A stretch of 60,594 nucleotides of DNA, counting the filler, from Sluysia triapertura (taxonomy: Eukaryota): NCBI GenBank assembly GCA_046118255.1. It is 4 parts of 4 records of this genome, joined end to end, with 100 filler letters (N's around TTAATTAATTAA, not from the genome) between each part and the next. Parts side by side here need not be neighbours in the genome. Positions count along the whole stretch, not along the records: positions 28,331 to 47,904 come from JBJNIA010058764.1; 3 more parts are not named here. The stretch is one strand, 5' to 3'. The translations under genes and the position numbers were made by a program. This document shows positions 1 through 60,594 of this stretch, piece by piece (position 1 is the first letter of the stretch; each line of letters opens with the position of its first letter). The notes below the pieces were generated by a model. That model ran no database searches. It was not told where the DNA came from and was given only the letters and a program-made list of their open reading frames with translations.

Positions 1-273
1 TTAATAATCAAAGGTTTGTTTTCTTCAAACCTCATTAAAATCTCTAAATATTTTAAATTTTAGATTTGCATAATTAATTTAAAAAACTCTTTTGATAAAA
101 TAAAACTTCTTAACCATAGAATATAAACCTCTTGATAAAATTAAGTAAAGCCTCGTAACTATTGAATATAAATCCAACGGTTGGCCATTAAGTTCGTAAG
201 TCCAATACGTTGGTGGACTCACTTATTTTAAAATCGTTTTATTCACATCATTTCTTGCAATAATATTAAATAT

Positions 274-3200
274 ATGGAGAAACATAATCAAAATCATCAT
301 AAGAATTTTGATCTTAGTCAACTCGAATTAAAATGTTTCTGTAATTCTTTTATGCCACTACAGGAACACATGAATGTGAATCACAACGTACAAGAAACTG
401 CTTCATCCAATTCCACCTTCTGACTATCCAGGAATCCCCCGCAAATGGTGCTAATAATAATATTACAAATGTGAAGTTCTTCTCCGAATCCAGTGTTGAA
501 ATCCTTATAAGGAAATGTATCAACAACAATAAAATTTTAATCTTTTCTCCACTTCATTCGAAACTAAATTTATTGTTGAAAATATTACATTTAAAATGTG
601 TGAAAATATCGAAATGATTATTTTCCCACTCCGTTAATTATTTTCAACGTTTTAGAAAGAACTTCAATCATTTTTAATCCCGTGCAGCTCGAAGTAAGCA
701 GTCATGTGAATTTTCTACACGAAAAGCTTGCATCAAAACTGCAGAGTTTTTGTAGAATTAATAATGAATCTGTGAACTTGGTTCAAAGCATTAATCATAT
801 GACAAATAAAAATAAAACGCATTCGGTTCCAATAATTTGCGAGATTGCAGTAAAAGCTGCATTTTCGTTACAATATGACTACGTAGATGTACGTAACTTT
901 ACCAAGAAACTACAAAATACGGAAATAATTAAATTGCACTTTAAACAAAGAAGAATCCCACAAAACAACAGCAACCAAAATTAAGTATTAATAATAGAAT
1001 AATCTCGTGTCAGCAGTTACTTGAAAGTATTCAATGTATGGCACCAGAAGAAATGTGCAATGAAATCACAAGATATATCTAAAGAACTAGAACAGTAAAA
1101 CTTAAATCGTTATATTTAACAATTCGAAGCGAATCTTCTTACTGTGATTCGGAACAATTTTGAGCGAAATACAATCTTAATAAGAAATATGTATTCGAGA
1201 AAATTATCAATAACACGGTAACAGAAGAAAGTCCGAGCCGCGAAACAATAGAGAATTACTTTGAAAGCAAAAGTATCTCTCCAAATCAAACTAATTGGTC
1301 AGATATTCCGGAAATTAAAACTGGTCCACAATTTAGTTTCGATCAAATTTCCACATTAGAAGTAATATAAATACTGAAAAACTCCTCAAATTCTGCTTCT
1401 GGCTCTGATAATATTTCCTACAAAAATTTAGAATATTGCGATCCGAAAGCCGAAATGCTCACTTATCTATTCAGTAAAATAATAACTACGAAACAAATCC
1501 CGAATTCCTGGAAATCATATCAATCTCTAATGATACCGAAGCCAGATAAATCGGATTCTAAATCAATTTCATCGTGGAGACCAATTGCCCTCCTACAAAC
1601 AATGTATAAAATATTTACCAGCTGCCTTACAAATCAGTTAATGTCATGGATCACGGATAATCAGTTGTTAAACTCTTTCCAAAAATCAGCTGGAAATTTT
1701 GAGGGCTGCTCGGAGAATATCTTTATTTTAACAACCCTAATTGAGAAACACCAACATTGTTACTCTATTTTATCAATCCAAATTGCCTTTCTTGAAATAG
1801 CTGAAGCCTTTCCATCTATTCCAGTTGAACATACTGGAACACATGGGTGTTAATAGATATTCATTCAAACTTATCGAGAATCTCTACATGGGTTGCAGTT
1901 CAAGTTATATATGCGGATCAATAGTAACATCTAAAATTGAATTATGAAGAGGTGTTCATCAAGGATGCCCCTTATCTATGTTACTATTCAACATTGGAAT
2001 AAACCCAGTTATAACAGAAATATCCAAAGTGGAGCATAGCGGAATTAATTCAAATAACATAAAAATATCTGTTCTAGCTTATGCAGATTATTTGGCATTA
2101 TTAGCACCATCAAATTTTGTGTTAAAGAAAATGATAAATAAAGCTGTAAAAATTGCAGAGTGGACACAAAATTTAAACCCGAAAATTGCGGCTATTTATT
2201 CTTTCCAGAACCCAATTTCAATAATATCTAAGAACTCATACAAATACTTAGGAGTACATTTTGATCATTTCCAAAAGAGTTATTGGAAAAGCTATTCAAG
2301 ATTTTCACAAAATCTGTAAAAGTGAACTAAACCCTTGGCAAATGCTAGATGTATGTAAAACATTTATACACTCAGGTCTACAATTTACAATGAGAACATC
2401 ATGGTTCCATATTGACATACTATCTAGCCATGGATTCAAAAATTGCACTGATCAACATATAAAACAATCTGGATATGATGAAAAAATACTTAAACTGATT
2501 AAAGGAATTCTCAAGCTACCTCACTATGCAACTAATCATTACCTTTATTCTCCAATATCAAAAGGTGGAGTTGGCTTAATCTCAGCCAGGGATGATTACG
2601 CAGTAAATTCAATTATTTTTGCATTCCGAATGTTAGTTTGTTATGATGAAAATGTTGCCAAACTGCCTTTCAAGAACTTTTACATACTTCATCACGATAC
2701 TCACATTTACCATATAATTCTTAAAATCCAGATCTACCTGAATGGCTAAATTCTAGTCATGGGCATGATACATTTCCCAGTTGGTGGTGTAGGGTCAGGA
2801 ACAGCATTTTCTACCTAAATCACAACTTTTTCATTGCTATAAATTTTGTTAAATTAGAATTAGGTATTTGTTTAAAATTACAGTTTAATAGCAAAATTTC
2901 AAATATCATTGATTCAAAATTAATTACCTCTAAATATAAAAATAAAATAGGTGAAACATTGAGGCAATATATTAGTATGTATTACTTTTATAAATGGTCA
3001 GTACAAAAAGTTTGCTGGGAAATGTGCAACATCATTATCAAGCTCCAGAACATCAACAACAATTCTCTACCATGAAAACTTCGATATTATCCACAGATCC
3101 CAAACTAACTCCCTTCCAGTTAACGACAGACCTTATAGAGATTATAATGATAGACTTTGTCGAAAATGCAAAATATGGCCAAAATCACAATCTCATATTC

Positions 3201-3890
3201 TGAATCATTGTATCAACAACTCAGATATGATTACTGAGAGGCATAATTCCGCTCTCCGAATAATATCTAATTATCTAATAAATCTGCACGACTTCCAATT
3301 TAGACAGAATATGCGAATTCAGCTCAAGTATTTTGAGAGTAGACATACAATTAATATCAGAACCAAAGAACAAATGTATCCTCATCGATGTCAAAATACC
3401 TTACGATGAAGCGACCAATATGAATCTTTCTCGAACTCTCAACGTGACAAAATATCAAAACCTTGTCAATGAAATTAAATCCAAAAAGCCAAATTGGTAG
3501 TATTTCTCGATACAATTTGCGTGGAATCATTGGGCATTTGGCATCTTGAAAACAAAATCCTGAAACTACTTGGATTGCCTTTGGAAGTAATGGAAACGAT
3601 AAAGAAGGAATGTATAATTAAATCTATTGCAGAATTTATAATGTGCACAATAATGGTATATTCCTCGACAATGGTGATAGTGAAATCGAAATTAACGGAG
3701 CAGTTACATATGAAGCAGATATCAAAATAAGCAGATATACATGAAGCATATATCAAAGATGTAGATGTACATGAAACAGATATCTACGATGCAGATATAA
3801 GCGAAAAAGAATCCGTTGAGCAGAAATAAACGAAGAAGAAAGTAGTGCAGAAGAAAAAAATAAGGTGCAATCTATGAAACAGAAACAGCA
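274..3890 (+). mobile_element. Decayed non-LTR retrotransposon with restriction-like endonuclease (NeSL/Utopia/R2-group), many stops and frameshifts
   Basis: N-terminal Zn-finger remnant CFCNSFMPLQEHMNVNH; RT motifs IPK..WRPIALLQTMYKIF, EGCSEN, AFLEIAEAFPSIP, GVHQGCPLSMLLFN, LAYADYL, YKYLG; PISKGGVGL; CCHC knuckle CRKC..SHILNHC..RHN; RLE LRVD..CILIDVKIPYD..KYQNL..VESLGIW. Confidence 0.9.
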
Positions 3891-6800
3891 AACATTTGAT
3901 ATATAACAATTAACCTTATGTGATCTTAAAAATAGTTTTATGCTATTCTTATATATAGAGTTTTTAAACTCCCACTTTTGTGAATTTATATGTATCTATA
4001 CTATGTATGTACACTTTTATATTGTTTAAAATATATTATTTACTTGTCCTAGGCACCAAATTTTGCAAAGAATTTTCTAGACTTATAACGCAAAATATTG
4101 CTCTGGAGGCGAGTCCACCTAACAGAAACGTCTTATATCTGGTCGAAAGCGGTCTACTAGGCTTTTAAGAAGTAATAATTCGACTTTAGAAGATTCACGC
4201 ACTTTAAAATGTTTAGTTAGCTGAATGGCTGCGTTTAATAATTATCGGAAATTAAATATATTTTAGGAGATTTTGTGTTAGCCTTTTTACGGTCTAATTT
4301 AGAAAAATTTATATGATATTTTATGATTTTTATCTAGTCTTATTACGGTCTAGCGATGGTAAATGATTTTAATCTTTTAATAAATAATTCAAAACTTCCT
4401 ATAAGGTATATTATTGAAAAGAACTTTATATACAGAAAGTTTCAAATAAAAGAAATAAGCAATAATACACAATTTAGTACTTAAATCTTAGTGATTAAGT
4501 ACAAAGAATTTTAAACAATGGCTAACTTAGCCTGTTACGGTCTAAGTATAAAACAAATTATTATTCTAAGTTACATGGATTGAAAAACCAAATATTAGCG
4601 AAGATCAAATAATTTTCAGCCTTACGGCTAGTGTGAATTCTGTTAGATTCATTGGTTTTATACAGAATTCACGGTCGATATATTGCTCTATTTTTAAAAA
4701 TAGTTCATTTAAACAAATTACTTTTAATTTAAAAATTTTAAATGTTTAATTTTAGTTTATTAATATTATCTCTTTGATATAATAAAAATAAATAATTTAA
4801 TAAAATTCAATTTATAAATAAAATATAATAAAATAAATGTAATAAAATAAATGTCAAATATTAAATTATGTTAGAATTCAAATATTAGATCTTTGTTTCA
4901 CACTGTCCTTTGCAACCATTGTCAACTATAGCCTTGCCACCCTCACAATATTTGATTTGAGTCGATTAAAATATAACTCCAAACTAAATTCTATCACCTA
5001 AATTGTCGAAGTAGTACTTTTCTGAGTAGTTTAGATAATTAGATATAATTATATTAATACTCTTTACTACGGTAAAATAAAATTTAGCAGGGTCCTGTTA
5101 CAGAAACGACGTATGACGTTAAGTAGGCGTATCCGTAACTATAAAGACAACGAATTTATCCCTTAATTTAATTACTAACTAGCTCAATAAATTATTAGTC
5201 TGCAATTTTATTTAAATAAAGTTCAAATTATTTTATTAAAACACTGACTTTTTAATCTCTTCAATTACGATTATTCAAAAATAACAATAAGAATACTTTA
5301 AAGATTTATTCACAAAAAAGATTTTATTTGCAAATTTATATTAAAAGAAAAACTCAAAAACTAAATAAATAAATGACCTCAAAATATTGGTTTTAAAATT
5401 AAAACCTATTAAAGTCTTTAATTTTACTTTTCAATATTTTAATTATTAATTCTTCTTAACTCATTAAAATATTACTAAAATCAAATAGGGAAGTTTTGTT
5501 TTTAATCCAATATGCGTGCTAATTCCAAATGGAGTTGTTTCCGTTCAATGTCGCGAAATTGTCAAATTATATAGTATTATAATAAATTAGAATTAAGTGT
5601 CGGTATCCGAAATTATCGAAATATATTGCTAAATTAGATTATCAAATTAGATTGACACATTAAGTTGTTAAATTATCTTGTACTTGTAAATATTTAAATT
5701 ATGTAAAACTGTATTAAAATATATTAAAACTGTATTAAATTATGTAAAACTGTAAATATTTGAAAATTGTACATAATTAAATTATTTAAAACTTTAAAAA
5801 TATTTTTATTTTATAATTTGAATATTGTAGATTAAAAGAATTCTTAATATTAAAGAAATTGTAAATTAAGAATATTAATTTAATTGATTTTCGAATTTGA
5901 AACTTAAAATATCAGAATATTTGAATTATTCAGTGACTTTGGACTTTAAAATATCAATTATTTCGGAAATAATTATTTACATTATATCAAAATTATTGAA
6001 TTATTATAAATTATTTATAACGTAGGAAATAAACTGCATATAAACAGACTCGACTTCTTAAAAAAACAACAAAGAATAACGTTCTAAGATTATAACAATT
6101 TGCTGGAAAATTATTTTTGCGGAGAAAACTACCAGTATCAACGGTAAAACTTTTCATAATTTTCGTGGAGAAAGCTATCATTATCGTCAACTTCAGGAGC
6201 TATAGCGGATTACAATTCTATCTGGACATTCTTCGTATTATATGAATATTTATGCTATTTATTTTTAAGTTTTATTTATTTTTATATTTATTTTTATAAG
6301 TTTAAGTTTATTTTTATATTTTGCCTCAAAATCCACTTAAATTCGTCAATTTTTTAAAAGCTCCAGAATTCGCCTGAGTTAAAATATGCTTTAAACTTTG
6401 CGAGTTATTAATTTTAGATATATATAAATTTTGTAATATACTTATATTTTTGTTATACATATATATTTGATTTGTATTAAACCATTTTCATTTTTAATTG
6501 ATACTTTGTCTTGTTACATAATTTTACTATTTTAGTAAACGAGGAGTAAACTAGAATTAAAGAATATTTTCGTAATTATAAGAAATACTAAGTTAAATTT
6601 GTAAAGAAATAAATTGTTAAATCGAAAAATAATTAAGTTGTTTCAAAACATACATAGTTGACTTAAAAAGCTATTAAGATAAATTGCTCAGAAATAAGTA
6701 AATAAGTTCTTAAAGGATATTACATTACGTCGCGTCAAAGTAGTTAAGGAACTCTGCACGTAGCATTTTGACATTTGACATCCTGTTAGTACGTCTTCCT

Positions 6801-7251
6801 TGAGATATAAAATGTGCATCACAGGTGGACCTAGAAAATTTAATAATATTATAATTGTTACAGTTTTAGAAAAAGCTGAACATCCTTAATTTTAATTACT
6901 TTTAATTTCAAATAATTTAAAGTCGGCTAAAGGCCTAGAGAAACTAATAAAATTGATTTCAACCAGTTGATTAATCCTTTGAACAAAAGCAATAACAAAA
7001 CATGAAATCAATCTTACAAAATTCTGGAACGTCATTAGTTAGCATTGTCGTTTCAAGAGCAACATTGGTTGTAGAATTGTTCGTATTAACAATCCTGACA
7101 AACTAGAATTATGATTTAAAAATTTATTATTGACATTTCTATATTTAAATTATCTTCAATTGTTTCTCTTTCGGATCTATTATATAGTTTGTCGACATTA
7201 TTTTCTATTGGTGTGTGGTCTGTGATTCTTGATAATAGTTTTATAAATTAT

Positions 7252-7409
7252 TGCTTTAAGGATACAGCCTAAAGTGCCATTTGATATAATGAACTATAAA
7301 TAATCTAAAATTGTTAGACAGTGCTGATAGCTCAGTGGTAAAACATCGAACTGTGCAGCGAGAGGTCCCGGGTTCGATCCCCGGTCAGTCCATTTTATGA
7401 AGTCTAACA
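7252..7409 (+). repeat. tRNA-Ala-derived repeat copy 1 (tRNA-like core 7321-7392)
   Basis: A box TAGCTCAGTGG, B box GGTTCGATCC, TTTT after core, bounded by TGTTAGAC..GTCTAACA, upstream GATACAGCCTAAAGTGCCA shared with other copies; anticodon arm irregular. Confidence 0.75.
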
Positions 7410-7544
7410 CTGATTTTATGATCACTAGATTTATCTTTGTAGATTTTATTATTGACATTTGATGCATTTTCTATAATTTCTTCTTCATCGTAATTAGTAC
7501 CATTGCATTCATCATTTGTTATGGATTCTTGAAGGAATTTTATT

Positions 7545-8275
7545 GGATATGTACAATCTTCACAATCTTTTTCTAATGAATCTTTAAATTCTTTCTTTTA
7601 ATTCCTTCCAGAGATACCAATGATTAAAGCACGTGAATTGTATAAGAAAGTATCTACAATTTCTGAATTATGACATATCATTGCACTATTTGTGATCACA
7701 GTATTTGAACAATTACAAATTGTTACTTTAATTCCAGTGGGTGACCAATCAACAAATTGCATACGACCTTGATGTTTTAATTTTTCAATGCTTCAATAAA
7801 CTTGGCCGACAGTAATATTACTGCAGATACATATGACATAAATCTACCATTCATTGGAGTACAACAATCATTTGATATTCAGCTGATGGTATAAATAGTA
7901 TTAGTGGCATGTTTTATTTTTTCAGGACTTAAAAGAGCTAGATATAGGAAAGTGAAGTTGAGGACATGGTATAAAATTGTTCATATATTACTATATAGTG
8001 ACTGTTATAGAGCTGACTACCTGAGACTAAATGTGATTAATTACGTGAAAATTCAAATTTGTTTTATCCAGATGTTTAGAAGCTAAGTTATACAAAGTTT
8101 CATTATCCAAAAAGATTGCTTTATTTGTGTAACTGTGTCAGAGTAAATCGGAAAGACGGATGTAAACATAATTCAATCTTCATAATTTTACTAAATTCTT
8201 CCATTTCTTCTAAAATCAATGAATGCAATCCTGAGCCAGTTCCATCACCGGAACTATGAATAATAAAAGAATGAA
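7545..8275 (-). pseudogene. Divergent alpha-tubulin-like pseudogene (middle and C-terminal part)
   Basis: FIIHSSGDGTGSGLHSLILE (GGGTGSG signature), AIFLDNETLYN..INHI*SQVVSSIT, IPCPQLHFP, MQFVDWSPTG, EGIKEKEF..LEKDCED; stops and frameshifts present. Confidence 0.8.
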
Positions 8276-10419
8276 AGTGGGAAAAATAAAAAAATATAAT
8301 AATAATTCGGTGAAAATAATATAATAATAACAAATATAGATAAAGTATAAAGTATAGAAAAAAATAAAATAAAAATATAATAGTAATTCGATGACAATAA
8401 TATATTAATAATAACAAATGTAGAGTATAGGGAAAAGGAGAAATGACAATAATAACAATTAATAATAATAATAATAATAAATTTCTCTTTGTAGCTGTTT
8501 AATAGATGAATTACGTATCGTTAACATTATTATAACTGTTATTGTCACTGAATTTGCATTGTTATGTCATGTGTAGATTGTTTTATGCATATTATTCATG
8601 AATTTGATATTTGTGTCAGATTGTGTTGAAGTTATTTTTAAATTGTGCTAATGAGAAATGTGTTTGTGTAACATTTGGACAAAACTTATAAAATTATTGT
8701 TTCTATTTCTATATTCGATTATTCCTATAAACGCTCTAGAACTTAGAAATATGAATATGGCCATCAATATGGGTGAAGTACAGAAAATTTTAATCACTAA
8801 CATCTATAATCAATATTAGAAGAGAGAACACATCTAAAGCCATTGGACTATACTCACCGCATTAATAATATTAATCTTTGTTTACATTTCGCAAACTGAT
8901 AGATAATACCATTATCATTAAAAATTATCATTATCATTATCATTAAAAAGTAAACAATACATCGATGAATCATCCAAACAACTTTTTACGAAATCCTTCA
9001 ACTGGACAAATATGGTTAAATCTATAAGAAAAATTTCCGAGGCAAATTCAATGATTAATAATTTGCTTAAGAGTTCTTTGTACTATTGCTATCATTTATT
9101 ACTATGAACTTTGGACTATATTTTATTTGGTAAAATTGGACAAAATCTCAAAATAACAGCAATTTAATTCCTAGGCTTATACTGACATTAATATCAACTT
9201 CGTATTGCAAAGAACAATATGATTTTTGAATAACCTTATAAAGTAGTTTAAATATTTTAAATATATAAGAAATAAAATCATTGTTAAAGATAAATTTGAT
9301 ATAGTAATAATTAACAATAATAATTAGTAATAAAAGGAATCATAGAAGAGAAGATGAAAGCATCTAGAGCCTTTTGAAAGCCTTATAGAGTGCTGGATAA
9401 TTTTAGAACCTTAATAAAACCTTAAAATATAAGTAAGATAAAGTCTTACACTAGATTAATTAATTAAAATCTTAATTAAGACAAAATGCGTTTTGTGAAT
9501 AACGTTTGAATGCGGAATTTCACAATGGAAATTGTGTATGTGTTTTAAAAAAACTTGTTGATGAAGGTATGAAAACTTTAATATTGAGCAAAGTCAAATT
9601 TTAATTAATTTTTAATTATGGATTGATGAATCTTTTATGTTTAGGATAATGAAAAAATAATGAATTGAATCTGAGATGATTGCTATGAGAGAGAAAAATC
9701 AAGAGATGAGTTTGAAATGTTTGTAGAGTTGTTTATTTGAGAATAAGAACCTTAAACATTTTTTCACTAGAAAAGTGGATGTGAAAAACTGAAAATTAAT
9801 TTAATTCTAAAAACAAAGATTAAATTCATTATTTTTATGTATGTTAACAATAGTGGTGATATTACTTTAATTTGAGAAGCAATTTAAGTAAAAATTTAGT
9901 AGAAGAAAATAATAGATGATCATGAATCAATTTTTATGTTCAGTATCTAATAAGGTTTGACATGCCTTACCATGTAACTGTCAAATTTATTATTGTTTGT
10001 TTATTTCTCAAAGAATGTTCAGATGATTTTTGTGAGAAAATTTTTGATTATAAACCTCAAGAGTAATTGGAGAATGAAAAAGTATAAAACGAAGTTCTTG
10101 GAAATTTTACAACACAATAATTCAAGAATGATCCAATGCCAATTCCATGATGTGTTAACATTTTTATTTATTCATTAATTTTCTTTGAAATAATTATTAA
10201 AATATTTAATTTATTTTATATAGTTTTTGGGGAATCTCCCTTTTTTAATACAAATTATTTTTTGGGAGTTCCCCTTTATTTATAAATTTTAAGAATTATT
10301 CTTGAAAATAAAATTGAATTTTGTGTTGTGCCACCTTTGGTTGCTATAACTTTTTCTGTTAATTATTATCTGTCTAATTCTTTGAATTACTAGTAACCAA
10401 TAGTTTTTTTAGTTATTTA

Positions 10420-10480
10420 CTAAATAACTAAATAAATAACTAAATAAATAACTAAATAAATAACTAAATAAATGACTAAA
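10420..10480. repeat. Minisatellite, 12-bp unit CTAAATAAATAA, about 5 copies
   Basis: Directly visible tandem units. Confidence 0.85.
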
Positions 10481-11948
10481 TAGCTAGTTCTGATAATAAC
10501 TTATTGTTATATTTTCATTAAATTGAATGTATTTGGAGTTGTGTCTTTTCATTTTAATGAGTATCATTATTATAATACCAACTTATTGTAATAATTTGTA
10601 TTTGATTTTGGGATTATTAAATTATTGAGTTATTATTATTAATCTAAATTAAAAGATTCAACAGTGTCATACCCAGTGTTATCCTTAAAAAACAATTATT
10701 TATGAAGTGTGCATTTAATATAAAAATAATAAACTTATTTTAATTAGACATTATAATACAAATTTGAATATAAACCCTAAAAATTTATATTTTAACAAAA
10801 TCCTAGATATTAGTTTTTCTCTGCTGCTGCCTGGTCTTTAAGCTGTTTCTTACATTATATTTTTATTTTCTTTCGTTTCTTTGATTTCAGGATATTTTAA
10901 TTTGTTTAATTTAAAAATGATGATCTTGTTTTACAATTCAGAAATTTTACATGTATTTTATTGTAAAATGATTTATAATCCCACAAAGATTTATTATATT
11001 TTGCCATTTAGTCAGCAATGATCTGAATTATGAAAAATATGGTGTGAGAATTTATTACTTTATATTGACATTTAAATGATTAGAAATAGTAATGTAAAAA
11101 TAATGTAAAAAGAATAAATACAATTATTTGTTTAGATGTGAAATCATATTACATAAACTTCCAGTGGTTCATACGATTTTCGATTTCCTGCACAATTTGA
11201 TAATTCTACAAATATAAAAATTTTCAAAAAAGTTATGAATTCAAAACTTCTCAATATTAAATTTAATCTGTCTACGCGCCTATTGAAATTTGTAAAATTC
11301 CTGATTTAGTTATGAATAAAATTTTAAGACTAATAAAACAACAGTGATATCAAAAAGTCCCATGCATCAAAAATAAGACAAATTTCACGCAGAGCGTAAT
11401 TCTTAATAATCCATGTCTGCAATGAAGATAAATCTGGTATGTACCACTATAAAGTTGAAGAATTATTTTCAAGTATAAAATGCTTTTCAAAATTGACACT
11501 TTTTATTTTAAAGAAAAAATACAATAGAGGACATCACAGAATCAAAATATTAATAAAAGTAAATTAATGTTTTTGCTTAATTGACAAGTACTTTGTTTTA
11601 TTTGTCAAATGTGTTATTACCAGCATATCAATTTGCTAAAACTATTTTTAGTTAATGTTATAATTTTATAAAATAGTTACATGAATTATATATAAATATA
11701 TTAATAATATTAAAAAATTAATCTGATTATATAATTAAAATAAGTAAGAAAACTTCGTATTTTTTACTTGTTTTTATTAAATTTATTAAATAAATAAATT
11801 TTAAAATATTATGTACATATTTACTTTTCAAATCTGTAAGCATTTTTTATTATATTTTAGATATTTTTAAATTAAATTATAAGGCACTTGTGTCTGTTGA
11901 AGCTTATAAATAGCTTTTTGCTTGATAATCTTTGAGAGAATAATTTAG

Positions 11949-12621
11949 ATGGAGAATAATGGGACAGAGAAAAATTCCAATTCCCGAAAGATTTATACAA
12001 GAGTAAATCTATTATTTTTATTTTCTCAAATATAGGACCAACTTCTGGCTTTATGTGATGTTGCATATTCAAAACAATGGCCTAAATTGTTAGATAAGAA
12101 TTGTATTAATAATTATGGTCAGTGGGATCCTGTAAAAAATTTTGATAATAACCGATTATTAGAAACATCAAAACGATCAAGTTATTATGAAAATAGAAAT
12201 TTCAGATCAGGTTTATTAACAATTTTGATTTTGTAACTAAAATGTATATTAATATGATCTGTCTCATAACGGTGCAGATTAATACTTTTTTAACATTTAA
12301 AACAGAATTTCAGACACTAGATCAGAATATTAAGAACGTTCTAAATCACTTTTGTAATTTTAAACTCTAATAACATTTGAAAGTTAAAATAAATTAGTCT
12401 TTATTAACTCTGAATTTTTGTGATTGTTATCTTAAATATTACTTCAATGATAGATTTATAAATGCTGAGTTGTACAAATTTGATGAATTTTATTTCCAGA
12501 AAAGTCAAAAGATGATATAAGTCTTCGTCCTGATCGCCGACGTTGGAATGATGGTTGTCAAGTTTCTAATATAAACAAACGTAATGATGATAATATTATT
12601 GGATACAAAAAATCATATCAG
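11949..12621 (+). CDS. EIF4ENIF1: eIF4E transporter (4E-T), first three coding exons: 11949-12002, 12036-12210, 12500-12621; 3' part not found before contig end
   Basis: Spliced translation MENNGTEKNSNSRKIYTR|DQLLALCDVAYSKQWPKLLD..GQWDP..|EKSKDDISLRPDRRRWNDGCQV. It has the YxxxxL-phi 4E-binding motif (YTRDQLL), a GxWDP motif and a match to the 4E-T LSPQRRSFGGGCHV block. GT-AG introns with consistent phases. Confidence 0.85.
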
Positions 12622-14154
12622 GTTAATTTTCAAATTTTGAAATTAGAATATAAAGTTTAAATGTTTTTAAATAATAAAATGCAAATAAGTATATTAAAAT
12701 GATCTGTCCTACGTGGTAAAGTATTAATATTCGAAGTGTTTTTGAGTTTTAAAATTCGCATTTTGATTTTGAGGAATTTCATTGCAAAGTAAAACGACAT
12801 GTATCCAAATTATTTTTCTTTTATTGTGATTTAACTAAATTTAATTTATTCCATGTTACTTTTAATATTAGTAATCGAGTAACTACTTTGCAGTTGCAAC
12901 GTTCTGAAAAATAATTTGTCAGTTCCTTTATTTATTAAGTACATGATTAAATTAGCACCAAAATTAAATCATTTTTGAATTATTGACATCAAAAATTGAT
13001 TTAAGACTTCAAGCTTCATGACAAAACTGTAAATCATAAAACGGAAGTGTCGCCCATGCTTGTTAAATATTAATTATACTACCTAAATTTATAACTGTCT
13101 ATTAATTTGATTTTATTGGCACTTGCGCGTAAATACTTTTAAGATTTGACATTTATTGATTAGTATTGTGCCAATAAAATTTATCATTTCAGCAGAATTT
13201 GTAAACCAATTTATAACATGTTAGACTTAAGAAATGAGCTTTTTATCTTCTAATCAATGAACTTATTTTCATTTATTCAATTATGCCATATCTACTAACT
13301 GGCAATTTGACACTATTTAATATTCCATTAATTTTATAACATTTCTAACTATTAAAATGTTAATTTTACTAGTAAATATCTAAATATAATCTATTATTTT
13401 TATATTGTTAAGACGGCCTTTTAAATTATTTAAAATTAAATCAATTAATGAAATTGATTTGTTATTGAACCTTATGGTGAATCGTATTTTTAAACATTAA
13501 GTAATTCTATTAACTGCCGTTTTTGATAAATTATCTGTAAACCAAGCTGAATGCAGGCTATAAAAATTCCTTAAATAGTTTTCCAATGAAATGTGAAAAC
13601 GATAGGCAAGTAACTAAGAATGTATTTTAAGCTGGCCGGAAGAAATGTGGTGATCAAACTAAATTAATTTTGTTATTTAGTATACTAATGTTAATACTAA
13701 TTTTGTTTCCTATTGATGTTCAATTATTTTTGCCGTTATATAATATTGCTATGGTTACTATTTTTATGTAAAATAAAAGAAGTTAATGAAGTCTTATAAT
13801 TAGTAGTCAATGTTTTTTATTCCCTGAAAGTTACTGGTAAATCTAAACTTTTATAAAACTCAAATAATAGGAAATAATTTTTTCTTGATATAAATCATCT
13901 TTATCTGTGAATTCATGAATTTAACTTGTCTCTGATGTTTGACCTGTTAGTGAAAAGTTCTTACAAAATAAAATAAAAAATCAATTACGTAAACTAAAAA
14001 CTACATCACCACACGTAATTATGTCGATAAATTTTATTGTTGATTTAAAAATATAAATTTTATTTTGGATATTTTATTCCATGCAGTGCTTTATCTAACT
14101 TAAATAGTTTGATAATTTAAATAAATTATATTAATTATTATAATTTTGGAGGCA

Positions 14155-14254
14155 NNNNNNNNNNNNNNNNNNNNNNNNNNNNNNNNNNNNNNNNNNNNTT
14201 AATTAATTAANNNNNNNNNNNNNNNNNNNNNNNNNNNNNNNNNNNNNNNNNNNN
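14155..14254. other. Artificial contig linker N44-TTAATTAATTAA-N44
   Basis: Identical 100-bp linker occurs three times; palindrome gives stops in all six frames. Confidence 0.97.
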
Positions 14255-17200
14255 TTTTTATAATATTATTATAAATTTTTAACAATTAAAAAATTTTAAA
14301 AATATACATAAAAATTTATACAATCTTACATAACCCAACAATATTTCATATATTTCACAAAACCTAAAATAAAATTAGTATAATTGATCGTATCTGCATA
14401 GTAATTACTTTTGTCGATATTGCCTCCCTCATCCGCTTTAACATTACCACTAAGAACATTTGTATACCATTTAAATAACCTTTTAAAACTGATGATTTCA
14501 TTATCTTAAATGGTATATTAGGCTCTAAAGAAGTAGAAAATCGATTATAATATTCATATTCAATTGTAAATCAAATCATTTCTTTGCCGAAGCTCGGAGC
14601 GAGTTTTCACGATCTGTCGCCACCAATAATGTAAATTTTGAAATTATTAGAATAATTTATTTTTTTACAGTGTTTAAATACTGACATATATTGATTAGCC
14701 AAATGTGTTTAGAAATAATTAAATTTAGTATTTTAAAATCAAATTCATAATTTCACAATATATTTATTAAAGATCTATTCAAACAAATTTTCCCATATAA
14801 TTCAAAACAAATATCGAAGTACAATTTGAAATGTTTATGATTTCGGTATTGACTGTGTTTTTAAGCAGTTTCCAAGTTTGTCGCATTGTTTGTTTACATT
14901 TATAACGTTTAATTAAAGTTAAAGTAGTTAACTTAGACATTCTTGTAATGAATCTCAAACGAAAACTTATTAATTTTAAATCAGAACTAATAGAATCTGT
15001 AAAGAACTTGATTTATTTGGACCAAGAAGACAATTCGTCTTATGAAAGTAAGCAAATCAAGTTTACCGAGTATGTTACCATGCTTAAAGATTTTATGCCA
15101 GGAACAAATTCCTTATGATGTAATGATCCAAGAGGTTTTCCGCAGGCTGTATTTCATCGATTCAAAAATATCATTTTAAAATATCATTCGATTGCAGTTT
15201 TCTTTCCGCGTTCGGGACAGAATATGCGAAAATTTTTTACTTTATTCTTTCATCAATAAAACTCTTTAATAAAATTTTGATGAGATATTACGATAAAAAT
15301 TTAATTCAATTTTGCAATATTATAAAACTTTGTAATCGAATTTCAATAATGTACCATAGTATTATAGATTTTTTTATTGTTTCAAGGTTAATGACCTTAA
15401 GTCCATTTTCAGTTTTAACTACTATTTTGAATTTCTAATACAATTAAAAATGTCACAGCCATTTCAAATATCACTACTCATATAATACATCCAGCTCCAG
15501 TTTAAAACTATCCTTTGCAATATGTATCATACATCTCGATTCATTAATTTGAATCATTTAATAAAACTACCTCGAAGTTTTATATCACCCTAAAACTTTA
15601 ATTATATCATGTTTTTATAAAACTTTGGTATTAAACATTTAACTTTAAATCGGACTAATTTAAATCCAACTAATTTCAAAGAATGTAATTTACCATTAAA
15701 TTACCAATATTTAATTTACTAATTAAATATTTACTATTTATTATTAATTGTAATTTTACATCCAAGGAGGTATACATCCACAGTATTAACACATTTAACA
15801 AATCAAAATTTATGCAGTTGTTAGCATAATTAATTACTATTATTTTAACCAAAAAATTTAGGTTTATATTTTATCTTATTTTGCCGACGTGTATCACTAC
15901 AATATCGCTTAGTTAAAATAAACACGTTTTCTATTATATTTGATGTAAACATTAATGATATCTAATCATTTTACATGTACATAAATTATTACGAAATTAT
16001 ACTACTAAATGTTATATTAATATATACATTTTATTTTCGTTGAAGTGATTACACTAAATATGCTAATAATTATTTCTCAATTCGCTTTAGTGTTGTAATA
16101 TATTAATGATATATTAATGAAACTTCAAGTAAAATCGAATTATTCGTTTGTAAATATCAAGATATATAATGAATTCGAAATTACAAAAAAATGATTTTCA
16201 GTTTACAATAATTAAAATTTTTTGTTAATTGGTAAAACTCAAATATTTCATGGCCACCGACACTATTGTTTTACCACTGATTTAAAAGACATTGCCAATT
16301 TATTATATATGAAATTTTAGTGAAAAATATAACTGTTTATTATAAACTAATAACGGAAGAAATGACTGTCATTGTTGAATTAAGTTACGATACTTTCTAC
16401 GTATTGACTAATATTCTTAGTATTCTTAGTACATTTGTCTCCAGGCGACCTATGAGTTTACCATAAACTAAATCACGATGAATCACTTACATCAAAATTT
16501 GTGCTGATAAATTTTATAAATTTTATGATACGTGTAATCGATCACTCTTAATCATTTGTGATAATTATAAATTATTCGATTCTGAGTTGTTGATGTAACC
16601 TTCAATATTTCAATGCGATTTACAAAAATTGGAATAATGCCTTATGATTTCTACATTTGAAACAGGCAACTTTAAAATCTGGAATTGACCATATGTTTCA
16701 ATTAATATCGTTTACCAATTAAAACTTGATTAGATTTATATTTATAATTTTTCCGATGATCCAGATTCAAATTATTCAATACAGAAACAACAAAATAATT
16801 TCGTGATAATTTTTGCAAATAATAAATTTTCGGCATTCTTATCATTATGAATTAAATAAAAAGAAATTCAACATTTTTAATCATGAATATTCAAAGTGAT
16901 ATATTCGATAATTGGAGTAAAAGGATATTGATTCACGTGATTCTGGACCATTATGCCGTGCACTTTAGCGTATCGCGAGATTATTAAAATTAACAGCCAC
17001 TTCTACCCATATATATAGGACTATTACAGCTTTCCCCTAAAGCTTATAATAGTATATACTGTTTAGTCTATTAGTCTAAAGATTGAACTTTACATACGAA
17101 AACCTATAAGTTTGTATATAAATCCTTTTATGCATTATTGGTGATAACGTAAATAAAACACTGGTGTCTCCGTAAAAGCGGTGATGGATTCACAGTCCAT

Positions 17201-18380
17201 ATTTGTAATGTCCCAGAATGCCAAGGGATATTATATTCTAAGCTTACTTATCCTTAATTAAATCAGTTTTATAAATTACCCTTTAGTTATAAATTCTTTT
17301 TGTCTGATAAGCTTCGCAAATCACATTTACAAGCAATCTTTTTTTCTGTTGTTTGTCATTACTGTAACGTTACTTTCACATTACTCACTTTTACTTGCCA
17401 GACGGAAGAAAAACATCAATATTTTCAATAATTAATAAAAAAGTATTTCTCAAATTTTTATAGAGTTATAAGCTCACCAACGTTTGGAGTTTGTAATTGC
17501 CTATTATTCTTTATTCATATATCAGTGTACAATATCTACAAGATATTAGTGTTAAGATCTAAAACTAATGTCTTAATAATAATAGTAATTTAAAAAGAAT
17601 AACAAATTTTAAATAATAATAAAATTGTAAATGTAATAATAAAAAAATAATAATTAATATAATAACAATAATTTTCTATAATAATAATGAAACGTAATAT
17701 TCATTTACTCTTCAAATTTTTAAATTCCTAACTTAAATAAAATGTTAGTTTATTTAACTTTTCAAAATTTTATTCATTTTTAATTATTTATTTCAAAAAT
17801 AGAATTAAAATCATTATCACTGAGATTATATTAACCTAAAATAAGATTACATAGAATTAATATAAATTTAGAATTTAGTAACAAATAACAATTAATTATA
17901 AATTGAAAATGTATAAATATTCATCCTAAAATAAGATTCTATAAAGACATTTAAAACTTATAAACATCAAACCTTATTATTAGAGTCAACATATCATTTT
18001 AAAATAAGAATCAATAACAGCGATATGAAATTAAATTTTAAGAACATAAAATCCGATTAGAATTACCTTATAAACATGATTTAGAATACTATTATAAGTA
18101 AGTTAAAATTGTATTAAATTGAGATTGAATAAAACTATTATGTAATTAAAAATTAATAACATTCTCGATAAAATTAACTTAAATTAAAGATTAAGAAGAC
18201 TAGAAAGAATAATGTGATACAAAAATTAAAAGCAATGTAATCGACAAAAATCATAATACATAAGAATGAATAAAATTGTATATAAACAAAATTTAATAGT
18301 ATTAGATAGAACAAAATTTAATAATATAGTTGTAGCAAAATAAACTATTATAAATTAAAATAACTATAAAACTAACTATT

Positions 18381-18602
18381 TTTAGAATTCGTAAAATGAC
18401 ACTTTAGGCTTGTAACTCAACACATCTCACCCAATTCAATTATGTTTCACCTCAAACATCTTGAGGATCATTTAATTCAACATCAGAAGGATATTCGATA
18501 TGTGGGTTCACCAAATGTTAAACATCACGAAGTGGACTGACCGGGAATCGAATCCGACACTTCTCGCTTCACAGCTGTGCAGTTCGATGCTATGACCACT
18601 GA
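18381..18602 (-). mobile_element. TRIM-like element: tRNA-containing 5' LTR remnant (18602-18516), PBS, ~90 bp internal region, PPT, internally deleted 3' LTR
   Basis: Minus strand reads ..TTTAACA-TT-TGGTGAACCC (PBS-like) ... TTTGAGG..GGGTGAGA-TGTGTTGAGTTACAAGCCTAAAGTGTCA-TTTTACGAATTCTAA; the last part matches both the start and the end of the other repeat copies. Confidence 0.55.
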
Positions 18603-19461
18603 TATTAAAAGACGCGCTTTTCAAAAAAATAGTTAAAGTCTCACTCACACTCACTAAACCAATTAAATCCACAAAGTAAACCTTTTTCAAGTAATATCAA
18701 CAAATCTAGTAGACAAAAAATCAACTAAATTTTAGAAGAATATATAACTTATTTAGTACTTTCATTTCAGACCATCAAAACGAGTATTCGAATTCACACT
18801 TCCTGATAAGGTAAACATAATAGATAAAGTATAGATAAAACTTATAGAATAAGTTAATAGAGAAAATTTGCTTTAATAAAAGATTGTACATCCAGGTAAA
18901 TTGAAGTAGTAATATAAAAGAAGTTTAAACTATACTAGGGAGTAAGAGTTAATCCGAGCATATTCAAATTCCATAAAACTTAAGCAAATAAAATTTTAAA
19001 TTTTTATAATAATAATAATTATAATAATATAATAAAAATAATATTAATAAACATCTAGAGAACCACACATTTTTACATCAAAAGCACAAACACATTTCAT
19101 CACATACGACCATTTCTTACATAAACAAAACACAAAAATAATTACTCTATTCATTCAAAAAACAAATAAAGTCATTGTTTGTTTCATATAAATTTATAAT
19201 TTAGTTATATTTATTGTTACATAATCTTTACCACAATAATAACTTTCATGGTATTCTCATATCATCGTAACTCCATCAACATTGTCACGTTAAACTATGT
19301 AACAATTCAATTTAAACTTCATTTTTACATTATAATTTTATTATTATTACAACTATCGTATTTTTCACTTCCCTTTTGTTGGTATATATGTCTATATGTA
19401 ATTATGTTTACACGTTTGCACTTTTGTACGTGTGCTTATTCTTTTTCACTTTTATTTTTAT

Positions 19462-19618
19462 ATTTTATTACTTTATCGACATTGCTTATCCATTATGATT
19501 TTTATATGATTTCAGTCTGTATAAGCTCGCATTCTTGTTCATTTTATTACTTTATCGACATTGCTTATCCATTATGATTTTTATATGATTTCAGTCTGTA
19601 GAGCTCGCATTCTTGTTC
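19462..19618. repeat. Near-perfect 79-bp tandem duplication
   Basis: ATTTTATTACTTTATCGAC...GCTCGCATTCTTGTTC twice, differing only at TATAAG/TAGAG. Confidence 0.95.
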
Positions 19619-22600
19619 ATCCCTCAAATTAGATTTTATATCAATATTATTCAAAAGTCTACTAAAAATTTGTATAACTCAATCATGAATTTAATTATAC
19701 AATTTATTGTTATAAAACAATGTTATTACAATAATATGAACAGTGGAATTCGTTTATGACCAAATTATTAGTCTAAAAGAACGTTTTCGCGATAAAGTTC
19801 AACGTGAAACTATTAATCAGTGTATAAATACAAGAGTACAAAAAAATTGTTGGATAATGATGGAAATAATTACCTTCTCCAAACCATTTCTGGTGAAAGT
19901 AAAATAATAGATAAAAATACTAAGATCCGAAAAATTATAGAAATTTTATTCGCGTAGAATGATAACACAATTTACTACTATAACTATTACAACTACTATT
20001 AATTTTCCATCGTCATTACTACTACGAAAATATATGTTATTAAAAATAATTTGAATTTGTGGAAGATTTCCTTTTAGAATTCCACTTTGTGTCAATATCC
20101 ATGCCATTAAATCCACTTGTTAAATTATTTGTAGATATGGAATTAGAAGAATCAGTACCTAAAGGTTCTCCACGAGGTCTAGTCTCACTAACATGATTTC
20201 AATAAGTGGAGCAGTATAGTATCTGTAAACCTCTTATTATTACTAATACTAACATTACTACTCTCACTACTACAACACCTACCATTACTGTCACTTTTAT
20301 TGCTTCCACTGCTGCTGTTGCTATTTGTGCTACCATTAATTTCCCATCGTATCTGAAAATAAAGTAAATATATAAAATTAATATTAATTTATTTCTTAAG
20401 AAGCATAATTTAAAAAAATCAATAATTACATATGAATATTTCAATTTAAATTTCCTTACAAATTATGTTAAAAAATGATCATCTATGAATTAATGATAAC
20501 TACAATCCTTATTGTTTGGTTTTTATATGGCATTTGTTTGAATGAATATGTGAGATTTTTAATAAATTTATCTGCGGTACTCACGAATAAAAGTTTATTC
20601 TCTTAGTATTTTTTCTTACCTAGTCTAATGAATAAATTAAGTGTGAGTTCACCAACTTATTAGACTTACCGGTTAGGGCTAGCGTTGGATTTTTAATAAA
20701 AGAACAACTATTGGAAGTTGAACTAATCAATTAAGAAATATAATGCGATTGTTCAAAAACTTTGTGTTAATTTTTCCTTTTTAAAGTTAATGGTGATTTT
20801 ACAAACAATAGTGCTATAAGGATTTTACGACTCCGATTTGATTTTATAAATTTGAAATTATAAAAATTAATGACAAAAGAGAAAATAATTTTTAATATGT
20901 ATATTCAAAAAATTTTATACAATTAATGTCAAGCAATACAAAATGATTAGATAAAAATATAATAGTGATTTTCCTTTATTAACTATAAAGTTAATACTGT
21001 TCTTTATCATTTTGATGGAACTTTGAAATAGTTCCCAAAAAATTTAATAAGATTTTAGTCGAGTTTACGTTATACTTAAAAAGTATAATTCTTATTAAAA
21101 TCAAACTAACGATTTTAGTTACGTGAAAGCTAGTCGTAATAGATTATTGAAGAATTATCGCCAAGTTGTTGAATTCCGTCGAACTGCTGAAGTGACAAGA
21201 TTGAACGAACACTTATATTTTTCTTGTTTTTATTGCACTATTTATAAATATTTTATAAATGAGCTTAAAATAATTTTATTTAAACAAAATGATTTTAATT
21301 TAATGAAAATTAATGATTTTAGTGAAACTTTAATCATAAATAAATTACTTACATAATATTAAATTCTACAGAAAAATATCGAAATAAATTTCCAAATAAT
21401 AAAATTTTTAAATAATAAAATTGTAAGTTTTAGATTCAATCAACAATTATAAACAAATAAATCAATAAAACCGTTAGATACAGTAATATGTAAAGTTAGA
21501 CAAAGACAACAAATATAACGCGAGTTTCATGTGTCAAACAGATTCCAATACATTGCGTAAAACGATAAATTATATATTTACTTAAATCACGATAATTCGT
21601 TCCAAAGAGATTTTCACAGAAAAAAATTGATACGCTTCGTCATCTGTGCTGTTATTAACATATCCTCTTGTTTTCACATTTATCTATCTTTATATTAATA
21701 CATATTTTATTAATTTAGTTTTGTTTAATAGAGTTGTTTTTGAGCAGATTAATTTGTTTTTTAAATTTGTAAAGTATTTGACTATTTTAAAAAGGCCGTA
21801 CGCCTAGAGTTTTTAATAATCTCGTTAATTTATTCTTTTCTAAATATATCATTAAAATTAAAAATAATATTCTTGTTAAATTTGAAAATTTCAAAGTCTT
21901 TATTAAATTTAACAATTATACGCCCTCACCAAAATTACCAAAAGACATAATAACAATAATAATAATTTTAACTGGGCTTATAGCTTGGATTTCGTGTGGA
22001 CAAAAATAATGAGTACTTGTACTCAATCGAAAAATTGTTTACTATAAAGAATATATATCACTCATTAGTCGAGTTAATAAACAATTAAAAAGAGTACGAG
22101 CGTACTAAATTGTTTAAAAGAATACTTATTATTTATGCTGTTTAAATAATAGTTACTGTTTAATGAAAGTTAAAGTAGGAAATTTTATTTTTACAAAGAA
22201 AACGTAAATCATCATTTACTGTGGTTCCTCTTATAGAGTTAAAAACATTTAAGCATAACACTGTTTTTTACAATGGTTGATTTAGTTATTATTGTAATGC
22301 GACATTCGATTCTCACCCCAATTCAGCAACATCATTAAATATTTAAAGAATGAGACTTTCATTTCAATCGAAAATTCATTTTGCAAGACTTTAGTTTAGT
22401 AAATTAAGTTTTCTCTTACTTAATACAGATTTAAAATCATACTAAAAATCATCAATTATTTTTTCTCGACGGTTTAAATATGTCTTAAACTAAAAAACTG
22501 AAATATATCAGTGATCTTTAATGTGTCTAAAACTTTAAATTAATAAAATCTGTTTTTATTTGACATTATTCGGTTGTATATTTCTCTGTGGTACATATGA

Positions 22601-25085
22601 ATATATTTTAATTCATAAATGTAAATAATTCATAAATAAAGTCAATCGATTTTTAACTTCAAAAACACTAAATCTACGCACACCACTTTTATATATCCTA
22701 TTTAATTGAATTTAAAATAAAAGGATTAAATTAAAAAGCTTCGACTTTCTGAAATAAGTCATATTTGTAAAGTTTTTTTACGTCGGTTTAAATACTCCTG
22801 TTATAATCTCATTTTTCGTCCTATTCTAAAAAAAAGTTTAAAATATATTATTTGCAAATGTAAAATTTAAGTTTTATGTAAAATGTATTAAAATTAAATT
22901 GAAAGTTTGTGTAAATAAAGATTAAATTATGAAATAAATGTAATTTTTAAAATGTATTTTATAATTTTGGATAAAAACATAGTTATTATTATAATAATAA
23001 TTATTATTTTTATAAATTTATTAGTTTTGCATTATTAAAAATGTATTTTAACTATTATTATTATATTATTTAATGATTGCTATTTTATCAAAATTATAAT
23101 TAGATTCTAAAATTATTATTATTAAAAGTATTAAACTATTATTACTATCATTCAAGTCATTCTTTAGTCAGTTTTAATTTTGGAGACTTAATTCTATTTG
23201 GTTCATACAAGAATAAAGATATAACGAAATTCTTCGTTAGTTTATAACTTCTATGGAGAAAAAACTGTTTTATTAAAGTTAAGTAAAATTTAGTAAAATT
23301 TAAAGAACTAAATTTTAAAAAACTAAATTACAAGTAAAATTAGTCTATTAATTATCATTTTGACAATAATAATATAAACTTATTGTTTAATATTACATCA
23401 TTTGAATTATTTTTAGTATACATATTGTATTGTTTCATTTTTTCCTAAACATTTTCCTAAATATTTTTCGTGTACTTATCAAATAACATTTTTACCTATC
23501 TGAGTTTATACATAATTATAATAAATTAAATGTAAAGGTATTTTTAGCATTATAATTTTTAATTTTTATTAGTATTTTTAGTTTTTTATCGTAAAATAAA
23601 TAATATTAAATTATTATATATTTGTATTTTTATATTAAAATAAAAATAAGTAAATATTTTAAATAAATCTATTACTATTAATAAATATTGAAATAAATAA
23701 ATATTATTATTAAATTATTATTATTGTTTAAATTAATTTATTATTATTAAAATATTATCAAATATTATTATTGTTTAAATTCATTAGTTAAAAAATGATA
23801 TTGTAAACTAGTATATAAACTACAATTATACTTCGTTTAGGCACAAGTGAAATTTTATAGTGAAATTTTATTATTTCGAAAATAGTAAAATTTTATTGAA
23901 GATTTTATATATCATTAAAAATTATAAAGAAAACATTTAATTCCGTTGAGAAGAAATCATAACTTACCGAGAAGATAACTGTTTTAAGGAAGATTTTAAA
24001 AGTTACAGAAGATAAAACTTTTAGTTTATTTTCGTTACTAAGATTAATTTTAATAAATTTCTAAAATCATCGTAACCATCAACCAAAACATTTAGTAATT
24101 TTTTTTACAATACAAAATACTTTTTGTAGTGGCCAACACCCACAATTCTAAATTTTTTAAAATCCCAAAATTTTAAATATCAATCATACTTAACATATTC
24201 AAATCACAACAATCAGTTTACAAAAAACATAACATCTAAATCAATCACATTTCATACTATCCAATACATTAACTGATCCATCAAAAACAACATTCGACAT
24301 TCATAATAATTCAACAATATATACTTCTTAAAAACAACTCGTCGAATACTCTCAATCATTCATCTCACACCATACTTCGATAATTAATACGAAAAACAAT
24401 CCATAACGTTCACTCAATAACGATTCTCTCAAACCAAGTTACAATCATAACACATAATATTTAAATTACAAATGTATTAACACTATCCAACAACACTAAC
24501 AAGTACTGAAAACATTTACGCTACAATCACGAATCAATCACACTAATTTAAACCCATTGCCTCTACACATCATTATTAACACTCTTCAATAACATTGTAC
24601 ATAGGCTAAGATTTTTTTTGATTGTCTTTTAAATCACATAAACTATAACCTATCAACAAGCATTCTAAACCATTACATTCAATGCTAAAGCCGTATTTTC
24701 AATTATAAAACTTAAATAAAGCTCAAGAATTTATTCCAACATTCTTTATTTCACTTTATTTCATTCCTTTATTTTCAAAAATAAATTTAAAACAGCTTTA
24801 AAGAATTCATTTCCTTATGTTGAAGTAACAACGTTAACCGAAACATAGTTTATCACGTTAGCGTTGCTCTTTCACATAATATCAATCGCTTTTACTTTCA
24901 TTTTTTTATATGTGAGAAATAGAAGAATTTCAAAGAAAAGATCATGTTTTTAAAGATTACAAGAAATTTTATGTGATTTATTTTATTTAATAATAATAAT
25001 AGCAATATTATTATTGTTATTATTATTATTATTAGGAAACATTAAATTAATTTTACACGGTACAAATTAAAATTAAGTTAATTCA

Positions 25086-26570
25086 ATGACGATCAACCTA
25101 GTTGCTACCATCACCAGTGTTGACACTGTATGTCACATTTTATATTGCAGTGACAGCAATGATGATAGTCAATCATCGGTTTTATCATCTTTTGTTTTTT
25201 TGTCAGGCAATTTTGTTCGCCACCCAATCAGAGTACATAAAATTAAACATACTATCAAAGACTCTGATTGGATAAGTTAAACGACATTATTAGTAGCTAA
25301 TTAAAAATAACAACGGACACTAATTTTTAAAAAATTAATATTAAAAAGATTGTGACGACTTATTGGTTTTGCAGATAAAACAAACTATTTACAATCAAAT
25401 AAATTTATTTCTTTTATGTGCAATTTTACGCCGGATATTCATTCAAATTAAATTATGGCAAAACTGCTCCGAATCGACCAATTATTAGAAAGCCTATGGA
25501 ATCATTTTATATCCAAATGTTGGTAGAATTTACTACTCTTGATAATGATAATTTAAAACCAAGTAGTAAATTGCTGGCAAAGAAATTTATGAAGCATTCT
25601 AACGAGTTTAATGAATTTTACTTAGATCGAAAACAAAAAACAAAGCAAAATTCAAATGTTTATGGTGTATCATCTTTTCTTAATGACAATGAAACTACCA
25701 TCCAAATAATTATTCTTTCTAGTTTCTTTGAAAATAATCAATATAATTTTTGTAGTACTATAAAGAATGAAGATAATCTCTTCTATGAAACATTCAGAAC
25801 AAATGTTTACGATGAAGTTGAATTTACAAATTATGATGCAACACTACAAATGAAAAATGATGATAACAGTGGATCCGATAAACCAAGTTCAAAAGATTTA
25901 ATCTATTTAGTTAAAAGTATAAATCTGACACAATCAGCTTGCCTTAATGACACGTATACGATGCTATTTTCAAAAAATTTTCAATCATTGAACTATTTCA
26001 ACGAAAAGTTTATCAAATATCCCAAATCCTGAATAAGCAGTTAATTATTACGAGAGTACTCAAAGATGAATTGGATAATAACAACAATAAAGATTTAGTT
26101 ACAAGTATACGATTCGAGACTAACCTACACAGTATATCAAAAGACCTATCAAAGGCCAGCGCTGTAATACGAAAAGACTTAATCGAACTGTTCCTAGACA
26201 GAGCAGTACATTTCTTTAGTTCAAAATCAAAATTTAATGCTCCGGATGATTTTAAGAACTGTCATCACGAGTTTATTCTACTGCGAGTTAACGAGCTCAG
26301 TACAACATTACAATTACACCTACTTATACATCACATCAATCATAACATTCATCTACACAAATCTCATGGCAAAAATTACACTATAACAAGCCTCATCTGT
26401 ATCATTTGCAACATTACAACACTCATCCTTATAAAATCTCACATGCCTAATAAAATCCTTTTTACTAACACCATTTCATCAAAATAAAACACAACGCATT
26501 GTCACTTTGCCATCATTATGATCTTTTTATCTATATATTATAACCTTTTTATTTTATATATTTTATAATT
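25086..26570 (+). pseudogene. Disrupted intronless ORF of unknown function, ending in a Thr/Ser/His-rich stretch and a hydrophobic tail; possibly a retroelement accessory gene
   Basis: Collinear ORFs 25086-25280, 25418-26032 and 26071-26487; followed by purine tract AAAAAAGAGTTAA-TGTAGT. Confidence 0.35.
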
Positions 26571-26621
26571 TTCTAATAATTTCACTTTCAAAAAAGAGTT
26601 AATGTAGTAATAAGTAAATGA

Positions 26622-26850
26622 AGAGCACAAAGAGAAGAATCGGATGAAATTGAAGAGTTAAAAAGACAAATTAAAGGAATTCTTAATAAAATTGTACCTC
26701 AAAATTTTGACTATTATTTTGATAATTTCGTTAAATTAAAGATTGGAATTCAGGAAGGAATCAGATATTTTTTTAAATGAATATATTTTTAAAAAGCAGT
26801 AAGAAAAGAAGTTTATCGTGTCTTTTTTGCAAAATTTGTTTTTGTTTAGT
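26622..26850 (+). pseudogene. eIF4G-like MIF4G domain fragment (N-half)
   Basis: EELKRQIKGILNKIVPQNF...IFxKAVRKEVYRVFFAKF matches MIF4G VRSILNKLTPQMF...IFEKAISEPNFSVAYA; frameshifted. Confidence 0.65.
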
Positions 26851-27449
26851 AAGTATTAAAACAGATGTGTCAGAAAGTGAAATTGTTTTAATATTAGGAA
26901 TTTTTATTTTATATTTTGCTAATTTTATATTTTGAAAAAATTATATAAATATAAAAAATCACATGGTCTGGAAAATTCTACACTTTTGGAAATTTCATAT
27001 TTTGAAATTTGTACAAATTTACATAAAAATAATTTAACAGTCTATGTGAAGAAAACAGGAGTGAAGCAACAAACACTAAAAATACCAATAGCCAGAAAGT
27101 TTAAGATAGTAATGATGCTTAAATATTTTAAAAATACATTGGGCAGAGTGTCTTCCACAAAATTATCTTAGAAATAACTATAAATCAAATTATTAACCTT
27201 AAAATATTATAAAAATAAAATTGGCAAGGATCCTCCAAATAATTGAATTTATGAATATCTGAAAAGTTAAAATTAAAATTATTTGAAATTAAAAATAATA
27301 ATTAAATATATAACTGACAATATTACAAAATAGTAATGATAATCTCCCTAAACAATTTAATCTACTTATCAATATTAAAAACTATTATTGATTTTATTAA
27401 TACAAAATTAATATTATAAAGCTAACTAAAAAACTTATTTATTTTATTT

Positions 27450-27715
27450 AAACATATATGGATCTTATAGCGCTCGATGCTTCTGCAATTGTGTGATTGT
27501 GTTGTAAAATTTTTAGATTTTTCATTTTAAACTCTTTCATTATCCAATCAATCCCAAATCTCACAATTATACACTCTCTCATGCAAATCATCAAAACTTC
27601 TTTGAGAATTAAACCGACAATAATAACTTTGACAATTATATGATAGGGTCTGTCAAACTTCATTATGTATAAAGCATAAAAATTTGATTTATTACCAAGC
27701 ATCATTTTCTTTTAC
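27450..27715 (-). pseudogene. eIF4G-like MIF4G domain fragment (C-half), inverted relative to the N-half
   Basis: KKMMLGN..LYIMK/LTDPII...SSAIRSI resembles [24 protein letters not shown]...SSRIRFM. Confidence 0.45.
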
Positions 27716-27929
27716 TTTATTTTAATCTATTTTTACTTAAATTACTTCTCACATTAAAATAACAATCAACAATCTTATTAACATGCATAAGAATAATGAA
27801 TTTAATTTTACTTTTGAGGATTTAATTGATTTTCGATTTTTCACACCCAATTTTCTAATGAAAAATGTTTTAAACTTCTTATTCTCATACAAACTATCAT
27901 GCAAACATTTTAGAACTCATTGCAAGTAT

Positions 27930-28125
27930 TTTATTGGGAAATCTTCGCTTTGTACCAATTCTGGAGACGGAAAGTTTTTAAAATGGTAATTTTTAAGCAA
28001 AAATATTCTAAAAATAAATTGGGCAGAGTGTTTCTTCTAAATCTGTATTTTATTTACCTGAAAATGAATTATTTATCTTAAAAACTCTCAAAAATAAATT
28101 GGGCAGAATGACTTCTCTAAATTTA
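27930..28125 (+). repeat. Degenerate ~80-bp tandem repeat with core AAAATAAATTGGGCAGAGTG; further copies at ~27132 and ~27213
   Basis: Core at ~28012 and ~28091, degenerate copy at ~27930; spacing about 80 bp. Confidence 0.6.
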
Positions 28126-28230
28126 TTTCACTTGGTATTAAAAAACTTACGATGGGCGTTTCCCAAAAATTAAAAATATTCAAATAAAATTTAAATTAAA
28201 TAAAAATTTACCGGAAGCATGGATCTTCCT

Positions 28231-28330
28231 NNNNNNNNNNNNNNNNNNNNNNNNNNNNNNNNNNNNNNNNNNNNTTAATTAATTAANNNNNNNNNNNNNN
28301 NNNNNNNNNNNNNNNNNNNNNNNNNNNNNN
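28231..28330. other. Artificial contig linker
   Basis: N44-TTAATTAATTAA-N44. Confidence 0.97.
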
Positions 28331-28334
28331 TTGT

Positions 28335-28336
<2 letters not shown>

Positions 28337-28384
<48 letters not shown>
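28337..28384. repeat. (TA)n microsatellite at contig start
   Basis: Direct observation. Confidence 0.97.
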
Positions 28385-28385
<1 letters not shown>

Positions 28386-29335
28386 TTCTTATTTTATTAT
28401 TATAAAATAAACTTATTTCAAAAGATACTACGCACACATCCTACGAAGCATTAAAGAAAACATACATTAGTCATGAAACAACAGGTTAAATCATTTTAAA
28501 AATCGTTTTTACTTGTGTTTCTCATTGATTGTAGCAGATTTACAAACTCTGGTTAATAATACATAGATAATGTCAAATCATATTTACAACGAACAACAAT
28601 CACATCATAACATTTTTTAACACTGCTTAATCTGTGATCATTTGAAAAAGTCCACAAATTCAATTCAAAAATAACAATTATGAAGAAACATAATCATAAA
28701 AATAAAAATCTTTAAAATAAATCAAAGACATTTTATAATTTTCTGACTTCTTTATAATAAATAATTGCTTTACTATTATTCTTATAAATCACTTCCGGTA
28801 TTTATAGTCTTAAATTTTACTTAAAAATATAGATTAATATCTACTGCTTTCAATTGTAAATAAATAGTTTAAGTAGTTTTTATGATATAATATATTAAAA
28901 TTTTACTTTTTAAAGAAATTCTTACTTAGTTTATTTATCTATTTATTATTAGATTGTTTATTATTATTTAAGTGATATTGCACGTGTTAAATGTTTTCAT
29001 GAAATACGTTCGTTTTAAACGAGTAATTGAATTTATTAAATTGAATTTATTAAATAACAATTTATTATTAAATTGTTAGTATAACATGTTTTTGTTATTA
29101 CAATAATTATTCATAATTACTGTGCCTTCGATTGTTTTAAATGTTTGAGAAAAGTTTTTGAATTTTTCACATAAATCATAAAAAATAGATAAAGAGATTT
29201 TATCGTAATTCACCACAAAAAATTTAATTTTTAATTTCACTACCATAAAATAAAGTTTGCTTATTACTTACACATGAATTAACCACTTTGAAATTCTGTG
29301 CCAACATCATACTCATTTAAGCTAAATTAACTCAC

Positions 29336-29580
29336 TTGTATTTGATTGTATTTGTATTTGTAAATATCATTTGTATTTGATTGTAGCATTTGATCAAAAT
29401 GAAAGATTAATCGCACATTTTCAAATATATTGCAAAAGTAGTAAAATACATAGTTATATTTATAATGCTTGGATCTAATATGAAATGCATCGTGTCCATC
29501 ATGAACTTTTTGAAATAGAAAGTTCTTCGTAAATAGTTCTAAATCTTCAGTAGTTTGACATAAGACAAATCTTATCTTAT
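29336..29580 (-). CDS. Possible exon of an unknown gene
   Basis: Open frame RFVLCQTTEDLELF...NQIQ ending at strong donor CAA|GTGAGT; no recognisable homology, acceptor uncertain. Confidence 0.3.
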
Positions 29581-30621
29581 TATCAATGGGTATAAAGTGT
29601 TTCAAAAAATTAATTTTAAAAATATTAATATTAATAATAACTTTAAATATTATAGTAAATATTACTAAATAAATAGTAAAATTAATCATATTTTCTATAT
29701 TTGAATGAATGGAGAAAAATTGTTCATTTTTAGTTAATTTATGATTTTTATTTGTTTAATAACAATAAAAGAGTGTCAGAAGTTGGTTTAATTTGGGATT
29801 AGATTCTTTTATCTTATATGTTTTGTTTTTTATTATTTTTTAACAGTTCTTTTTATTTTTTTTAAAAAATATTGAAGCAAATATTTGTTCTGAGTTATTT
29901 GAAAGAAAGCTTTCTATTATATATTTTATAGTATTATTTATGAAATTGTAAAAATATTAGTACAGTAAAATATTGTTATTATTAAGATTTTCTTTCGAAT
30001 GATGTTTTCATTGTCACGTAAATAATGAAACTAGATAATGTCCTGCTTTATTGTTGACTTATCTGGACATCAAACAAATTCTACCATAGATAGAATCAAA
30101 ATTTTTTTAAAGTTTTACAAAGAAAATGATATTAATAAGTCTATAAACTAAATAGTTCATTACAAAAGCCTATTAAAAGCAAAATTAAGCACTTAACACA
30201 TAAGCCCGAGTTAACTCGGGCGTGGATCATAACGAATATATTTAATTCTATGTTTACAATATCAATAAAACATAGCAAATAAAGAGTTTTTATTCAATCA
30301 ATATTAAATTTCTCATTTTTAACCTCAAAACTCTTTTTTTCTTTTTATTTTTGTGACTTGTTATAAATCTAGGCTAAAAAAGTGATCATTTAAAACCATA
30401 TCTAAAGCACAAGCAATTTTCTATAACTAAAAAGTATTCGTGAAAAATTTACAGCAAATTTGTAATCAAAGATAAAATAACCACAGTTGAATTCTAAATC
30501 CTTATAAAATAATATTAGTTCTTCGTTTTATTTACAAAGTTAAAATTAAATTATTATTTATTTAAAATAACCATTTAGTTTGTTTGACGAAATTGATAAT
30601 TTGTCTTTTCTCTGTATAGGC

Positions 30622-30836
30622 NNNNNNNNNNNNNNNNNNNNNNNNNNNNNNNNNNNNNNNNNNNNNNNNNNNNNNNNNNNNNNNNNNNNNNNNNNNNNNN
30701 NNNNNNNNNNNNNNNNNNNNNNNNNNNNNNNNNNNNNNNNNNNNNNNNNNNNNNNNNNNNNNNNNNNNNNNNNNNNNNNNNNNNNNNNNNNNNNNNNNNN
30801 NNNNNNNNNNNNNNNNNNNNNNNNNNNNNNNNNNNN
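30622..30836. other. Scaffold gap
   Basis: Run of N without linker. Confidence 0.97.
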
Positions 30837-31459
30837 TATGTATGAATGTGAGCCAATAAAGTTTGGATCTGTTACATATGTTACCAATTCAAACGTCATT
30901 GGTGACATACAGCACATTGTAAATTGATTTGAACATTTTTACAGTAGATATGAAATAACTGTAGCAACACATCACTTAAAAATTTAAACCTTTCTTATAG
31001 GTCCTAGTAAGGAAGCAACTTCTCATGATAATTAATGATGAAAATTACTCTATTTATCCTATAACGTCATTTCTAATCTGAGAATGAAGCGAAAATGTGT
31101 GATAATTATTTTTAGAATGATCGAACGTAGATTGTAATATGTTTTGTGAATCATTTCAAATTTTATACGAAAAAATTTACAAGTTTAAGAAGCAGTTTCA
31201 TTAGCCATATTTGGTATAGAATTTGGCAGAATTATTTCAAAATTAGAGACAGTTAAATAAAGTGTTAAATGCTGATCGGAGAGATGATAAATTGTCAAAA
31301 ATATTATCTGATAAAAGATCAATAATCAGGATGATTATTCAATACAGTTACAAATTAAGACACACGGAGGCAAAGAAATTCGAGAAGTATCAAACGATCA
31401 TGTTTCCATCTTACTAAAGGTACGGGAATATTTGTTAGGTTGTAATCATAACCATATAA

Positions 31460-32045
31460 AATCATTTAAAATCTTATTTTTCGAAAAAAGAAAATTAGCT
31501 TCCCAAAATAGGAGAGGAGCTTCTAGAATGATCTAGAACATACCATCGATTTCTATTGGCTGATGACTAGTGTATAAATCACCATATTGCAGTTTTGTAA
31601 TACTCCGTTGATACAATTTTATCGTCATTGTTGGAGTAATTGTGAAATTTTAATAATTGTTCAAACTTCACAGTCAGTTCAATATTTTTGGTAATTTATA
31701 TATTTTTAAGTTCAATTTCAACTTTACAGGTTTCAACTTAAATTTTTAAATTATTAGTCATTTTTAAGTCAGCGACATATTGAGGGATAATTATTACACT
31801 CAAATTATTATAGTCATTAGATTAAACGCTCTTTAATGCTTAAAATTTTTTATCACTGTCTTTTGTTTTTGTTATTACTCTAAGATTTTTATATTTCGTG
31901 AATAAAGTTAAATATCTTTGTGTCTATATAATTATTAAAAGCTGTAGGATAAGTTATTAAAATTTTGAGAAAATTTCGTTATTTGAGCATTTGTTAAAGA
32001 CTGTAGCATTTCTATCCTGATAAAATATTAGCTTATATAGTTACA
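31460..32045 (+). repeat. Solo-LTR-like repeat (3' part) with CCAAT and TATA boxes, homologous to ~57570-57705
   Basis: Shared block GCTTCTAGAATG..CCATC..ATTGGCTGATGA.TAGT.TATAAA; ends in GTTACA. Confidence 0.5.
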
Positions 32046-32480
32046 GGAACGCTCTCTATGACGTTTACTGTAACCGGACACTGCTCAAAAATATTTTGCT
32101 GTAGGTTAAGTGTTAGAATAATCACATCACATTTATTTTTCGACAGAAATGTGTTAATTTTAAATTGGGTTTAACAAAATTTTAAATGTTTATTGTTTTC
32201 ATTTCGGACGTAATGTTTTATTTCATAATAAATAATCTATACCCATGATTTAGGAAAATAAGTTTAAATGCGTCACGGGAATGAATTCCTTCAAAGATTG
32301 AAATAAACCTTAAAAATCTAATAAGAAATTAATTTAACAAAATAGTTTAACATAAATTATAAATATGAACGTGGAAGAAGAACTAATAAGTATTACTTAG
32401 AATGTGATTTTAAGATAGATTCTAAGATTAAGATTAAGTCTTAAGTATGCCTACAGTTTTCATTATAAAACTCTTCATAA

Positions 32481-32639
32481 TGTTGGGGTAAAAGGCCTAA
32501 AAAGTGCCAAGTAGTATAATTGAATATATTAAAAATGAAATTGTTAGAGGGGGCTGATAGCTCAGTGGTAGAGCATTCGAACTGTACAGCGATGGTCCCG
32601 GGTTCGATCCCCGGTCAGTCCATTTTACGAAGTCTAACA
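32481..32639 (+). repeat. tRNA-Ala-derived repeat copy 2 (best preserved; core 32551-32622)
   Basis: Acceptor stem GGGCTGA/TCAGTCC with G3:U70, intact A and B boxes, TTTT terminator; whole unit TGTTGG...TCTAACA. Confidence 0.8.
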
Positions 32640-32647
32640 CTATCATT

Positions 32648-32991
32648 ATTCGTGAATGGCTGAATGACAAATTTCCTGGAAGATGGATGGCCAGCCAGGA
32701 GTGCTAAATTAACATCATACGACTTTTTTCTCTGGGATTAGTTGAAAGAGCAAGTCTATGCAACCAAACCAAGAAATTTGGAAGAATTTGAAGGGCGAAT
32801 ACGTGAAGTTTTGGCTTTCTTAAAATTCTTGGTCAACTTGAGAAACTGGTGGCGAGTGATGGTGTCTATATTGAATTTTAAATAAAGTCAATGCAATATA
32901 TTTTCTTCTCGTATTTATTAAACATATAAATTATATTTAAATTATAAACTACAGTTATTTTAAAATAGGAAGTTACTTTTCAATCACCCTG
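32648..32991 (+). mobile_element. 3' end of a Tc1/mariner rosa (DD41D-like) transposon, decayed
   Basis: REWLNDKFPGRW..WPARS..LTSYDFFLWD*LKEQVYATKPRNLEEFEGRI; terminal repeat ..TCAATCACCCTG followed by TA. Confidence 0.85.
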
Positions 32992-33116
32992 TATATTTGC
33001 ATAATACCATAATAAGCATTCTCGCCTATAATTTGTTTAAATTATTAAATTAACAATTTATATCCGAAATGAGTTATGAAATTTCGATTTTCAACAATAA
33101 TCAAGAAAAAGTTTAC

Positions 33117-33280
33117 TATTAAATGCTTCGACCATTTGATTCAGTGTTTCCATAGAAATACCAGAATATCCTTTTGCCAATGTATTAATACGTAAAGCCA
33201 ACATCATACGTGCTTGTTCGATTTTCATTGGAGCACCAACACCACTGGCATGACTACGAATCAATGATAACTGTAATTCT
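33117..33280 (-). CDS. HAL: Internal exon of histidine ammonia-lyase (histidase)
   Basis: ELQLSLIRSHASGVGAPMKIEQARMMLALRINTLAKGYSGISMETLNQMVEAFN flanked by TTTTAG acceptor and GTAAAC donor; other exons not located by eye. Confidence 0.9.
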
Positions 33281-35125
33281 CTAAAATAAATCAACCAATA
33301 ATATACATTTAACATTTGTTTAAGCAGTGTGAGTCATTTTTGTGACATTTATAAATTTAAATTCATATATTTAAATTATATGAATGATGGCACAAGATTT
33401 GTACTACGAGCTGAATTCGGTGAGACAACTAATCAATAACATCGAAAACTTTTTGGTGGGGTTTGAAATGATCGAAATTTATGTTTTATTAATCAAGAAT
33501 AAGTTCGTAATGTTTGTTATAGTTCAATCTTGTTTACTTTTATTTTGGATTATCATAGTCGACTAAGCAAACAAGAAAATAAGAATTTACTTGAACAATA
33601 TTTATCTAGTTGATTTTATGGAGTATTTTTGAAGAATTTGGTAAATTTTTACCACAGCCAGTGACCATTTGACATACGTAGAGTAATATTTACTAAATCA
33701 TCAGTAATTCGATTTAATCTATGACTTAGACTTATTCCATTCGATAAGTCTGGCTTACCTTGGATTCCGAGACCTTTTAGCATTTATTGTGCACCACACG
33801 ATGTCCATACTTGACAGTGATAGTCTTGATTGTGTAAAGGTGTATAAAGTTTTATTTTTATGTTTGTAATTTTATGTAAAATAATTATAAAAATTATTAA
33901 AATTTATATTATTTAAAAAATTATTATTTCAATTATAATTATTATTATAAATTAAAAAACACCTAAAAAGAAACTTCTCGAAAGAAGTTTGTTTAATTAA
34001 AATAAAAATTTTAAAAATGTTTTTATAACTATATAAAGACAGACAAAGAAAATAAAGTCACAATTACAATTACAATCACTTATAAAGAAATCGCCATAAT
34101 TGAAAAAGTTACTACGCCATTTTCTAATTAGTCAATTGGATTCGTGGTAGAACTAATAAAATTCAGGCATCATTAGTAGGAAACAACAAGTCGACATCTC
34201 GGTATCAGATTATTCTCGAAGGCTTCAACAATCTCCAAACTAACATTTCATTTAGTTACATCGTGTCCCGCGTCTACGATTAGAGGAATGATTTTTCATC
34301 TTCCAGAACACAATCCATTTAAAAGGAAAAACAATAAGCGATTATCAGCGTTTATTATTGATTAATCGTAAGTTTGATTTATATAAGTTGCTAATCTAAA
34401 TGTCCGTAAAGTACTATTTTTCATGGTTTCTCATTAAGGCCATTCATAAAATCACATTAAAATATAAAATCTTAGACCTTTAGCTGGCCCTTAAGGTCAA
34501 TTATAAAATAGATATCGTAGGGTAGAGTCTTTCGGCTAGACCCTTATTACAATTTAAATATTATCGTTATTTTATATTATTTAATCATCATAACTGTCTA
34601 TCGCATTAATTTGTAGTAATTGTATTTTATCTAATTTTTGTATAATAAAAGCTATTGGAAAATTTGTGAATTTCTTCTAATATACAAGTATAATTCCATT
34701 AGAACTCATAGCTATTTTATTTTAGTAGTTATTCATAGTTAATATATAAAATGTATATTCATTGCTTTGAAAAATTACATTGATTTCAATAATAAATCCT
34801 TAAATTTTTAATAAGAATTATAAAGTTTTACGGTTATTATATTAATATTTGAAGACATAAAAGTATTACCATCGTTAATCATTTGATTTTTTCATAAACT
34901 AGCGTTGGTCTTGATTATTTTTAAGCGATTTAGATTTAATTGATATAAATGACGATTTCGCACATTATTGTTAAGGCAAATAAGATTTTTGTACGACTAA
35001 TTTTGATAATTATTTTCACGTAATTTTACAGGTATGCCATTAGTAAGTCGTATATTGTAAACGGACTCATAATAATTAATTGTTTTGCTGTAGGTTAGGT
35101 TTTTAGATTAAGAAAAACACGCAGC

Positions 35126-35187
<62 letters not shown>
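35126..35187. repeat. (AAT)n microsatellite
   Basis: Direct observation. Confidence 0.97.
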
Positions 35188-35189
<2 letters not shown>

Positions 35190-38100
35190 TTAATAAATTT
35201 ATAATAACAGTAATAATTATAAATATTAAATTATTTATTAAATTATTTTTACAAAAATTTGGATATAATTTTGATTTAATTACAAAATTGTAAAAAACAC
35301 AAAATTTGACTTAGCATAATGGATTTAACAATTAATACGATTTTAATGATATTATTAAGTTAGTCTTCAATTTATTTTACATATTCTACATTTTACTTAC
35401 AAATGAAGGTTTAATATATTCAAAATTACACAAGCCGTTTCAAAATCAGTTATAAAATCATTCATTATATTAGGCAAATGCCTAATACATCAATTTATTA
35501 TTAATATTTTAAAATAGACAAACCCAGTGTAACTTGTTTGTCGTTTGTAATCAGTCTTCATTATTGCATAGTTATAATTTTATTTATTGATTCTCTAAAC
35601 TTTTTAATAGACGTTGGTGCATTTATTTTGTTATTGGGGTTAGTATAAGAACATTAGCTATTGAAAAAGAATCAAAGGTTTTAAAGTAAGTAGGATATAT
35701 AACGCTAATAGTCGGACGAATTAATATCAATCAATGAAATTAAAGTAGTTAACAGGTAATAATGAAATCCAACCAAGACCGTTTGAATAATAATTAAATC
35801 CTATAGTACGTGAACCCATATGAATTATTTCATTTTTATTATAACGTTCTGCATGATCTTCAGAATCACTTATTTTTCAAATTTTTGAATTGTTATATAA
35901 TTAAGCTAGACTAATACAGTTTATAGATTGGATAAAGTATTAGATTTATTAGAAAATAATAATGTTGAAGTTCGGATAAAGAGTGTTGATGTTTGTCACA
36001 TAGGTTCGAAAAAGAATATATAATAGTCTATCACAAAATGGTGTCAAGTTGCTCAGTAACAAGAAGTAAATATTTTTAATAATGCCAAATAAGTAAAAAC
36101 CGATCTTAACCTTCAATTCTGGATAACTGAAGCTCATTATGAAGTTGATGAAATTTTAGTAAATGATATTAATAATTAATTTAAACGCTAAATTTTATAT
36201 CCTAATGGTAATAGAAAAGGATATACTTGATAAATATTCACCTTTTGCTGAAGTTAACCGCAAAATCCAGATGATGAGTACTTGTAAAGTCGATATTTTC
36301 ATTCATAAATTATACAACTCCGATTTGATTAGATTATAAAGTAACTTGAAGATATCGAAATTTTGAAAAGAACCCTGACGTAAACCTGGATCGGCAAGGT
36401 TTTCAAGGCACAATATTCATATTATAATAGTGATAAATTAATTGACTGTCTTTTAAATTTTGTATTCAACATAATGCATACTTATTGAACAAAATGTAAT
36501 TCAAATGTCTTAGATTTTTGTCATGTAAGATTTTTTTAAGAGAAAATTCCGTGATTCACAGAAACTAGTGACGATGTCTGTAATGCAAGCTGTTAATTAA
36601 ACATTTTTAGATATATTATTTGTCTTTATTTTAAAAGATGGACATTAAAAAATGTTCTAAGACTTATATTTTTTAAAAGTTTATAATATTAATTTATAAA
36701 TTTTAAAAATAATAAAATTTCCCTTAAACTTTATTATAGCATACGTGGGTAATTTAAAGTATTCAAGAGATTAGTAGCAAATGATTTAAAGTACTTAATG
36801 CTTACGAAAACTAATTTTAAAGTGTAATATAACTTTATTTTCAAAGTTATTCAAAAATGAGTTTCTTAGGAAAAAATTAATCGAAACTACTTTAAACAAT
36901 ACAGTGCTTTTACTTATTTACTTTTGTTTACTTCATTGATTTCATCATATTTTAAGATGCTTTAAAATTAAGACATTTTATCTGAAATATATAAATTTTA
37001 TTTTATTGTAATTTATTATTATTCAACTGCATAACTTATTTTCATTTGAATATGAATTCTTATTTTGATTAGCTCATTTTCAAAAAAACAGGTGCTATTT
37101 TTCATTAAATAAAAAACAAATTCAATGTTATAGATATATTTATTATCAATACCCAGTAATAAAAATTGAAATACACAATAAATTTCAATAATGAAAAGTA
37201 AAAAAAAGTATTGAATGGCTTATGATTGATTATAAAATAAGAAAACATCAATAGTTTTGATAAATTATTAAATTAGGTGGGACATTTTATTCAATTTTAC
37301 TCTAAATCAGCCATATCAATTTTGATCGGTATTTTAAAGAAATGTCAAAAGTGAATATATTCTAAAATGTATTTTGATTAATGCAACTTCTTGATTAACT
37401 TAATGATTAACACAATATGTTCTAGAATCCGGTATTTATTTCCCATATTAAAATTTAAACTATGTAATAAAGTTACATTACATTTAAATTTATGGATTTG
37501 CAACAGCATTTATCAAATATATCAATAAAATATTTCATTAATGCTAAATAATTTAAAAAATGAAAAAATTGTCTAACAATTTAAAATTTCAATGTTTTAA
37601 ATAAATTTAAACGACAATAAAAATTTGAGATATAAATTGAAATATTTCAAAATAAATGAAGAAAAGTCAGAATTCATAATTTTCAGTTATAAAAAAGTAA
37701 TAATGTTAGAGTAGCAGCATCGAAATTAAAAGTACGTAATATAGTATGTTACATGGATTTAAAAATGAACACGGAAGAAAATATTAATTGAATTGTCGAA
37801 AAATGTAATCATAATTTGAAAGAAAAAATGTAATCATAATAAAGATAAAGTAGAACTAATTTTGTATTCGTTGTTGACTAATAATATAGATTATGTTTTA
37901 TTGTACACAGTACTACAAAAAATAGTACAAAACTTGCAATTTCTATTTAATCAATCGACAAGAATAATTATCTTAAATAATTATACTGGTTACCAATAAA
38001 AAGTAGAATTCAAAATCATGACGGTCTATAAATTTTTACATAATGAAATATAATTAAAGATGTAAAAAACAAAATGAATATAATCTGCTGATTTAAAATT

Positions 38101-38385
38101 AAGCTTATTTGCAAATATTAAATTTTTAAATTAATAAAGTTTTCTAAAAACTAGTTTATTCTAAAAAGCCTTAATAAGTCCAAACACTTTTCTTTGTGCA
38201 AACTCCATGTTGCATTCGTAAAAATATGGTAATTTTTTAAGAATACACAATGGTAAATAAATAAGTGACATGTTATATATACCGTTTGTTTCAAAAATCT
38301 ACAAGAAACTGCACAACAATTTCAAATAATCAAACTCGAAAATTGTTTCTTCTATTTTAGAAATATGTCGAAATTCCCATTGTAA

Positions 38386-38576
38386 CCCTTTCAATACGAC
38401 TTTTGGCCAGAGAAGATATTTTTGTATAATTGAACTAAATGTGCTGAAAATATGTAACAGAATATGTTTACATAATTTCAGATTTTTAGAAAATATGGTT
38501 TTTGAAAAAATGCAGTAGTTTAATTATGGAATAAATATATTCTCTGGGACTTATATATCCCGCAGTATTGAAAGGG
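38386..38576. mobile_element. piggyBac-type MITE, 191 bp
   Basis: TIRs CCCTTTCAATAC / GTATTGAAAGGG; flanks GTAA and TTAA; subterminal palindrome GGGACTTATATATCCC. Confidence 0.8.
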
Positions 38577-40625
38577 TTAAGCGCTTCAGGTACTTTTTTT
38601 GTTACAGATATTATCACTACATCAATATATAGTTAAAACTTTCAAGCTATTTAAATATTTAAATAATACAAATCAAATTGAAGATTGTATTTTTTAGTTG
38701 AAAATTTATATAATGATTTATATTAATGATTTTGTTATACAATTTCTCACTAAGTAAATTAAAATTAATACATAAAAACGAAAAAAATAATTAAAATAAT
38801 ACACATTGAAAATGTCAATCAAATTTAATTCAAATAAAACATGAATAATTAATACAAATTAGAATCAAATATATCGTACGAAATATATCATAAATGCATT
38901 TTCGATGGCTTTAAAAATTAGTGACATTTAATTAAAAAAAATTTGTCAGCAAAATTACGCAACATAATTGAAAATATGAAAAATTACAATTTAAAGAAAG
39001 CGCTGTTATTTCTAAAATATAAACCAATAAACCAAGCAAAAATAATTCCAAAGTTTAAATAAAACTATTTAAAACAATTAATAAAATTTCTTTGCAGCAT
39101 TTTCACGATGCTTTTGATACATGAAAAATACGATAATAAATACTACTTGTACTACAGAAATAAAAAATATGAAATATGTTGATATACAATAGTGACATTT
39201 TGTATTTTCATAATCTTCTGAATTCTGTTTACGCAAAGTGCGATCAACATATGCAAGCTTAAGAAAATAATAATAATGTAAATAAAATTGATAAAATTAC
39301 GAAATATAATGGCACGACGCACGCCTTAATATTTAAATAATATTTATTAATAATAATTATTAATACTGTTATTATTAATTAAATAAATGAAAATAAATGT
39401 ATAATGTTAACATTAAATAAATAAAAATAAATGAAAATTAAAAATAATTTAATTATGCTAAACGAAAATTTATGTTAAATGTTAATAGTAATTGAAATTT
39501 AGAATAATTCATTATGATGGAGAAAATTGAAATTATCCACTGTTATATGAACAATAATGAAATTAAATAATTTATTTAATAAAATGAAAATTGTTAACGA
39601 ACTATTGAAAAAATAAAATTATAATAACAATGTAATAACATAACAGACCGGAACAAAGCAATAGAATATATTATAAATAAAATAATAAAAAAAGTAATTT
39701 TATTATATAATAAAAACAATTTTATTAGGTGATAAAAATTATATTCAACATTATTACAAGAAATTGGATATAAATATCCAAATTTTATTGTTAAAGGTAA
39801 TTGATTTAGTAAAAATATATTGATTCGATTTTAAAGTGTCGAGAATCTTAAAGGATAATGAGTTCGATTCCAGGTATTTTAAATGACAAGGTCAAGGTAA
39901 ACAATTATTGTTTATTAACATATTTTAATCTATTTTAATCATATTTTGATTTCAATTTTATCAAAATAACATTAAACATAAATTAAAAAGAAATTTTTTT
40001 TAAATTTTCTAAAGATCATTTAAAATAAATTTTTTGGACATTTTAATCGTTACATAAATTATTATTATTTATTATTTTGTCACAAATTTTAGAATAAATC
40101 GCTTTTCATATATTGTATTGTTAAATTTATATTTTTTACGTTGTTATAAATAAACTTTAATGAGTTTAGTTTATTTTAATTTAATTAGTTAAAAGGGGAA
40201 GACGTGAATTTACTCTTATCAGAGACGAGTGAACAGTAACCTCCGGAAATTATCATAAGTGTTAAAAAATAATCACCTTAAATTTAAGTTGCGCATAAAT
40301 TGAGTAGAAAGATCAAAGTTATAAACTTAATATAATTTTATTCTACGAAAAATTTCTATAGATGTGCCTTTCATCTATTATAGGCGAACTCAATAAACAA
40401 GTAATCTTGATTTATTTTGTGATAGTTTTATATATAAAAGAAAACACTCGCAAATAATTGGCGGAATAGTAAAAAATTTACAATTAAGTGGCCAGGTGTA
40501 ATAAAATAATTGTTAATCAAGTGTACAGGTGAACATTATAAAGGAAAACAATATGGTCAGGTGTAGTGTCAAGAATAATGTAGTATGAGAAAAGTAACAG
40601 CTGTTTGAACTTTTAACAAGGAGGT

Positions 40626-42580
40626 TTGAGAAATATAATAAAAGGAAAAGAAAATCAAAAAACGGAAGAACCAACCAATCTAATTACACAATTATTTGGT
40701 AATAACGGCAACTCATTAAATAATGCAATACCACGAATACAGAATTCAACAAATAATATGTTATTTATTATAATACTGTTAGCTATGTTTGGTTTAAATA
40801 GGACTAATGCGATAAAAGCATTTGATTGCAGCCAACCACAAATAGGAAGGGAATTTTCATTACTAGATAGAAGAAAACCCGGAATCGAGACCTAATCGAA
40901 TACAAATAAAAGATACTAAAATCATGAGTGTTTAACAAGAAGGTAACCTAGTGACAACTATGGTAAAAAGTGTATGGTAAAAGGAAATGTAGCAATTTGG
41001 TATTGTGGCCACCACAGTCATTCATCTATAATTGAATTATCAAATGTATTAAAACCATTTAAGATATTACCTAATCAATGTAGAGATGCATTTAAGTCCG
41101 GCTATATAAGTCTAACTAAGGAAGACTAATTAAAAATCGGAAATAATGAAAAGATAATTTATAATATAAGAACCGCGTGAAATGTATTCATAGACGGAAC
41201 ATGCGAACAAGGGACAATTGAATATGAAGGAAAAATATATATTAATGTTGTCGCACAGGAAACATACGTAATTAGTCTAAAATCATCTAATGAAAGTTTC
41301 AATATGGAAAAAGGTACTATGATGTCCCGATCAGACTGCAGAAGTGATCAAACCAGTTGCGATACTGGAGAATCAATACTAATTTACGAATTGGACAAAA
41401 TTCAATGTCCATTAATATTTCTTAAACAAATAAAATTTAATGTAATATCAGGATTCATGTATCAAGATAAAGTCGAACATCCATTTGAAGAAATAAATAA
41501 GAATACCGACCACATTCAAAGAAAAAGATTGGATGAAGTAGAAACACCGTCAATACTAATGGCCAGCAGCGAAGATGGTCTGACTTTTATCGCCAAAGGA
41601 AAAGTAATTCGATGTGGAAGAGAAATAACAGAAACTAACTATCAAGGAATTTTCCTCTGAAAAAATAATTCAACAATCTAAATAAGGTGTCGATACAAAA
41701 ATATAAAATTAAATGTCTATTTTAACAATAAAATTGATATTCTACTATCACTTAGGTTTAATTTCATTGGAAAAAATCTATCAAATTATGGTTACCCGCG
41801 ATTGCCAATTAAATAAAGAAATATTGCGTACAAAATTAGCAATAGCAATCACAAATCCAGACTTAGTCGCACCATTACTACCATTAGGAGTCTTTGGTCG
41901 ACTAATGGGAGAAGTATTGTACACATATAAATGTAAGAAAGTTGAAGTTCAATTAAGATCAACTATTGAATGCACAAATGAATGCCTATATTGTATGGTA
42001 AAATAGAAACATATCTAGAACCGATAACTAGAGTAATCTACCCGAATAATAAAGTCAAACCGAAATTAATGCACTGCTCAAATGTTATGGTACCAGAATA
42101 CAGAACTGACGATAATTTATGGATATCCTTGCCACATAGGAGTCAAGTAAAAACTCCGGAAATTATAGGATTAACCGAACTAAAAGGTAAACTAAAGTTT
42201 CTAGCAACAAAAAATATACATAATTCTGGCATTTACACAAATGACGATATTCAAGCAGCTTGGCGGGAAATATTGTTCCCAAAAGATCAAAAATATTAAC
42301 AGAAATAGTAGATAAAGCGACAAATAAATTTTGAATTACTATTAGGACCTGACCATTTTAAAAGAGCAGCGCAGGATACATTAAAACACATAGGGGGAAA
42401 CTTTCTAATATTAGGACAGGCATTTTCCGGATTAATATGTATTTATATAATAATTAAAGTAATTGCACTAATATCTCAAGCATTTTAGGTAATAGGAATT
42501 TATAAAATATCGGGATTCACCTGTAAACTATTAATCGGATGCTTTCCATTTTTGGCAAAATATCTATTGCATCATCACGC
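40626..42580 (+). pseudogene. env: Chuvirus-like (class III fusion) envelope glycoprotein, frameshifted
   Basis: Signal peptide MLFIIILLAMFGLNRTNA then AFDC..FSLLD, YCGHHSH, DGTCEQG, CQLNKEILRTKLAIAITNPD..GEVLYTYKCKKVEVQLR..CTNE.PI..YLEPITRVI..CSNVMVPEY, SGIYT, C-terminal hydrophobic segments. Confidence 0.8.
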
Positions 42581-42799
42581 TAATGCGCAGATAAACGCAT
42601 TAAGAAAGGAAAGGCATCAATCGGAAGAAAGACAACAATTAAATATAACTTTACAATCATTACAGAACAACGAAAACGAAGAAATTATAGAAAATCAAAA
42701 AATTTATGGAAGTCAAAAAGTAGAAGACAAAACAGTTAAAGAAAATCAAAGTAAAGGGTTACATCATATTACTCCAACATCACCACCACATGTAATCTA

Positions 42800-43480
42800 T
42801 ATGATATGTGCTAACAATAATTATAATGGATCAAAGAGACCAATGGTTAATGTTAGAGTAAATGGTAGAATAGTAACAGCACTAATCGATATAGGAGCGG
42901 TAGCTTCCTTAATCAATGAAAATTTCTTAAGATGAATTAGAAAACTTAGCTATTCATACTTCTCACTTATCAGGAGTTACAAGTGATGTCATTAATATAA
43001 ATGGAGTGATGAAAGCGACATGCGAGATAGGACCAAATAAATTAGAAATTAAATTAAGAGTTAAGAAAAAATGTCCAGAAGAAATGATAATGGGAATGGA
43101 CATATTGTCTCAATTAAAAGGAGTAACACTAGATTACGACCAAGTTAAATTAATGGATAGTCGATCAAGAATAATAGGTAAACCATATCATATAAATAAG
43201 ACTCCACGTTGTTTGCAATACGCACATAGACCAATGTTGATAGCATTTGCATTAGATACAAAGCGAAACAAAGAAAGTGCAAAATTTGGTGCAAAATATT
43301 GCAGCAAATAGGTATACGAACAAATGTGCATCTAAAGTTGAAAATAAAAATAATCTATCAAATGATATAGTACCTAATGTTATTGCATTAATAAATAGTA
43401 ATTCTTATAATAATATATGCAATTTGAATCATATTGCACGTAATTGATCTTAGATGAAAAATGTGTATTTGCAGTCAATA
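42800..43480 (+). pseudogene. Retropepsin-like aspartic protease plus post-protease domain, downstream of env
   Basis: RPMVNVRVNGRIVTALIDIGAVASLINENF (DTG mutated to DIG) and MIMGMDIL flap-end motif. Confidence 0.8.
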
Positions 43481-44082
43481 AAAATCTGATACTTTTAATG
43501 TTATTTATGATAATCACTACAGTACAATGTAATATATATGATGTACAAATCTATAAAACCGAATATCTTGAATTTCGAAACTATGATACTGAAGTAAGAG
43601 TTAAAGTGTTGCAGAATGATATTCAAGGGAGATTTATGTGCCTTAAACCGGCAAGACTCAATTTTAGTTCATGGAACGCACAAGAATCTTATATTAATAA
43701 CCTGGTGAATCCTATTGCTATATGTACCGATTTCTTGGCTAATGAAGAAGGGCACATTATTGCTAGAATATATGTGGCGCCAGCAAGGTTAGAACAATTG
43801 CATTTCGCCCTAAAAGGAACAAGAAAATATCTATCGTTATCGGAAATGTTAAAAAACGATCCAGCTCTGTTGATACTAATATTAGCAGCAACACTGTTTA
43901 TTATCGCTCTATCAATAGTTATACTAGTAATTATTATGGTTGTGTCAAATAAATGTAGATATCCATGTTCACCTCCAAATAGTGACGATGACGATCGGTA
44001 TACTATTCCACACAGAAATAATTTTGAGCTGCCACCTGGATTTCCATTAGTACCACCTCCTGTCTACGAATATGCAACATAA
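43444..44082 (+). CDS. Type I membrane protein within the retroelement, with a PPxY cytoplasmic tail
   Basis: Signal-like LILLMLFMIITTVQC, ~110 aa ectodomain, TM ALLILILAATLFIIALSIVILVIIMVV, tail ending PPGFPLVPPPVYEYAT*; uninterrupted. Confidence 0.65.
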   Translation: MILDEKCVFAVNKNLILLMLFMIITTVQCNIYDVQIYKTEYLEFRNYDTEVRVKVLQNDIQGRFMCLKPARLNFSSWNAQESYINNLVNPIAICTDFLANEEGHIIARIYVAPARLEQLHFALKGTRKYLSLSEMLKNDPALLILILAATLFIIALSIVILVIIMVVSNKCRYPCSPPNSDDDDRYTIPHRNNFELPPGFPLVPPPVYEYAT

Positions 44083-44115
44083 AATAATTTACCATCAATG
44101 TACGGAGGTTGGAAA

Positions 44116-45105
44116 ATGACAAGTCTGCAATCAATAATGTTAGTATGCATATGTATGACTTGAATAATTAATACAAAATCAATAATTCTGAGACCACGAA
44201 TTACATATAGAGCGCTTCGACAAACAATATATGCAAAAATCACTAATATCTCCATGAGTTGCTTTTTAACTAACTGGTGTAAAAACGGATCTGACATTAG
44301 TAAATATACAAAATATCGGGTAATGCTTTGCAATGATCTTGTAGAAAATCAGTTATTTAATATTTCTCTAGAACTAGAATTTGAATATGAACCAAATCAA
44401 AACTCAAAAGTTGTATCAATACATAATTATAAAATTAGGACAAAACCTTATGTTTTTAATCATTTGTCGGTAACTATTAAATTTCCAATGTTATTGTACA
44501 GGGAAAGTAATAATTTTGTACGCATATCAAATCCTTTAATAGAAAATGCTATATAAATTGGTCACGATGTAAATAGAAAGGACTCACCCAAGAAAAATTT
44601 TGATGAACTATTTGACAAAGAATAACACTATGCATTAATACTTCCAGAAACTAGCATTAATTTATTCTTTGAACCAGAACATAATATTACATTTATTGAG
44701 GTTTGGATTTTACGTTACAATGAAATTCATGATACACTTGGATTTTGGCCAGAATATAGAGTATGCGATTTAAAAGTACCTATTTTGAACAAACCCGATA
44801 TTATTACTAGTGCAACTTTGACTACTACTATCACGACTACTATTTTAAGTACTAAGAATACCACATATAAAGTTAAAAACACAAGCTTCACTACTAATCT
44901 AAGTAAAAATTTAAGTTTACAACATCAAAATTATTCATACGTAAGTTCTATTACTAATTCTGTAGTAAGTCTGCATCAAGCTATATTCATCTACTACGTT
45001 GTAACTTATTCTCTTTTAATTTTATCAATAGAACATGGCATTTTTCAAGTTCATAAGTTTTATCAATTTATTAGGCGTAGGAATCACATTTTTATTAAAG
45101 TATAA
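44116..45105 (+). pseudogene. 330-codon membrane glycoprotein-like ORF with three in-frame stops
   Basis: ATG 44116, ORF 44254 and ORF 44785 are all in one frame; signal-like N-terminus, Thr/Ser-rich stalk with NxT/S sequons, hydrophobic C-terminus. Confidence 0.6.
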
Positions 45106-45363
45106 ACATAAAATATAAATTTTAATATAAGACATAAGTATGAATAGGGGCATCTCCGGTTTTCTGGCCATATGTGATAGCTGTTAACTATCCTTTTTCG
45201 GCCGCAAAAAGGTGATGTTGAATAACTCATATTTTGTTTTATCTCTAGTTTTGGTTAGTTAAGTTAATGTAAAATGTATTTTCATTTTAATGTATTGATA
45301 AACTTAATTCTAATATTTAATTTAGTAAACTTTTGTTATAATTAATTAATATCAACTTATTAT

Positions 45364-45816
45364 ATGTATTTTTCTTTTCAGACTAGTTATGTCTACACAA
45401 CTTCGTTTCACTATGCTCTGACCGTCCCTTGCAAACACAGATTCCACGTTCGCTGCCTTTATTTTCTATTTAACTCCCAACTCCTTTTCCTCTGTCGCAT
45501 TACAATCAAAGAATGCGACATCTACTATCGTAAAATATTTCGAAAATCGTATGACTTTACTCTGGAGTATGTCGGACCCGATTCACATTCTGTTGTAGCA
45601 TATAATGGGCTCCAGGATGATGCAACTATTGATATCTTCCAGCCTCCAATTTCATTAAAACCTAATATTTTGTATAATGGATTTCAGGTACCCAGACCTG
45701 AGTATCCACTGGGTCTGACAAAATCTCAAAAAAGACATTATAGGAGAAGACAGTTAAAACGCTTTTATAAGTTAAATGCTAAATTGTGTAACAACCCCTT
45801 TTTAAAGAAAAAGTAG
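45364..45816 (+). pseudogene. Degenerate RING-H2 finger protein with basic C-terminus
   Basis: VPCKHRFHVRCL...FLCR matches CxHxFHxxC..CPxCR; tail KRHYRRRQLKR; preceded by acceptor-like TTTTCTTTTCAG. Confidence 0.55.
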
Positions 45817-45933
45817 TTTCTCATAAATATTATTATTTTATTATAAACAATTCATCCAAATTAAACGAATTACTTTTATTTATTTTTTTGTTGTAACATT
45901 ATGTTTTATCTCTTTCTTACTATTATTATCAGC

Positions 45934-47160
45934 ATGTCCAGTTTAACATCAACAAGTCAACAACTCCCCGAAGCAAAGATCATTCATCAGATTAAGCCTT
46001 TCTATTTCTCTGTTGATCGTTTTTGTAGAGAAAACCACCCCTGCCTTTTCCCGACTGCAAGCTCAAGAGTGAATTGACTTTCCCTTTCAGCTAATAGCCC
46101 ACATTTATCTTTAAAAGGGTTGCCTGATGCTCCTAATGAATTCGAATCTCTATATGTTGTTGTAGCTCGAGGTGATGTTAGAGTCAGCTTAGTTGTTAAT
46201 GGAGCCCTACTTTTGTTACGCGTCGAAGGAGGTTCTACCTTGTATATCACGGCATTATCAAAGAATTGCTGTGTATCTTGCCCTTCTTTTCGTTCTACCA
46301 CTTGCGCCCTTCCCTTCCTTTTTGCCAAATCCTTATGCCAACGATACTCCTAATCTGGGTAGATGAAATAGTGGTATCTCCTATACACACGTTTCCCCTC
46401 TTTCAGCATATGACGAGGAGCGTTTAGTTTTTATTTCAAATCAATACGCCCTCGATTTCTTCAACAAACTTCATATTCCAGGCCTCGCTTGCACGCCTTA
46501 TAGCAAGCAGTTCCATATTAAACCTCGTTGTAGGATTAAGAAATTCTTTGAGAAATATACAGCAGGTATCGGACACAGATTTGAAGGAGGCTAAGAACAT
46601 CGATGATGTTAAGCCCTTTTTCTTTGGTCACCTACAGGACAAAATTTTGGTGTCCTTGAACCCTCGCTTCATCATTGAATCTCTACAATTTTCAATTTTC
46701 TTCGTGCAAGACAGACACTCAAACTACTATATCCTGTCTGTCCTAAATTTTCATGTAAGGAACTCGAATCCGAGTTGGTTGAACTTCTAGATCTGATTAG
46801 GGTTAAGGATCTAATGTTCATTCCTAATTGTAATAAATCCCCACCTCCACTTTTTCCTGAATCATCTAAAACTCCTACTAAAAAATTTTCTTTTTCTTCT
46901 TGTTCTCTCTTTTTCTGAACCAGCAGTATCTGATGAGATCAGAAAAGCACTACAACCACTCCGACAAACAATGCAAAATCGGTCTCTTCATGCAGATAAT
47001 CAAATTGTAAAAATGGTAAAATATTTCGAGCAGCGTACTCCGATGTGCCCTTCTCCACCTCTTCACCCACCTAAAAGAAAATGGAAAACACCCTCTGTAC
47101 GGCAGCACCAATGAGTTACGTACCACATGCCTCACCCGTGGATCTGGATTCTGAATAACT
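45934..47160 (+). pseudogene. Disrupted unknown ORF(s) before the PPT
   Basis: Raised GC, ATG right after TTATCAG, collinear fragments 46120-46353 and 46548-46790, Pro/basic PPLHPPKRKWK. Confidence 0.35.
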
Positions 47161-47904
47161 ATATCAGATTTGAGGACAAATATTCCCTATGCAGGGAGTA
47201 TTTGTGAGAATGATGAAAATTGACAAATGACAAAAAAAACAAATCTGAATTTTGGCGAATGTGATTTTTGTGATTGTGAGAATAATAATAATAACATTTG
47301 TTTTAATGACTAAATAATAATTTATATAATAAAACAGTTTTATACAATATAATTGTGAATACTGTAAATAAATATTTTTATTAGAAATATTATATATATA
47401 AAAGTATATAAAATATTAATATTATATTAATATCAAAAATTAAAGTTAAATTAATATTAAAAATTAAAAAATGTTAATAAATAAAAATTTTTGTTTTAAT
47501 CAGGAAAAATATTTATTGTTTTGTTTAAATTCAAAGAATGTTCTAATTTCCAAAATGGTGGAATCAAAATTAGTATAAATAGTAAGTAATTTTTTCTTTA
47601 AAATATTAAGCAAAAATAGTTGTTAGATTTGCCAAAACTTCTCTCTGAGAATCTTTCTGAAATTTATTGTTCAATATCCATGGTAAAAGTAATTCTATTT
47701 TAAATCTTACTTAAAATATCATTCTTTTGCAAGACCATAAATTGGTTTGCTTAAATTGAAACTAAACGAAATTAAAAGAGAAATTACTAAGATAATATTA
47801 AGTAATCGTTGAAATCATTATTTTTTATTATATTGTTGGGATTAGTGAAGAATAAGGGTTGATATAAGGGTCAAAACTTAGGATAACAGAATAAGTGGAA
47901 CGTT

Positions 47905-48004
47905 NNNNNNNNNNNNNNNNNNNNNNNNNNNNNNNNNNNNNNNNNNNNTTAATTAATTAANNNNNNNNNNNNNNNNNNNNNNNNNNNNNNNNNNNNNNNN
48001 NNNN
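47905..48004. other. Artificial contig linker
   Basis: N44-TTAATTAATTAA-N44. Confidence 0.97.
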
Positions 48005-48237
48005 CCTTAAGCGCTTTTGAGTACTTTCGCGGTAGATATGAGCGCAATATAAATTAATATATTATTATTATTATTATCTAAAAATAATTAAATATATGTT
48101 TTAATAAAATAATTTGTATCTAAAAATAACCTATACTAAGAATAATATAATTAAGAATATCTTAATATCATTAATTATTTATAAGATTAAAAAAATGTTA
48201 TAAATTGTTAAAAAATTTATAAATTATAAAAAATTAC

Positions 48238-48396
48238 TGGATACAGGGTTAAAGTGACATAGAATAATGATAGTAATTGACTAAAATAAAACAATATTGT
48301 TAGACGGGGCTGTTAGCTCAGTGGGTAGAGCATCAAAATATGCATCGAGAGGATCCGGGTTCGATTCCAGGTCAGTCCATTTTATGAATTCTAACA
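48238..48396 (+). repeat. tRNA-Ala-derived repeat copy 3 (core ~48307-48379)
   Basis: Same TGTTAGAC..TCTAACA core and upstream GATACAG..TAAAGTGACA. Confidence 0.75.
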
Positions 48397-49985
48397 GGTG
48401 CATGATACCGAACTATAAAACCGATTTTACTTAGAATTCTAAGTACAATTTTATTAGTAAACAAAGTTATAGGAAAATCACACAAAATTCATCACACTTC
48501 ATCACGTAAAAACATTTCACATGCACACAGATTATTATTAGTAAACAAATTACTAAACTCATTCGGAAAACAAACATAATCATTGCACATAATTATCATG
48601 AACTACCGCTATTATTATTACAATTCAAATCGTATTAAAAATATATATATAATAATTATTGTCATTATTGTTATATAATATGATTATCAAATAATAACTT
48701 TTATAATAAATTTCATAACTTTTGTAATAAATATCATCATTATCCTAAATTATATAATAATTACGTTGTTGATATTGTTATTATTCCTTTATCCTTATTA
48801 TCAACCTTTTTTTATTTTTTTGTTTTCCCAGTTTATGTATATATTTATTTGTGTTTAGTATCTGTTATAAAATTTGATCTCTTAACAACTCCAAGATTTC
48901 AGTCGAACTGTCTCATATAATATTATCCTCCTCAGTGTCAACTGAAAGAGTCTTCCTTTAATTGTAGAGTTGTCCGTACGAAATCAGAATGACCGAACTT
49001 AAAAATCCACGGTATTCGAAGTAGTTATCCAAATGATTTACTCAACACTTCTAATAATTCAATAATTTGTTCGAAATCTCCGCCACCTCAATTAAAGAAT
49101 CGCTCATCTGGTTTATTTAATGCTAGATCCTTGGTAATGATGAGTGTTACTAATTCATATAGTTCTAACTTAACTTAATACTAATATATCCAATCTGGCA
49201 TATTCAAAAGAATCGTCGAAATCATTAAAATAAGCACGAATGCCATTTTTATATAGTTCATTAATATTATTAATTATGTCTATAGTACGAATTATAGTAC
49301 ACAGACGTATTATTTTAAAAAGTTAGTTGAAATCGAATTCGATATGTTTACAATCTAACCTCTTTATCTGCATATATTGTGGAACAATCTCTGAATTATT
49401 TAGGAATTTAAATGCATCCTTTACCTAAAACCGTATTATCTATCCTAACTCATAAACAAAACCTTATTTGAATTGAATGCGCAAAAATGATTATTTATCT
49501 TTTTATTATTCAAAATTCTTGGAATTAAAAAGAGTTTTTATTTGCAAACTTTGAGTTATATTTAAAATTACCTTTGGTTTATTTAATAGACTTTTCATAA
49601 AATATTGCTACTTTTCTCACCATCTTTAATTTATCTTTATAATCAGCAAAATGTCATCATTTAAATCTATAATAATTAAATCATTAATAATTGTTTTTCG
49701 TCAAAAAGAATCTTTTTGTGTTTAATAAGATCAAAAACAAATTTAATTATTAAAACAATTTTTATTTATAGTTTTAACATCACCTTTTTATTTTATAATG
49801 ATTAAATCTATATAAATTCGGTTTGTTTTCATTCACACTTAACATTAAATTTACCATTTTCCGTTTTAACAATCAACTTAACTAAATGTATATTTTAAAT
49901 TAAAACGTAAATTAAAAAGTAATAGTAAAAAGATTAAAAAATCAATATTATAAATGTAGATATGGTAAAAACTTAGACAACCAAA

Positions 49986-50290
49986 ATGCTAAGTAATTTA
50001 ATGTCAATATCGTTATTATTTACTGCTCTATTTATACCATATAATATGTCTGTCGAATGCTTCACATGTAAAAATTACAATGGAACACCTATACCGGATA
50101 ATTTCATTACCGTCTCTAATCGTGACAGCTGTTGGAAGTGTTTCATTGAATTTCACATTGACAGGATTTATTCTGATATAAAGTGTTGTCACATTCTATA
50201 TAGTCCGATGTCCACAAAATATAGAAAATGTTAGACTTGTATGAAGATATGTTTTAACTGGAGGTTATATTACTAATTGTGTATATACTG
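49986..50290 (+). CDS. Possible small secreted Cys-rich protein (Ly6/three-finger-like start); gene or pseudogene
   Basis: Hydrophobic N-terminus followed by VECFTC..SCWKC; donor GTGAGT at ~50290; frame beyond ~50200 unclear. Confidence 0.3.
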
Positions 50291-52395
50291 TGAGTATATT
50301 TATATTATTCTTTGTTCTATTTTATAGTTTCCTAATAAAAAAGTTTTATCTCGTTGGGTTTAATGTATTATTCTTTAAGCCTAGTTTGTTAGTTTATAAA
50401 TTTAATAGCTTTTAACATTGTTAAAATTAAATGTTAAGTGTTGCTTTTTTGTCAAAAGATTTATGTTTAAATTTAGAAATATAAAATTAAATATTAAAGA
50501 ATATAATTTAATAACTTTTTTAAAGTTTATGCGCCCCACAAAAGTTAACAAATAAATTTTTATACTTGGAATCCGTCACTACAAGTAATCGTATTAAGCT
50601 GAAAAATTTTCACATGCATAGGTTAAAAGTTGCATTTCTTTAGCAATTAAAAATGCAAAATTTCTTAATATTTTTTGAACTTAATATTTTTTGAACAATC
50701 AACAGAGCCTTATTTAATTATTTTTACGCTAGGATAATACTAGCGATAAAATCATGAGTAAATTTTTATTTTTAAAAAATTAAGGAAAATACCTTAATTT
50801 TATAATTAATCCCTAAATTATTTATAATTACGTACAAATAAAAAGGATATTCTAAAACGTAATAATAACCCATCCTTAGTAGAGTCTGATTACAGAAGAT
50901 AAGTGACATAGTGAGAAAAAAATCCTAGAGTATATAGGAATATAAAAAGTCTTCCAAAACAAATCTACTGTTTAGAATTGACAATCGCATTTACAGAAAA
51001 TAGGATTTTTTATTGGAATTTTGTGGATTAGACTCCTTCTCTTACAAGATTCAATTTAAAACAAAACCTTTAGGAGCGTCTTCCATTAGAATACAAACTA
51101 TTGACTATAAGCGAACTCTAATAAACACTTTTAGTACTGAATTATTTTAAATTATATAAAATTGGTAGTTCTTAAACAAAAATGTGATCATAGTGGATCA
51201 CGTTTGTCACTGCATTTTTCTTTCTAAATAATCACTGTAAAGTAATATATTAAAAATTGAAATATTCTGATATAAATAAAACTTAACATTAAATTAATTT
51301 GATTATCTTGAATGAGAAAGTTATAGACGCATTAAATTCAAAAGAAGTTACAATGAGTTTTCCATTTTTATTTCATGAAAATATTTTCAAAATTAATGAG
51401 TACTTTATCGAGCGAAATCCAAGCCGTTTCAGAATGATTCGGAACATTTTAAAGTATAAAAGGTTTTATTATGAAACAGAATATCTACTTTTGTTGATGA
51501 ACAAAAATATTATAAAGAGCATATAATTGCGGTTAAAATCTTATTTTGATTACTCAGCTTTGAATTTAAAAGTTTAAAAGGTTAATTTAAATTGCTTAGA
51601 CGCAACATATTAAAACCTACAATTTATCAAAATAAAAAGTTTTCATGAAAATAAGCATAAAAACGGTATTCATACTTTTTAAAAAGTTGTCATTTAAAAA
51701 GAGTTGAACATGAATTAATGTTCGAATGGTTAAACCTGATTAACAATAAATTTTAAAGTTATTTTACGGGCATAATTAGAAATACTAGATCAAAATACTT
51801 GTTAACAATGTCATTAATAAAAATAAATGTTTAAAATTTATTATTTTAACACATTATAAGCAAGTGATTTTCAAAAATATCATGAATGGCGAAAATTCAT
51901 GATTTTGAGAAAAATCGTTGATATCATTTAAATTCATGTATAACAAAAATATCTAGATATTTAAATAAAGCTTAAATCATATGAACTAAAATCTATGCAT
52001 GTATCCAAATGCATTTTATCATTACTCGCTTTTAAACAATGAGATATTAAAATCTTTTTTTGCTATGGGGATGATAATAGAAAATGCAATTATTTCAAAT
52101 ATCAATATGAAACTAAAAGTATTCATTAATTTTGAATATTATAAACACTTTAAAATTTATAAAAAACTGATTTATTTTATAAAATTTGAACTATATTAGT
52201 TCATAGGTTAAATTAAATTAAATTAATATGTTATATTAAAAATAATAATTACAATGAAAAAATGTTAATATTCATTAATAAATATAAAGGTCATTTTTGC
52301 AAAGTGAAATAATTTAAAATTTTTGCGTTAGTCAAGTGGATTTTAATGTTTGCTACTACTTAATTACAGGAAGCAGTTAATGTGTTAAATATTTC

Positions 52396-52397
<2 letters not shown>

Positions 52398-52437
<40 letters not shown>
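52398..52437. repeat. (AT)n microsatellite just upstream of the nuclease gene
   Basis: Direct observation. Confidence 0.95.
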
Positions 52438-52440
<3 letters not shown>

Positions 52441-52476
52441 GGATTTTAATCTAATTTTAACAGTAAAACTGCAATA

Positions 52477-55144
52477 ATGCTTTTAATTTCAATATTTCTT
52501 TATATATGTTTCAGTATTTTTTTCAGTAACACTCAAGGTATATTTTAATTTTTAATAAAATAAAATATTCAGATTGTAGAGGATCCAAAAAATATGAATT
52601 GTGTTATTATGCTAATGTAGAACGGATTATTAATCCAAATGAAATAGTAATTAAATTGTTGAAATCGAACAAAATGTTGACTATTAGTTTAATTGACGTA
52701 TATATTCCAATAAACAACAATACCCAACGTTCGTTTTCACAATATATTGAAAGCTTATTAAGTGGTAAAAGTCAAAAGATAAAAATTAAAACTACGGAAG
52801 AATATATGAAACAACCAGTTGTGCCAGTAATATTATATATAGCTCGACGGAATATTAATAAGTTTATTATTTTTATAAAAAATTAATTTATGATGAGACT
52901 TTTATTAAAAGGTTATTCTTTCCCAAACGATGCCATTCCAATCACTTTAAAACGCGTTATTGATGGTGATACTTTAAGTGTTTTATCTAAGTTTGGAAAT
53001 TACGAATTACGTATTCGAATGGTATACATAGATGCCCCAGAAACAAAGCAGGAATTCGGTTCTGAATCTACAAATCATTTGAAGAAACTACTAACTAACA
53101 CAGGTGGTGAATTAGTATTAGTTAAGCAACAAAAACCTGATAGATACGGTAGAACACTGGGAGTAATTAAGATAGGAAATATTGATATAAATAAGTTAGA
53201 ATTGATTTTTTTATTTATTCTAACTATTTTTATTTATTATTTATCCTAAAATAAATAATATTAACAAATTTTGTAAAACTAATATATTTAGAAAACATAA
53301 TTTATATTAATTATTTTATATTTACCAAGGACATTATTGTTGTTTTGATCAACATGAAGTAAAAAATTTATGAAAATTTTAGGAATGAATGGAAGTTAGC
53401 AAATTAGTTGAACAAATAAATCAGATTTTGAAACTGATTCAGACCATCATACTTTTAAAAAAATAAAATTTTATTTTTTTTAATAATAATAAAATTTATT
53501 GTAACATAATTTTGCCATCAAACTAATATTCAATAAGCAGGGTTTGGTCAGATAACGTAAGATCACGTTTTTGAAAGAGTATAAAAATGTTCCATAAATA
53601 TTTAATTTTCAGGCTTATTTTAGATTCTGATTACAAAAAAATATCCGCATTCATACATTTTTTCATTGATACATTGATCGAAATTTTGGTGAGATGTTAT
53701 TTTTATTTAATAAAACAATTTTGAAAATCATCGATAATCATTGTTTACTAGCAATGTATATCAACCCATTTAGTTGTTTAACAAAGTCTGGTGAAACAGC
53801 GATAATTTGATATATTTTATCACATATAGTTGAAAAATTTTCGTTTTAATTATTATTTGCTTAAAACAAAATACGAGTAATTAAACGACAATGTAAATCT
53901 GTCATATAATAATTATATGGTTAACATTTTTAGTAGGTGTTATCTGTTTAGTCAAACAGGATAAAAATGAAACTGATGATACACATGATAAACAAAACGT
54001 GATATATAAATAAGTTGATGTTTAATTTACATTTCGATATTTTGTTTAATTTTGTTATATAATTTGTAGATGTACAAATTCTAAAAAATGCTGTACATGA
54101 AATACTTAAATGTATTCGTTTAATTTCAACATTTACTTAATTGAATAATAAGTGTTAATATTAATATTATTATTCAAATTAATTTTTTGAAAAATTATCA
54201 AAATAAATCCAATCCAAAAACAAAATTATACATTTTATTGAAACTGAACTACAAATATCGTTTCTGAAAAACTTTTAGGAGTCCTTTGAGTTATTTAAAC
54301 TGAATTGATAATGTCTTGTACAGATCATCAAATTTTATGGAAATTGGAAGCTTACCAAATCTTTGTAAATTGTCTTTTTTCGTATAATGCACTTTATAGA
54401 TGTTACTTCTCCATTTATGTGCATAGTTTCTACCACGCTGTGATGAGAAAGAACAACCTTATTAAAAGCATTCAAATTCAATCCAGAAAAACCTTATACT
54501 CAAAAACATATATTCTACGGAAAACAAGAAAACTTCATCTACAAAAAGTGTTTTCAAAATGACAGTTAACTTTTAAAAGCATAGCGGCCTTTTTTTAATT
54601 TTTGAAAAAATAGAAATCGGACACTTATTTCTGGACGGAAGGAGTAATATATTACATTATTAACACATACAAATATCATACGTACAACAGAAATGTCATC
54701 GAAAATTTTCTTTTAATGAATTAATTTTTTTAAAACAATCTTGTTTAATTACGAATTTATCTTCATTTGATAGTATATCAGAGGACAGAATATAAGCATT
54801 CTCCATCCATCAATGCAAGAATTTCAATTTCAACTTTCAACAAGTTCTTGTCCATTTTTTCTTTAAGTTTTGTAACAATGTTTGTCTTTAAGATATAAAG
54901 AAAGCATTTGGAAACTTAATTTTTGTTATAATAGAAGTATTTAAACTTTAAAATTTTGTATATAATTCATTATAGACAAATGGTAGTGGACGGTTATGCT
55001 TGGTGTTATTTAAGAACCAGGTGTCCTTTAGATTATCAACAAGCAATGAAAAATGCAGAAGAAACTAAAAAAGGATTATTTGTTTCTAATATAGCACAAC
55101 CACCATGGGAATGGAGAAAAGAAAATAACAAACGTCACATTTAA
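52477..55144 (+). CDS. Putatively secreted staphylococcal nuclease (thermonuclease)-family protein, two SNase domains, 271 aa; exons 52477-52537, 52573-52861, 52898-53194, 54976-55144
   Basis: GT-AG introns of 35, 36 and 1781 nt with matching phases give an 816-nt CDS; signal-like MLLISIFLYICFSIFFSNTQ; domain 2 has RVIDGDT, RIRMVYIDAPE, DRYGR, GYAW, KKGLF, PPWEWRK. Confidence 0.88.
54620..54646 (+). mobile_element. Stowaway/mariner-type terminal inverted repeat inside the nuclease intron
   Basis: Reverse complement TA-CTCCTTCCGTCCAGAAATAAGTGTC resembles the CTCCCTCCGT..ATAAGTGTC TIR; partner end not found. Confidence 0.55.
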
Positions 55145-57218
55145 TTTAAACATTAATTTTATTAACTGCGATTCTAGTTACGCTTCTGGTTTTGGTGTTT
55201 ATGATTTTATATCTGATTTTATAATTCCAAGTTGTTAATGAATAACATTATGGCTTACCTGTTTTTCATCTTCGTTTATATTGTTTTGTAAATATTTAAA
55301 TAGCATCGTAAAGAAATTTAATGTTTTTGGAGGATAATATTGAAGGGCAATAATTTTTATATGATATCCTTCTTCATAACGTCTAACGAATTCTCAATAT
55401 TAAATCATCTCGGTTGGAATGTTGGACCAAAAGCCATTCAGGAATGTTTTCACGAATTGTTGCTTTTTAGGATTGATATTTTCAAACATTCGTGTTCGTT
55501 GATATCTAATACATGCTTTTGTTGTCTTGTAAAATGTACTGGATTAGTTCTCATTGGATGGTCTTTTTGTCTAGTCTTTCTTTGTGTTCTTATCTTGCTT
55601 CATACACCCAATCAAACACCTTTTACATCTTGAGTAACTTAACACGCTTAAATCTTCCTCAAGAGAAAAAAAGAGGACAAACTGGGTAAATTTTTAATAA
55701 TTAACTTTATGCGAAAGAAAAGTTTTGATGATGAACTAATTTTAAACAATTTTTAAATAATTTATCCAGTGGAAATTTTAATGAAACTTCAGCTGCAATA
55801 ATAAGTAATTATTTTTGTTTTGTCCAATTTCCAATCTCCTAAATTATTGTCAAACTGCTATATAAGCAGTTATATTTTGTAGAAAAATTAGGAACAGAAA
55901 CGACAAAATTGAAAAATAAAAGACAGAAAGTCAAAAAGAAGAAAATACTTCGAAATCTTATTAAGCTTGAGAGACGCTACCTCAATCCATTTGTTGAAAA
56001 CAGCTGATTTAATTACGCAATAAGTGAATTTATAAAGGTTAGTGACGGGCGTTTCTTTTTTATACAGGCATCAACATTTATTAATATTAAATTGTGTCAT
56101 CTATGGTAGCAACTTTTAGAATTTTATAGTTAGAGGTTTCTAACTTTAAGTTTGTATAAAAACAGTTATTGATTGTATCATTTAAAAATTATATTGAAGA
56201 CATTATTACTAAAGAATAATTTATATATTATAACAAGAAACTTCACTTCCAATAAGAAAGTTGCCTCAACACATTTGCGGTAAACATTGTGATTGAGGAT
56301 TGATCTTTAGAAATTGACAGCTTTATAAGCAATGGGACTATTATTGTGATTAGTGAGTTAAGTTTTTATTATTTTATTGTCAAATACGGGCGTCAACATT
56401 TGTGTAGCCCCTGGAGAGTGACTTTTAATTTTGAATTTATATCATTTTTAAAGAATACTTAAAATATATCGAGATTACATGTTACAACCCATTAGAACCC
56501 TTTAAAATCTTAAATAATACAAAAAATAGAGTTACTTTTCGAGAATATTAAATAATGTTTTCTATAATAGAAATCGAAAATTCTAGAATTTTTGAGAAAT
56601 TCCATTTATTCTGATTTATTATGACTGATATATTAACTAGTTGCAGTTGAATCACAATCATTATTAATCAACTCAATTTTTAGAGTTCACAATTTATTAG
56701 TCGAGATTTTCGATAATTTAATATAATGATCGAGAAGGTTATAATTATTTATTATTTTGGAAAAAGACGTTTGTAAATTGGTAGGTTTCATTTTTATTAA
56801 GATGATTCGTAACAGCAAAATCATTTTAAACAATTTTTTAATCCATATATAATAAGGGACAAAATTATTTGTTAAGGTATTCATTTATGAAGAAATTAAA
56901 GACCCAAAAAGGCTTTAATTTCAAAATATGAATTATTATTTTATAATTTTTATTCCTAATATTTCTTGTATATCATATCTTACATTTGTATAATAAAAAT
57001 TCATTACAATTGTGTTTTTGATTAATTTTATGGCTTATAGACTAGTGTTAAGGTACAATAGGAATTTCAACATTAAAAAGATATTTTAATCAATTTTATA
57101 TATAATTGATTATAATAAAACCCCTTGTACTTATTAGGTACTGATAGAGTAAGCGTCACTTTAAAATTTCCCATTTTATTGCTACAGAAATGCCCACTTT
57201 AAATTGTAAGTTGTTTAC

Positions 57219-58240
57219 TGTAACCGAACTCTCAAATTATTTTACCGTAAGAGTAATAATAAGAAAAATTATATATATTGAAATTGAAATAAAACGAGAA
57301 CTAAGGTCAAGTAATAATAATAACAACAACAATAATAATAATAATAATGGGTATTGTCAGAAAATAAAGGGATTAGTATTTTATAAATGTTTTTAAAAAA
57401 TTCATAAGTATAATTAATTTAATTAGAATTGTTTGAAAGTCGTTTTAACTTTCTTTATGATGTTTGAATACACAATCATGAAATGTATTAATTTGATTCT
57501 TAGGTTGTCATCACAATTCTCTAAAATCATATAAAATGCTTTAAAATTATTTATGAATCTTTAAAATCACTTTAAGAATAATTATTTTCGAAAAGATAAA
57601 TAAAATTTCTAATAAACAAAAATCATTTCTAAAAATAGAATATAAGCTTCTAGAATGTTATAGGACATTCCATCAATTCTCATTGGCTGATGATTAGTAT
57701 ATAAACTAGCATCAGTTTAATGAGAATCGTCATTTTGAAAATATTAATCAGCCATTTTAGATTTTTAGTTCAATTGGATTTTCAAGGATTTTAGAGATCA
57801 TTTCGAAGAAAATTTTCATCAACAAATTCCATGTTCTTTCATGTAAAGTTAAGCTAATTTTGTTTAAGAAAATTAATATCTTAAAATACAAGTAAATTTG
57901 ATTTTTAAAAGAAAAAGTTAAGTTTCCCCTATATATTGAGGGTTAAAATACTAAATTATTAATAAAGAGTTAAAGACTAAAACAGTTTTAACTACAATAT
58001 TTACAAACAATTTTATCCTTTCTTTCATTCTTATTTTAAAATTCCACAATTTTTGTAAACCATTGAATTTATGAATAATAAAGTTTTGGATTAGTGGTTT
58101 TATTTCATTGTTAATTAAGATAAGTATTGTTTATAAAAATTATTGTGTAAAAAGACAGGTATTTAATAAGCATCAAATTGATTAGCAGCTTTGAAGTTTT
58201 ACAATTAAGACTAAAGTATTTATTAACTTATCAAGTTACA
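57219..58240 (+). repeat. Solo-LTR-like element ~1 kb (TGTAAC...GTTACA) with internal CCAAT/TATA
   Basis: Terminal 6-bp IR; start TGTAACCG(G/A)AC also at 32069, 58248 and (TGTAACAGGAC) 5102 minus; internal homology to 31515-31580; no TSD. Confidence 0.5.
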
Positions 58241-58510
58241 AGAATGCTGTAACCGAACCCTGTTAAAAAATATTTTTCCGTACGTTATGTGTCAAAAAAA
58301 CCACAGTATTATGTACACAAAGACTGTGTGAAACACGTCAATGTATATAATGTAAAATCACCTGTTCTAATTAATTTTCTTTATTATAAAGTTAAATTTA
58401 TATATTTTAATGAACGTATAATAAAAGTATATATATCAAATTAATGTTCATTAAGAGATCATTCTAAAAATGATGTACCGTTAACGTGTTGCGCATTGTA
58501 TCAAAAGTTG

Positions 58511-59554
58511 TTATTGAAAATAAGTTTTATATTTGATTAGATTTATATTCAATTTAAGTTTTGGGAATCGATTGTTTATATTGTTGTCTACGCTGCTATG
58601 ATTATCGTGTGTCATGACATATTTCAAGTATTTGAATTGATGGAGACGTTTGTATAATTTTTGTTCTTTGTCGAACTCTAAGATGTTTTTATTGTCGAGA
58701 TTAGGTCTGTATGAATCTCGGAGCGCTATAGTTATTTTACAGTATATGGTTAATTCGTGATGACAAAATGATTCATCAAAAAGATCAGCTAAAATTACAT
58801 TAATACTTAAAATCGAGCCGTTATAAAACTGTTTATCATAGACGGCTATCAGAAACGTGCTAACATTTAAAATTCCCTTACAAAAAATTTCTTGATCGGA
58901 TACATTTATCGTGGCATTGTCTTTATTGAAAATTATATCATTAAAATTAAGACGTGGTTTAAGAACATATATTATATTTACATAAAATTTGAAAAGATTA
59001 TATATCTTCCTGGGGCTCAGCCTCGTTCGTACCTTCTTCTTCATTGATCCATAAGCAGTTCTGTAATTAGAATGATAATATATAAGAAAGTCAATATATG
59101 TATACATACAGTTATGATAAAATTTTTTACCTTTAAACAATGGCTGTTCTTCGGATGTATTGTGCCATGCTAATTCGTTCGGTATTAACTCGAGGTAACC
59201 GTCAGGTTCATTGGAGTGGCAAAATGTTACTTGGTAACCTCTGGCATAGTATTTACAATTAGAGGCGTCACATAGATAATTGTTTAAGGAACATGTACAG
59301 TGGGAATCTATGGACGTTAAACCTTGTCGTTTCTCGCATCTTGGTGTACTTCCTTTAACTGAAATTTCTGCAACATCTAAAAATGTAATTTTGACAACTC
59401 CTGCTTTATTCCACTTTAGTGCATCATCAATCTTGGCAGTAATTAAATCTAAAACTTCAACAGAACGTGTATCATGTCTAAGAACATCCATCGTGTAGAT
59501 TATCATTTGACTTTTAACAAAATGGTTGTCGTGTTTATTTTTGAGAATGTTCAA
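58511..59554 (-). CDS. Intact intronless 347-codon ORF of unknown function
   Basis: Longest ORF in the window despite AT-rich background; Cys/His cluster HCTCSLNNYLCDASNC; first ATG at codon 17. Confidence 0.6.
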   Translation of the reverse strand: MNILKNKHDNHFVKSQMIIYTMDVLRHDTRSVEVLDLITAKIDDALKWNKAGVVKITFLDVAEISVKGSTPRCEKRQGLTSIDSHCTCSLNNYLCDASNCKYYARGYQVTFCHSNEPDGYLELIPNELAWHNTSEEQPLFKGKKFYHNCMYTYIDFLIYYHSNYRTAYGSMKKKVRTRLSPRKIYNLFKFYVNIIYVLKPRLNFNDIIFNKDNATINVSDQEIFCKGILNVSTFLIAVYDKQFYNGSILSINVILADLFDESFCHHELTIYCKITIALRDSYRPNLDNKNILEFDKEQKLYKRLHQFKYLKYVMTHDNHSSVDNNINNRFPKLKLNINLIKYKTYFQ

Positions 59555-60297
59555 ATATTTAGAATCAGTAATTATGAAATTACTTTCCTTTTAACCACAA
59601 TGGCTGCCGTGATTATTTTAAAATGTCTGGTTTTTTATTAATCTTTCAGCCGTTAATGTATTTTACTGTATTTTCACTTGGCTCAATTGGTAATTATGTC
59701 TGGTAAGTATTAATTTTTTGTAAGCACTTTTAATCGATGGCTAATGATAATTTTCTGACATTTTATTGGGCAGAACCAGTAATAACCAATCCGGCTTGTT
59801 TTTTTGATTTATTTTTTAACTAATGGTTGCCAATAATATTTTTGCTGCTTTAATTTTAGTCTGAATTCTACTGGCTACCCAATCGACTTGCGTTATTGTC
59901 TTCTTGTGAGTAATTTTTATTTTTGTCTCTCTGTTCTATTCATATTACCAAGTCAACTGACAAAAAAGACAGATGACGATGATGATGACTGTTATTGTGC
60001 GCTCTGATGCAATAGCTGGTTTGATTGGATGTACAAATCAGTGGATTGTTTATTGTGTACTGTGTACTTTGTGTGCACAGTAATTTAATTTTTGTAAGAT
60101 TCAATTATTACGTAAGAATGTGAATTGATGTTGAGAGATTCTTACGTAATAATTGTAACTGTGAAAATAACGAAATGACGTACTAATGTGATAACAAGTA
60201 ATAGTAATAATGATTAATAATACTGATAAATAATAATAATAAATGATAATAAAATAATAATAATTAAAATTAGAGTGTATAATAATAATATTAATGA

Positions 60298-60298
<1 letters not shown>

Positions 60299-60339
<41 letters not shown>
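60299..60339. repeat. (AAT)n microsatellite
   Basis: Direct observation. Confidence 0.95.
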
Positions 60340-60340
<1 letters not shown>

Positions 60341-60594
60341 TGTAGTAATAATATGGAACTTATAAAATGATAATAATAATAGTAAATGAAAATAAAATGA
60401 AATGCATAAATCTTGGAGTCTTGATTATAACACAATCTTTCTGTCTTTAAATCCTTTCTTCTGACATATTTAGTACTATAAGATGGAGATAGAAATGAAA
60501 GTGATAAGAGGGATGAGAATGTAGAGTAAGTTAAATGTTTAGCTTGGTTTATGAAAGTTTGTTGAAAGGTTTAAGTTTTTGAAACGCCTGTTAA

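Follow-up and report, generated by a model that had tools for sequence, protein, structure and literature searches.

Within the window, a 60,594 nt stretch of Sluysia triapertura DNA including the filler between its joined parts, lies what on balance appears to be the remnant of a Burro-like Ty3/gypsy provirus of gag-env-pol order, in which four downstream ORFs (A–D) are probably surviving 3′ accessory genes behind an internal deletion (Table 1). This copy is dead, with a broken env, a broken retropepsin and neither gag, RT nor integrase, and so is incapable of autonomous replication. The element itself is probably of a known kind, although its accessory set appears to be undescribed.

Table 1. 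Features of the degraded element, with positions counted along the window
Feature	Position	Strand	Basis or prediction
Left boundary of the repeat, with a decayed polyprotein stretch before env	40300..40757	+	Contig edge, depth rise
Broken class III fusion glycoprotein (env)	40758..42620	+	PF24664, tblastn
Linker and retropepsin	42621..43310	+	PF00077 E 1.9e-5
Junction, expected site of RT-RNase H-integrase (absent)	43200..43497	+	Spacing
ORF A, intact, 194 aa, no stop	43498..44082	+	Predicted type I membrane protein
ORF B, ~335 codons, 3 stops	44098..45105	+	Predicted membrane glycoprotein
ORF C, partial RING-H2 remnant, basic C-terminus	45383..45816	+	Pfam zf-RING E 0.004-0.08
ORF D region, broken coding remnants, 40% GC	45934..47160	+	Coding scan
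Degenerate polypurine-tract-like motif, then TG (possible 3′ LTR start)	47172..47206	+	Motif scan

Coding remnants run from 40626 to ~47150 with all ORFs on one strand, and in most 300-nt bins one plus-strand frame is poor in stops. Between 43312 and 47160 the longest stop-free run is 212 codons, whereas the longest runs in 300 shuffles average 89 and peak at 157 codons. The ORF remnants are real and follow the order given in the initial annotation. None of nine window ORFs has an exact match in the protein collection. At the left edge, the locus-specific contig stops at 40343, beyond which depth is higher, and the pre-env stretch shares the env frame from 40617 on. The flanks of the locus are AT-rich and intron-bearing, which together with the Burro-like layout makes a flatworm host probable; a HAL exon lies at 33091-33333.

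The env gene survives in five pieces (40758-40877, 40962-41753, 41764-41982, 41982-42290 and 42327-42614), damaged by five in-frame stops and several frame breaks, and comprises a signal-like hydrophobic stretch, an ectodomain and a membrane anchor at ~42400-42480. The Pfam family PF24664 (Monjiviricetes_fusion) matches three of the four ORFs scanned in this region (E 0.0076, 1.5e-13 and 9.8e-11), reaching E 6.8e-43 on the env frame read with X at stops, whilst tblastn gives E 1e-63 to 1e-104 with the relatives P0002-P0011 and L002, and 1e-37 with L003. The piece at 40962-41753 additionally keeps all eight aligned cysteines of P0002. The chuvirus-type env proposed earlier is therefore confirmed as a chuvirus/gB-like class III glycoprotein, albeit a broken one.

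In searches for relatives of this env, 0/4086 candidates were retained for the whole env-protease frame, 2/65 for a 77-aa core and 5/7995 for alignment A1. A metagenome scan added at least two loci; scans of viral contigs returned one, from a T4-like phage, which was dismissed as spurious. The relatives are 57–73% identical to the window env in its core, with one further at 41%. The closest of those found are two env-retropepsin fusions, P0002, at 71% over the 77-aa core, and P0003, at 65%; the env tree did not resolve. They are Ty3/gypsy polyproteins of the order gag-(ubiquitin-like, Bcl-2-like)-ENV-protease(s)-ankyrin-PR-RT-RH-IN, carrying a Ty3 capsid, CCHC knuckles and Ty3-like RT-RH-IN. 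The Bcl-2-like (E ~1e-3, below cut-off, in P0009 and P0011) and ubiquitin-like (E 0.005, in L002) assignments rest on weak Pfam matches. The cluster of P0003 includes P0004, a protein of 4844 aa arranged as env-PR-ankyrin-PR-RT-RH-IN-PR-membrane protein, whose cluster-mate P0005 is a pol with Ty3 Gag-Pol as best match (E 1.9e-122), whilst L003 provides a compact GAG-ENV-POL example. Gag precedes env in all five relatives with an ORF or contig long enough to tell (P0008, P0009, P0010, L002 and L003), and a protease follows env in 7/7 of adequate length (P0002, P0003, P0004, P0008, P0009, P0010 and L003). The suggested origin from an invertebrate-type LTR retroelement with a chuvirus-like env is upheld, and in the relatives this env is tied to gag and to a Ty3/gypsy pol.

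In the window, by comparison, no gag or pol was matched, although four relative gags were among the queries and gag lies upstream of env in five relatives. Ty3/gypsy RT-RNase H-integrase is likewise absent from the window, although present in P0004 and L003. The protease Asp lies 610 nt from ORF A, whereas in P0004 and L003 it is ~3.2 kb from the integrase end. Both gag and RT-RH-IN (~3.2 kb) are thus missing from this copy, and it is because of the absent RT-RNase H-integrase that it is classed as a remnant rather than as a member of the errantiviruses.

Downstream of this junction, ORF A has a hydrophobic N-terminal stretch, a membrane-spanning segment read by eye and a C-terminal, putatively cytoplasmic PPVY, whilst ORF B has nine N-glycosylation sequons, a Thr/Ser-rich stalk (43-50% Ser/Thr) and a C-terminal hydrophobic stretch, also identified by eye. 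From sequence features, the two accordingly look like the extra membrane proteins, one with PPxY and one with a mucin stalk, that had been predicted. For none of the four downstream ORFs was a homologue found. With ORF A, the best Atlas score was 0.75, and a phmmer search of 1.84 billion representatives gave two hits, which were rejected because both proteins are rich in repeats, look bacterial and match in several stretches. Its single-sequence model has a pLDDT of 38. ORF B is without a Pfam or PHROG family, has a best PDB match of E 1.5 and gave no result in the Atlas; further copies ~83% identical to it occur in run X1 (records 6, 7).

ORF C holds in frame a C-x-H-x2-H-x2-C core and the last Cys, and hence five of the eight zinc ligands of a full C3H2C3 set. 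This core is found a single time in the window and in 1/150 shuffles; the ligand set is incomplete and the best Pfam match (E 0.004) falls below the cut-off. Comparison with the HRD1 RING gives E 0.96, and RING clusters in the Atlas at 0.83-0.84 serve as a lead only. An acceptor scan places a splice-acceptor-like site at 45381, just 5′ of this ORF. For ORF D, a model of the piece at 46078-46350 (pLDDT 59) has no Foldseek match at E ≤ 0.001, and its best VIA score (Z 7.0, rmsd 3.6, 88 aligned) is not above the usual background; a resemblance to cupin or dUTPase found no support in fold searches and was dropped. At the 3′ end, the polypurine-tract-like motif amounts to six purines (AGGGAG) ahead of TATTTG TG at 47203. 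This pattern is unique in the window and occurs in 1/100 shuffles, but was fitted after the site had been seen. The proposed Gypsy-type PPT followed by TG is a weak candidate, and no partner LTR or second LTR copy occurs in the window. An assembly gap lies at 47906.

That ORFs A–D belong to the same element as env-protease is probable, though not provable. The foremost alternative, itself unlikely although deserving of serious consideration, is a chimera, in which a Burro-like env-protease fragment came to lie beside one or two unrelated pieces, A-B deriving from one repeat family and C-D-PPT from a second, via recombination, template switching or nested insertion. Consistent with this, read depth drops ~10-fold past the protease and ~100-fold further before the RING ORF, with summed depths (which are not copy numbers) in run X1, perhaps the source sample, of ~1e5 over env-PR, 4e3-1.6e4 over A and B, and 80-2700 over C and D, compared with 12-28 for locus-specific contigs, one of which spans 43139-43627. 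No second-copy contig joining protease to ORF A is present among the run X1 contigs listed; four other joints (47209>39705, 47464>38749, 42327>45821 and 42794>46605) were discounted for being short or AT-rich. Composition also shifts at ~45100, from A-rich with 30% GC to 37-40% GC and no A-skew over C-D, and none of ORFs A-D significantly resembles the post-integrase proteins of the relatives (best z 3.6 of 56 comparisons). Against a chimera, coding is continuous on one strand over 6.5 kb, and no LTR, inverted repeat or duplication was found at the junctions between ORFs. Fast-evolving 3′ genes would, moreover, similarly drop under the 80% threshold for placing contigs. A 3′ accessory block is further supported because P0004 and L003, the two relatives that reach past integrase, both end there in another signal-peptide/membrane protein, which in P0004 has a Ser/Thr stalk.

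Much less probable is the initial annotation's own model, wherein the locus is the 3′ portion of an element ordered gag-pol-env, with env after integrase and a second protease of its own. Relatives do carry extra retropepsins (two to seven per polyprotein, with two located past integrase in P0004), and a KWPG stretch near 40490 resembles, by eye, an integrase C-terminal motif. However, no relative places pol before env, and the stretch upstream of env compares with integrase C-termini at background, being equalled by 103/186 background tiles. It likewise has no significant match to the relatives' Bcl-2-like region, and both the Bcl-2 and the integrase reading of 40150-40760 score at background. 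Because the relatives that show these genes all put gag before env and PR-RT-RH-IN after it, env-PR is instead placed in the middle of the element, rather than as an addition after pol. The retropepsin itself, broken at ~42935 and with a degenerate catalytic motif, has its N-terminal half in frame with the env tail and membrane anchor, and the distance from anchor to catalytic Asp (159 aa) is within that of six relatives (142-385 aa). Amongst 19 relative proteases, a set excluding the D-T/S-G motifs of P0008 near 482 (gag-side) and P0004 near 1930 (ankyrin region), the top scorers were P0010_1987 and the pre-RT protease P0004_2211, both Pol-type; the Pol protease of L003 ranked 16th, and the protease tree was mostly unresolved. 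Given the gag-env-protease-pol layout of the relatives, this would probably be the normal Pol protease rather than an additional one. It is very improbable that the locus is a non-retroviral chuvirus EVE or an Anakin-type BEL/Pao element, for although the Pfam family is the Monjiviricetes glycoprotein and Anakin elements have chuvirus glycoproteins (PMC7642597), env is here fused to a retropepsin, no nucleoprotein or polymerase family was found among the ORFs scanned, and in the relatives env is followed by a Ty3-like pol, no Pao-family domain being among the Pfam matches listed, rather than preceded by a BEL/Pao pol.

In the intact ancestor of this Burro-like provirus, an internal signal sequence would have directed the env ectodomain into the ER, with the membrane anchor bringing the polypeptide back into the cytosol for the protease to free Pol. 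Env trimers on budding particles might then have mediated fusion with new cells. The PPxY of ORF A may have recruited NEDD4-type ligases, for budding or for removal of host surface proteins; ORF B could have acted as a stalked attachment or shield glycoprotein, and ORF C as a RING E3 ligase made from a spliced subgenomic RNA. A more speculative extension, which we regard as rather doubtful, is that of a lineage of invertebrate retroviruses related to Burro, whose 3′ cassette, of complex-retrovirus style and expressed through splicing, would encode a PPxY budding protein, a stalked attachment glycoprotein partnering the class III fusogen, a RING E3 and a fourth protein. The locus would then belong to a pol-less satellite subfamily, amplified while retaining env, protease and cassette. 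This locus bears upon whether env-bearing gypsy elements outside insects ever form infectious particles, which PMC6431247 proposes as a hypothesis for Burro. A gene kit that combines a fusogen, a second glycoprotein on a stalk, a late-domain protein and an E3 ligase is that of a virus passing through an extracellular phase; therefore a proven link between env and A-D would strengthen that hypothesis, and name testable proteins.

With regard to known systems, Anakin (BEL/Pao; PMC7642597) and the insect gypsy elements that also bear a chuvirus-type glycoprotein (PMC13524379) share the broad glycoprotein family of the window, but differ in superfamily or gene order, and the portions of these sources at hand mention neither an env-protease fusion nor an accessory block. 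Bdelloid rotifer LTR elements with varied ORF3 (PMC5408684, as far as available) are similar in their 3′-terminal small membrane ORFs and non-env cargo, and in TelKA2n, a non-autonomous env-bearing family without most of pol; they differ in an F-type env placed after pol, in esterase/exonuclease cargo, and in one extra ORF as opposed to four. Troyka (PMC12440569, available part) was set aside as irrelevant, having no env.

Closer are the GAG-ENV-POL Ty3/gypsy errantiviruses with HSV/gB-type env from Nematoda, Bryozoa and Platyhelminthes (PMC13524379; Sacco et al. 2022, cited there), including nine flatworm elements, six of them in Schmidtea. In these a class III env sits between gag and pol, and the window has both the signal and membrane anchor of a gB-type env and an env directly upstream of what is probably the Pol protease, despite the low rank of its L003 counterpart. 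They are, however, intact, whereas the window copy lacks gag and RT-IN, and the main text never uses "accessory", "RING" or "Burro".

The nearest likeness is to Burro/GYPSM1, the giant gypsy-like LTR retrotransposons of planarians (Jurka 2007; Grohme et al. 2018, per PMC6431247), compared here by the available part of that description. Their order is gag-CCHC, ubiquitin-like, Bcl-2-like, env, ankyrin, PR-RT-RH-IN in a polyprotein of ~4,800 aa, with accessory ORFs and decayed copies reported. That part names no PPxY protein, stalked glycoprotein or serial retropepsins, nor a stand-alone 3′ RING-H2 ORF, RING there being an AIR1 annotation; the serial retropepsins (up to seven per chain) and post-integrase membrane proteins of the relatives are absent from the portions of the Burro and errantivirus literature covered. 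The window copy further differs in being 7 kb, without gag, RT, integrase or paired LTR. In the degraded 40150-40760, no ubiquitin-like or Bcl-2-like domain was detectable. The giant size of Burro, with an internal region of as much as 25 kb and an ankyrin-bearing polyprotein of close to 5,000 aa, is not seen in the window, but is in P0004. Nonetheless, in both cases an env related to mononegavirus fusion glycoproteins stands in frame before a protease, and the relatives, with their ankyrin domains and weakly matched Bcl-2-like and ubiquitin-like domains, repeat the published Burro domain order. Thus, rather than the undescribed lineage first envisaged, the layout is one already published for Burro/GYPSM1 and the GAG-ENV-POL errantiviruses.

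A run of coding remnants on the plus strand, from 40626 to about 47150, bears out the order of glycoprotein, retropepsin, membrane ORFs and RING described in the initial annotation. Its first gene, env, encodes a broken class III fusion glycoprotein, split into five pieces with five in-frame stops in the aligned parts. Two unbroken pieces match PF24664 (E 1.5e-13 and 9.8e-11), and a single env frame with stops read as X does so at E 6.8e-43, in agreement with the proposed chuvirus-type env. The env membrane anchor is followed, in the same frame, by a retropepsin (PF00077, E 1.9e-5), itself broken and with a degenerate catalytic motif. Whilst the observation therefore largely holds, the interpretation of these genes as the 3′ half of an element with env after pol needs correction, as env and protease form a middle segment and pol lies 5′ of env in none of the relatives found.

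Those relatives were recovered through env itself. A search with the 77-aa env core matched two of 65 candidate proteins, P0002 (71 %) and P0003 (65 %), both with env fused to aspartic proteases. P0004 (4844 aa), from the cluster of P0003, is ordered env, retropepsins, ankyrin repeats, PR, RT, RNase H, integrase, two retropepsins and a terminal membrane protein; the pol of this cluster (P0005) has Ty3 Gag-Pol as its best match (E 1.9e-122). An alignment search retained five of 7995 candidates, adding P0008–P0011 beside P0003, and a scan of 591 metagenome stretches gave at least two env loci, L002 and L003, the latter one 2693-aa ORF reading gag-env-PR-RT-RH-IN-membrane protein. In the best-conserved piece the window env shares 57–73 % identity with seven relatives, and 41 % with L003; an env tree on another piece did not resolve the branching. 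Gag with CCHC knuckles lies 5′ of env in P0008, P0009, P0010, L002 and L003. Weak Bcl-2 matches (E about 1e-3, below cut-off) sit directly 5′ of env in P0009 and P0011, and L002 shows a weak match to ubiquitin. Linkage of env to gag and pol is seen in relatives, but no gag or pol match was found in the window. A span of 610 nt separates the protease Asp from ORF A, where relatives need ~3.2 kb to reach the integrase end. The 600 nt 5′ of env score no better than background, with 86 of 186 background tiles equal or better for a Bcl-2-like profile and 103 of 186 for an integrase C-terminus.

Retropepsin domains are serial amongst the relatives, numbering seven in P0004 (two after integrase), four in P0008, three in P0002, and two each in P0009 and P0010; most of the extra copies differ from the Pol protease in that they finish with a Trp-containing motif. 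When the window protease was scored against 19 proteases from relatives, the highest values fell to P0010_1987 (151), the last protease of its own ORF and presumed to be Pol-type, and P0004_2211 (133), located directly before RT, with the rest at or below 110; the L003 Pol protease scored 82 (rank 16). Because of these two top scores, the supposed second protease is read, with moderate confidence, as the probable Pol protease.

At the 3′ end, evidence for individual features is mixed. The RING-H2 core of ORF C arises by chance in one of 150 shuffles, but five of eight ligands are in frame and family scores for RING fall below cut-off. A splice-acceptor-like site lies 8 nt 5′ of an ATG at its start, which counts towards a link with the element. 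The proposed Gypsy-type PPT and TG are present as six purines followed by TG at 47203, but the signal is weak and no partner LTR occurs within the window. A 12-nt purine run at 40191–40202 (+), just left of the repeated segment, is more PPT-like than the motif at 47190, and may be the end of another element.

ORFs A–D are probably linked to the env element. They share its strand with continuous coding, and a membrane protein occupies the same end in both relatives reaching past integrase; no repeats were found at boundaries between ORFs within the window. These post-integrase proteins, each with signal peptide and membrane anchor (P0004 residues about 4361–4844, with a Ser/Thr stalk; L003:7690–8521, with 9 Cys and 6 sequons), contain no Pfam families. 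Against the link, their similarity to ORFs A–D is not significant, base composition changes at C–D, and summed depth of contigs at 80 % likeness in X1 (a public run that contains this stretch and may be the source sample), which is not copy number, is ~1e5 over env-PR, 4e3–1.6e4 over A–B and 80–2700 over C–D. Locus-specific contigs have depths of 12–28, and one covering 43139–43627 also counts against it. No second copy of the PR–A junction occurs among the contigs listed. The depth does show A and B to be repeated, with two further B pieces at about 83 % identity, so that neither is likely to be a single host gene.

Features of the element's probable 3′ part and of the rest of the window
Feature	Position	Strand	Details
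ORF A	43498-44082	+	intact at 194 aa; N-terminus hydrophobic, with a membrane stretch and PPVY
ORF B	44098-45105	+	broken by 3 stops; Ser/Thr stalk, 9 sequons and a hydrophobic C-terminal stretch
ORF C	45383-45816	+	
ORF D	45934-47160	+	coding remnant, no family assignment
Histidine ammonia-lyase-like exon	33091-33333	-	E 6e-18; usable for host placement
Staphylococcal-nuclease-family gene	52530-55144	+	fragmented, apparently by introns; SNase E 5e-10
Uninterrupted ORF, 359 codons	58511-59590	-	N-terminal match to mRNA cap guanine-N7 methyltransferase, E 9e-8
Decayed non-LTR retrotransposon	1371-3730	+	RVT_1 matches in two pieces
Short tRNA-like repeat	7312-7409, 32542-32639, 48298-48396	+	bounded by inverted 7-mers TGTTAGA/TCTAACA
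Diverged copy of tRNA-like repeat	near 18516-18600	-	

The window is AT-rich and animal-type (GC per kb 15–33 % outside the element), with assembly gaps, three of which (14155, 28231, 47905) contain the linker TTAATTAATTAA. By eye, the nuclease-family gene resembles bacterial thermonucleases; the 359-codon ORF is possibly of viral origin. The tRNA-like repeat could be a SINE, or else an LTR-like unit resembling Ajax (PMC10886601). An ARAGORN tmRNA call at 47856–48379 crosses an assembly gap and this repeat, and is taken as an artefact.

Beyond the gene order, homology and breakage observed, the topology of the relatives and general knowledge of polyproteins suggest how an intact element might have operated. 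An internal signal sequence and anchor would thread env through the ER membrane inside a Gag-Env-Pol chain, the protease would release Pol at the cytosolic face, and class III env trimers would mediate fusion between enveloped particles and cells. Judging by motifs, ORF A may be a PPxY adaptor for NEDD4-type ligases, ORF B an attachment or shield glycoprotein, and ORF C an E3 ligase.

What may be new here is the set of accessory ORFs A–D, with its probable link to env. In the accessible literature, no element of this kind was found described with a PPxY protein, a stalked glycoprotein and a RING-H2 ORF at its 3′ end, or with serial retropepsins; this search did not take in Grohme 2018, Sacco 2022, Repbase entries, figures or the sequence repository of the eLife authors, which may bear on both points. 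In the accessible text of PMC6431247, the polyproteins of planarian Burro/GYPSM1 are about 4,900–5,100 aa long, comprising gag, ubiquitin/SUMO-like, BCL2-like, env and ankyrin-repeat parts, plus accessory ORFs, with decayed copies in Dugesia japonica. Their env matches mononegavirus fusion glycoproteins and lies in frame between gag and pol. That portion makes no mention of serial retropepsins, a feature of the window's relatives. GAG-ENV-POL elements with gB-type env are also recorded, in the accessible part of PMC13524379, from nematodes, bryozoans and flatworms (six in Schmidtea). The remnant corresponds in its workings to the central and 3′ portions of a Burro-like gag-env-pol gypsy provirus. 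It is not filed as a member, since this copy has neither gag nor RT-IN and the comparison with Burro is by description.

Follow-up and report, generated by a model that had tools for sequence, protein, structure and literature searches.

A predicted four-exon eukaryotic gene joining a candidate signal peptide, a degenerate SNase-like half-domain and a complete bacterial-type thermonuclease domain

The closest described relatives of the gene reported here are the thermonucleases of bacteria and plasmids, among them S. aureus Nuc and NucI, IncP-type plasmid nucleases and the YncB-type enzymes. These share with our gene their fold, the residues D21, R35, D40, E43, Y85 and R87, and a C-terminal G-x-A-W-x-Y ... 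G-L-W/F ... P-W-x-W-R signature; they also carry an N-terminal export signal, as we predict here, and are 40-54% identical over exon 3. Unlike them, our gene has three spliceosomal-type introns, lies in eukaryotic DNA, carries an extra and apparently dead half-domain upstream, and has alanine in place of T41. The standard animal SNase-domain protein, Tudor-SN (SND1), is likewise built of repeated SNase-like OB-fold domains, some degenerate and one truncated, and it is among the weak structural matches of our exon-2 model. Tudor-SN is, however, a cytosolic protein of ~900 aa with four or five SN domains and a Tudor domain, whereas the product predicted here has 271 aa and a hydrophobic leader; a Pfam search finds no Tudor match in any exon, and domain 2 keeps the full bacterial-type active site. 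Fungal Lcl3 and plant CAN1/CAN2 are small proteins too; each has a single active SNase domain and is targeted to a membrane through its N-terminus, by a transmembrane anchor in Lcl3 and by lipid anchors in the CAN proteins. Going by their descriptions and not their sequences, these single-domain enzymes are set apart from our gene by its additional half-domain. We found no description of this tandem-SNase gene family in the literature.

The gene lies in a window of 60,594 nt, filler included, from Sluysia triapertura (Eukaryota; GenBank assembly GCA_046118255.1), and all positions given here count along that window. Our preferred reading, which we consider reasonably probable, is that an AT-rich eukaryote here carries a working gene of four exons, encoding a leader, a dead half-domain and a complete SNase domain, and that this gene belongs to an old eukaryotic family. 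Because the 98-aa exon 3, scored alone, falls far below the NCBIfam equivalog cut-offs for NucI and EcnA (NF047694 and NF047969; 46.1 bits against 250 and 30.8 against 180), we do not regard the gene as an orthologue of any named bacterial enzyme.

Judged from its sequence, the four-exon eukaryotic gene at this locus is genuine and intact (Table 1). Its exons sum to 816 nt, or 271 aa plus a stop, its three introns are all of the GT..AG type, and the codons split at the three junctions read D, K and K. GC content is 26-33% in the exons, 9-11% in introns 1 and 2, and 23% in intron 3. In DNA of 24.7% GC, where the expected fraction of stop codons is 0.09, the chance that a random stretch stays open for 96 or 119 codons is 1e-4 or 1e-5. 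The presence of three such introns, the host-like GC content and a eukaryotic neighbour gene indicate integration in host DNA, not contamination. Within intron 3 we also see a high-copy repeat at ~54185-54655, where depth rises to 5278 against ~20 elsewhere.

Table 1. Predicted features of the gene and its surroundings, in window coordinates
Feature	Position	Strand	Description
TTTTAACAG	52455..52463	+	acceptor-like site 13 nt 5' of the ATG, seen in the sequence itself; may mark an intron in the 5' UTR or an acceptor for trans-splicing
Exon 1	52477..52537	+	61 nt; MLLISIFLYICFSIFFSNTQ plus first base of split Asp codon; hydrophobic leader
Intron 1	52538..52572	+	35 nt, GT..AG, 8.6% GC; placed, like exon 1, by sequence logic alone
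Exon 2	52573..52861	+	289 nt; predicted degenerate SNase-like N-terminal half; ends ...RRNIN-K at a phase-2 intron
Intron 2	52862..52897	+	36 nt, GT..AG, in frame; holds in-frame TAA at 52884-86
Exon 3	52898..53194	+	297 nt; N-terminal two thirds of the predicted active SNase domain
IDGDT	52959-52973	+	checked by translation
Ca ligand D (D21)	52968-70	+	exon 3
RMVYIDAPE	53016-53042	+	checked by translation
R (R35)	53016-18	+	exon 3
Ca ligand D (D40)	53031-33	+	exon 3
General base E (E43)	53040-42	+	exon 3
DRYGR (D83, Y85, R87)	53139-53153	+	checked by translation
Intron 3	53195..54975	+	1781 nt, GT..AG, phase 2, at the conserved ...DIN-K position
Exon 4	54976..55144	+	169 nt; C-terminal SNase part; TAA stop at 55142-44
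CX5C pair, GYAWCY...C	55004-06 and 55022-24	+	exon 4, which also holds a KKGLF motif
PWEWRK	55103-55120	+	exon 4, checked by translation

The catalytic part of the protein is encoded by the last two exons. Exon 3 alone matches the Pfam SNase family PF00565 with 39.1 bits (E 1.1e-9, curated cut-off 21) and aligns with residues 11-87 of the S. aureus nuclease structures in the PDB (E 1e-8), keeping D21, R35, D40, E43, D83, Y85 and R87 in S. aureus numbering; its catalytic residues form invariant columns in alignment A3. T41 of the S. aureus enzyme is replaced by alanine, at a position where the calcium ligand is the backbone carbonyl. Exon 4 aligns by BLASTP with residues 115-163 of a bacterial thermonuclease (P0066; E 2e-9), directly after the exon-3 match, and the two exons, scored separately, cover the SNase domain including its C-terminal helical part. 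We read exons 3 and 4 as one complete PF00565 domain predicted to hold every catalytic residue. A first-pass annotation of this DNA had proposed a complete spliced CDS with a hydrophobic leader and all SNase catalytic residues in its second domain. The structural alignment and the invariant columns bear out the last of these points, and we recover the CDS as four exons with the frame kept and canonical GT..AG sites throughout, the hydrophobic leader being present in exon 1.

Exon 2 is of a different character, with NPNE where DGDT is expected and with neither the R35 residue nor the DAPE motif. On its own it has no Pfam match, and pairwise BLAST finds no match between it and either exon 3 or the first domain of a related gene from soil (L082, described below). 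A local alignment with that domain scores 48 (z 3.9), a value reached by 8 of 2000 shuffles, and the two are collinear along the whole length of exon 2. When exon 2 and the L082 domain are together compared with a profile of the N-terminal SNase part, hhalign returns a collinear match with a probability of 94% (E 1.4e-7), a signal to which the L082 domain contributes part. An AF2 model of exon 2 has the order strand-strand-strand-helix-strand-strand at low confidence (pLDDT 59), and Foldseek places it among weak, generic OB-fold matches that include SNase (E ~0.02-0.06); we take this model as suggestive, not decisive, support for an SNase-like fold. Taken at the level of sequence, exon 2 appears to be a catalytically dead, truncated N-terminal half of an SNase-like OB fold.

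The junction of exons 2 and 3 is the only one with outside support, which comes from a DNA-like public run (X1) and not as an RNA junction. Two contigs of this run join 52861 directly to 52898 (side 56), skipping exactly 52862-52897. The differences that this variant has in exon 2 are all in-frame, namely a 3-nt deletion and a G>T change at 52821 that replaces Val with Leu. Coverage of exon 4 in the same run is thin.

A second member of the family comes from a 1.3-kb forest-soil metagenome contig (L082; JGI 3300031718, Ga0307474_10255762), which carries a eukaryotic tandem-SNase gene. Like our gene, it has an inactive first domain followed by an active second one, and in both domains a phase-2 intron falls after (D/N)IN-K, matching ours in position and phase. 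Its second domain is 43% identical to exon 3 (E 2e-24), and its last exon, which shares with exon 4 the CX5C pair and the pattern AMKNA..TKKGLF..PW.WR, is 49% identical to it with both cysteines invariant; its own two domains match one another with E 7e-8. The cysteine pair is kept in all three aligned C-terminal exons, that is, exon 4 and both of those in the soil gene. The two genes differ in that domain 1 of the soil gene still has its C-terminal exon, absent from ours, and in that the soil gene has introns of 42-102 nt, is itself visibly less AT-rich and ends at TGA; its contig lacks the 5' end of the gene. A ciliate genetic code is ruled out, as our C-terminus ending at TAA is as long as that of the soil gene ending at TGA. 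Because this second eukaryote shares the introns and the tandem layout, the gene, whatever its origin, would have been present in or have entered a eukaryotic lineage before intron gain, tandem duplication and the split of the two lineages, and the uniqueness that the first-pass annotation had implied falls away, since another eukaryote has both of its SNase domains interrupted at this position and in this phase. Searches with an exon-4 profile returned only L082's own contig from a metagenome scan and only its own 58-aa ORF from a word search, and found no match in a viral scan. By these searches the family appears small, sparsely sampled and eukaryotic, with L082 as the only other known member.

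Beyond this family, sequence affinity points to bacteria. Among ~15 billion proteins the closest are bacterial or plasmid thermonucleases, only 40-54% identical. A scan of 185,579 bacterial species genomes gives a best identity of 42-43%, and the best plasmid match, at 54%, is to IncP-type plasmid nucleases whose plasmid context we confirmed. In an exhaustive HMMER scan of 1.84e9 cluster representatives no match scores above 71 bits. From the top 150 we inspected ~40 in full, and these, P0020 excepted, have a bacterial look; screening the whole 150 by motif and composition singled out P0020 alone, an exon of L082. No fungal or plant SNase sequence was recognised among these 150. A viral donor is ruled out by viral contigs of at most 38% identity, and a recent bacterial donor by the low ceilings of 42-43% among species genomes and 54% among plasmid nucleases. 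Trees built on 92-94 columns have no supported branches or placement. The best tree found constrains the three eukaryotic rows to a single clade (57 rows; log-likelihood 16 above the free search, p-AU 0.64). Because a 94-column phylogeny offers no supported branches, neither a bacterial donor nor vertical descent is demonstrable from it, and the absence of animal relatives carries little weight because the source genome is itself outside the protein collections, where exact look-ups of two ORFs from the window gave no record. The first-pass annotation had described a horizontally acquired, domesticated nuclease of bacterial type. Bacterial-type affinity and integration in the host both hold, the best matches being the thermonucleases just named; a recent or identifiable acquisition is not supported, given a best bacterial identity of 42-54% over ~80 residues and a tree that settles no placement.

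The gene's N-terminus and its first domain each admit another interpretation. The leader is a 16-residue hydrophobic run with a Kyte-Doolittle mean of 2.68 over residues 2-16 and no charged residue; it has no basic n-region, and a small-residue -3/-1 site, SNT|QD, follows it. We treat it as a candidate signal peptide, with possible cleavage at SNT|QD, or a signal anchor, and the protein as probably secreted. An uncleaved anchor that tethers the nuclease to an organelle, the ER or the plasma membrane, with no release, is an unlikely but serious contender: a hydrophobic run of this kind lacking a basic n-region would suit it, and fungi and plants do have small SNase nucleases that are tethered, yet 16 residues make a short transmembrane segment but a typical signal-peptide core, and the S-N-T|Q site sits directly after the run. 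The conserved cysteine pair fits an oxidising, extracytosolic place under either interpretation; kept in all three aligned C-terminal exons, it would fit a disulfide in such a setting. One might further suppose that the gene is decaying or mis-modelled, exon 2 being non-coding or a dead remnant, exon 1 spurious, and only a fragment made of exons 3 and 4 SNase-like. The lack of Pfam and BLAST matches for exon 2, the loss of the C-terminal exon of domain 1 and the thin X1 coverage of exon 4 lean that way. Against it, none of the four exons is interrupted by a stop in DNA where stops would make up 9% of codons, splice sites are canonical with the frame kept and every catalytic residue intact, the X1 variant changes exon 2 only in-frame, and exon 2 is collinear with the first L082 domain, all of which makes decay or mis-modelling highly improbable.

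How the gene reached this genome can be read in several ways. A recent, lineage-specific transfer from a bacterium to an animal parasite, yielding a domesticated secreted effector that, for example, degrades extracellular traps or scavenges nucleotides, would account for the bacterial and plasmid best matches, for the lack of any known eukaryotic SNase protein among the top matches inspected and for the hydrophobic leader. Such a transfer is nonetheless improbable: bacterial identity is only 42-54% over ~80 residues with no donor clade, the gene has three introns and a fully host-like composition, and a forest-soil eukaryote shares its introns and tandem layout, so that the gene is older than their divergence. 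Vertical descent from an ancestral eukaryotic small SNase, of the stock that gave fungal Lcl3 and plant CAN1/CAN2, with loss in most sequenced animals and a bacterial resemblance due only to strong conservation of the fold, agrees with introns that are old and common to two eukaryotes. The N-terminal hydrophobic segment would also resemble the Lcl3 membrane anchor, the tree gives no resolved placement, and the lineage is under-sampled in protein collections. We hold vertical descent to be possible and yet doubtful, as the ~40 matches read among the best 150 of 1.84e9 representatives look bacterial except for P0020, and fungal and plant sequences, which should be in that library, were not recognised among the top matches. 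In our judgement the gene would be an old resident and not a fresh bacterial import, and an ancient transfer from a bacterium to a eukaryote is plausible, since by sequence the family stands closest to thermonucleases of bacteria and plasmids. It is conceivable, if only as a tentative scenario, that an invertebrate anciently acquired a bacterial thermonuclease, which gained an intron and was duplicated in tandem, its first copy then being inactivated and, in this species, cut down to a half-domain pro-region; the product would be an exported, extracellular Ca2+-dependent nuclease used, for example, in feeding on or defence against extracellular DNA in traps or biofilm, and intron 2 would be polymorphic, present or absent, in the population.

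Returning to our preferred reading of an old eukaryotic family, the sequences show the gene structure, the identity of the domain, its intact catalytic residues, the bacterial affinity of the best matches and a eukaryotic sister gene with shared introns, whereas we infer secretion, the disulfide, enzymatic activity, what the protein does for its host, and when and in which direction any transfer took place. The family ancestor would have had two tandem SNase domains with the same phase-2 intron in each, and the C-terminal exon of domain 1 would have been lost in this genome, leaving only the N-terminal beta-barrel half of that domain. Because the intron position is common to both domains and to two species, the relative order of events may be read as intron gain, tandem duplication, speciation and then exon loss. 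In the protein, the leader most likely directs the chain into the secretory pathway, and the enzyme's site of action would be extracellular or a lumenal or oxidising compartment. There D21 and D40 would bind Ca2+, with the backbone carbonyl after the second Asp as third ligand; Glu43 would activate water, and Arg35 and Arg87 would stabilise the pentacoordinate phosphate. As predicted from the SNase family, DNA and RNA would be cleaved to 3'-phosphate products.

The enzyme class itself is already well understood, and the gene is an unusual member of this known family. If the host is an animal, it would be one of few small bacterial-type SNase nucleases in Metazoa, and if the signal peptide is true, the protein would be a candidate extracellular nuclease that could degrade extracellular DNA or traps, aid digestion or salvage nucleotides. 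The order of events proposed above may also be useful as a worked illustration of the steps by which a domain of bacterial type turns into an ordinary gene of a eukaryote.

As for the surroundings, the neighbour gene is eukaryotic, contains an intron and resembles cap methyltransferases; a word search with its 347-aa ORF gave no match, and an Rfam scan returned only a tRNA-like match.

The nuclease encoded at 52477-55144 is a new member, with an odd structure, of the very well known staphylococcal nuclease family (SNase; Pfam PF00565). It lies in a piece (48005-60594, record JBJNIA010096552) with a GC content of 24.7%, and the four-exon model proposed by the first-pass annotation was reproduced exactly in the sequence from 52477. 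The exons total 816 nt, or 271 codons and a stop, and the codons split at the three junctions encode D, K and K. GC content is 21-33% in the exons, 9-11% in the two short introns and 23% in the long one. Stops make up ~9% of random codons at the local composition, which makes open stretches as long as 96 and 119 codons improbable (chance 1e-4 and 1e-5, respectively).

Features of the piece at 48005-60594
Feature	Position	Strand	Details
tRNA-like element	48307-48379	plus	Rfam 37.3 bits (cut-off 29)
Cysteine-rich ORF	49986-50234	plus	82 aa
Microsatellite	52396-52437
Nuclease exon 1	52477-52537
Nuclease intron 1	between exons 1 and 2		35 nt, GT..AG
Nuclease exon 2	52573-52861
Nuclease intron 2	52862-52897		36 nt, GT..AG
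Nuclease exon 3	52898-53194
Nuclease intron 3	between exons 3 and 4		1781 nt, GT..AG
High-copy repeat	54185-54655		inside intron 3
ORF in repeat	54305-54562		85 aa
Nuclease exon 4	54976-55144		TAA at end
Microsatellite	57330-57370
Methyltransferase-like gene	58511-59554	minus	multi-exon; extends upstream to about 60000
Microsatellite	60240-60360

The spliced protein was analysed one exon at a time. Exon 3 matches PF00565 (39.1 bits, E 1.1e-9) and aligns to S. aureus nuclease structures over residues 11-87 (E about 1e-8). In the alignment to S. aureus nuclease, whose numbering we follow, the Ca2+ ligands Asp21 and Asp40 are kept, as are Arg35, the general base Glu43, Asp83, Tyr85 and Arg87; the coordinates of these catalytic residues were confirmed through translation, and they are invariant across an alignment with nine homologues. 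Position 41 is Ala rather than the Thr of S. aureus nuclease, the ligand there being the backbone carbonyl. Exon 4, which alone has no Pfam match and carries PWEWRK near its end, aligns to residues 115-163 of the bacterial thermonuclease P0066 (E 2e-9), immediately downstream of the exon 3 alignment. Together, exons 3 and 4 thus make up a single SNase domain that is complete and collinear and whose active site is intact.

A eukaryotic sister gene emerged when 1.84 billion cluster representatives were scanned exhaustively by HMMER with exon 3, which drew 4014 matches, all at or below 71 bits. A motif and composition screen flagged only one of the best 150 of these, P0020, a 124-aa ORF whose end (...GAVDINK) coincides with that of exon 3 (...GNIDINK); some 40 of these top 150, examined over their full length, are bacterial in appearance, P0020 excepted. 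Tandem-SNase lipoproteins are common among the bacterial matches. The source of P0020 is L082, a eukaryotic contig of 1342 nt from a JGI forest-soil sample (3300031718, Ga0307474_10255762) that encodes two tandem SNase domains, clearly homologous to one another (E 7e-8). Domain 1 is inactive (VLNGTT for IDGDT, HLYGISAPS for R..DAPE), while domain 2 is active (VIDGDT, RMSGIDAPE, DMYGR). Both L082 domains have a phase-2 GT..AG intron after DIN-K, and the position of intron 3 here is also conserved in L082. Identity is 43% between exon 3 and L082 domain 2 (E 2e-24) and 49% between exon 4 and the last L082 exon, and a CX5C cysteine pair is common to all three aligned C-terminal exons (exon 4 here and both of L082). 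The C-terminal exon of L082 domain 1 has a match to the terminal part of the Pfam SNase model (E 1.2e-3). Additional searches aimed at the family recovered L082 alone again.

Exon 2 has no match by BLAST or Pfam. Across its whole length it aligns with L082 domain 1 (local score 48, z 3.9, reached by 8 of 2000 shuffles), and its last residues, RRNIN-K, precede a phase-2 intron, as in every other copy. A profile of these two sequences is collinear with an N-terminal SNase profile (hhalign probability 94%, E 1.4e-7). In the low-confidence AF2 model of exon 2 (pLDDT 59), the elements follow the order seen in the SNase barrel (strand-strand-strand-helix-strand-strand), and the matches of this model are weak OB-fold ones alone, SNase and Tudor-SN among them. 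The catalytic positions are gone, with NPNE for DGDT, Ser for Arg35 and no DAPE; exon 2 is the catalytically dead remnant of a first SNase domain. In contrast to L082, the C-terminal exon of domain 1 is absent here, and the 36-nt intron passes directly to domain 2. The protein thus consists of leader, dead half-domain and active SNase domain. For the leader, exon 1 encodes MLLISIFLYICFSIFFSNTQ, a 16-residue hydrophobic run free of charge (Kyte-Doolittle mean 2.68), after which comes a polar stretch whose -3 and -1 positions hold small residues (SNT|QD). These features fit a candidate signal peptide, and the run could alternatively serve as an uncleaved anchor.

The sole public sequencing run containing the locus is X1, whose kind is not on record, and no RNA run contains it. 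Depth in X1 is about 17-23 and similar over exons, introns and flanks, and X1 therefore behaves as DNA. Some X1 contigs contain intron 2 while two others skip exactly 52862-52897 (GT..AG, side 56). As X1 behaves as DNA, we rejected the latter as evidence of splicing. One intron-2-less contig further differs by an in-frame loss of 3 nt at 52810 and by G>T at 52821 (Val to Leu), and X1 has G for A at 52781 (Ile to Met). Forms with and without intron 2 overlap the same flanking contigs, and the intron-less form may be a second allele, in which case the presence of the intron is polymorphic, or else a paralogue of very recent origin. Through this variant, the predicted frame over the exon 2/3 junction is shown to occur in nature; outside read support is confined to this junction, with none for introns 1 and 3.

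The nuclease gene is old in eukaryotes. Intron gain came first, followed in turn by tandem duplication, divergence of the two species and loss here of the domain 1 C-terminal exon. In a 57-row set, the best tree found keeps the three eukaryotic rows together (p-AU 0.64), consistent with, but not proof of, a single origin and duplication within the eukaryotic lineage. The gene belongs to a small eukaryotic clade whose affinities are bacterial. Its earlier description as bacterial-type was fair, the closest sequences being bacterial. The best matches in a scan of bacterial and archaeal genomes (one per species, 185,579 species) have 42-43% identity, 155-aa nucleases of IncP-like conjugative plasmids reach 54% across about 80 residues, and viral contigs reach at most 38%. 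Among single-domain proteins the most similar is P0001 (54% over exon 3), which lies at 10001-10468 of L081, an IncP-like conjugative plasmid contig, beside KorA/KorB/ParA partition and TrbC/VirB3/VirB4 transfer genes.

The first-pass annotation had also proposed horizontal acquisition, to be checked by BLASTP and phylogeny; its observation was confirmed and its interpretation supported in part. The best matches are bacterial; trees from 92-94 alignable columns gave no placement with support. On weak evidence, we lean modestly towards ancient transfer from bacteria because the L082 protein is the only recognised eukaryotic one among the best library matches, in collections that lack this genome's own proteins. 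Alternatively, the gene may descend vertically from the Lcl3/CAN stock of old eukaryotic SNases (small nucleases of fungi and plants); the comparison covered library matches. To see the protein as a parasite effector, or as an enzyme that degrades traps, is speculative. The finding would be of greater interest were the host an animal and the protein secreted.

The repeat inside intron 3 has a contig depth of up to about 5278, against about 20 in its flanks, and many rearranged joints in X1. This repeat probably represents a transposable element or a SINE-like family, and its ORF has no Pfam match. A (TA)n microsatellite precedes the nuclease ATG by about 40 nt, and in spurious ORFs long (AAT/ATT)n microsatellites translate to poly-Asn, poly-Leu or poly-Ile. 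The first long ORF of the minus-strand gene matches the mRNA cap guanine-N7 methyltransferase domain (PF03291, E 1.3e-7) and has a degenerate SAM-binding glycine motif (VLDLITAKIDD). After ...PLFKG comes an intron of about 70 nt, and no relatives of the ORF turned up in a word search covering 5.8e9 proteins. The tRNA-like element, not called by ARAGORN and with an unpaired anticodon arm, is a tRNA pseudogene or tRNA-derived repeat. The 82-aa ORF, whose sole Pfam match is weak (RNHCP, E 0.035), has a hydrophobic N-terminus and a cysteine-rich sequence (CFTC...CWKC...CC), and could encode a small secreted protein.
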